34,400 bases of DNA from a virus. Its lineage: Duplodnaviria > Caudoviricetes. Under the pieces are notes generated by a model that was given only the letters and a program-made list of their open reading frames with translations, was not told the origin of the DNA and made no database searches. The position numbers and the translations under genes are program-made. The stretch covers positions 1-34,400 of the IMG/VR virus record IMGVR_UViG_3300020044_001445; one strand, 5' to 3'. The first letter of the stretch is position 1; every line of letters begins with the position of its first letter. Below are positions 1 to 34,400 of the stretch, piece by piece.

Positions 1-121
1 ACTGGTTCTGTTTACACTTCTTATGTTGATAACGCTTTCATGAGGTCTTATGTTAACCCTCACCTGCGTTCTGTATTCAACATCATCCCTGTTTCTACTG
101 GATCAGTTTCTTTCCCTCGTG
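1..121. repeat. Terminal direct repeat, copy 1 (circular-assembly overlap)
   Basis: 1-121 is identical to 34280-34400 (ACTGGTTCTG...TTCCCTCGTG) and lies inside the capsid gene. Confidence 0.97.
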
Positions 122-777
122 GTAACACTCCAGTTGGTGAAGGTTCTTTCGGTAAGCAAACTGAAGGTTCTGCAAAACCTCAAGTTGATTATGATGTAAC
201 AGTTGTAAATACTGCTCTGTCATTTATCGCAGGTTATGCTAAAGTTTCTCGCCAAATGATTGATGACTTGCCATTCTTGCAAGCTTATCTTCAGCAGTCT
301 TTGATTGAAGATTTCCAAAAGGCAGAAGATACTTACTATCTTAACGCCATTGCTTCAAGTGCAACCGCAGGTTCTTCTTCTGGTGCTAACACCGCTGAGA
401 AGTTCATTGATTATGTTGCTCAACTTGGTGCTTTGAACTGGATGCCAAACCTTTCTTTGACCACTCACGCTGGTTGGGCCAATTTGTTGAAAACCAAGCC
501 TGCTGATTACTCAGTACCTGGCGGAATGGTAATTGACAACAATGGTAATGTAAGAATCGTAGGTATCCCTGTTATCCCACACTCTTTGGTTACGGCTTCT
601 AAGATTTATGTAATGGACACTACTAAGTTCGCCATTGCTCAACAATCTGGTCTGAATGTACGTTCTACTGAGTTTGATCAGGATGACTTCATCAAGAACT
701 TGATTACCTTCCGTTGCGAGGCTCGTTGTGAACTCCTTCAGTTCCAACCAACAGCAGCAGTTTACGGAGCTATCTAA
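1..777 (+). CDS. HK97-fold major capsid protein, 3' part (continues from 33887; ~389 aa in total)
   Basis: Frame 1 is open from base 1 and in frame with 33887-34279. Motifs EGSAKPQ, IAGYAKVSRQMIDD and FIKNLITFRCEAR are typical of HK97 capsids. Follows the prohead protease. Confidence 0.95.
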   Translation, partial: TGSVYTSYVDNAFMRSYVNPHLRSVFNIIPVSTGSVSFPRGNTPVGEGSFGKQTEGSAKPQVDYDVTVVNTALSFIAGYAKVSRQMIDDLPFLQAYLQQSLIEDFQKAEDTYYLNAIASSATAGSSSGANTAEKFIDYVAQLGALNWMPNLSLTTHAGWANLLKTKPADYSVPGGMVIDNNGNVRIVGIPVIPHSLVTASKIYVMDTTKFAIAQQSGLNVRSTEFDQDDFIKNLITFRCEARCELLQFQPTAAVYGAI

Positions 778-810
778 TATCTTGTTTGATTGTTTTAAAG
801 TGTATGATCG

Positions 811-839
811 GGGGTGGTATTCTTGCCACCCCTTTTTTT
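811..839 (+). terminator. Intrinsic terminator after the capsid gene
   Basis: GGGGTGG-TATTCTTG-CCACCCC hairpin followed by T7. Confidence 0.9.
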
Positions 840-850
840 AATTAAAGGCA

Positions 851-1435
851 ATGAAAAATTACGTTATTATTGGTGCGATGGATGGCGTAAGCCATGACAA
901 TATATTTGATAGGCTAAAAGATGAGACAGACTATCAAGCATATTTCATTGAGCCAGTACCACACTATTTTGAGAAGCTAAAAGAGAATGTAAAACAATTG
1001 TCAAACGCAAAAGCTTACAACTTTTTTATTTCAGACAATGATGGAAGCGTTGAGATGGCATTTGTAAAGCCTGAGTGGATTGCAAAAGATTCATCATTTT
1101 TGGATGGGTGCAGTTCGCTGATTGAGAACGGAGAACCATTGAATAGATATTTGAAGGAATTACCAAAAAGCATTTTGTCAACAATTGCAGTAAGTGCTAT
1201 AACATTTGACCAATTTTGCAAATGGTATGATATAAATGATATATATTATTTACAAATTGATACTGAGGGATGTGATGAGAGGATATTAAATACGATTGAT
1301 TTGGATAAGTATAAAGTAAAAGAACTTAAATTTGAGAATCATTATATAAGTGATACTTTCTATACTGAATTACTAATTAAATATCCACAATACAAAGGTC
1401 AAATTGTAGGTGCGGATATAATACTAAAATTATGA
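851..1435 (+). CDS. FkbM-family SAM-dependent methyltransferase
   Basis: IIGAMDG, FIEPVP and YLQIDTEGCD motifs match the FkbM/Methyltransf_21 pattern. Confidence 0.85.
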   Translation: MKNYVIIGAMDGVSHDNIFDRLKDETDYQAYFIEPVPHYFEKLKENVKQLSNAKAYNFFISDNDGSVEMAFVKPEWIAKDSSFLDGCSSLIENGEPLNRYLKELPKSILSTIAVSAITFDQFCKWYDINDIYYLQIDTEGCDERILNTIDLDKYKVKELKFENHYISDTFYTELLIKYPQYKGQIVGADIILKL

Positions 1436-2403
1436 ATATAGTTGCTTCTGTGCATCTTTACCCTCCAGAGCATAATTGCGGAGCGGAATGGATGTTACAT
1501 TTTATGCTAAAAGACCTTCAAGCAAATGGTCACAATGTAAGAGTTCTTTTACATGATGCGAACAAGTACAAGGTTAGGAACAATTATGTTTTTGATGGTA
1601 TTGATGTATTCCCACCAAATCCAAATGTTATTGAGGGGTTGTTTAATTGGGGTCATGCTGTTTTCACTCATTTAGACTACACAAGATGGACAATACACAC
1701 AGCAAAACTATTTAGAAAGCCAGTATTCCATCTGATTCACAATAGCCACCCATATCCTGAGATTATAGATGCTGAGAAGAATCAGCATATTATTTACAAT
1801 TCAGAGTGGTTAAAAGAACTTTTGAACTATAAATTTAGTAATTTTATACTAACTCCGCCAGTAGACTACAATTACTATGATGTAGGTAATGAACCAGAGA
1901 AGAGTGAATATATCACTTTGATAAACTTAAACGAAAACAAGGGCGGTAAGATATTTGCAGAGATTGCGAGGGCAATGCCACATAAGTCATTTTTAGGTGT
2001 TTTAGGGTCATACGATGAGCAGATAACCAAAACATTGCCAAACGTGAGATATGTGCCTAATTCGCCTGATATTAAGCAATGGTATGCACAGACAAGGATA
2101 TTACTAATGCCATCAAAATACGAGAGTTGGGGCAGGACTGCAACTGAGGCAATGTGTAGTGGGATTCCTGTAATTTGTAGTGATACCCCAGGGTTGAAGG
2201 AGAATTGTGAAAAAGGTGGTATATTTATAAAAAATAGGGATAATGTTAAAGAGTGGGTTGAAGCCATTACAAAGTTGGATGACAAAAAAACCTATTCTTG
2301 GGCATCACGAAAAGCGAAAGCGAGATCAAGAGAATTTGATACGAGAAAAACGCTTGATGAATTTGAAAGTTGGTTCAGAGAAAGTGTTAATAAATATAGT
2401 TAA
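1432..2403 (+). CDS. GT4 (GT-B) glycosyltransferase
   Basis: N-terminal YPP..GAE; C-terminal LLMPSKYESWGRTATEAMCSGIPVICSDTPGLKE (E-x7-E motif). Confidence 0.92.
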   Translation: MNIVASVHLYPPEHNCGAEWMLHFMLKDLQANGHNVRVLLHDANKYKVRNNYVFDGIDVFPPNPNVIEGLFNWGHAVFTHLDYTRWTIHTAKLFRKPVFHLIHNSHPYPEIIDAEKNQHIIYNSEWLKELLNYKFSNFILTPPVDYNYYDVGNEPEKSEYITLINLNENKGGKIFAEIARAMPHKSFLGVLGSYDEQITKTLPNVRYVPNSPDIKQWYAQTRILLMPSKYESWGRTATEAMCSGIPVICSDTPGLKENCEKGGIFIKNRDNVKEWVEAITKLDDKKTYSWASRKAKARSREFDTRKTLDEFESWFRESVNKYS

Positions 2404-2405
2404 AG

Positions 2406-2966
2406 ATGACATATATAGACGGCATAACAATATTAGCTGATGCGGTGGTTGAGCCAGTCAGCTTGACTGATGCGAAGAATTGGCTACGCATTACAAATTA
2501 CGATACTGATGATGATTTGATTTTATCATTGCTTAATGGTGCGAGGGTGCATATTGAAAAATTGACTGGTTGTTCATTGGTTAACAAGTCAGTAAGGATA
2601 AACGTAGAACTTACACCACAAAGCCAAGGCTTTTGGATTCTTGATGTGCCTTATGGGCCATTGCTTTGCGTTGATGAGGTAAAGATTAAGACTGGAATGA
2701 ATACATACGAGGTATTGACAAAGAATAGTGATTTTGAGGTTATAGGAGGAAAGATTTGGATATATACGGCAGGAGTTTATATCATTAAGTACCAATGTGG
2801 ATTCTCTCAAATACCAGAAGATTTGGCTACTGATATTCTTACTTTAACCGCTTGGTCTTATGAAAATAGGGGTAAGAAGATGAACGCTGATGTAAACAAT
2901 AGAATGAGTGAGTTCCCATCTTGGGAAGGGTTAAATTATCATCAATATAAAAAAGTTGTGATATAG
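2406..2966 (+). CDS. Head-tail connector/adaptor (HK97 gp6-like)
   Basis: EPVSLTDAKNWLRI..DDDLI and IPEDL..IL...YENRG motifs. Confidence 0.9.
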   Translation: MTYIDGITILADAVVEPVSLTDAKNWLRITNYDTDDDLILSLLNGARVHIEKLTGCSLVNKSVRINVELTPQSQGFWILDVPYGPLLCVDEVKIKTGMNTYEVLTKNSDFEVIGGKIWIYTAGVYIIKYQCGFSQIPEDLATDILTLTAWSYENRGKKMNADVNNRMSEFPSWEGLNYHQYKKVVI

Positions 2967-3409
2967 TGGCAAGTGGCTTTAACTTAAATATAAATGATAG
3001 CAGGTTCAGAGAGATGCTCAACGAGTATAAAAAGACTGTGAATGAGGTATCTGCTATGATGGATCAAGAGATTGCTGCCTATGGCGAATTGATGGCTACA
3101 AGTGCCAAAAACATGGCTCCAGTTGACACAGGAAGGTTGAGAGCATCAATTAGCTTAAAAAAAGAGCAATTTTTATCTTATGAATTGGTTGCTCAAGCTA
3201 ATTATGCTGCTTATGTTGAGTTTGGTACTGGCAAATACTTTATATCAAATGGTGAGCCTTGGGATGGTGTGGCATCTAAATTTAAAGGAAAAGGAATAAA
3301 ACAAGTAAATTTGTTAGCGAGACCATATATGCGGCCAAGTATTTTGGCTTATATGCCAAGTCTTATAAAAGCAATTGAGAACTTAATTAATGAGAAAAAG
3401 GTAGTATAA
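2966..3409 (+). CDS. HK97 gp10-like neck protein (GTG start)
   Basis: APVDTGRLRASI, YAAYVEFGT and ARPYMRPS motifs. Confidence 0.9.
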   Translation: MASGFNLNINDSRFREMLNEYKKTVNEVSAMMDQEIAAYGELMATSAKNMAPVDTGRLRASISLKKEQFLSYELVAQANYAAYVEFGTGKYFISNGEPWDGVASKFKGKGIKQVNLLARPYMRPSILAYMPSLIKAIENLINEKKVV

Positions 3410-3840
3410 TGCTTGATAGTTCTAATCATATTAGAAATATATATGTGAGTGCATTAAATGGATTTATTTCATATAATGGGGTAAATGTGCCTGTATATGG
3501 TCAACAACCTTTTACAACTACACCTCAAAACTACATTGTAATATCATCAATAACAGAATCACCAAGAAATACAAATAACTCTTTTGGTAACAATGTTGAT
3601 GTTACAATTGATATATTTAGTGAACAATACAGAACTTATGATAATTCTATTGTAGATGATATATCAAATAGTGTTTTAAATATTATGATACCTTATTCTC
3701 AGGTAGGTAATTTTGGAGATTTAGACTTTGATGTATTTCCATTTCAAAGAACTTCATCAAGTTATTTACCATTAAGAGATGGAGAAAACTTTGTTGCAAG
3801 AAAGATATTAGTAATTAGTAATTTAGTAAATCAAAAATAA
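3409..3840 (+). CDS. Putative tail terminator/completion protein
   Basis: Position between gp10 and the tail tube, size 143 aa, PQNYIVI and VTIDIF strands. Confidence 0.65.
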   Translation: MLDSSNHIRNIYVSALNGFISYNGVNVPVYGQQPFTTTPQNYIVISSITESPRNTNNSFGNNVDVTIDIFSEQYRTYDNSIVDDISNSVLNIMIPYSQVGNFGDLDFDVFPFQRTSSSYLPLRDGENFVARKILVISNLVNQK

Positions 3841-3846
3841 AATAAC

Positions 3847-4254
3847 ATGGGACAGATTCTCGGTTCTACACAGAACGTAGCAATTAGCACAGATGGTGGC
3901 ACTTCATACAAAACTCTTGTTTGTTTGAGGACATCATCAGTAAACACAACAGTTAACATCACTACTGAGTCAACAAATTGCGGCAGCTTGAGTGCTCCAG
4001 GTTTGCCAAGCATGAGCCTTGATTTTGATGCAATTTGTGAAACTGCACCAAGCGGAACACAAATTACTTATTCTGATATGCTTGACTATTGCGTAAATAG
4101 AACAATGATACTTGCAAAATTTGAAGATGCTGGTTCTAACTATTTGCATGAATTTGATGGTTATGTTAGTGCTATGACAATTAACCAAGCTACTGATGAA
4201 TTTATTAATTTCTCTGGTACAATTGTATCAAACGGAGGTCTGACTATACTCTAA
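3847..4254 (+). CDS. Major tail tube protein
   Basis: VCLRTSSVN..ESTNCG and FDGYVSAMTI..FSGTI pattern; directly upstream of the chaperone and tape measure genes. Confidence 0.8.
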   Translation: MGQILGSTQNVAISTDGGTSYKTLVCLRTSSVNTTVNITTESTNCGSLSAPGLPSMSLDFDAICETAPSGTQITYSDMLDYCVNRTMILAKFEDAGSNYLHEFDGYVSAMTINQATDEFINFSGTIVSNGGLTIL

Positions 4255-4258
4255 TTAT

Positions 4259-4618
4259 ATGAATTATACTACTATTACTATTAACGATACTAAACTTGGA
4301 CTAAAATTTGGAATGGCATCTTTCAGATACATTCAAGGAAAGTTCATAGAAGGAAGAGCATTTGAGAACAATGAATTAAATGAAATAGGTGTTGCTCATA
4401 TCATTTACAGCGGTTATTATAATAATTGCATTGTAAAGGATATGGATTTAGATTTATCATTTGAGTATTTTGTTGATTGGGTTGAATCAAATTTAAAAGA
4501 TGATGATTCACTAAATCAAATTAAAAATGTTATTAATGTTTGGGCAGAAAGTGATTTTATAAAACAAACTCAAGAAGATGATAAATCAAAAAAAAAGACA
4601 TCACGTTTGAAGAAATAG
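4259..4618 (+). CDS. Tail assembly chaperone (gpG-like)
   Basis: Position, plus a slippery A9G run near the 3' end. Confidence 0.8.
   Translation: MNYTTITINDTKLGLKFGMASFRYIQGKFIEGRAFENNELNEIGVAHIIYSGYYNNCIVKDMDLDLSFEYFVDWVESNLKDDDSLNQIKNVINVWAESDFIKQTQEDDKSKKKTSRLKK
4588..4597 (+). other. -1 programmed frameshift site (A AAA AAG)
   Basis: The -1 frame is open from 4594 (KDITFEEIESFAFGELKLLP) into ORF 4639-4896. Confidence 0.8.
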
Positions 4619-4896
4619 AATCATTTGCTTTTGGGGAGTTGAAGTTATTACCTAATGAGTTTTATGCTATTAGTCCAAGGCATTTATCATTAATGATAAA
4701 AGGGCATGAGGCTAAAAAAGTAGATTTATACAAGCAGACAAGACTTTTGATGTTTACAATGGTTCGGTTAATGGGTGACCCAAAGACTGCACCTAAAACA
4801 CCAGAGGCATTGTGGGGGTTGCCTGGTGATGAAAAAAGTGCAAATGTGATGAGTGATGAAGAGATGAGAGAAATCTTTAAAAGATTAGCAAAATGA
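4594..4896 (+). CDS. Tail assembly chaperone frameshift extension (gpT-like)
   Basis: Open -1 frame with an LLPNEFYAISP motif, overlapping the tape measure start. Confidence 0.75.
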   Translation, partial: KDITFEEIESFAFGELKLLPNEFYAISPRHLSLMIKGHEAKKVDLYKQTRLLMFTMVRLMGDPKTAPKTPEALWGLPGDEKSANVMSDEEMREIFKRLAK

Positions 4897-6677
4897 GTTC
4901 AAGTCCATTTGTTTTTGAGATAGGTGCAGATGTAAGCAAATTCACTAAGTCAATTAGTGAAGTTGATAATGAGTTAAAAAATTTACGAAACGTATTAAAA
5001 ACTCAGACAGGTGCAGCTATTGTTGAAACAAATAAGCAAATTGTAGCACTTGAAAAAAGTTTGGTAAATCTTAAAAGAGTAGGACTTGATGAATTGCCAA
5101 AAGGTGCAGCGAATGGGACAAATGCTTTATTTTCACTTAACCAAGTAGCAAGAGATTTACCTTTTGGTTTTATTGCCATTCAGAATAACTTACCATTTGT
5201 AATTGATTCATTTACTCAATTGACTAAAGAAAGTGGAGGAGTAAAAAAAGCGTTCTCATCCCTTGGTGCTGCATTGGCAGGCCCAGCAGGTATATCATTT
5301 GCATTTGGTGCAGCTATCTCAGCAATAACTGGACTTGTTCAATCTTATGGCTCATTGGGTGCTGCGGTAAATGATATATTTGGGATACAGTTAAAACAAA
5401 GAGATTTACAAAATTCATTGAATTTAGCTTATGCTGAATCTAATGGAGAAATAGCTGGGGAGGTTGCAAATCTTAATTCTTTAAGTGGAATACTTACAAA
5501 TACTAATTCATCATTAGCACAAAGAAATGGAGCTTATGATGAACTTAATAAAAAGTATCCAGGTATTTTATTTGGAATAGATAAAGAAGCAGTAGCAACA
5601 GGGAAAGTTAATGATCAAATAGCAAAAAGGATAAAGCTATTTGGTTTACAATTAGAACTTGAAGGTAAAGCTGATTCAATCAGGGAATTAATATCTAAAT
5701 CAGCAAAAGAACAGCTTGAGTTAGGTGCAAAATTAAAAACAGGTGGATTTTTTGATGTTCTTGGGTTGCAGTTAAAAGGATTTTTCCAAACGGGTGATGC
5801 AGGGGTAACTGGTGTATTATCTGCTGTTGGAAATACATTTCAAAAAACAACTGCTGAAACAAAGTTTTTTAATGAAAGTTTAAATAAAGTTAATCAAGAG
5901 TTAGTTGTTGTTAACTCTGAAGTTGATAAGTTAGCAAAGGGGCAAAAAGAATCCGAAAAATCTGCAAAGTCTGCTGCATCTGCAAATGAGGCATGGGCAA
6001 AAAAATCTGCTGAATCGTTTTATAAATATAATGGCCAAGCATTAGGAGAGCAAGAAGCTTTTTCAAGGTTCGTAATTGGCTCAACTAATTTGCAAGTTAA
6101 GTCAATTGAAAAGCTAATTGAGGCAAAAAAGAAAAATAGAAAAGAAGATAAATCATTAGCGACTGCCATTGCTCCTACAACTTTAACAGCACCAACTGGA
6201 TTTGGAGTAACAAAAGAGGCATTTGATCAAGGTGTTGCAGGAATTGATTATAATGCACTTGTTAGTAAATTTGAAAATGTTAAAAAGCAACTTGAAAACG
6301 TGTTTTTTAATCCATTAACTGATTTGTTCTCAAATTTTTTAACTACAGGGAAGTTTGCTTTTGCTGATTTTGGTAAGGCTATTATAAAAACAATATCTGA
6401 AATAGTTGCTAAAATTATAGCTACTGGTATAATTAAGCTTATTGCAAATATATTAGTTCCTGGTGGTGGTGCTGCTGTAGGTGCTGCAACTGGTGGTAGT
6501 GGATTATTTAAATCAATTGGTAGTGCATTAGGTTTAGGTGGTGTGGCTAATCCATCATTTGGGGGGGTATCTCCAGGGTCAATGGGTATGAGTGGTCAAG
6601 TTAATGTAGTCCTAAGAGGGTCAGACCTTGTAGGTGCTTTGAATAGAACTAACGCAACAATTAATAGAGTTGGCTAA
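4893..6677 (+). CDS. Tape measure protein
   Basis: EIGADVSKF start, LNQVARDLPFGFIAIQNN, Ala/Gly-rich helical body, C-terminal LRGSDL. Confidence 0.9.
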   Translation: MSSSPFVFEIGADVSKFTKSISEVDNELKNLRNVLKTQTGAAIVETNKQIVALEKSLVNLKRVGLDELPKGAANGTNALFSLNQVARDLPFGFIAIQNNLPFVIDSFTQLTKESGGVKKAFSSLGAALAGPAGISFAFGAAISAITGLVQSYGSLGAAVNDIFGIQLKQRDLQNSLNLAYAESNGEIAGEVANLNSLSGILTNTNSSLAQRNGAYDELNKKYPGILFGIDKEAVATGKVNDQIAKRIKLFGLQLELEGKADSIRELISKSAKEQLELGAKLKTGGFFDVLGLQLKGFFQTGDAGVTGVLSAVGNTFQKTTAETKFFNESLNKVNQELVVVNSEVDKLAKGQKESEKSAKSAASANEAWAKKSAESFYKYNGQALGEQEAFSRFVIGSTNLQVKSIEKLIEAKKKNRKEDKSLATAIAPTTLTAPTGFGVTKEAFDQGVAGIDYNALVSKFENVKKQLENVFFNPLTDLFSNFLTTGKFAFADFGKAIIKTISEIVAKIIATGIIKLIANILVPGGGAAVGAATGGSGLFKSIGSALGLGGVANPSFGGVSPGSMGMSGQVNVVLRGSDLVGALNRTNATINRVG

Positions 6678-9069
6678 AGCAGAAAAATATCGTTATAGTT
6701 TCAAATCTCACGAAGGTCAAACCTGCGTGGTTAGATTTGAATTTGAAGGATTCACAGGATTATCAACAACGCTTGTAGGTTCTGCAAGGCCATTTGTGTT
6801 AAAGGAGTTTAATACTGATGATAATATATATAAGCCTATAAGACCTCAAATGGCAGAGATGTCATTTATTGCTTCTGATAGTGGAGTATCAATTGATGAT
6901 TTCTTGATGAATAATGATGATGATGTTATTGTTTATTTTGATTTTGGATCTTGGACTAACTATTGGATTGGTTATATGCTTCAAGATGATTTCCAAGAGA
7001 CTTGGATTGATACAAGCCATATTATCACATTAAGAGCAACTGAAGGACTTGGTCAATTGAAGGAGATACAATTAAATGATGGTGGAACTGAATTGAGTGG
7101 TAGATATACACCTCTTGAAATAATTCAGTTTGCAATGGCTCAATCTGTTAAAGATTTTTCTGATTACAGAGTATTTAGCAATTTGTTTCATTCATCAATG
7201 ACTGACACATCAACAAATACTGGTCTTGACCAATGTTATATTGATGCAAAGACATTTATGATAAATCCATCTGAGTATGATAATTCATATGATGCTATAG
7301 AAAAAGTAAATAAGTCTTGGAATCAAGCTATTTATATGTACTATGGCAAGTGGGTTATTTTTAGAATGGAGGAATTGTACATTCCATTTACAAGTAATTT
7401 AAGAGGTTTTAGAAATGTAGGAGGCACAAAAACTGCGATTAATACAAGATATGATGCAATAGTTGGTGTTAATGAAACAATCAAGCCTATTAGTCCAGAA
7501 ATGCTTCGTTTTATACAAAGAAGGACAAAATCGGATACTATTCAATTTAATTATGACCAATTTGATGAAGTTATATGTAATGGCTCTTTCTCAAGGGGTG
7601 ATTTAGTTTCATCTACATCAACATTAAAAACATATGAACTTGACCAATGGAATTGGTATGAGGGTGCAATAAATTCATCAACTGTTCCAACAACTGGTAG
7701 TTTTGGTAGGAAAGAAACATATTTAGTAGGTGGTAAGCTTGATGATCAATATGCTTATTTAACACAAGATTCAAGTACCACAAGATTTTTAAAATCTTGT
7801 GGTATTGAGATGTTACAAAATGAAAGAATAGATATTTCTGTTGAAACTAAATATAAAATTAATTTTACAGGCCCAGGTAGCATTAATACATTAGTTGTAA
7901 TGCTATATGGGATAACAAATAATTATACTCTTGATGATGATGGTAAATGGTATCAAAGTAATGCCACTTGGACTACTAATCTTAAAACTATAAATATATA
8001 TTATAACGGAAGTGATTCAATTATTCCTAACGTTTATAATACTCTTCAAGTCACATCAGAAGAATTGCCAGAAGATGGTACTATATATATTCTTTTGTAT
8101 AATCCAAACTCTCCATTTACAGTAGGTCAAGAAAGGCAATTTAAGTCTCTTGATGTTAAATTATATACAACATTCAATGGGATAGGTGTTGAGACAATCA
8201 ATGCAATTCAATCAATATTCACTAAAGATGATACATTAAGGCAAAAGTTCTACGATGAAATTGCATTTGATGATGGATTGAGTAAGCTTTATAAAGGTAG
8301 TTTGTATGAAATAGACCAACAAACGCTTACAACTGCTGACTGGCATAGATATAGATATGCAAGTGAATCAGAAGGTTTTAGAAAGCAAAATGATATAACA
8401 TATTGGTCTCATAATAGATATAATAGAAATAAAATTGATGCTAATTTCTATGGACTTACTTGGAACAATGGAACGCAACCAATTGGATTAATAAATACTA
8501 TCCATTTTGTAGATGATGATCCAAATAAAGTATATGCTATTGCCAATTTGAATGAAATTGATTTCAGTTCTTCTACTTGGTCAGCTACTCTTGTAGAGGT
8601 TTATGATATGATTCAAGATAATTCTTTTGGTGTTGAGTCAGATTATGCAGGAACTTATACTACTCAATCTTTGCTCCCACAGACATTAATTCAAGGGTCA
8701 GAGTTTTCTATTCAATCAACAACAAGATTAAGATATGATGGTACATCAACTATAACTGTTGATATAACTTGGGATATGATTGGTGAGGTTACTGCTATAT
8801 CTTCACCAATTACGCTTAATATGACATTAAACAAGAATGGAAGTATTATATCAGATTACAATGTATATGTAAGTTCTAATCCACAAGATGTTAATTTTAG
8901 TGTTACTGTCACAGGTGTGACATTGTCAACAAATGACTATCTTGAAATACAGATTCCAGAGGAAGATATTGATACATTTACACTAACTAAGGGAAAGATT
9001 GTTTTTGGATATAATTCAACCAATCCACCAACTTACGATCCATACGAAGATAAACTTATATATAAATAA
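6670..9069 (+). CDS. Putative tail tip/baseplate hub protein (TTG start)
   Basis: 799 aa beta-rich protein directly after the tape measure; W.GY..QDDFQE and LRATEGLGQLK segments. Confidence 0.65.
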   Translation: MAKAEKYRYSFKSHEGQTCVVRFEFEGFTGLSTTLVGSARPFVLKEFNTDDNIYKPIRPQMAEMSFIASDSGVSIDDFLMNNDDDVIVYFDFGSWTNYWIGYMLQDDFQETWIDTSHIITLRATEGLGQLKEIQLNDGGTELSGRYTPLEIIQFAMAQSVKDFSDYRVFSNLFHSSMTDTSTNTGLDQCYIDAKTFMINPSEYDNSYDAIEKVNKSWNQAIYMYYGKWVIFRMEELYIPFTSNLRGFRNVGGTKTAINTRYDAIVGVNETIKPISPEMLRFIQRRTKSDTIQFNYDQFDEVICNGSFSRGDLVSSTSTLKTYELDQWNWYEGAINSSTVPTTGSFGRKETYLVGGKLDDQYAYLTQDSSTTRFLKSCGIEMLQNERIDISVETKYKINFTGPGSINTLVVMLYGITNNYTLDDDGKWYQSNATWTTNLKTINIYYNGSDSIIPNVYNTLQVTSEELPEDGTIYILLYNPNSPFTVGQERQFKSLDVKLYTTFNGIGVETINAIQSIFTKDDTLRQKFYDEIAFDDGLSKLYKGSLYEIDQQTLTTADWHRYRYASESEGFRKQNDITYWSHNRYNRNKIDANFYGLTWNNGTQPIGLINTIHFVDDDPNKVYAIANLNEIDFSSSTWSATLVEVYDMIQDNSFGVESDYAGTYTTQSLLPQTLIQGSEFSIQSTTRLRYDGTSTITVDITWDMIGEVTAISSPITLNMTLNKNGSIISDYNVYVSSNPQDVNFSVTVTGVTLSTNDYLEIQIPEEDIDTFTLTKGKIVFGYNSTNPPTYDPYEDKLIYK

Positions 9070-9692
9070 TGGCAGACGTATTAAAAGCAGAGGGTTTAGT
9101 TTTGGCTGTTACATATAGCAACGGAGATGTTTTTCCTTTTGCTTGTGCCAAAAACTCATCAATAAATGTAAGCAGAGATTTTATTGAACTTGCTCCTAAA
9201 TCAAATGGATATTTTAGAGAATATCTAATTGGCAGGACTGGTTTTACAATAAGCGGTAGTGGGTTGGTAAAACTTGCTCAAAGTTATATGCAACCATTTT
9301 ATTTCTTTGATGAGTTCATGCTCAATATTGATACAACATTTAAAGCTTATCTTGACTTTATTGACAATCAAAACAACTACAAAGTATATAAATTTGATTG
9401 TATAATGCAAGATTTAACCATTGATTCTACGATTGAGGCATTCCCTACTTATAATTATACTTTACAAGGTACAGGCCCAATTGAGTTAATTAATATAGTT
9501 GATCAAGAGGTTGTGGCAAGTGGCACAATTGATGGAAGAGACCCAGCACTATATAAATTGACAGCAGTTGGATATAATGGCCAATGGTATTTTAATTATG
9601 TAGTAACTGAGCCATCAGTAGGGGTCTATGAGATAGACCTTGGGATTGATTTGGATGGTGTAACTGTAACGGCATCATATTTAGCATTATAA
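9069..9692 (+). CDS. Tail tube-like minor tail protein
   Basis: FACAKNSSINVSRDFIE..FREYLIGRTGFTISGSG and YNYTLQGTG resemble tail-tube family motifs. Confidence 0.6.
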   Translation: MADVLKAEGLVLAVTYSNGDVFPFACAKNSSINVSRDFIELAPKSNGYFREYLIGRTGFTISGSGLVKLAQSYMQPFYFFDEFMLNIDTTFKAYLDFIDNQNNYKVYKFDCIMQDLTIDSTIEAFPTYNYTLQGTGPIELINIVDQEVVASGTIDGRDPALYKLTAVGYNGQWYFNYVVTEPSVGVYEIDLGIDLDGVTVTASYLAL

Positions 9693-9716
9693 CATAAATA
9701 ATCTTAAATTTACATT

Positions 9717-10055
9717 ATGATAGGAGAACATAATTTAAGGGCAATTAAGAGAGGTGATACTTGGGTATTGCCACTATCATTTTGGGAAGATGAGTGTCAG
9801 GAAGTGCCTATTGATGTAAGTACATATACTTTTAAACTTATGGCAAAGAATAGTTCTGGAACTACGATTTTTACATGGAATGATGCCATTTTTGTAGAGG
9901 GTGAAACGAATGAAAGAACAGTTACTTTGAGTGCTGTCACTACTGCCACTTATGCTCTTGGTGAGTTTAATTATGAACTCCAAGTCACTACTGATTCAGG
10001 TGTATTTACATGGATGCAAGGCTTTGTTCAAGTTGTTGACCAAATAACAAGTTAA
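9717..10055 (+). CDS. BppU-N-like baseplate/fibre adaptor
   Basis: IKRGDTW..PIDVSTY and G.FNYELQVT..TWMQG pattern. Confidence 0.6.
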   Translation: MIGEHNLRAIKRGDTWVLPLSFWEDECQEVPIDVSTYTFKLMAKNSSGTTIFTWNDAIFVEGETNERTVTLSAVTTATYALGEFNYELQVTTDSGVFTWMQGFVQVVDQITS

Positions 10056-10057
10056 AA

Positions 10058-12592
10058 ATGGTAATCAAGATTAATTATACAAGTAGTGATGTGTATGTCA
10101 GCACATCAGTATCACCAGTCTATGTAGTGGTCAATTATAGTGGCACAACAAGTGGTGGTGGAGGTGTTTGGGGTTCTATCACAGGCACTCTAAGCGACCA
10201 GACTGATTTGCAAGATGCTCTTGATGATAAAGTTCCTTATAGTGGTGCAACGGGTGATGTGAACCTTGGTGAGTATGGATTATCAGCAGGTCAGTTAACT
10301 CTTGACACAACTCCAACGGGAACGGCTGCGGTAGGTACTACAAGATGGAACGATACAATAGGAAGCAGCGAGACTACCCTAAAAGGTGGTAGCGTTATTT
10401 TGAAAAATGGTGTTGATTTGGTGGCAAGGGTGGTAAATAAGGTTTCACCTAATACCACACTAACCAAAGCAGCATATCAAGCGGTAAAGGTAAGTGGTGC
10501 TCAGGGTCAGAGACTTGCCATTGCACTTGCTCAAGCGAACAATGATGCAAATAGTGCAGACACTATTGGATTGGTTACGGAAACAATTGCAACCAATCAG
10601 GAAGGTTTTATCATGACTGTTGGTAACCTTGAGGGTATCAACACAACGGGAAGTCTACAAGGCGAAACGTGGGCAGATGGCGATGTGCTTTATCTTTCAC
10701 CTACAACTGCAGGAAGGCTGACAAACATCAAGCCTACGGGGGCAACGGGGCATATTGTGGTCATTGGTTACGTTGAGTATGCTCACTCTAACAATGGGAA
10801 AATATATGTAAAGACAATGAACGGTTGGGAGCTTGATGAGCTACATAACGTGAGCATTGATACTCCACTTAACAACCAAGTCCTTACCTACGAATCATCT
10901 ACATCACTTTGGAAGAATAAAACTCCTACAAGTGTAGGCACTACGATATATAGTGGAGATGGGACATTGGCAGGGGATAGGATAGTGACATCTAATGGGA
11001 ATAGTTTAACGATTTTAGGTGGTAAGGAGGCTACAGTAGGAGAGCAAACTGCATTAATATTACAAACATCAGCAACCAATAAAGGATTGGTTGAATTACA
11101 ACTAAATAATACATTTACTACAACTGGCAAAAATTGGAGAATACGTTCTTTAAGTGATGGTGCTTTAGATTTTGCTGTAAGTTCAATAAGGGCATTATAT
11201 TTTTCGTCTACTGGTAAAGCCGTTTTTAATGGTAATACTTCTATCTCTAATACAACTTTAACTGTAAATGGTGATGCTGCAATAGCAAATGGATTACAAA
11301 TTCAGGGTGGAGTTGGAAGTCCGGCTGGTGCTGGGATAGAACTTGAATACTCAGGCGGAACTTCATATTTTACAAGTTTTAACAGAAGTGGAAGTTGGTT
11401 GCCAATAATTATTAGAGGTTCACAAATTGATTTATTTACTGCTGGTTCTGTTCGTGCAAGACTCACCTCCGCAGGTCGCTTATTGTTGGGGACTACTACT
11501 GAGAGTACTTATATTTTTGATGCGGTTGGGAGTGTGAGAATTAATGGGCAAATATCAATTGATACTGCAAGAGCATCCTATTCTACAAGTCCATCAGGCT
11601 CAAATGATTTTCCAACAATAGAAATTGGAAGCACAAGTGCAATTGGAGGTAGAAATCAGTATGGAGCATTAAAACTTTCAAGGTCTGCTGGACCATCATC
11701 AAGTGTTCAAATAAATCCATATAGTGCAAATAATTTATATATTGGTGGTGTATCTGATGTTCTTGCAGGTTCAGTAGGTTTAAGAATTGGAGGAGATGCA
11801 AGTTTAGGATATACATCAAAATTTCAAGTAAAAGGCGACCAGACCTCTGGTGCAGACCATTTTGTTTTTTGGGCTGGCAATGTTGGTAGATTATTATTGA
11901 TAAGTGCAGCAACAAATGGCAAAGTGTGGAATCTAACATCAGATAATACTGGTGATTTTATTTTAGGACAAACCACATCAGTAACAAATTCATTTAGAAT
12001 ATTTGGAGCAACAAATAATATTGGAATAAATACTGGAACAGACGCAGGCTACAAACTCGATGTCAACGGCACTGCGAGGGTGAGTGGGGATGCTACAATA
12101 GCTGGAACAATATATGCGACATCAAGTTCATCTAATGGGGTATTACAATTAAATCAAACTGCGGTTGGATTTGCTGCTCAAGTAATAAATAGAGTTAATA
12201 CTACAAACACAAGTGCACAAATTGCGTTTCAAGATTTAAAAACTGGAGCAGGAAGTAGGTCATTTGCTATTGGTATAGGTAGGTCAGGAGACCCTCAATG
12301 GACTAACGGAGATTTTATTTTTTCTTATTATAATGGAAGTGGAGGATGGCAACAATCTGCTAAAATATTTAATGCAAGTGGAAACTGGGCAATAGAAAAT
12401 GGAAATGCAACAAGTGACATAACATCTGCTTTGTTTCAAGTTAATTCAACCACCAAAGGCTTCCTACCTCCTCGGGGTACGAATACACAGATGCTTGCCA
12501 TTGCAAGTCCCGTGGCAGGTCTAATGTTCTATGATACAACAAACAATAAATTAAATTGCTACGATGGAACAACTTGGCAGGCTTGTTGGTAA
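10058..12592 (+). CDS. Tail fibre / receptor-binding protein 1
   Basis: WGSITGTLSDQTDL, ELDELHNV, GINT..YKLDVNG and STTKGFLPPR..GLMFYDTT motifs; rich in G/S/T. Confidence 0.85.
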   Translation: MVIKINYTSSDVYVSTSVSPVYVVVNYSGTTSGGGGVWGSITGTLSDQTDLQDALDDKVPYSGATGDVNLGEYGLSAGQLTLDTTPTGTAAVGTTRWNDTIGSSETTLKGGSVILKNGVDLVARVVNKVSPNTTLTKAAYQAVKVSGAQGQRLAIALAQANNDANSADTIGLVTETIATNQEGFIMTVGNLEGINTTGSLQGETWADGDVLYLSPTTAGRLTNIKPTGATGHIVVIGYVEYAHSNNGKIYVKTMNGWELDELHNVSIDTPLNNQVLTYESSTSLWKNKTPTSVGTTIYSGDGTLAGDRIVTSNGNSLTILGGKEATVGEQTALILQTSATNKGLVELQLNNTFTTTGKNWRIRSLSDGALDFAVSSIRALYFSSTGKAVFNGNTSISNTTLTVNGDAAIANGLQIQGGVGSPAGAGIELEYSGGTSYFTSFNRSGSWLPIIIRGSQIDLFTAGSVRARLTSAGRLLLGTTTESTYIFDAVGSVRINGQISIDTARASYSTSPSGSNDFPTIEIGSTSAIGGRNQYGALKLSRSAGPSSSVQINPYSANNLYIGGVSDVLAGSVGLRIGGDASLGYTSKFQVKGDQTSGADHFVFWAGNVGRLLLISAATNGKVWNLTSDNTGDFILGQTTSVTNSFRIFGATNNIGINTGTDAGYKLDVNGTARVSGDATIAGTIYATSSSSNGVLQLNQTAVGFAAQVINRVNTTNTSAQIAFQDLKTGAGSRSFAIGIGRSGDPQWTNGDFIFSYYNGSGGWQQSAKIFNASGNWAIENGNATSDITSALFQVNSTTKGFLPPRGTNTQMLAIASPVAGLMFYDTTNNKLNCYDGTTWQACW

Positions 12593-12623
12593 TTAATAAC
12601 TTAACTTTTAAAACAAAATAAAA

Positions 12624-12920
12624 ATGGCAAAGCAAATCTCACCCGTCAATGTATGGGTAAACGGAACAAGCAAATCAGCACAATATCTTCAAGTGACTGG
12701 TATTAATGACAACTACGAAAGTTCAGCAACCAACTATTGGCAGATGTTTACTATGAACGTAGATGCTGAAGGGGTTGAATCAGTAGGAGAAGCGGTGGCT
12801 CAAGGTAATCTCACCATCAGCGGACAAGACTACATAAACTGGGGAGATCAGCCAGCAATGGACATCAACACTTGGATTTATGATTGGGTTGCAACTCAAC
12901 TTAATTTGACAATCATCTAA
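12624..12920 (+). CDS. Small tail-fibre-associated protein (possible chaperone)
   Basis: Lies between the two fibre genes; A-rich start context. Confidence 0.55.
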   Translation: MAKQISPVNVWVNGTSKSAQYLQVTGINDNYESSATNYWQMFTMNVDAEGVESVGEAVAQGNLTISGQDYINWGDQPAMDINTWIYDWVATQLNLTII

Positions 12921-14212
12921 TGAGAATTAATAGATCAACTATATCAAACCAAAGTGAATCAGTACCTACTACTCGTACTTTAACGATTGGTGGGGTGTCG
13001 TATGACTTATCAGCTGATAGGACTTGGACTGTTGGAGGTAGTGGTACTGTCACCTCAGTTGATATGTCAGTTCCAACTGGCTTTGCTATCGGTGGTAACC
13101 CAATCACCACAAGTGGTACACTTGCTATATCCTTTGCGAGTGGATATGCTTTGCCTACCACAATAAAGCAATCCAATTGGGATGATGCTTACACTTTTGT
13201 AACTGCCTTCCCTTCTCAGACTGGTAATAGTGGCAAGTACCTAACAACTAACGGAAGCACTCTTTCTTGGGCAACTGTTAGCGGTGGTGGTGGCACTCCT
13301 GCTGGAACAAGTGGAGAAGTGCAGTATAACAACGGGGGTGCATTCGGTGGTGCTGCTAATGTTGAGATAGATGGCGGAGATTTGACTTTAATTGATGCAG
13401 GATTTCCTACATCACCTTCAGCAGGTAGGACAAAGATTTTCACCGATTCAATGGCTACCCGTAGGCTTGTCGGTTCAATAGACAGCAATGGTTTGCACTT
13501 TGATTTCCAACCTGCACTCTTTAACTCTACCACTTATTTGTGGTTAGCTGGTACGGGTACAACTCTTGCAATTAACTGGGGAACATCTTTTACTGCCAGG
13601 AACAATGGTACAAACGCAGCACAAGCTACTCCAACCAAAACTTCATCCTCTGCTATTACCTCAATGAATAGGGCAACCTTCTCAACGGGTACAACTGCAA
13701 CGGGTGCAAGTGGTGTGCAATCATCTCAGTCTAATGCTTGGTTAGGTAATGCATCTAACCTCGGAGGGTTCTTTTTCTTTGCAAGGTTTGCTCTTGAGGC
13801 TTTCTCAGGTACTTATAGATTCTTTGTAGGGGTATCAGAGAATAATGCAACGATGAACACAGACAGTTCCACATGGAACAATACTTTAGGATTTGGCAAA
13901 GATGCAGCAGATAGTACACTTCAGTTGATAATGAGAAACAATGGAACAGTAAGCACTAAGGTAAATACTTCCATATCTCCATCAACTACTGATATATATG
14001 ATATGTACATATTTGCTAAACCTAATGCAACTGAGGTAAATTTTGAGATAAGAAATGCAGTTACAAATGCATTGCTTTATTCATCTACACAAACCACTAA
14101 CCTACCATCATCTACTGTGTTTATGTATATGCAAGCACAGATTCAGTCAACTGTTGGAACTACTGCAAAATTACTTGCTCTAAATCGTATGTACCTTGAA
14201 TCTAATCTTTAA
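12920..14212 (+). CDS. Tail fibre/spike protein 2
   Basis: VPTTRTLTI..DLSADRTW, GTVTSV, GKYLTTNG and G.VQYNNGGAFGG fibre motifs; beta-rich C-terminus. Confidence 0.75.
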   Translation: MRINRSTISNQSESVPTTRTLTIGGVSYDLSADRTWTVGGSGTVTSVDMSVPTGFAIGGNPITTSGTLAISFASGYALPTTIKQSNWDDAYTFVTAFPSQTGNSGKYLTTNGSTLSWATVSGGGGTPAGTSGEVQYNNGGAFGGAANVEIDGGDLTLIDAGFPTSPSAGRTKIFTDSMATRRLVGSIDSNGLHFDFQPALFNSTTYLWLAGTGTTLAINWGTSFTARNNGTNAAQATPTKTSSSAITSMNRATFSTGTTATGASGVQSSQSNAWLGNASNLGGFFFFARFALEAFSGTYRFFVGVSENNATMNTDSSTWNNTLGFGKDAADSTLQLIMRNNGTVSTKVNTSISPSTTDIYDMYIFAKPNATEVNFEIRNAVTNALLYSSTQTTNLPSSTVFMYMQAQIQSTVGTTAKLLALNRMYLESNL

Positions 14213-14215
14213 GAT

Positions 14216-14425
14216 ATGGCATTGACATATAAATATGTAATAAGGCAATCAGCAAATATGCTATACTACACAGAGAATCATGATGTAGATATGTCTGATA
14301 GGTGGTCACCTAATTTCGGTGATGCTCACCTATACGATAGCAAGGCACTTGCCGAGGCTGAGATAGAGGTAGATAATCATGGTGCAGTTTATTTTCAAGT
14401 ACAAGAAATCACAATAAAATCGTAA
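14216..14425 (+). CDS. Hypothetical protein
   Basis: Tightly packed ORF in the operon. Confidence 0.6.
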   Translation: MALTYKYVIRQSANMLYYTENHDVDMSDRWSPNFGDAHLYDSKALAEAEIEVDNHGAVYFQVQEITIKS

Positions 14426-14446
14426 TTTTAATTCAAATTTTATACT

Positions 14447-14578
14447 ATGACACTTATTGAACTCAAAGCACAAGCTTACGACATCCTTGCACAGATTGAG
14501 TACTTGCAAAAGCAACTACAAGAAGTTAATCAGAAAATAGGCGAAGAAATTCAAAAAGAAAATGGAGAAAAAAATTAG
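14447..14578 (+). CDS. Small coiled-coil protein, 43 aa (MTLIELKAQAYDILAQIEYLQKQLQEVNQKIGEEIQKENGEKN)
   Basis: Not in the ORF track; fills the gap, has A at -3, and overlaps the next start. Confidence 0.7.
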   Translation: MTLIELKAQAYDILAQIEYLQKQLQEVNQKIGEEIQKENGEKN

Positions 14579-14837
14579 TGCATTACCGATTTCATTTGAG
14601 CAGTTCAGCAAAGATCCTGTTAAAGGCTTTCTGTTCATTACATTGATTGCAATTGGCTATTTATACATAGACCAAAAGTTGATGTACACCGAGCAAATTG
14701 AGAGGCAAGGTAGTAAGATAGAGAAGCTTGAAGCAAAGATAGATGCTCTTGGTATTCAACTGAAGCGTTCAGATTCGTTGCTCTCCGCTACAACATCTAA
14801 AATCTTAGTCCTTCAAGAACTTGGGAAAATAAAATGA
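14562..14837 (+). CDS. Single-TM coiled-coil protein (i-spanin-like or holin-associated)
   Basis: One TM (GFLFITLIAIGYLYI) followed by a coiled coil; in the lysis region. Confidence 0.5.
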   Translation: MEKKISALPISFEQFSKDPVKGFLFITLIAIGYLYIDQKLMYTEQIERQGSKIEKLEAKIDALGIQLKRSDSLLSATTSKILVLQELGKIK

Positions 14838-15187
14838 AAAGGTTAATTGTACTACTTCTTATTTCATCTTGTGGCAACCCTGTCAGGGAGGAGCAAATCC
14901 TTCTTGATGGGGTTGATAGTATCTTGATGCAATCAAGAAAGCAGTCTGATACCATTGTAAAGATTCTACCTAAGATTGACAAGCAGATAGAAAAAGCAGA
15001 GAGCCAGGTGCTTATCAATGTACAAAATATTAAAGTACAAAACGCAAGACTAAAAGAGGATGCAAAAATAGTCAAGACTATCACCATTCGTGATACTATC
15101 ATCATTAAAGAAAAGACTAATTTTTGGGGTAGGAAAAGAGTTTCTACTGATTCAATATCAACAATAGATTCAACTGAAAATTTATGA
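14834..15187 (+). CDS. Lipoprotein (o-spanin-like)
   Basis: Signal peptide and lipobox MKRLIVLLLISSC. Confidence 0.55.
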   Translation: MKRLIVLLLISSCGNPVREEQILLDGVDSILMQSRKQSDTIVKILPKIDKQIEKAESQVLINVQNIKVQNARLKEDAKIVKTITIRDTIIIKEKTNFWGRKRVSTDSISTIDSTENL

Positions 15188-15402
15188 AGCAGTTCTTTTG
15201 TGAAGAAAACGGCAGACTATCAATGAAAAGATTATGCGGTTTTATCTGCGTTATAGTTATTTGCGTAACAATGTACCACAATTCTTTCTACGAAACTGAA
15301 CCATCAGAGGCATTGGTCTATTCTGTATCTGCACTTGCGTTTGGTTGCCTTGGTCTTACCTCTGCTGAGAAAATATTCAAAAAAGATGAGAACAAAGATT
15401 AG
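15184..15402 (+). CDS. Putative holin (2 TM)
   Basis: SMKR followed by two hydrophobic helices and a charged tail; close to the endolysin. Confidence 0.6.
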   Translation: MKQFFCEENGRLSMKRLCGFICVIVICVTMYHNSFYETEPSEALVYSVSALAFGCLGLTSAEKIFKKDENKD

Positions 15403-15841
15403 TTTTTTACTATTACTACTTATTGGCTGCAACCCTGTTAAACAAGTTTTGCGAGATCAAGAGAAGCTTGAAGAAGTCGCAAAGGTTGTGGTGGCTGGTG
15501 GATTTTGTGCTAACGATACCACATTTATCACAACATCAGACACACTTGTTGAGATAGACACATTGGTACGCATTGATACGCTTACTGATACCTATGTGCT
15601 AAATGATACCACATACATTACCAAATGGAAAACAAGGGATATCATTAAGTCTACAACTATACACGATACCTTGAAGTCATTCATTGTTGATAATGCTCGT
15701 GTGAGGTTATTACAAGCTGACAGCACAAGATTAACAAACTTAGCAAATGAATATAAGTCTAAAGCAGATAGTCGCTTAAATTTGCTTATTTCACTTTTGG
15801 TACTTATTGCCCTTTTCATATATTTAAAACTTAGGAAATGA
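15386..15841 (+). CDS. Lipoprotein with C-terminal TM (u-spanin topology)
   Basis: Start revised to ATG 15386: MRTKISFLLLLLIGC lipobox; C-terminal LLISLLVLIALFIYL-KLRK. Confidence 0.6.
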   Translation: MRTKISFLLLLLIGCNPVKQVLRDQEKLEEVAKVVVAGGFCANDTTFITTSDTLVEIDTLVRIDTLTDTYVLNDTTYITKWKTRDIIKSTTIHDTLKSFIVDNARVRLLQADSTRLTNLANEYKSKADSRLNLLISLLVLIALFIYLKLRK

Positions 15842-16302
15842 AGCTCAGCGAACACCTTGACCTTTCGGAAGTAACAAGAAGCGAATCAGCAAAAAGAAAT
15901 GGCATCTCTAATATGCCTACTGAGACCCACATTGCTAATTTTAAACTTCTTGCTGAGAAGATATTTGAACCAATACGCAATCATTTTAGATGCCCTATTA
16001 TGATTTCATCTGGTTACAGAAGCAAGGAGTTGAACTCAGCCATTGGTGGGTCAGCCACTTCACAGCATTGCTCTGGTGAAGCGATTGATATTGATATGGA
16101 TGGTACACCTCATGGGGTTACAAATAGGATGGTGTTTGATTACATCAAGGATAATTTGGTTTTTGATCAGCTTATCTATGAGTTTGGGGATGCTAACAAC
16201 CCAGACTGGGTACACGTTTCATACGAATCATCAGGAACACAACGCAAGCAAATATTAAGGGCAACCAGGGTATCTGGTAAAACAATGTACAGTAAGTATT
16301 AA
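15838..16302 (+). CDS. Endolysin, peptidase M15 family
   Basis: SSGYRS, SQH..GEAIDI and WVHVS zinc-ligand motifs. Confidence 0.9.
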   Translation: MKLSEHLDLSEVTRSESAKRNGISNMPTETHIANFKLLAEKIFEPIRNHFRCPIMISSGYRSKELNSAIGGSATSQHCSGEAIDIDMDGTPHGVTNRMVFDYIKDNLVFDQLIYEFGDANNPDWVHVSYESSGTQRKQILRATRVSGKTMYSKY

Positions 16303-16356
16303 CATATTATTATAAAATATATGTAAGTAAATTGTATTTTGTATTAAAATGCTATG

Positions 16357-16364
16357 TATCTTTG
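16357..16364 (+). promoter_or_regulatory. Bacteroidota -7 promoter box (TATCTTTG) for the early/replication operon
   Basis: Matches TAnnTTTG in an AT-rich gap 23 nt before ATG 16388. Confidence 0.6.
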
Positions 16365-16387
16365 ACTTCACATCAAAAATACATAAC

Positions 16388-16585
16388 ATGAAAGAAATTA
16401 GAGATTTACGAAAAAAGAAAGGTTTAACCCAAGAGAGGCTTGCAAGTCTTAGTGGTGTTACCACGGTTACAGTCAATCGTGCAGAGAAGAGTGGCAAGAT
16501 ACGTCAGTCCACTTACATCAAATTACTTAACACTCTAAACCAATTGGAAGATGCTATATCTATGCCTGTTCATTCTGGGTTGTAG
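16388..16585 (+). CDS. Cro/C1-type HTH regulator
   Basis: LRKKKGLTQERLASLSGVTTVTVNRAE; start revised to ATG 16388. Confidence 0.88.
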   Translation: MKEIRDLRKKKGLTQERLASLSGVTTVTVNRAEKSGKIRQSTYIKLLNTLNQLEDAISMPVHSGL

Positions 16586-16880
16586 TTTGGTGATTGCTTT
16601 GATTGGTGCGTATTTGATTAGCGGAGATAAACACAAAATAAAAAAAGAAAGATTGTCACTTTACAATATTCCATCAGCATTTTGGGATGAGTACAATAGC
16701 ATTAGTTTGGATATTTACTATATGACTAATGCAAATGCAGAGGCAATCAGATACAAGATTGAGGATTTTGAGTATAAGTACAGCCAAATTGTTGAGCAAT
16801 GGATTTACAACGATAAAATGGCTGAGATACTGAGAAACTACAAAATGAAGCAAGAGTTTATAAACAATAAAAACAAGTAA
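16551..16880 (+). CDS. Hypothetical membrane-anchored protein
   Basis: N-terminal hydrophobic helix; packed in the operon. Confidence 0.6.
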   Translation: MLYLCLFILGCSLVIALIGAYLISGDKHKIKKERLSLYNIPSAFWDEYNSISLDIYYMTNANAEAIRYKIEDFEYKYSQIVEQWIYNDKMAEILRNYKMKQEFINNKNK

Positions 16881-16882
16881 AA

Positions 16883-17458
16883 ATGGGACTAACAAATCAA
16901 AGTCAAGGCGGTTCAAAAGTGTTTTTGTCAATCAGCAACGGTAAGCTTGTAAGAAGCTACAAAGAGAAAGTTGAAGGGTCAGTATCAAGGGTCAACAAAG
17001 CAGGTCGTGAAGTTCACGAGATGTTCTACGATTCACTTGAAGGCATCATCAAAAGTGTTGACACCAAAGATGGTGACTATGGTAAGTTCTTAGTGGTAAA
17101 TGTTGAGAGCAATGGTGTGAACTACCAGCTTGAAATGAACTACTCAAGTGGCTACTCAGCATCTTTTCTCAAAACTCTTCCAAATGTAACGCTTGAGTCA
17201 AGGGTGACGATCACTCCAAAGCTGACCATTGAAGGAGATAAGAAAAAAAGTGTTATCTTCCTAAACCAAGGCGGAGGATTGAAGTGGTTCTTTACCAAGG
17301 ACAACCCTAATGGTATGCCTGACCTAACTAAAGTTAAGATCAAAGGCAAAGAGACTTGGGATGATAGTGATAGGATGGAGTTCCTTGAGAAATATGCCAA
17401 ATCACTTTTTAGTGGTAGCAAGGCTCAACCAATAGAAGAAGAGGAACTTCCTTTTTAA
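16883..17458 (+). CDS. Putative single-stranded DNA-binding protein
   Basis: Beta-rich, with an acidic C-terminal EEEELPF tail typical of SSBs; next to a nuclease gene. Confidence 0.55.
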   Translation: MGLTNQSQGGSKVFLSISNGKLVRSYKEKVEGSVSRVNKAGREVHEMFYDSLEGIIKSVDTKDGDYGKFLVVNVESNGVNYQLEMNYSSGYSASFLKTLPNVTLESRVTITPKLTIEGDKKKSVIFLNQGGGLKWFFTKDNPNGMPDLTKVKIKGKETWDDSDRMEFLEKYAKSLFSGSKAQPIEEEELPF

Positions 17459-17464
17459 ACAATA

Positions 17465-17553
17465 GACAAGGTTGGTGTAATCGGGAATGAATACCGACTT
17501 GGGTAACATCCGCAACAATGCGGAGATATGGGTTCAAATCCCATACCTTGTCC
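17465..17553 (+). ncRNA. tRNA-like RNA with an expanded D-loop and a 4-nt anticodon loop
   Basis: GACAAGGT/ACCTTGTC acceptor stem, TGGTGTAA..GGTAACAT D arm, ATGGG-TTCAAAT-CCCAT T arm, CCGCA-ACAA-TGCGG anticodon arm. Confidence 0.7.
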
Positions 17554-17573
17554 TCACTTTTTAAACAAATACT

Positions 17574-18326
17574 ATGCAAAATTTCAACATTGACATCAAC
17601 AAAGGCCGAATTGAGTTTGTAGACAATCGGTTCTATGCCACAGAGAATGGGAACTACGTTCCATCAGTAACCACTATTTTAGATGCATACCCAAAGGATG
17701 CAGCGTTTTTCAAATGGTTAAAAGATGTTGGCTCTGATGCTGATACCATTCGTGATGAGGCAGGAAGAAGAGGGTCGCTTGTCCATGAACTGACAGAGCA
17801 GTATGACCAACACCAAGATGTGACATTTGTCAACCAAAATGGTAAGCCTAAGTATAAAATGCTTGAGTGGGCAATGTTTGAGAGGTATGTTGACTTCTGC
17901 AATACGCAAAACCCAAGAATGAGAATGATGGAGATGCACTTCTCATCCGATATGCTTGGCTTTGCAGGCACAGTTGACAGAGTGCTTGAGATAAATGGCA
18001 AAGAGTACCTGGTAGACATCAAGACCTCCAACAATATGCACAACTCATATTGGCTACAATTGGCAGCCTATAACCAACTCTTGAAGGAATATGATTACCA
18101 AGTTGAGGGAGTGGCTATATTATGGCTTAATGCCAAGACAAGGACTTCTGGCAAAGGTGGAGCAATACAAGGCATTGGGTGGCAATTGCTTACCAAGACT
18201 TTAGAAGAAAGCGAGCAAGATTGGAAGACATTCCAAACAACATTTGACCTTTGGAAGTCAATCAATGAGGACATCAAACCAAAGAGAACATCTTATCAAT
18301 TAACACATAAGAAAAATGAAGGATAG
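17574..18326 (+). CDS. PD-(D/E)XK exonuclease
   Basis: PSVTTIL, RGSLVH, AGTVDR..LVDIKTS and QLAAY motifs. Confidence 0.88.
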   Translation: MQNFNIDINKGRIEFVDNRFYATENGNYVPSVTTILDAYPKDAAFFKWLKDVGSDADTIRDEAGRRGSLVHELTEQYDQHQDVTFVNQNGKPKYKMLEWAMFERYVDFCNTQNPRMRMMEMHFSSDMLGFAGTVDRVLEINGKEYLVDIKTSNNMHNSYWLQLAAYNQLLKEYDYQVEGVAILWLNAKTRTSGKGGAIQGIGWQLLTKTLEESEQDWKTFQTTFDLWKSINEDIKPKRTSYQLTHKKNEG

Positions 18327-18504
18327 AATAGTAGAGCAAGTGGTGAATAAGTTCAACGAAAGGTCGCAAAGGGGCATTGAGAAATACGGATCAACCCTTG
18401 AAAGAAATGACCTTGATGTTGTAGATTGGATGAACCACCTTCAAGAAGAGTTAATGGATGCAATTCTCTATTTAGAACGTATGAAAAAAGACATCAATGG
18501 GTAG
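18316..18504 (+). CDS. Small MazG-like/all-alpha nucleotide pyrophosphatase-like protein
   Basis: GIEKYG.TL..W..HLQEELMDAILY motif. Confidence 0.5.
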   Translation: MKDRIVEQVVNKFNERSQRGIEKYGSTLERNDLDVVDWMNHLQEELMDAILYLERMKKDING

Positions 18505-18832
18505 TAGTGTTGTTAGCTTTATCCATCACCTAAAGCTTGCTGATGAATATGCAAAGGATTTTGTTCGGTCAGCACCAGGCACTCGTGGAGCAGTTATATT
18601 TGACAATTACTCTAAAAGGATTGCTTGGATATTCAGAGATGTTGTGACTTATCCTCACTTTGGAGATGAGGTGAGAGAAGGGATGAGAAAGGAGATTGCA
18701 AGTGATGCATTTTCCTATGATTCATTGACTGAGAAAATGGCATTAATGAATCCAGAACAAAGAGAGATGCTTGAAGCATTGCTTGATGATATATTAACAG
18801 GAAAAACAATTGAAGTAAATATTACACAATGA
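18497..18832 (+). CDS. Hypothetical protein
   Basis: Overlapping start/stop packing with neighbours. Confidence 0.7.
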   Translation: MGSSVVSFIHHLKLADEYAKDFVRSAPGTRGAVIFDNYSKRIAWIFRDVVTYPHFGDEVREGMRKEIASDAFSYDSLTEKMALMNPEQREMLEALLDDILTGKTIEVNITQ

Positions 18833-18921
18833 CACCATACGAACTTTGGCAACTTGAGAAATATGGCAACATTATCAAAGAAGATGAAACGCAACATGAT
18901 GTTGAACCCGATTTGGATTAA
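18829..18921 (+). CDS. 30-aa hypothetical protein (MTPYELWQLEKYGNII...)
   Basis: ATGA overlap with the upstream stop; not in the ORF track. Confidence 0.5.
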   Translation: MTPYELWQLEKYGNIIKEDETQHDVEPDLD

Positions 18922-19009
18922 ATGCAGATTATGCAAGACACTTTATACAATAACAATTAAAATTCAAACAAAATGTCCCAAATGCAATTGCCTAAATGGG
19001 GTGACTTAA
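18884..19009 (+). CDS. Small zinc-ribbon protein (CRLC-x13-CPKC)
   Basis: MKRNMMLNPIWIKCRLCKTLYTITIKIQTKCPKCNCLNGVT; an upstream in-frame ATG exists at 18863. Confidence 0.5.
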   Translation: MKRNMMLNPIWIKCRLCKTLYTITIKIQTKCPKCNCLNGVT

Positions 19010-19227
19010 ACACCTACGAAAGACACAAACTCCTTGGAGAGTTAATTGATGCCATGATCTACTCTGGCGAAGCCGTACAGCACCTACAAGTAACAGTTGA
19101 AAGGTTTAGATTGATGGGTTACGTTAGAAGCGTAATATTGCCTCAAAATGAGCCTGATGAGGTTTGTCCTAACTGCGATGGCAAAGGATGCAACGAGTGC
19201 GTAATCATTTTAAATAATGAACTGTGA
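18973..19227 (+). CDS. Hypothetical protein with C-terminal CPNCDGKGCNEC zinc motif
   Basis: CxxCxGxGC motif. Confidence 0.65.
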   Translation: MSQMQLPKWGDLNTYERHKLLGELIDAMIYSGEAVQHLQVTVERFRLMGYVRSVILPQNEPDEVCPNCDGKGCNECVIILNNEL

Positions 19228-20465
19228 GACTAAGAGACTACCAAGAGGAAATAAGCGACAAGGCGGTCAAGCTATTGCAAACGTATAAGATTGCATATTT
19301 AGCTATGCAAGTAAGAACAGGCAAGACACTAACTGCCATTGCTACTGCCCATAAGTTTGGTGCAACAAAGATTCTGTTCATCACCAAGAAGAAAGCCATT
19401 AGCGACATTATCAACCAGAAGGATAAATATGCATCATCGTTGCAAATATATGTCACCAACTATGAGCAACTTGGCAAAATCGTTGATGACAATAGATTTG
19501 ACATTGTGATAATTGATGAGGCCCATTCTCTTGGTGCTTTCCCAGTAGCAAGTAAAAGAACAGTTGAAATGATGAAGATATGCGTTGGGAAGCCTATCAT
19601 TTATTTGAGTGGTACTCCAAACCCCGAATCGTATTCTCAACTCTATCATCAGTTCTGGGTCAGTTCTTACTCACCATTTGACCACCACAAGACTTTTTAC
19701 AAGTGGGCAAATGAGTTTGTGAGCATAAAAAAAATGATGATAAATGGTCAATCGTTTAATGACTACAAGAAAGCTGATGAGAAGATGGTGATGGAGTGTT
19801 GTAAGCATCTCTTCATAACTTACACCCAAGAGGAAGCAGGATTTGAGTCATTTGTACAAGAAACTGTACATCATGTGGAGATGCAAGAAAGCACTTATAA
19901 GTTTGCTGAAAGGCTTCGCATTGACAAGATAATGACCAATAAAGATGGTGAGGTAGTGCTTGCTGATACTGCGGTGAAGCTGATGCAGAAGCTACACCAA
20001 ATCTTTAGCGGATCAGTCATCGTGGATGAGCCGACCAGGATTGGTAAGGTATTTGACTACACCAAGGCAAAGTACATCAAGGAGAAGTTTGCGGGGCATA
20101 AGATAGCAATATACTATAAGTTTATAGCTGAAGAGATGGCGATTCGGTATGTTTTTGGCTCAGAAAACTTGACAACTGACCCGGTGGCATTTAATGAGTC
20201 AACCAATTTGATATTCATCTCTCAAATCCAATCCGGTCGGGAAGGGGTGAACATATCATCTGCTGATGCTTTAGTGTTCTATAACATTGACTTTTCCGCG
20301 GTTTCCTACTTCCAATCTCGTGCAAGAATCCAAACGAAAGATAGGGTAAAAGATGCCAATATTCATTGGATATTTAGTAAAGGAGGGATTGAGGACAAGA
20401 TATATAAGGATGTGATGGACAAGACTGACTATACCATTAACGTATTTAAAAAAGATTATATATGA
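19224..20465 (+). CDS. SF2 (SNF2-like) helicase (GTG start)
   Basis: LRDYQ, RTGKT, IIDEAH, LSGTP, GREGVN and QSRARI motifs. Confidence 0.9.
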   Translation: MRLRDYQEEISDKAVKLLQTYKIAYLAMQVRTGKTLTAIATAHKFGATKILFITKKKAISDIINQKDKYASSLQIYVTNYEQLGKIVDDNRFDIVIIDEAHSLGAFPVASKRTVEMMKICVGKPIIYLSGTPNPESYSQLYHQFWVSSYSPFDHHKTFYKWANEFVSIKKMMINGQSFNDYKKADEKMVMECCKHLFITYTQEEAGFESFVQETVHHVEMQESTYKFAERLRIDKIMTNKDGEVVLADTAVKLMQKLHQIFSGSVIVDEPTRIGKVFDYTKAKYIKEKFAGHKIAIYYKFIAEEMAIRYVFGSENLTTDPVAFNESTNLIFISQIQSGREGVNISSADALVFYNIDFSAVSYFQSRARIQTKDRVKDANIHWIFSKGGIEDKIYKDVMDKTDYTINVFKKDYI

Positions 20466-20599
20466 AGCTTTTTATATATATTTTAACAGTTTTATATTTC
20501 CTTATTGTATCAATTCCCGTTTTTATCATTATTTTTATCCTCACACATTTATTTTATACACTTAAAAAATTAACAAAATGGCACAACAAACAGCAGTAG
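20462..20599 (+). CDS. 45-aa membrane peptide (MKLFIYILTVLYFLIVSIPVFIIIFILTHLF...)
   Basis: ATGA overlap with the helicase stop; long hydrophobic stretch; not in the ORF track. Confidence 0.55.
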   Translation: MKLFIYILTVLYFLIVSIPVFIIIFILTHLFYTLKKLTKWHNKQQ

Positions 20600-20775
20600 A
20601 ATGGCTATTTAGAAAAATTTATTTTGAAGGATTAGATGATGAATTTGTAAAAGAAGCCAAAGCAATAGAGAAGCAGCAGATAATAGATGCTTTTTATGAT
20701 AGTGAGTTGCACAATACTGGTAACGAAAATGATGGAGAAATATATTACAACTATACTTATGAAAACAACAAATAG
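20578..20775 (+). CDS. Hypothetical phage protein (QTAVEWL..AKAIEKQQIIDA type)
   Basis: A-rich start context; motif recalled from small Bacteroidota phage proteins. Confidence 0.7.
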   Translation: MAQQTAVEWLFRKIYFEGLDDEFVKEAKAIEKQQIIDAFYDSELHNTGNENDGEIYYNYTYENNK

Positions 20776-20968
20776 CATAACCGAATACATTAAGGGCAAC
20801 CAATTGCGTAAAAATGCCAAGTGGAAAATTGCTGATGGTGAGTGGTTGTTTGAGATGCAGAACGGCATCTGGGGGTCGCAGAACCTATTTGATGAGTTCT
20901 ATCCCATATACGAATACAAAAAGTTTAATGATAAGGGAGTTAATCCGGATAAAACTAAGATAAGATGA
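20759..20968 (+). CDS. Hypothetical protein
   Basis: Likely start MKTTNSITEY; ATGA overlap with the methylase start. Confidence 0.6.
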   Translation: MKTTNSITEYIKGNQLRKNAKWKIADGEWLFEMQNGIWGSQNLFDEFYPIYEYKKFNDKGVNPDKTKIR

Positions 20969-22077
20969 CTCATGGATCACTATTTTCAGGCATTGGTGGA
21001 TTTGATTTAGCAGCAGAATGGATGGGATGGGAGAATAAATTTCATTGTGAATGGAATGAATTTGGTCAAAAAGTCCTACACCACTACTGGCCTGATGCTG
21101 AACAATTTACTGACATTAAAAAATCTAACTTTACCAAATATGCAAACAGAATTGATATTCTCACAGGAGGATTCCCTTGTCAACCATACTCATCAGCAGG
21201 AAAGCGACTTGGAAAGGAAGATGACCGCCACCTCTGGCCGGAAATGCTTAGAGCAATTCGAGAAATTCAACCGCGTTGGGTTGTGGGCGAAAACGTTCGC
21301 GGACTTACTAATTGGAATGGAGGGGTGGTATTCGATGAAGTGCAAGCTGACCTGGAAGATGAAGGCTACGAAATTACACCGTTTCTACTTCCAGCTTGTG
21401 CCGTCAACGCCCCACACCGTAGGGACAGAATCTGGTTTGTTGCCCACTCCACTCGCTTCAGCAATGGAACAAACCAACTTCGAGGTTTACGATGCGAGAA
21501 TGGAGAGATTGAAGGAGAAAGGTCACAAACCATTTACGATGCCACTCGACCAAATGGCATTGAGGGGGTTACTACCAACACCAACACCAACAGCAATGGA
21601 CTCCACAAATGCAACAGCAACAATGAAGTCAACTCAAGTGAAGGAGGGGTCAATGCACTCAGTAACATTAACGAGAGCAATGGCAATGGGGATGTTGCCG
21701 ACACCGATAGCAGGGGATTGGAAGGGTCAAAGGAGGTCAGACGGGACAGCATCAATGCTGAGTGGCAAAGCAAGTTTGGGCATGCTACCAACACCAAGGA
21801 CATCAGACGAGAGGATGCATTGGAAAACGGAGAATTGGAAAGGAGACGATTTGGGCAGTCATATCAACGAAATGCTTGGGACTCGTTCCCATCTGTCTCC
21901 CCAATTTGTAATGGAGATGATGGGATTCCCGACCGATTGGACTCTATTACCTTTTCTAAATGGAGAAACGAGTCAATCAAAGCAGGAGGAAATGCAATAG
22001 TTCCGCAAGTAGTTCTACAAATTTTTAAAGCAATAGAACAATATGAAAGAATCTCAGCTTCAGACAAAAGTAGTTAA
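20965..22077 (+). CDS. C5 cytosine DNA methyltransferase, alpha polypeptide (motifs I-VIII and X)
   Basis: SLFSGIGG, GGFPCQ, ENV, HRRDRIW and GNAIVPQV motifs; no motif IX; low-complexity middle region. Confidence 0.92.
   Translation: MTHGSLFSGIGGFDLAAEWMGWENKFHCEWNEFGQKVLHHYWPDAEQFTDIKKSNFTKYANRIDILTGGFPCQPYSSAGKRLGKEDDRHLWPEMLRAIREIQPRWVVGENVRGLTNWNGGVVFDEVQADLEDEGYEITPFLLPACAVNAPHRRDRIWFVAHSTRFSNGTNQLRGLRCENGEIEGERSQTIYDATRPNGIEGVTTNTNTNSNGLHKCNSNNEVNSSEGGVNALSNINESNGNGDVADTDSRGLEGSKEVRRDSINAEWQSKFGHATNTKDIRREDALENGELERRRFGQSYQRNAWDSFPSVSPICNGDDGIPDRLDSITFSKWRNESIKAGGNAIVPQVVLQIFKAIEQYERISASDKSS
21140..22000 (+). CDS. C5 methyltransferase beta polypeptide, nested in the +1 frame (TRD-like repeats plus motif IX)
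   Basis: Frame is open 21047-22000; four (L/M)LPTP units; LSPQFVMEMMGFPTDWT is motif IX-like; ATG 21140 has an A-rich leader. Confidence 0.8.
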   Translation: MQTELIFSQEDSLVNHTHQQESDLERKMTATSGRKCLEQFEKFNRVGLWAKTFADLLIGMEGWYSMKCKLTWKMKATKLHRFYFQLVPSTPHTVGTESGLLPTPLASAMEQTNFEVYDARMERLKEKGHKPFTMPLDQMALRGLLPTPTPTAMDSTNATATMKSTQVKEGSMHSVTLTRAMAMGMLPTPIAGDWKGQRRSDGTASMLSGKASLGMLPTPRTSDERMHWKTENWKGDDLGSHINEMLGTRSHLSPQFVMEMMGFPTDWTLLPFLNGETSQSKQEEMQ

Positions 22078-22315
22078 GAAACTTAAAGAGCATGGGTGGT
22101 TTGTAACAAAGCTTATATCCACCTCAACACCTGGCATCTGCGACCTTATGGCGATTAGAAAAGGAGTGGTCATCATGTTGGAGATTAAGACTGACAAAGG
22201 GGTGGTGTCGGAGTTGCAGAAGTACATGATTGAGAAGCTGAACAAGATGGGGGTATTTGCGAGGGTGGTTAACTGCATTGAAGATATTGACATACATTGT
22301 TATAAAGAATACTAA
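22043..22315 (+). CDS. VRR-NUC domain nuclease
   Basis: ESQLQ..GICDL..LEIKT..SELQK motif. Confidence 0.88.
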   Translation: MKESQLQTKVVKKLKEHGWFVTKLISTSTPGICDLMAIRKGVVIMLEIKTDKGVVSELQKYMIEKLNKMGVFARVVNCIEDIDIHCYKEY

Positions 22316-22326
22316 AATCAAACACT

Positions 22327-22641
22327 ATGTACACTTTTAAAGGAAAAATCAACAGAGTACTTAACAACGGCATCATCAACATTACTTTTGACCTTGGGTT
22401 TGGTATGACCCATACAAGCAATTGCTTGTTGCACAATGTTGCCATTTTGGGTGATCACGAAGAGAAGGCTGGTAGGATGCTTAGAGAGTTGATGCCAATC
22501 AACAGTCTTGTTTATGTTAACTCAGTGAAACTTGACCAACATGGTAGACCAATTGTCAAGATATTTACGTTTTTTGATGATGGGAATTTGGACAAGATCA
22601 GCGTGAATGATTACTTAATTATGGAAAATTTATCTTGGTGA
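22327..22641 (+). CDS. Thermonuclease (SNase)-like protein, probably degenerate
   Basis: Y...INRV....I.I.FDLGF and DQHGR layout, but the DGDT and GIDTPE motifs are missing. Confidence 0.5.
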   Translation: MYTFKGKINRVLNNGIINITFDLGFGMTHTSNCLLHNVAILGDHEEKAGRMLRELMPINSLVYVNSVKLDQHGRPIVKIFTFFDDGNLDKISVNDYLIMENLSW

Positions 22642-25139
22642 TGAACTACTTACAACTCGGCATCAATACTATTGCTGTAAACGAAAATAAGCAGGCTATT
22701 TTCCCTTGGAAGGTCTACCAAGAGCAAATGGTTACGGAAGAGGAATTAAGCCGTCAAATGGCAGATAATAGGGCAAAAGGAGTGGCTATCATTTGTGGGT
22801 CAGTTAGTGGAAACCTTGAGGTGATTGACATTGATACGAAGTATGAGACCTATGACCTATGGATGGCTATCAAAGAGGCTATTCCTTCTGAACTTTACTC
22901 AAAGTTACACATTGTAAAAACCCGTTCAAATGGCAAACACCTCATCTATAAATGCGAGGCGATTGAAGGCAATCAAAAGCTTGCACAGCGACTACCGACA
23001 TTGGAAGAGGCAAAGGCTAACCCTTCCATCAAATCTTATTGCATTATTGAGACAAGGGGAGAAGGTGGATATGTTGTTGCACCGCCTACATCGGGCTACA
23101 CAATTGAACAAGAAGGTATTCATGTCATCACGCATGATGAACGCGAGGCTCTGTTTGAAATCATGCGTTCTTTCAATGAAATATTTGAAGAGCAAGTAAT
23201 TGAAGCACACCAAAGGCCATCAACCAAAGATTATGGGGTTAGTCCATTTGATGATTATAATCGTAGAGGGGATATTGTTGACCTGATGGAGAGGAATGGG
23301 TGGAAGGTTGTGAAAAGCAACTCGGAAAGGATTTATTTTTTAAGGCCAGGGTCGGGGGCAGAACATAGTGGATCATGGAACATTGCAATGGGACTTTTTA
23401 GCGTTTTTTCGGTGAATACCCCATTTTTAGTTCAGAAAGGCTACAAGCTTAGTGCTGTTTTCTCAATAATGGAGTGTGGTGGTGATTTTAAGCTTGCTGC
23501 AAGAAAGTTGCTTGAAATGGGGTTTGGAGAAAAAAAAACATCCTTCGGTAATGAAATAGAGAGGCAGATATTCAAGAAGCGGAATGATGGGGCATCAAAG
23601 GATGACCTGGTTACGATACTCGTAAAAAAGCACAACAAGTCGCTTGATGAAGCCAAGGCAATGATTGATGAACTGGATGCAAGGTGGGGAGAAGAGATTT
23701 GCACGTTTTGGGATGTTGATGATAAAGGGGTAGCATCAATAAATAGGTATAAGCTACAAGTGTTCCTGACCACAAGTGGGGGTTTTCGCTTGTATTTTTA
23801 TGATGCAGGGTCAACCATTTATAGGTTGGTTAGGGTTAGAGATGGGTTTGTGGAGGAGGCGAGTACTGAGCAAATAAAAAGGTTCATAAAGGACTACATT
23901 GATAAGCTACCTGACTCGTTTGATGGAGGGGTGACACCGCAGGATTTGCTTGAGTTGGTTTACAAAGGTGCAACTGTGCTGTTTAGTGATGCGTACTTTG
24001 AGTTTTTTGATAGGGCAAACTTGGAATTTTTGAAGGATACCAAAGATGAAGCTTACTTTCCTTTTAAGAATGGCGTGGTAACTGTTTCCAAAAAGGAAAT
24101 AGTTCTAAGGTCTTATGGCGAACTGGGGAAAGTTGTTTGGAAAACGCAAGTTATTGACCATTTTATCATCATTGAGGATGATATTGAACTTGAGAAAATA
24201 GAATATTTCAGGTTTATTGAGAGGATTAGTGACAATGATCAAGAGAGGTACATCTATGCTCTGGGGTTGATTGGATACCTTCTTCACAATTATAAAGACC
24301 CATCTCGCCCATTTTCGGTGATTCTTGCCGAGGAAACTGATAATGAAGCGAAGGGTGGTGGAACTGGTAAAGGGATATTTGTGAAGGCTCTTGGGTATTT
24401 ACTCAACATAGTTCGGGTGGATGGTAAGAACTTCAAATTTGATAAGTCTTTTGCCTTTCAAAGGGTTGACCTGGATACAAGGATACTGGCAATTGAGGAT
24501 ACTCGTAGGAACGTGGATTTTGAGGGGTTTTATAGTATAATAACTGAGGGCATCACCGTAGAGAAGAAGAACAAAGATGAACTTTTTATACCTTATAAGG
24601 ATTCACCAAAGGTTATGTTTACCACCAATTACACCATACCTAACTCGGGGAACCATGCGAAAAGGAGGCAAAAGGTGTTGGAATTTAGCGGATATTTTGG
24701 GCCGACCAGGACACCAGAGGATGAATTTGGACATAAATTGTTTGATGATTGGGACAAGGATGAGTGGAATCGGTTCTTTAATTTGATGTTTGAAGCGGTG
24801 CAGGGTTACCTTGGTTTTGGAGTTTTGGAAGTGGCAAGCTCGGAAAAGATAAAAAGAAAGCAGATAAAAGTGCAGTTTGGAGAAGAGTTTTTGGACTTCT
24901 TTTTGGGGATTTTGGAGGAGCAACCAGGGTGGATAAAGTTAGAACAATTATATAACGATTTTATGTCAATGTCGGGGTTTGATAAGAAGGATTATTCGGT
25001 TAAAAGGTTCACCAAAGGAATTGAAGAATCGTGTTCCATTTTGAATATCATGTTAAAAAATAAGCGTGATAAAGGGTCGGGAGGGAAAAAGCTATATAAC
25101 TTTAATGAAGAAAAAAATACACATGATGAATTTTTTTAA
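22641..25139 (+). CDS. Bifunctional primase-polymerase/helicase
   Basis: N-terminal prim-pol (VIDID, TRSNGKH, ETRGEGGYVVAPP); C-terminal P-loop GGTGKG, IED and TTNY. Confidence 0.9.
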   Translation: MNYLQLGINTIAVNENKQAIFPWKVYQEQMVTEEELSRQMADNRAKGVAIICGSVSGNLEVIDIDTKYETYDLWMAIKEAIPSELYSKLHIVKTRSNGKHLIYKCEAIEGNQKLAQRLPTLEEAKANPSIKSYCIIETRGEGGYVVAPPTSGYTIEQEGIHVITHDEREALFEIMRSFNEIFEEQVIEAHQRPSTKDYGVSPFDDYNRRGDIVDLMERNGWKVVKSNSERIYFLRPGSGAEHSGSWNIAMGLFSVFSVNTPFLVQKGYKLSAVFSIMECGGDFKLAARKLLEMGFGEKKTSFGNEIERQIFKKRNDGASKDDLVTILVKKHNKSLDEAKAMIDELDARWGEEICTFWDVDDKGVASINRYKLQVFLTTSGGFRLYFYDAGSTIYRLVRVRDGFVEEASTEQIKRFIKDYIDKLPDSFDGGVTPQDLLELVYKGATVLFSDAYFEFFDRANLEFLKDTKDEAYFPFKNGVVTVSKKEIVLRSYGELGKVVWKTQVIDHFIIIEDDIELEKIEYFRFIERISDNDQERYIYALGLIGYLLHNYKDPSRPFSVILAEETDNEAKGGGTGKGIFVKALGYLLNIVRVDGKNFKFDKSFAFQRVDLDTRILAIEDTRRNVDFEGFYSIITEGITVEKKNKDELFIPYKDSPKVMFTTNYTIPNSGNHAKRRQKVLEFSGYFGPTRTPEDEFGHKLFDDWDKDEWNRFFNLMFEAVQGYLGFGVLEVASSEKIKRKQIKVQFGEEFLDFFLGILEEQPGWIKLEQLYNDFMSMSGFDKKDYSVKRFTKGIEESCSILNIMLKNKRDKGSGGKKLYNFNEEKNTHDEFF

Positions 25140-25155
25140 TGTGTTGGGTTTTTGG

Positions 25156-25351
25156 TAACGTCATTTTGGTCATTTTAACATCATCTTAACACGATTTTAA
25201 CATCATTTTGGAGGTCTAACTAATTGATTATCAATTCGGATACGCGATTAACATCATTTTTCTCTGTTTTTGAGGGGTATGTCTGATTTTTTTGCAAAAT
25301 AAATATAGGGAGAGAAAATAGAAAAATGGAAAATATCGTGTTATCGTGTTA
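25156..25351. repeat. Iteron-like repeats (TAACATCAT/TAACACGAT), putative replication origin
   Basis: Direct copies at 25156, 25176, 25187, 25198 and 25249; inverted ATCGTGTTA at 25335 and 25343; palindrome at 25222-25236. Confidence 0.6.
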
Positions 25352-25552
25352 CCTACTAATTTTTAAGCTTATGTTTTGGTCTACCAAATTGGTGCGAAAT
25401 GATATAAAGATTGGTGGTGGTTTGATATACCTTTTAGGTAACTTGATAACATGATAAAATACTATACATTTAAAGAATTTCAATCAAAAGGTAGATATAA
25501 AGAGAAGTGTGCAATACAAGGTACTATGCTTAAACAATTAAACTAAAACAAT

Positions 25553-25972
25553 ATGTTAACTTGTCAAAATTTACTATCAGTCATTTCATTTGTTAGTGGT
25601 CAACCAGAGGAAGAGATACTTGGGTCATCAAGGTCAAGAAGCCTTGTGCTTTGCCGTCATGTTTATTATCACATTGCAAGAGAAAAAATGGGCCTTAAAC
25701 TTTGCCAAATAGGGAAGTATTTTGATAGGGATCACACAACCATCATTCATGGGTTGAGAAAGATAAAAGATATGGTGAGCATTGAAGATGAAATAACTTG
25801 TCAGTTCATTGAACAGGTTAACCATCTAATAAGGGAGAAGTATCTTATACCTACAAGGATAATGGTTACCATACCACATGATGCAGACATTGAAAAGGTG
25901 TTAAGCTATCTTGAAGATAAAGGTTGTGAGATGGATAGAATAAGCTTTAATTTTGACCAATCACATACTTAA
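25553..25972 (+). CDS. DnaA C-terminal (domain IV)-like HTH protein
   Basis: R.R.LV..RH..Y..ARE...L.QIG..F.RDHTTIIHG motif. Confidence 0.85.
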   Translation: MLTCQNLLSVISFVSGQPEEEILGSSRSRSLVLCRHVYYHIAREKMGLKLCQIGKYFDRDHTTIIHGLRKIKDMVSIEDEITCQFIEQVNHLIREKYLIPTRIMVTIPHDADIEKVLSYLEDKGCEMDRISFNFDQSHT

Positions 25973-25994
25973 TGATGCTTTGTATGGTAGCAAT

Positions 25995-26018
25995 AAAAAA
26001 GGCCCTTAATGGGCCTTT
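25995..26018 (-). terminator. Intrinsic terminator (stronger on the minus strand, possibly bidirectional)
   Basis: A6-GGCCC-TTAAT-GGGCC-TTT between convergent genes. Confidence 0.7.
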
Positions 26019-26043
26019 AATCGTTTAATGAGGTTAATTGTTG

Positions 26044-26121
26044 TTAGAACCAGTTATCTGCTGTGCAGAGTATTAAAGCGAGAATGATGATTGCGATAAT
26101 TTGAAGTGTTGACTTTTTCAT
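26044..26121 (-). CDS. 25-aa hydrophobic peptide MKKSTLQIIAIIILALILCTADNWF
   Basis: A-rich leader, signal-peptide-like sequence, flanked by a promoter box and a terminator. Confidence 0.6.
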   Translation of the reverse strand: MKKSTLQIIAIIILALILCTADNWF

Positions 26122-26191
26122 TTTTTTTGTTTAGATGTTAAAGATATATAAAGTATATCAATAATACATCATTATATATAAATATTTATTA

Positions 26192-26199
26192 CAAAGATA
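26192..26199 (-). promoter_or_regulatory. Minus-strand TATCTTTG promoter box
   Basis: CAAAGATA on the + strand; a near copy (TATCTTTA) lies at 26139-26146. Confidence 0.5.
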
Positions 26200-26246
26200 T
26201 ATAAACAAATAAATATCAATGATTTATCAAAAATGTATTTAATTTT

Positions 26247-26456
26247 ATGTACATGAAACGCAAAGGATTCTACATAAAGAAGGCTGAGAATGGCCTGTAC
26301 TTGAACATCTTCAAGGCTGACTTTATTGAGTACATTAATGATCAACCAGGTGAGTGGGTGAAGTTCAAGATATACGAGAAGAAGGATGACCCTAAGGGGT
26401 TTACGCATAATATGGAGATTATTGAGCAAAGGTTAAAGGAGGATAAGGTAGATTAA
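26247..26456 (+). CDS. Hypothetical protein
   Basis: Coding-like composition between AT-rich gaps. Confidence 0.7.
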   Translation: MYMKRKGFYIKKAENGLYLNIFKADFIEYINDQPGEWVKFKIYEKKDDPKGFTHNMEIIEQRLKEDKVD

Positions 26457-26548
26457 TGTTGCAACATTGATTGTTAATGTTTAAACATTGAATTTATTGA
26501 TTTTCAATATGCGACCATCTGCGAGCAATCAAACTATAAATCAAAACT

Positions 26549-26893
26549 ATGTTAGCTGATAAGACATTGGATAAGTTAATAGAGAAGCGTAAAGAGAACA
26601 GAGGAGGCAAGCGACCTGGTGCTGGCAGAAAGACTAAGGCAAGTGAAGAGGAGGTGATGGAGAAGCTACACCCAATGGCTAAAGACTTCTATGTGAAGAT
26701 GCATGAGAAGATAATTGAGGGTGATATGAAGGCGTTGCAACTCTTTGCAGCCTACTACATTGGTCTACCTACTCAGAAGATAGAATCCAAGATAGAAGGT
26801 AACCTAAACCAGATAGCCATTGAGATCATCAAGCCGAACATCCTGCTTCAGGACAATAGAACAGTACAGATAGAAGATAAAGATAATATATAA
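26549..26893 (+). CDS. terS: Terminase small subunit
   Basis: RGGKRPGAGRK motif and position upstream of TerL. Confidence 0.7.
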   Translation: MLADKTLDKLIEKRKENRGGKRPGAGRKTKASEEEVMEKLHPMAKDFYVKMHEKIIEGDMKALQLFAAYYIGLPTQKIESKIEGNLNQIAIEIIKPNILLQDNRTVQIEDKDNI

Positions 26894-27172
26894 GTCATTG
26901 ATATATAACTATCTGCAAGTCTACTTAACATAACATTAGTTATAGGGGTTACTAATATCGTTAGTAATGAGGCTGATTTGTGGCTGAATGACTCTATACG
27001 ATGGGGGGGACTTAAAGAAATTACTTTTGGGGCAGGGCTTGTATAACACCCACAAATAATTTTCACCCCACCAACCTTCATAAAATTGCTATATACGATG
27101 ACCCCCATTTTATACTAAACTTTTCAAATGGTAAACACATTCTCAAATTTTTTTTTTCGCTTCAAACTCAAC

Positions 27173-27180
27173 TACCTTTG
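27173..27180 (+). promoter_or_regulatory. TACCTTTG promoter box upstream of terL
   Basis: Matches TAnnTTTG, 26 nt before ATG 27207. Confidence 0.6.
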
Positions 27181-27206
27181 GTTGACCAAACAATAACTAA
27201 GATAAA

Positions 27207-29255
27207 ATGAATGCTACTTTACAAACGAACAAAATTTACGAGATACTGCAAGAGAGTGACAAACGCATCTCAGTAATGCAAGGAGGATCAAGATGCTTTA
27301 CTGGTGATACATTTGTCAGATGCCAAAATGAGTATAAGCGTATTAAGGATGTAACAATTGGAGATTTTGTGCATTGTGTAGACAATGACTACAATACTGT
27401 TTTAAGAAAAGTTGTTGATAAGTTTATATACAAGACTGACCATACTCGGCATAAAGTAATTACCTTTGAGTTAATCAATAATCAAAAAATTACTTGTACT
27501 TATGACCACAAATTATTACAATCAGGAGGATACGTTACTGCGTTTGACATTGCCAGGGGAATGTTGGAAGAAGGTAAATGGTTCGGATGGGAGGTATATG
27601 ATAAGCAATCTTGGAAGGTTATTAGCAATGAGTTACAAGATGAAGAAAGGGCCGGATGGAATCAGAGTTATGAAGCCAGCGAAGGATGCGAATGGGTATC
27701 TGAGGACAATGATACTTTTGAATGGGAAATACACGACAATAAAGATGCACAGGTTGGTAGCGGAGCATTTTGTGGAGAATTTGGAGCAAAAACCACAGGT
27801 CAACCATATCAACAACGACAGAATGGACAATCGGGTGGTCAACTTGGAATGGGTGACATTTCGGGAGAATATAGATCACATGATGAAGCAGGGAAGGCAG
27901 ACATTCAACAATGGAGAGAAGAATGGCAAAAGTATCCTTACAGAGAGTATTGTAAGAACTATACGGGAAGAATACAAGCCGTATGTGGTGATGGCGAAGG
28001 ACTTGGCGAAGAAGTACGGGGTGAAAACTTGCACAATAAAGGATATTCTGAGGAAAAGGAGCTGGGCAAGCGTATCCTAAGTATTGATGATGTTGAGTCA
28101 ATAATATTTCACGAAACTGAGGAAACTGTCTATGATATAGAGGTTGAGGAGTTTCACAACTATTTTGTTACAAAAGATAACTATGTAAGCCACAATTCTG
28201 GTAAAACGTATAATATCCTCATTTGGTTTATAGTGAAGCTTTTGCAAGAGAATGGCAAGACTTTAACTGTTGTCCGTCAGTCGCTTCCATCCATTAAGGG
28301 TTCAGTTCTTAGGGACTTTGTTGACATATTAACAAAACTTAACATATATTCAGAGGACAACCATAACAAGACTGAGCAGATTTATACATTGAATGGGAAT
28401 GTGATAGAATTTGTAAGTGCAGACCAGCCACAGAAGATAAGGGGTAGGGCAAGGACTTACCTTTTCTGCAATGAGGCTAATGAACTCAGTTATGAGGCAT
28501 GGATGCAACTTATCATGCGTACAGAGGGTAAGATAGTGATTGACTACAATCCATCAGATGTGGCGAGTTGGATTTACGATAGTGTCATTCCAAGGGATGA
28601 TGCTGATTTCAACATTACCACTTTTAGGGATAACCCATTCCTCCCAAAAGAACTGGTTGACGAACTTGAACGCTTGAAAGATGCCGACCCGAACTACTGG
28701 CAGATTTATGGCTTGGGTGAGAGGGGATTGAGCCAAGATTTGATATATACTCATTACCGAACTACCGAGAATATGCCGGAGGATGGAGAGGTAGTGTATG
28801 GCTTAGACTTTGGGTTCAATGTGCCGAGTGCCTTGGTGAAGGTTATGTTTGTGGAGGGGGCAGCTTATGCCCAAGAAATGCTCTATGAAACCAGGTTGAC
28901 CACAAATGATTTGGTAGATAGGCTAAAGCTTCTTAATATTGACCCGTACGATGAGATTTTCTGCGATGCAGCCGAGCCGAAAACTATTGAGGAACTCGTG
29001 AGAAACGGGTTCAATGCTAAACACGCTAACAAGGATGTGACCGAGGGGATAAGGACTGTGAAGGGAACTCCTTTGTATATTCATCAAGATAGCGTAAATT
29101 TACTAAAGGAATTGAAGAACTATCGGTGGAAAACGGATAGAAATGGCAATAAACTTGATTCACCAGTTAAATTTGGGGATCATATTTTAGATGCCCTAAG
29201 ATATAGCATTTTTAGTAAGTTAACAGTCCCTAAAATAACTTGGGGAGCAATATAA
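27207..29255 (+). CDS. terL: Terminase large subunit (PBSX-like) with intein; 381 aa after splicing
   Basis: Spliced Walker A GGSR/SGKT, FCNEANE, DYNPS, GLDFG and DHILDALRY motifs. Confidence 0.95.
   Translation: MNATLQTNKIYEILQESDKRISVMQGGSRCFTGDTFVRCQNEYKRIKDVTIGDFVHCVDNDYNTVLRKVVDKFIYKTDHTRHKVITFELINNQKITCTYDHKLLQSGGYVTAFDIARGMLEEGKWFGWEVYDKQSWKVISNELQDEERAGWNQSYEASEGCEWVSEDNDTFEWEIHDNKDAQVGSGAFCGEFGAKTTGQPYQQRQNGQSGGQLGMGDISGEYRSHDEAGKADIQQWREEWQKYPYREYCKNYTGRIQAVCGDGEGLGEEVRGENLHNKGYSEEKELGKRILSIDDVESIIFHETEETVYDIEVEEFHNYFVTKDNYVSHNSGKTYNILIWFIVKLLQENGKTLTVVRQSLPSIKGSVLRDFVDILTKLNIYSEDNHNKTEQIYTLNGNVIEFVSADQPQKIRGRARTYLFCNEANELSYEAWMQLIMRTEGKIVIDYNPSDVASWIYDSVIPRDDADFNITTFRDNPFLPKELVDELERLKDADPNYWQIYGLGERGLSQDLIYTHYRTTENMPEDGEVVYGLDFGFNVPSALVKVMFVEGAAYAQEMLYETRLTTNDLVDRLKLLNIDPYDEIFCDAAEPKTIEELVRNGFNAKHANKDVTEGIRTVKGTPLYIHQDSVNLLKELKNYRWKTDRNGNKLDSPVKFGDHILDALRYSIFSKLTVPKITWGAI
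27461..27468 (+). promoter_or_regulatory. Intein-internal TACCTTTG promoter-like box
   Basis: Same octamer as upstream of terL; 33 nt before the ATG of the nested HNH gene. Confidence 0.5.
27502..28080 (+). CDS. NUMOD4-HNH homing endonuclease nested in the +1 frame of the intein
   Basis: ECWKKV..Y.ISNLGR (NUMOD4); HRLVAEHF..VNHINNDRMDNRVVNLEWVT..EN..H (HNH); C-terminal HTH-like GEKNGKSILT..LAKKYGV. Confidence 0.9.
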   Translation: MTTNYYNQEDTLLRLTLPGECWKKVNGSDGRYMISNLGRLLAMSYKMKKGPDGIRVMKPAKDANGYLRTMILLNGKYTTIKMHRLVAEHFVENLEQKPQVNHINNDRMDNRVVNLEWVTFRENIDHMMKQGRQTFNNGEKNGKSILTESIVRTIREEYKPYVVMAKDLAKKYGVKTCTIKDILRKRSWASVS

Positions 29256-29260
29256 AAAAA

Positions 29261-30718
29261 ATGGGTCTATTTGACATTTTTGGGAAGAAGAAAGGATTGA
29301 ATCCTAATCAGAATGTTCCACCATCTTTTCAAGGCATAAATGGTGCGGTGCTTCAGCAATACAATCAAGAGAGTTATGTAAAGGATGGATACCTTGGGAA
29401 TGCTGATGTGTATGCAATTGTAAGCTTTCTTGCAAGAAAGTCTGCAAGTATTCCTTGGTACGTTTACTCTCTCAACTCTGGTGAAAAGGCAAGGACTTCA
29501 TTAATGAGGTACAAGCAATTGTCAAGAGGTATTCAAGCAGGCCAGGGTGCTTATGAGCAAGCAATCATGGCGAGAAAAAACGCTTATAGCGAAAATATTG
29601 TGATGGATGGGCCACTTGCTAAACTTTTGGAGAAGCCAAACCCTAACCAAGCACAAGACCAGTTCCTTGAGAACCTGATCGGTTACCATTTCCTTAGTGG
29701 TGAGGGTAACATCTACGGGAACACAGGACTGACAAGTGATGGGAAAATTTTGGAGATGTTTGTTCTTCCAACGCAGTTCCTTGACATATATCCAGACCCA
29801 AATGACCTTTATGGCATCACAGGGTATAAACTAATGGTTGACCAAGGTATTGACATAGAGAAGAGCAGAGTTTGCCAATGGAAAACATGGAATCCTGATT
29901 TCAATTCATCTACAAGGTCACACCTTAGAGGATTGTCACCATTAAGGGCAGCATACAAGACTTTGCGAATGAGCAACTCTGCTGCTGATGCAAGTGCAAT
30001 GATGGCAGCTAACGGAGGAGCAAAGGGTGCTTTAACTCCAAAGGTTGTGGGTTCAATCTCTGCTCAACCATCTATGGAGCAAGCGAACCTCATTAAGAGG
30101 AAGCTGAACGATGATGTGAATGGCGTGGACAATAAGGGTAGGATTGATGTATTGCAAACACCTTGGGACTATTTGAACTTTGGATTGAGTAGTGTTGACA
30201 TGGAATTGGTAAAGACTATGCAAATGTCAATGCACCAATGGTGTAGGGTGTTTGGCTTGCCTGCTGTGTTGTTTGACACAGATACATCAAGCTACAACAA
30301 CTACCAGAACGCAATGAGAGATTTGGTGACTAACACAATTGTTCCAAAGCTTTGTCAATTGCGTGATGAGTTGAACGCATGGCTTGTACCAAGATATGGT
30401 GAGAACCTATACATAGACTTTGACATTACTGCATTGCCAGAGATGCAACAAGATATGGAGAGGATGACACGTTCACTTCGTGATGCTAACTGGTTGACAT
30501 TTGATGAGAAGCGTGTTGCAATGAACTACTCTGAGAAAGAAGGGCCATATGAGTATAGCTATGTAAATGGTGGACTGGTAAGGCTTGACCAAGTTGGAAT
30601 GGATTTAACTATACCTAATGGAGGAACAAATAACAGCGTTGACTACGGAGAAGATGATATGGTCAATGGTGATGATTCGGCATCCCAAGACGGCAGCGGA
30701 GAAGAAATGCCGAATTGA
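29261..30718 (+). CDS. Portal protein (HK97 family)
   Basis: LLEKPNPNQ, GLSPLRAA and FGLPAVLF..SYNN motifs; start revised to MGLFDIF. Confidence 0.93.
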   Translation: MGLFDIFGKKKGLNPNQNVPPSFQGINGAVLQQYNQESYVKDGYLGNADVYAIVSFLARKSASIPWYVYSLNSGEKARTSLMRYKQLSRGIQAGQGAYEQAIMARKNAYSENIVMDGPLAKLLEKPNPNQAQDQFLENLIGYHFLSGEGNIYGNTGLTSDGKILEMFVLPTQFLDIYPDPNDLYGITGYKLMVDQGIDIEKSRVCQWKTWNPDFNSSTRSHLRGLSPLRAAYKTLRMSNSAADASAMMAANGGAKGALTPKVVGSISAQPSMEQANLIKRKLNDDVNGVDNKGRIDVLQTPWDYLNFGLSSVDMELVKTMQMSMHQWCRVFGLPAVLFDTDTSSYNNYQNAMRDLVTNTIVPKLCQLRDELNAWLVPRYGENLYIDFDITALPEMQQDMERMTRSLRDANWLTFDEKRVAMNYSEKEGPYEYSYVNGGLVRLDQVGMDLTIPNGGTNNSVDYGEDDMVNGDDSASQDGSGEEMPN

Positions 30719-30824
30719 GGCAATGATGATGGACAAAGTGAGATTGGCGTATAAAAAACGACTTGAAAATGAACGCGAAGCAAAGAGAGCAATATTGGGT
30801 GAAGTTTCAAAGGATTCGGAATGA
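30618..30824 (+). CDS. Small hypothetical protein overlapping the portal end and MuF start
   Basis: 68-aa helical ORF bridging the two genes. Confidence 0.45.
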   Translation: MEEQITALTTEKMIWSMVMIRHPKTAAEKKCRIEAMMMDKVRLAYKKRLENEREAKRAILGEVSKDSE

Positions 30825-32523
30825 TATAGAGAAAAAGTATATTAATTCAATCCAAGAATCAATATTTGCTCAATTTAAAGGCTTTGCTAAGAGTATAGAA
30901 AAAAATGGTGTGAGTGCATCTATATCAGCACTTGGCTTAAATTTGTGGGAGAAGGATTTGATAAAGGTCTTTGAAAAAATGTACAAGGAAAGCGTGGTGT
31001 TGTTTGGCAATGCTGTGTATAGGTCAATTAAAATTGAGGCCAATCAAAAAGGTGAGACATTTGGATTTAATGAACAATGGACTAAAGAGATACTTCAATT
31101 TTTGATGACACAAGGCTTTACTCTTGTTAGCAACATCACTCAAACAACTAAAAAGAGGTTAATTGAGATAGCAACGAATGGTGTAACAGATGGGTTAAGC
31201 GTTGACCAAATTGTGAAGTTAATTTTAGATGATAAGGAGTTAGAGTATTCTAACATGAGGGCAAGAAGGATTGTGAGAACAGAGGTAATGAGAGGCTCAA
31301 ACATTGGGGCAATGAAAGGTGCAGAGGCTCATGGGTTCTACGTTGACAAGCAATGGATAAGTGCGAGGGATAGTAGAACAAGGAGAATCCCAGATGATGA
31401 GTTTGATCACGTTGAGTTGGATGGTGTGATTGTGCCTTTTGACCAACCATTCACATCAGAGGGAAAGAAAGGTGAGGCGGTTGTAGCAATGCAACCTGGT
31501 GACATTTCAGCACCTCCTGGCTTTACAATAAATTGCAGATGCACCATAGGTTTTATTCCTAAACGTGATGCAAATGGTAGACTGGTGATGAAGCCTAAAT
31601 TGAATGTTCCAAGTATTTCAAGAACATCTGAATCAGTTATTTTACCAGAAAAACCAATTATATCAACTCAAAAATATACACCTAAAAAAACTATAAAGGA
31701 AGCAGAAGAGTGGGCGAAAGAAAACTTGAACATAAAATTTGTATCATTTAAAAATATTGATCTGGGTATAGCAAATGATATAAATGAATCAGTTTATAAT
31801 ATGAAGCAAGTAATGCCAAATATAAAAACAAATGGTATTGGTTCTGCACAAGCAGCTAATAGAGCAATGAAAGAAAAAATAGCAAATGCATATAGAGAAA
31901 CAGAAAGCTATTCAAGGATGGTTCAAAATTATAGTTTAGATACTGCTGAATCATATCTTAATAGGCAAATAAATAAAATAGTACCTAAAGTTTCAAGTGG
32001 AACAATAGCTTGGAGTACAAATAGAAGTAGTGTAAGAATTGGTGGAAAAGATCTTGATTTATCTGAATTTGTTGGTGTTTTTGTTAATGAGAAAGAAGCT
32101 AAAAGTAAAATTTTGATGGATCAAATGATTAGAAAAAATAGAGACACAAAATGGTTTACTGAATCTGCTGAAAATTTTGGATATGTAATGCAACATGAAT
32201 TAGGACATGAAATTGATAAAACTATAAACTTTAGAAATACTGATATATTTAATTCATTCTTTAATAAAGAACATTCAATAGGTATTCAATCAGTAGCTAA
32301 TAGATTATCAAGATATGGAGCAACTGGTAATGGTAAAAGTATTGATAGTAGAAAAGCTGAAATGATTGCTGAATCTTGGGCAGAATTTATGACAAGTAAT
32401 AACCCAAGACCTTTGTCAAAAGAACTTGGAGAAATGATGCTTAAAGCATATTATGATAAAAACAATATCAAATTGCCATTTAATACTTGGATAAACGAAA
32501 TAACTAAAATTATAAGAAAATGA
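30769..32523 (+). CDS. MuF (SPP1 gp7-like) minor head protein with a C-terminal zincin-like domain
   Basis: RARRIVRTE, KQWIS..D.RTR and INCRC (MuF); then HELGHEID and SRYG..EMIAE. Confidence 0.85.
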   Translation: MNAKQREQYWVKFQRIRNDIEKKYINSIQESIFAQFKGFAKSIEKNGVSASISALGLNLWEKDLIKVFEKMYKESVVLFGNAVYRSIKIEANQKGETFGFNEQWTKEILQFLMTQGFTLVSNITQTTKKRLIEIATNGVTDGLSVDQIVKLILDDKELEYSNMRARRIVRTEVMRGSNIGAMKGAEAHGFYVDKQWISARDSRTRRIPDDEFDHVELDGVIVPFDQPFTSEGKKGEAVVAMQPGDISAPPGFTINCRCTIGFIPKRDANGRLVMKPKLNVPSISRTSESVILPEKPIISTQKYTPKKTIKEAEEWAKENLNIKFVSFKNIDLGIANDINESVYNMKQVMPNIKTNGIGSAQAANRAMKEKIANAYRETESYSRMVQNYSLDTAESYLNRQINKIVPKVSSGTIAWSTNRSSVRIGGKDLDLSEFVGVFVNEKEAKSKILMDQMIRKNRDTKWFTESAENFGYVMQHELGHEIDKTINFRNTDIFNSFFNKEHSIGIQSVANRLSRYGATGNGKSIDSRKAEMIAESWAEFMTSNNPRPLSKELGEMMLKAYYDKNNIKLPFNTWINEITKIIRK

Positions 32524-32693
32524 TGTTTAAACAACCAGTTTGCTGGAATTGCAAACATTTTATAGCAGAAAATTATACTTGTATGGCTTTTCCTGATGGG
32601 ATACCAACTGAAATAACTGAAAACATGAATGAACATCTTGTACCTTTACCAGAGCAAGACAATGTTATTGTTTTTGAACCAATAGAAAATTAG
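32520..32693 (+). CDS. 57-aa Cys/His protein (CWNCKH..CMAFPDGIP..H), putative partner/immunity protein
   Basis: ATGA-coupled to the MuF stop; not in the ORF track. Confidence 0.75.
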   Translation: MMFKQPVCWNCKHFIAENYTCMAFPDGIPTEITENMNEHLVPLPEQDNVIVFEPIEN

Positions 32694-32695
32694 AT

Positions 32696-33874
32696 ATGCC
32701 AATAACAAGGTGCGAAAATGGGAGATACAGAATTGGGGAAGGTGAGTGTATGTACAGGTCTGAAGAATCAGCAAGAGAAGCTTATGTGGCTTACTTGGCT
32801 GAGCATCCAGAAGAAGCGAGAAGAATTAGAGAAGAAGAAGATAAAAAAGCCTTAGACATGAACAAGGTCAGCTTTGACTTTGATGATACATTGACACAGG
32901 AAAGGTGGCAGAACAAGGCAATTATGCTGAAAGAAGAGGGAAAAACTGTGTATATTGTAACAAGAAGGCAAGAAGAGCAAAACGATTCTGTTTATGCAGT
33001 TGCAGATAAGATTGGAGTACCAAGGTCAAGAGTTTATTTTACCAATGGTAAGATGAAGTGGGAAATGATAAAAAGACTTGGTATTGGAACACACTATGAC
33101 AATAATGAGGATGAGATTAGATTAATAAGAGAAAACACAGAAGCAAAAGGTATTTTAGTACAAGAAAAAAATAATAGTATGATATACAATTACAAATCAT
33201 TTGACATGAATGTCAAGGACATTGATGCCAAGCAAGGAATCGTTAGCGGTTATTTTAGTGCATTTGGAATGGTTGATAGTGATGGTGATATAATGATGCC
33301 AGGTGCTTTCAAGCGTTCTATCCAAGATTGGGGGCCAGAGGCAAAAGGAAGGGTAAAGCATTTGCTTAACCATGATCCGAGCCAACCTCTTGGTAAAATA
33401 TTGGAGTTGAAAGAAGATGGCTATGGCCTTTTCTATCGTTCCCAAGTTGGGTCGCATAGATTGGGTCAAGACTTCATTAAAATGGTTGAAAGTGACCTTA
33501 TTGGTGAACATTCAATAGGATTTAGGATTCTGAGAGAACAGAAATCAGCAGAAGCAAATGAGATTCACGAAGTGATGCTTTTTGAGGGTTCAAGCCTTAC
33601 CGCTTGGGGTGCAAATGAATATACACCTATTTTGGGGATAAAAAGTTCTGAGCAAGTTGGTAAAATGCAAGAACAAATTAAGAGCTTTGAGAAGTTTATA
33701 AGGAACAGCGATGTTACCGATGAAACAATTGAACTATGCCTGATTAAAGTTAGGCAATTGGCACAAACGATAGAAAAAGCGAGTAGCACAAAGGCAGTTG
33801 AAGAAACACCGATGCAGCAAAAGAAAAACGAGGAGTTTGAGCAATCACTAATATCAATATTAAACAAATTCTAA
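32696..33874 (+). CDS. HK97-type prohead protease with an N-terminal HAD-like domain
   Basis: SFDFDDTL/IVTRR/HYDNN motifs, then GYFSAFG.VDSDGD, LLNHD, HSIGF and LFEGS..WGAN. Confidence 0.9.
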   Translation: MPITRCENGRYRIGEGECMYRSEESAREAYVAYLAEHPEEARRIREEEDKKALDMNKVSFDFDDTLTQERWQNKAIMLKEEGKTVYIVTRRQEEQNDSVYAVADKIGVPRSRVYFTNGKMKWEMIKRLGIGTHYDNNEDEIRLIRENTEAKGILVQEKNNSMIYNYKSFDMNVKDIDAKQGIVSGYFSAFGMVDSDGDIMMPGAFKRSIQDWGPEAKGRVKHLLNHDPSQPLGKILELKEDGYGLFYRSQVGSHRLGQDFIKMVESDLIGEHSIGFRILREQKSAEANEIHEVMLFEGSSLTAWGANEYTPILGIKSSEQVGKMQEQIKSFEKFIRNSDVTDETIELCLIKVRQLAQTIEKASSTKAVEETPMQQKKNEEFEQSLISILNKF

Positions 33875-33886
33875 ATTAAAATTAAA

Positions 33887-34400
33887 ATGGAAGATTTAAA
33901 GAGGTTTGAATCTGCTCTTGAGGCAAAACTTGCCGAGCAGAAGGCCGAAGTTGCTCTGAATACAGAGAAGGCTGCAAAGGCATTTGATTCAAGGATTGAG
34001 CAAATCAACGAACAGTTGGTTAAGGCTAACAAGACTGCTGCTGAAGCAAGAGAAGAAGTTCTTGAAGCTAAGGCTCAGTTTGGAAAATTGCAAGCTAAAG
34101 AAACTGCAAAAGTTGCAACTTCTTATGGTGAGCATATCATGAACATTAAGAACGAAATTGGTAACGCTATTGAGAAAGGATGGAGTGATATCAAAGCTGC
34201 TGCTCGTGGCAATGGTAAAGGCTTTAACTTTGAAATGGATGCCAAGGCTGTAGGTGTAATGACCATTGGTAACAACCTTACTGGTTCTGTTTACACTTCT
34301 TATGTTGATAACGCTTTCATGAGGTCTTATGTTAACCCTCACCTGCGTTCTGTATTCAACATCATCCCTGTTTCTACTGGATCAGTTTCTTTCCCTCGTG
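33887..34400 (+). CDS. Major capsid protein, 5' part (coiled-coil delta domain), continues at the window start
   Basis: ATG 33887 (MEDLKRFESALEAKLAEQK) is open to the window end and in frame with 1-777. Confidence 0.93.
   Translation, partial: MEDLKRFESALEAKLAEQKAEVALNTEKAAKAFDSRIEQINEQLVKANKTAAEAREEVLEAKAQFGKLQAKETAKVATSYGEHIMNIKNEIGNAIEKGWSDIKAAARGNGKGFNFEMDAKAVGVMTIGNNLTGSVYTSYVDNAFMRSYVNPHLRSVFNIIPVSTGSVSFPR
34280..34400. repeat. Terminal direct repeat, copy 2
   Basis: Identical to 1-121. Confidence 0.97.

Follow-up and report, generated by a model that had tools for sequence, protein, structure and literature searches.

The terL locus and its two reading frames

Here, we describe a phage genome in which the gene for the large terminase (terL) is interrupted at its Walker A codons by an intein, and in which the intein contains, in the +1 frame, a gene for a NUMOD4-HNH endonuclease. 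The window, by which we mean the whole stretch of DNA analysed, is a complete virus record of 34,400 bases with direct terminal repeats and a terL count of one. Its gene products include major capsid protein, tape measure, helicase, C5 methylase, primase, one large terminase, portal, MuF protein and prohead protease. The host is probably Bacteroidota-like, because a Shine-Dalgarno word is found at 0 of the 35 window starts checked, the motif TAnnTTTG is present, and the highest-ranking annotated terminases, matched at about 35% identity, mostly belong to phages of Bacteroides, Parabacteroides and Phocaeicola. A search of genome contigs with the intein-less TerL did not find a cellular relative. 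The features of the locus are as follows.

27173..27180, + strand: promoter-like TAnnTTTG motif TACCTTTG, 26 nt upstream of terL (putative function)
27207-29255, + strand: terL open reading frame, 682 aa
27207..27293, + strand: TerL N-extein, 29 aa, ending in the first half of Walker A (GGSR)
27294..28196, + strand: class 1 intein, 301 aa, in the terL frame
27294..27575, + strand: N-terminal splicing region, intein residues 1-94, with Cys1 and block B T69/H72 (AlphaFold block pLDDT 82-93 for residues 1-90; alignment)
27461..27468, + strand: candidate internal promoter element TACCTTTG in intein codons 56-59, 33 nt above the nested ATG (putative function)
27502..28080, + strand: nested NUMOD4-HNH endonuclease gene, 192 aa, +1 frame, with its ATG in the block B codons
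27559..27711, + strand: NUMOD4 motif, nested-protein residues 20-70 (PF07463, E 1.7e-8)
27745..27870, + strand: HNH_3 nuclease core, nested-protein residues 82-123, with N101, H102, N110 and N123 (PF13392, E 5.4e-9; alignment with I-HmuI, 1u3e)
27576..28067, + strand: intein-frame filler, residues 95-258, predicted disordered (pLDDT <50), G/E/Q-rich and stop-free
28068..28196, + strand: C-terminal splicing region, with block F D281, His300 and Asn301
28197..29255, + strand: TerL C-extein, beginning SGKT (+1 Ser), with Terminase_3 and Terminase_3C domains

Class 1 inteins have Cys or Ser as their first residue, TxxH in block B, Asp in block F, a terminal Asn, and Ser, Thr or Cys at +1. All of these are present in the window intein, which has Cys1, TYDH at block B, VYDIEV at block F, a His-Asn end and a +1 Ser. 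C1, H72 and N301 are invariant across 18 aligned intein copies, and T69, D281 and H300 are found in at least 90%. In-silico removal of the intein leaves 381 aa, of which 377 are identical to the intein-less relative L013, and the insertion is precise and in frame relative to empty alleles, 64 of which read GGSRSGKT. Excision and the aligned blocks thus bear out the first-pass annotation, which had described a 301-aa intein with intact splicing blocks at the TerL Walker A. Pfam detects Hint and Intein_splicing in the intein frame (the latter below its curated cut-off) and no endonuclease domain. An AlphaFold model from 18 copies has high confidence at intein residues 1-94 and 259-301 and lacks it across 95-258, and Foldseek with this model returned inteins and BIL domains as top matches. 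Solved inteins were matched by an intein profile search of the PDB; a single-sequence search matched none. The model predicts a Hint fold, and splicing activity appears likely from the single terL and from the avoidance of stops in the intein frame (below). A split intein in a fractured gene was rejected for the window, as the intein frame has 0 stops and is open in 24/24 copies; a group I or II intron as carrier of the nuclease was rejected as well, Rfam returning one chance-level snoRNA match only across 26500-29500. No introns were detected by Rfam in 12 relative loci.

The endonuclease lies entirely in the other frame. As first annotated, the +1 frame at 27502-28080 encodes a protein with NUMOD4 and HNH_3 matches in Pfam, the codons TAT GAC of block B supply its ATG, and its TAA falls ahead of block F, 116 nt before the intein end. 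The C-terminal HTH that had also been proposed is weakly supported, by a PHROG 517 match (E 4e-5) and a low-confidence AlphaFold model (9 sequences, pLDDT 53). The sole strong solved relative is I-HmuI (E 1.5e-14; profile E 3.9e-36), and the profile alignment reaches 1u3e residues 2-167. Nested-protein H102, invariant among 117 sequences, N110 and N123 align with I-HmuI H75, N83 and N96, which we take to be the catalytic histidine and metal-binding asparagines, so that these residues of the NUMOD4-HNH core are present in the nested protein. A CxxC zinc motif is absent from it.

One explanation for such a layout is a pair of compensating sequencing errors that mask an ordinary in-frame HNH intein. 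A 105-nt contig from run X2 does carry a local -1/+1 pair at 28050-28056, and it leaves the overall frames unchanged. Against the explanation, a contig from X17 (the one RNA run, used as contigs) covers 27230-28258 and differs from the window by 39 substitutions, with 0 gaps, and an X1 contig spans 27312-28175 with 0 gaps. From the raw-read runs X21 and X22, 0 reads mapped. The whole overlap is open in both frames, and the layout is common to 24 distinct copies. In addition, among the 120 longer homologues listed (of 302), none has an intein or terminase domain and none is an in-frame fused form, which is weak evidence. These independent assemblies refute the compensating-error reading, to which we attach a negligible probability, and agree with the original view that a sequencing frameshift does not account for the two frames.

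Selection on the overlapping frames

Copies of the nested arrangement were collected by four scans of public contigs and one scan with the intein N half, yielding 24 distinct complete copies. In 24/24, neither frame is interrupted and the HNH core pattern is preserved. The copy inteins are 275-302 aa long and all lie at the Walker A site, in terminases as diverged as the Terminase_3 and Terminase_6 types, and in 20/24 the nuclease frame terminates exactly 116 nt short of the intein end. The frame-specific dN/dS comparison proposed in the first-pass annotation was made between the window and 17 copies, and gave 0.08-0.30 for the HNH frame (dS saturated in 4 pairs) and 0.9-2.0 for the intein frame. 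By this measure the HNH frame is under purifying selection, and selection shows the +1 frame to encode a maintained protein; the intein-frame values would therefore mean that the amino acids of the filler do not matter.

The filler is constrained in another respect. At sites where a T would be synonymous in the HNH frame and create a stop in the intein frame, T is found at 0/1005 sites versus 953/1999 safe sites across the 24 copies, which are related to one another, and in the window alone at 0/44 versus 39/77. The same site class in 124 distinct non-nested relatives carries T in 2546/5051, and their -1 frame has a median of 20.5 stops. One of those 124 relatives, L164, carries an intein C half. 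That 0/124 have an open -1 frame is a circular count, and we do not use it as evidence. Differences within a population follow the same borders: among 31 listed of the 39 differences in the X17 contig, 18/19 of those within the overlap fall on third positions of the HNH frame and 11/12 of those outside it on third positions of terL, such that the favoured frame switches at the ORF borders. From these substitution patterns, the intein frame drifts but avoids stops, and both frames are kept by selection.

Probable expression of the nested gene

The block B tyrosine that supplies the nested ATG is encoded by TAT in 19 of the 21 copies that have tyrosine at this position, with a background use of TAT in the intein of 60/100. 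In the other five of the 24 copies (2 with TAC and 3 with another block B residue) an ATG lies 7-8 codons further up; these five copies represent three independent lineages, so the replacements are modest evidence. The ATG is thereby retained or replaced in 24/24. Third positions are also invariant in 15/31 of codons 40-70 (six lineages), versus 6/74 in the rest of the splicing region and 11/154 in the extein, with P ~1e-5 for a region that was picked after the data were seen.

The element at codons 56-59 matches TAnnTTTG, which we take to be the Bacteroidetes promoter consensus. This motif, likewise chosen after the data were seen, occurs at one offset above the nested ATG in 17/24 copies, across T, K and I codons. 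In four copies of a divergent clade, TGnTAnnnT, presumably an extended -10 promoter motif, ends at the same base as TAnnTTTG does in the others; in that clade Shine-Dalgarno-like words are found at 3/4 starts in L185, 1/3 in L332, 0/3 in L098 and 0/2 in L103. Neither promoter-like motif is present in 3/24 copies. TAnnTTTG also lies within 70 nt upstream of terL in 36/56 distinct relatives and precedes 9/18 terL-adjacent free nucleases versus 21/314 background blocks, and it is not enriched across the window as a whole (51 matches vs 43.8 +/- 6.5). The available text of PMC6847099 places a -7 element 4-5 nt from the start site, describes a weak element at -33 and reports leaders averaging 33 nt, a spacing that fits a candidate transcript start near 27473 with a leader of about 29 nt. 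A clear -33 element was not found above the nested gene, and position -3 of the nested ATG is C rather than the A that this source describes as favoured (PMC6847099). Taken together, the nested nuclease is probably made from a promoter embedded in the intein codons.

Two other routes to the nuclease were considered. In the first, the nested gene would lack a promoter, ribosomes would initiate internally on the ordinary terL message, and conservation of the upstream bases would serve to keep the start region unstructured; the missing -33 element and the 3/24 copies without a motif agree with this, as does a folding energy of -1.4 kcal/mol for the 60 nt around the ATG, since about 97% of terL windows fold more strongly. 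That weak folding is not conserved, however (down to -13.1 in L012), and further points against internal initiation are a fixed-offset motif in 17/24 copies despite amino-acid changes, a different promoter-like motif ending at the same base in four more, and the same TAnnTTTG element before half of the terL-adjacent free relatives. We consider this route possible and doubtful. Alternatively, a +1 ribosomal shift near block B could yield an extein-IntN-HNH fusion, for which the window offers a +1 frame open for 9 codons above the ATG and an A6 run at 27484. In L001, L095 and L098, however, a +1-frame stop lies only 3 codons above the ATG and therefore leaves little room for a shift, and the retained or replaced ATG of every copy would be unneeded; a frameshift is thus quite improbable. 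The embedded promoter is the reading we carry forward.

Mobility, origin and known systems

Counting the window, 81 terL loci were compared, of which 64 lack the insert and 17 carry it (3 of these cut by contig ends). Because a filled allele served as the search seed, this split is no population frequency. The inteins of L002, L003, L004 and L006 are 95.8-97.6% identical versus 85.6-90.2% for the 3' exteins (first 480 nt), and at third positions the same four copies share 86-97% in the intein versus 64-74% in the extein. That inteins so alike sit in terL genes that differ more is suggestive of homing. In a tree of 49 distinct exteins (58/81 loci passed the length filter; the 23 left out include L001 and L012), intein presence requires 9 changes for 10 rows and is no more clustered than shuffled labels, a scatter that ordinary recombination can also explain. 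Empty-site joints and intein contigs co-occur in runs X2, X4 and X17. The empty site initially proposed as the target does not occur among the 64 empty alleles, the nearest of which carry AGC, not TCT, at the +1 Ser.

It could be that the nuclease no longer homes and that the element is inherited and shuffled by ordinary phage recombination, and no clear signal of a co-conversion tract was found flanking recent copies. This we judge unlikely, since the HNH frame is under purifying selection at all depths, down to within-population differences, no broken nuclease is seen in the 24 complete contiguous copies, and the inteins are more alike than their exteins. More improbable still is that the HNH protein assists the terminase as a cofactor in packaging rather than homing. 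HNH proteins of this cofactor kind carry a CxxC zinc site and accompany every terminase of their group. The cofactor kind is cited from Kala et al. in the available text of PMC4422536, and the location of the HNH gene within or next to terL, seen for nested and free relatives alike, would suit it. A packaging role is nevertheless very unlikely because 0/64 empty-allele loci carry a relative in the fetched flanks (at least 1 kb upstream in 51 and downstream in 53) and the CxxC motif is lacking; the closest solved relative is moreover the homing enzyme I-HmuI.

The terL intein and its nested HNH gene therefore seem to us, with good though incomplete confidence, to form a working composite homing element. 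The whole 682-codon frame is, by its stop avoidance, read by ribosomes, and the Hint halves would then fold around the 164-residue disordered loop and splice, giving a 381-aa TerL (43.8 kDa) with Walker A restored and a 34.9-kDa intein. Selection likewise marks the +1 frame as coding for a maintained protein. Translation of this protein would begin at the ATG at 27502 with no Shine-Dalgarno sequence, as for the other genes of the phage, and its template would most likely be a short transcript initiated at the TAnnTTTG element. In a mixed infection, an empty terL would be nicked close to its Walker A codons by the 22.4-kDa enzyme and would receive a copy of the 903-nt element through repair; nicking is stated for HNH homing endonucleases of the I-HmuI class in the available text of PMC2988022. 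Least securely, a free-standing nuclease gene that was already beside terL and targeting it may have entered a mini-intein at the same site. The first-pass suggestion of an intein that shelters a separately translated homing endonuclease is well supported in this form by selection, stop avoidance, start retention and homing signatures, all of them read from sequence.

The relatives of the nuclease bear on its origin. Among 126 distinct non-nested relatives, the best-scoring 8 all lie directly 5' of a terL, and of those with enough flank 17/100 do so, a count made with a terL profile partly seeded with those neighbours (Pfam confirmed 5/7 checked as terminases). A quick HNH tree places the nested copies on one side of a branch, next to the terL-adjacent enzymes, with a support of only 59 for a single origin of the nested group. 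In several of the terL genes beside such relatives, the Walker A site is itself disrupted, through either a stop with a hairpin or 4-6 additional bases. In L222, the halves of a split intein flank a related nuclease and the intein frame contains 20 stops; in L164 the last 120 overlapping codons are open, with 3 stops at the contig start. A mini-intein of the nested lineage at the Walker A site was not found in the intein N-half scan of public contigs, so the proposed mini-intein ancestor is not observed. The terL-adjacent, broken and split relatives fit collaborative homing, as described for introns (PMC2988022, available text), together with the gene-breaking model (PMC2677866, available text), in a fit that does not establish order or direction.

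Tentatively, one nuclease lineage may represent a series of stages at the terL Walker A codons accompanied by a promoter switch, a joint reading that we put forward as a minority possibility. The enzyme would be free 5' of terL, then beside stop-and-hairpin gaps that ribosomes would hop, then between split-intein halves, and then overprinted. The overprinted form would have come about by collaborative homing, through a split-intein stage from which about 20 stops were purged, and moves between host groups would have proceeded by rewriting the promoter in the intein codons from TAnnTTTG to the extended -10 form. If true, this would be a living series for the gain of endonucleases by inteins.

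The arrangement had been thought undescribed, which does not hold: PMC4422536, bioRxiv 10.1101/2025.01.02.630785 and bioRxiv 10.64898/2026.09.14.751524 precede it. The general layout is thus already published, while its NUMOD4 type, the embedded candidate promoter and the terL-adjacent free relatives were not found in print. Literature searches turned up neither an intein with a nested NUMOD4-type enzyme nor one with a promoter within its own codons, and preprint supplements may list such cases; free-standing, terL-adjacent relatives of an intein nuclease were likewise not found in print. Out-of-frame intein endonucleases have so far been described from sequence only, with expression of the hidden gene not shown in the descriptions found. 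The nested family allows point changes in a single frame: TAT to TAC would remove the nuclease start, and synonymous changes the candidate promoter, in either case leaving the intein unaltered. As the intein-borne enzyme is linked to free-standing relatives beside the same target, the acquisition of endonucleases by inteins through collaborative homing, proposed for introns, becomes testable. Gene callers keep one frame, and such inteins therefore look decayed when they are not.

The nearest precedents share much with the window. In brucellaphage (PMC4422536, Virol J 2015), a large-terminase intein likewise overlaps an out-of-frame HNH gene in which a change in one frame is silent in the other. 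That enzyme is a 687-nt ORF with zinc-binding sites, whereas the window's is a NUMOD4-HNH protein without CxxC (compared by description), and in the available text the layout is mentioned in passing, without analysis of selection or start signals. Out-of-frame and antisense endonucleases in actinobacteriophage inteins are described in the available text of bioRxiv 10.1101/2025.01.02.630785 (Gosselin, Arsenault, Gogarten). Those inteins are contiguous, with an unstructured in-frame middle and a separate-frame endonuclease, are often in TerL and show signs of continued transfer; an origin from free-standing endonucleases is proposed there too. The window intein is also contiguous, with its endonuclease in the other frame and none in frame, and its own signs of continued transfer are the intein and extein identities of the four copies and the extein-tree scatter given above, for which ordinary recombination is also possible. 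The systems differ in that the same-strand actinobacteriophage case is endonuclease VII-like in frame 3, with HNH cases in frame, a type rejected for the window, whose enzyme is NUMOD4-HNH_3 in the +1 frame. The second ORF there is typically outside the splicing domain, whereas the window's starts inside block B, and 'NUMOD' is absent from the main text of that preprint.

A cyanobacterial dnaX intein with a +2-frame LAGLIDADG enzyme and frame-specific selection (bioRxiv 10.64898/2026.09.14.751524, available text) resembles the window in its separate overlapping splicing and homing frames, disordered in-frame middle, frame-specific dN/dS and coexisting empty alleles. It differs in its chromosomal host gene, LAGLIDADG enzyme, Shine-Dalgarno motifs and known mini-intein alleles. 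Fractured genes with split inteins (Dassa et al., PMC2677866), as far as the available text describes them, have an endonuclease gene between the intein halves on the same strand, a form matched by relative L222 with its related nuclease, whereas the window intein frame is stop-free and encodes one polypeptide. The ShiLan domain (PMC11855218, available text), a hidden out-of-frame HNH in a phage methylase, resembles the window in its stop-free host frame and apparent homing, and differs in being without a splicing domain and in a non-essential host gene. I-HmuI (PDB 1u3e) has the NUMOD4 and HNH core in common with the nested nuclease. It has D74 where the nested nuclease has N101 (N being usual in the latter's family), and its C-terminal DNA-binding part differs. 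I-HmuI is encoded by a group I intron of a Bacillus phage and targets DNA polymerase, whereas the nested nuclease is intein-borne, with terL as its proposed target.

Variants of the Walker A intein and a second intein in the same TerL family

At two loci on public contigs, L103 and L332, the penultimate residue of the intein is Ala or Gly in place of His, and the nested gene is intact. A second intein, 270 aa long, lies in the same TerL family as that of the window, inserted in the TerL nuclease domain after KFGDHI, and was found at four loci:

L006, 4981-5790: 270-aa intein with HNH_3 gene
L014, 1107-1916: 270-aa intein with HNH_3 gene
L044, 4078-4887: 270-aa intein with HNH_3 gene
L047, 1205-2014: 270-aa intein with HNH_3 gene

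Its HNH_3 gene (E 2.9e-11), which differs from the nuclease of the Walker A intein, lies in the +2 frame, and the promoter-like motif TAnnTTTG precedes its ATG by 38 nt. Both inteins occur together in L006, and a +2 element similar to that of the 270-aa intein is present at L335.

Split inteins and possible intermediates

Two further loci combine a nuclease with a split or partial intein:

L222, 820-2892: fractured DnaB-like helicase gene with a split intein at Walker A
L164, 1-1768: nuclease overlapping the C half of a terL intein

At L222, the two halves of the split intein flank a related NUMOD4-HNH gene, whose register is +1, as it is for the nested element of the window. The intein frame of L164 is open for ~120 codons, but has three stops at the contig start, and its 5' part is absent; this locus is possibly an intermediate or a secondarily split copy. 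Searching with the intein N-half profile revealed more split-intein loci at L333, L338, L341 and L342, near 1500, where the long ORF between the halves is unrelated.

Candidate bypass gaps in terL

Candidate ribosome-bypass gaps were observed at the terL Walker A in L100, L105, L122, L125, L193 and L202, all with the nuclease directly 5' of terL, and in L264-L304. Scanning for YGGAIR plus a stop yielded 53 loci (43 distinct), 19 of them on terL, where the terL frame resumes at an Arg codon followed by GGK after a gap of 6, 7, 10, 11, 39 or 41 nt; strong hairpins accompany the long gaps. Of these 19, 5 have a nuclease relative upstream, two of the five coming from the prior nuclease search. A case of this kind in a Streptomyces phage is described in PMC10732093.

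Other genes of the window, including a second nested pair

The head and tail genes have a glycosyltransferase gene in their midst, and another nested pair is present besides the intein and its nuclease:

851-2403: glycosyltransferase region (Glycos_transf_1, 1432-2403)
20965-22077, + strand: C5 DNA methylase ORF (PF00145, E 3.5e-44)
21047-22000, + strand: 317-aa ORF inside the methylase in another frame (PHROG 1008 'DNA methyltransferase', E 1.9e-26)

The 317-aa ORF ends C-terminally in a motif IX-like word, and the pair resembles the alpha/beta arrangement of M.EcoHK31I (PMC2836561).
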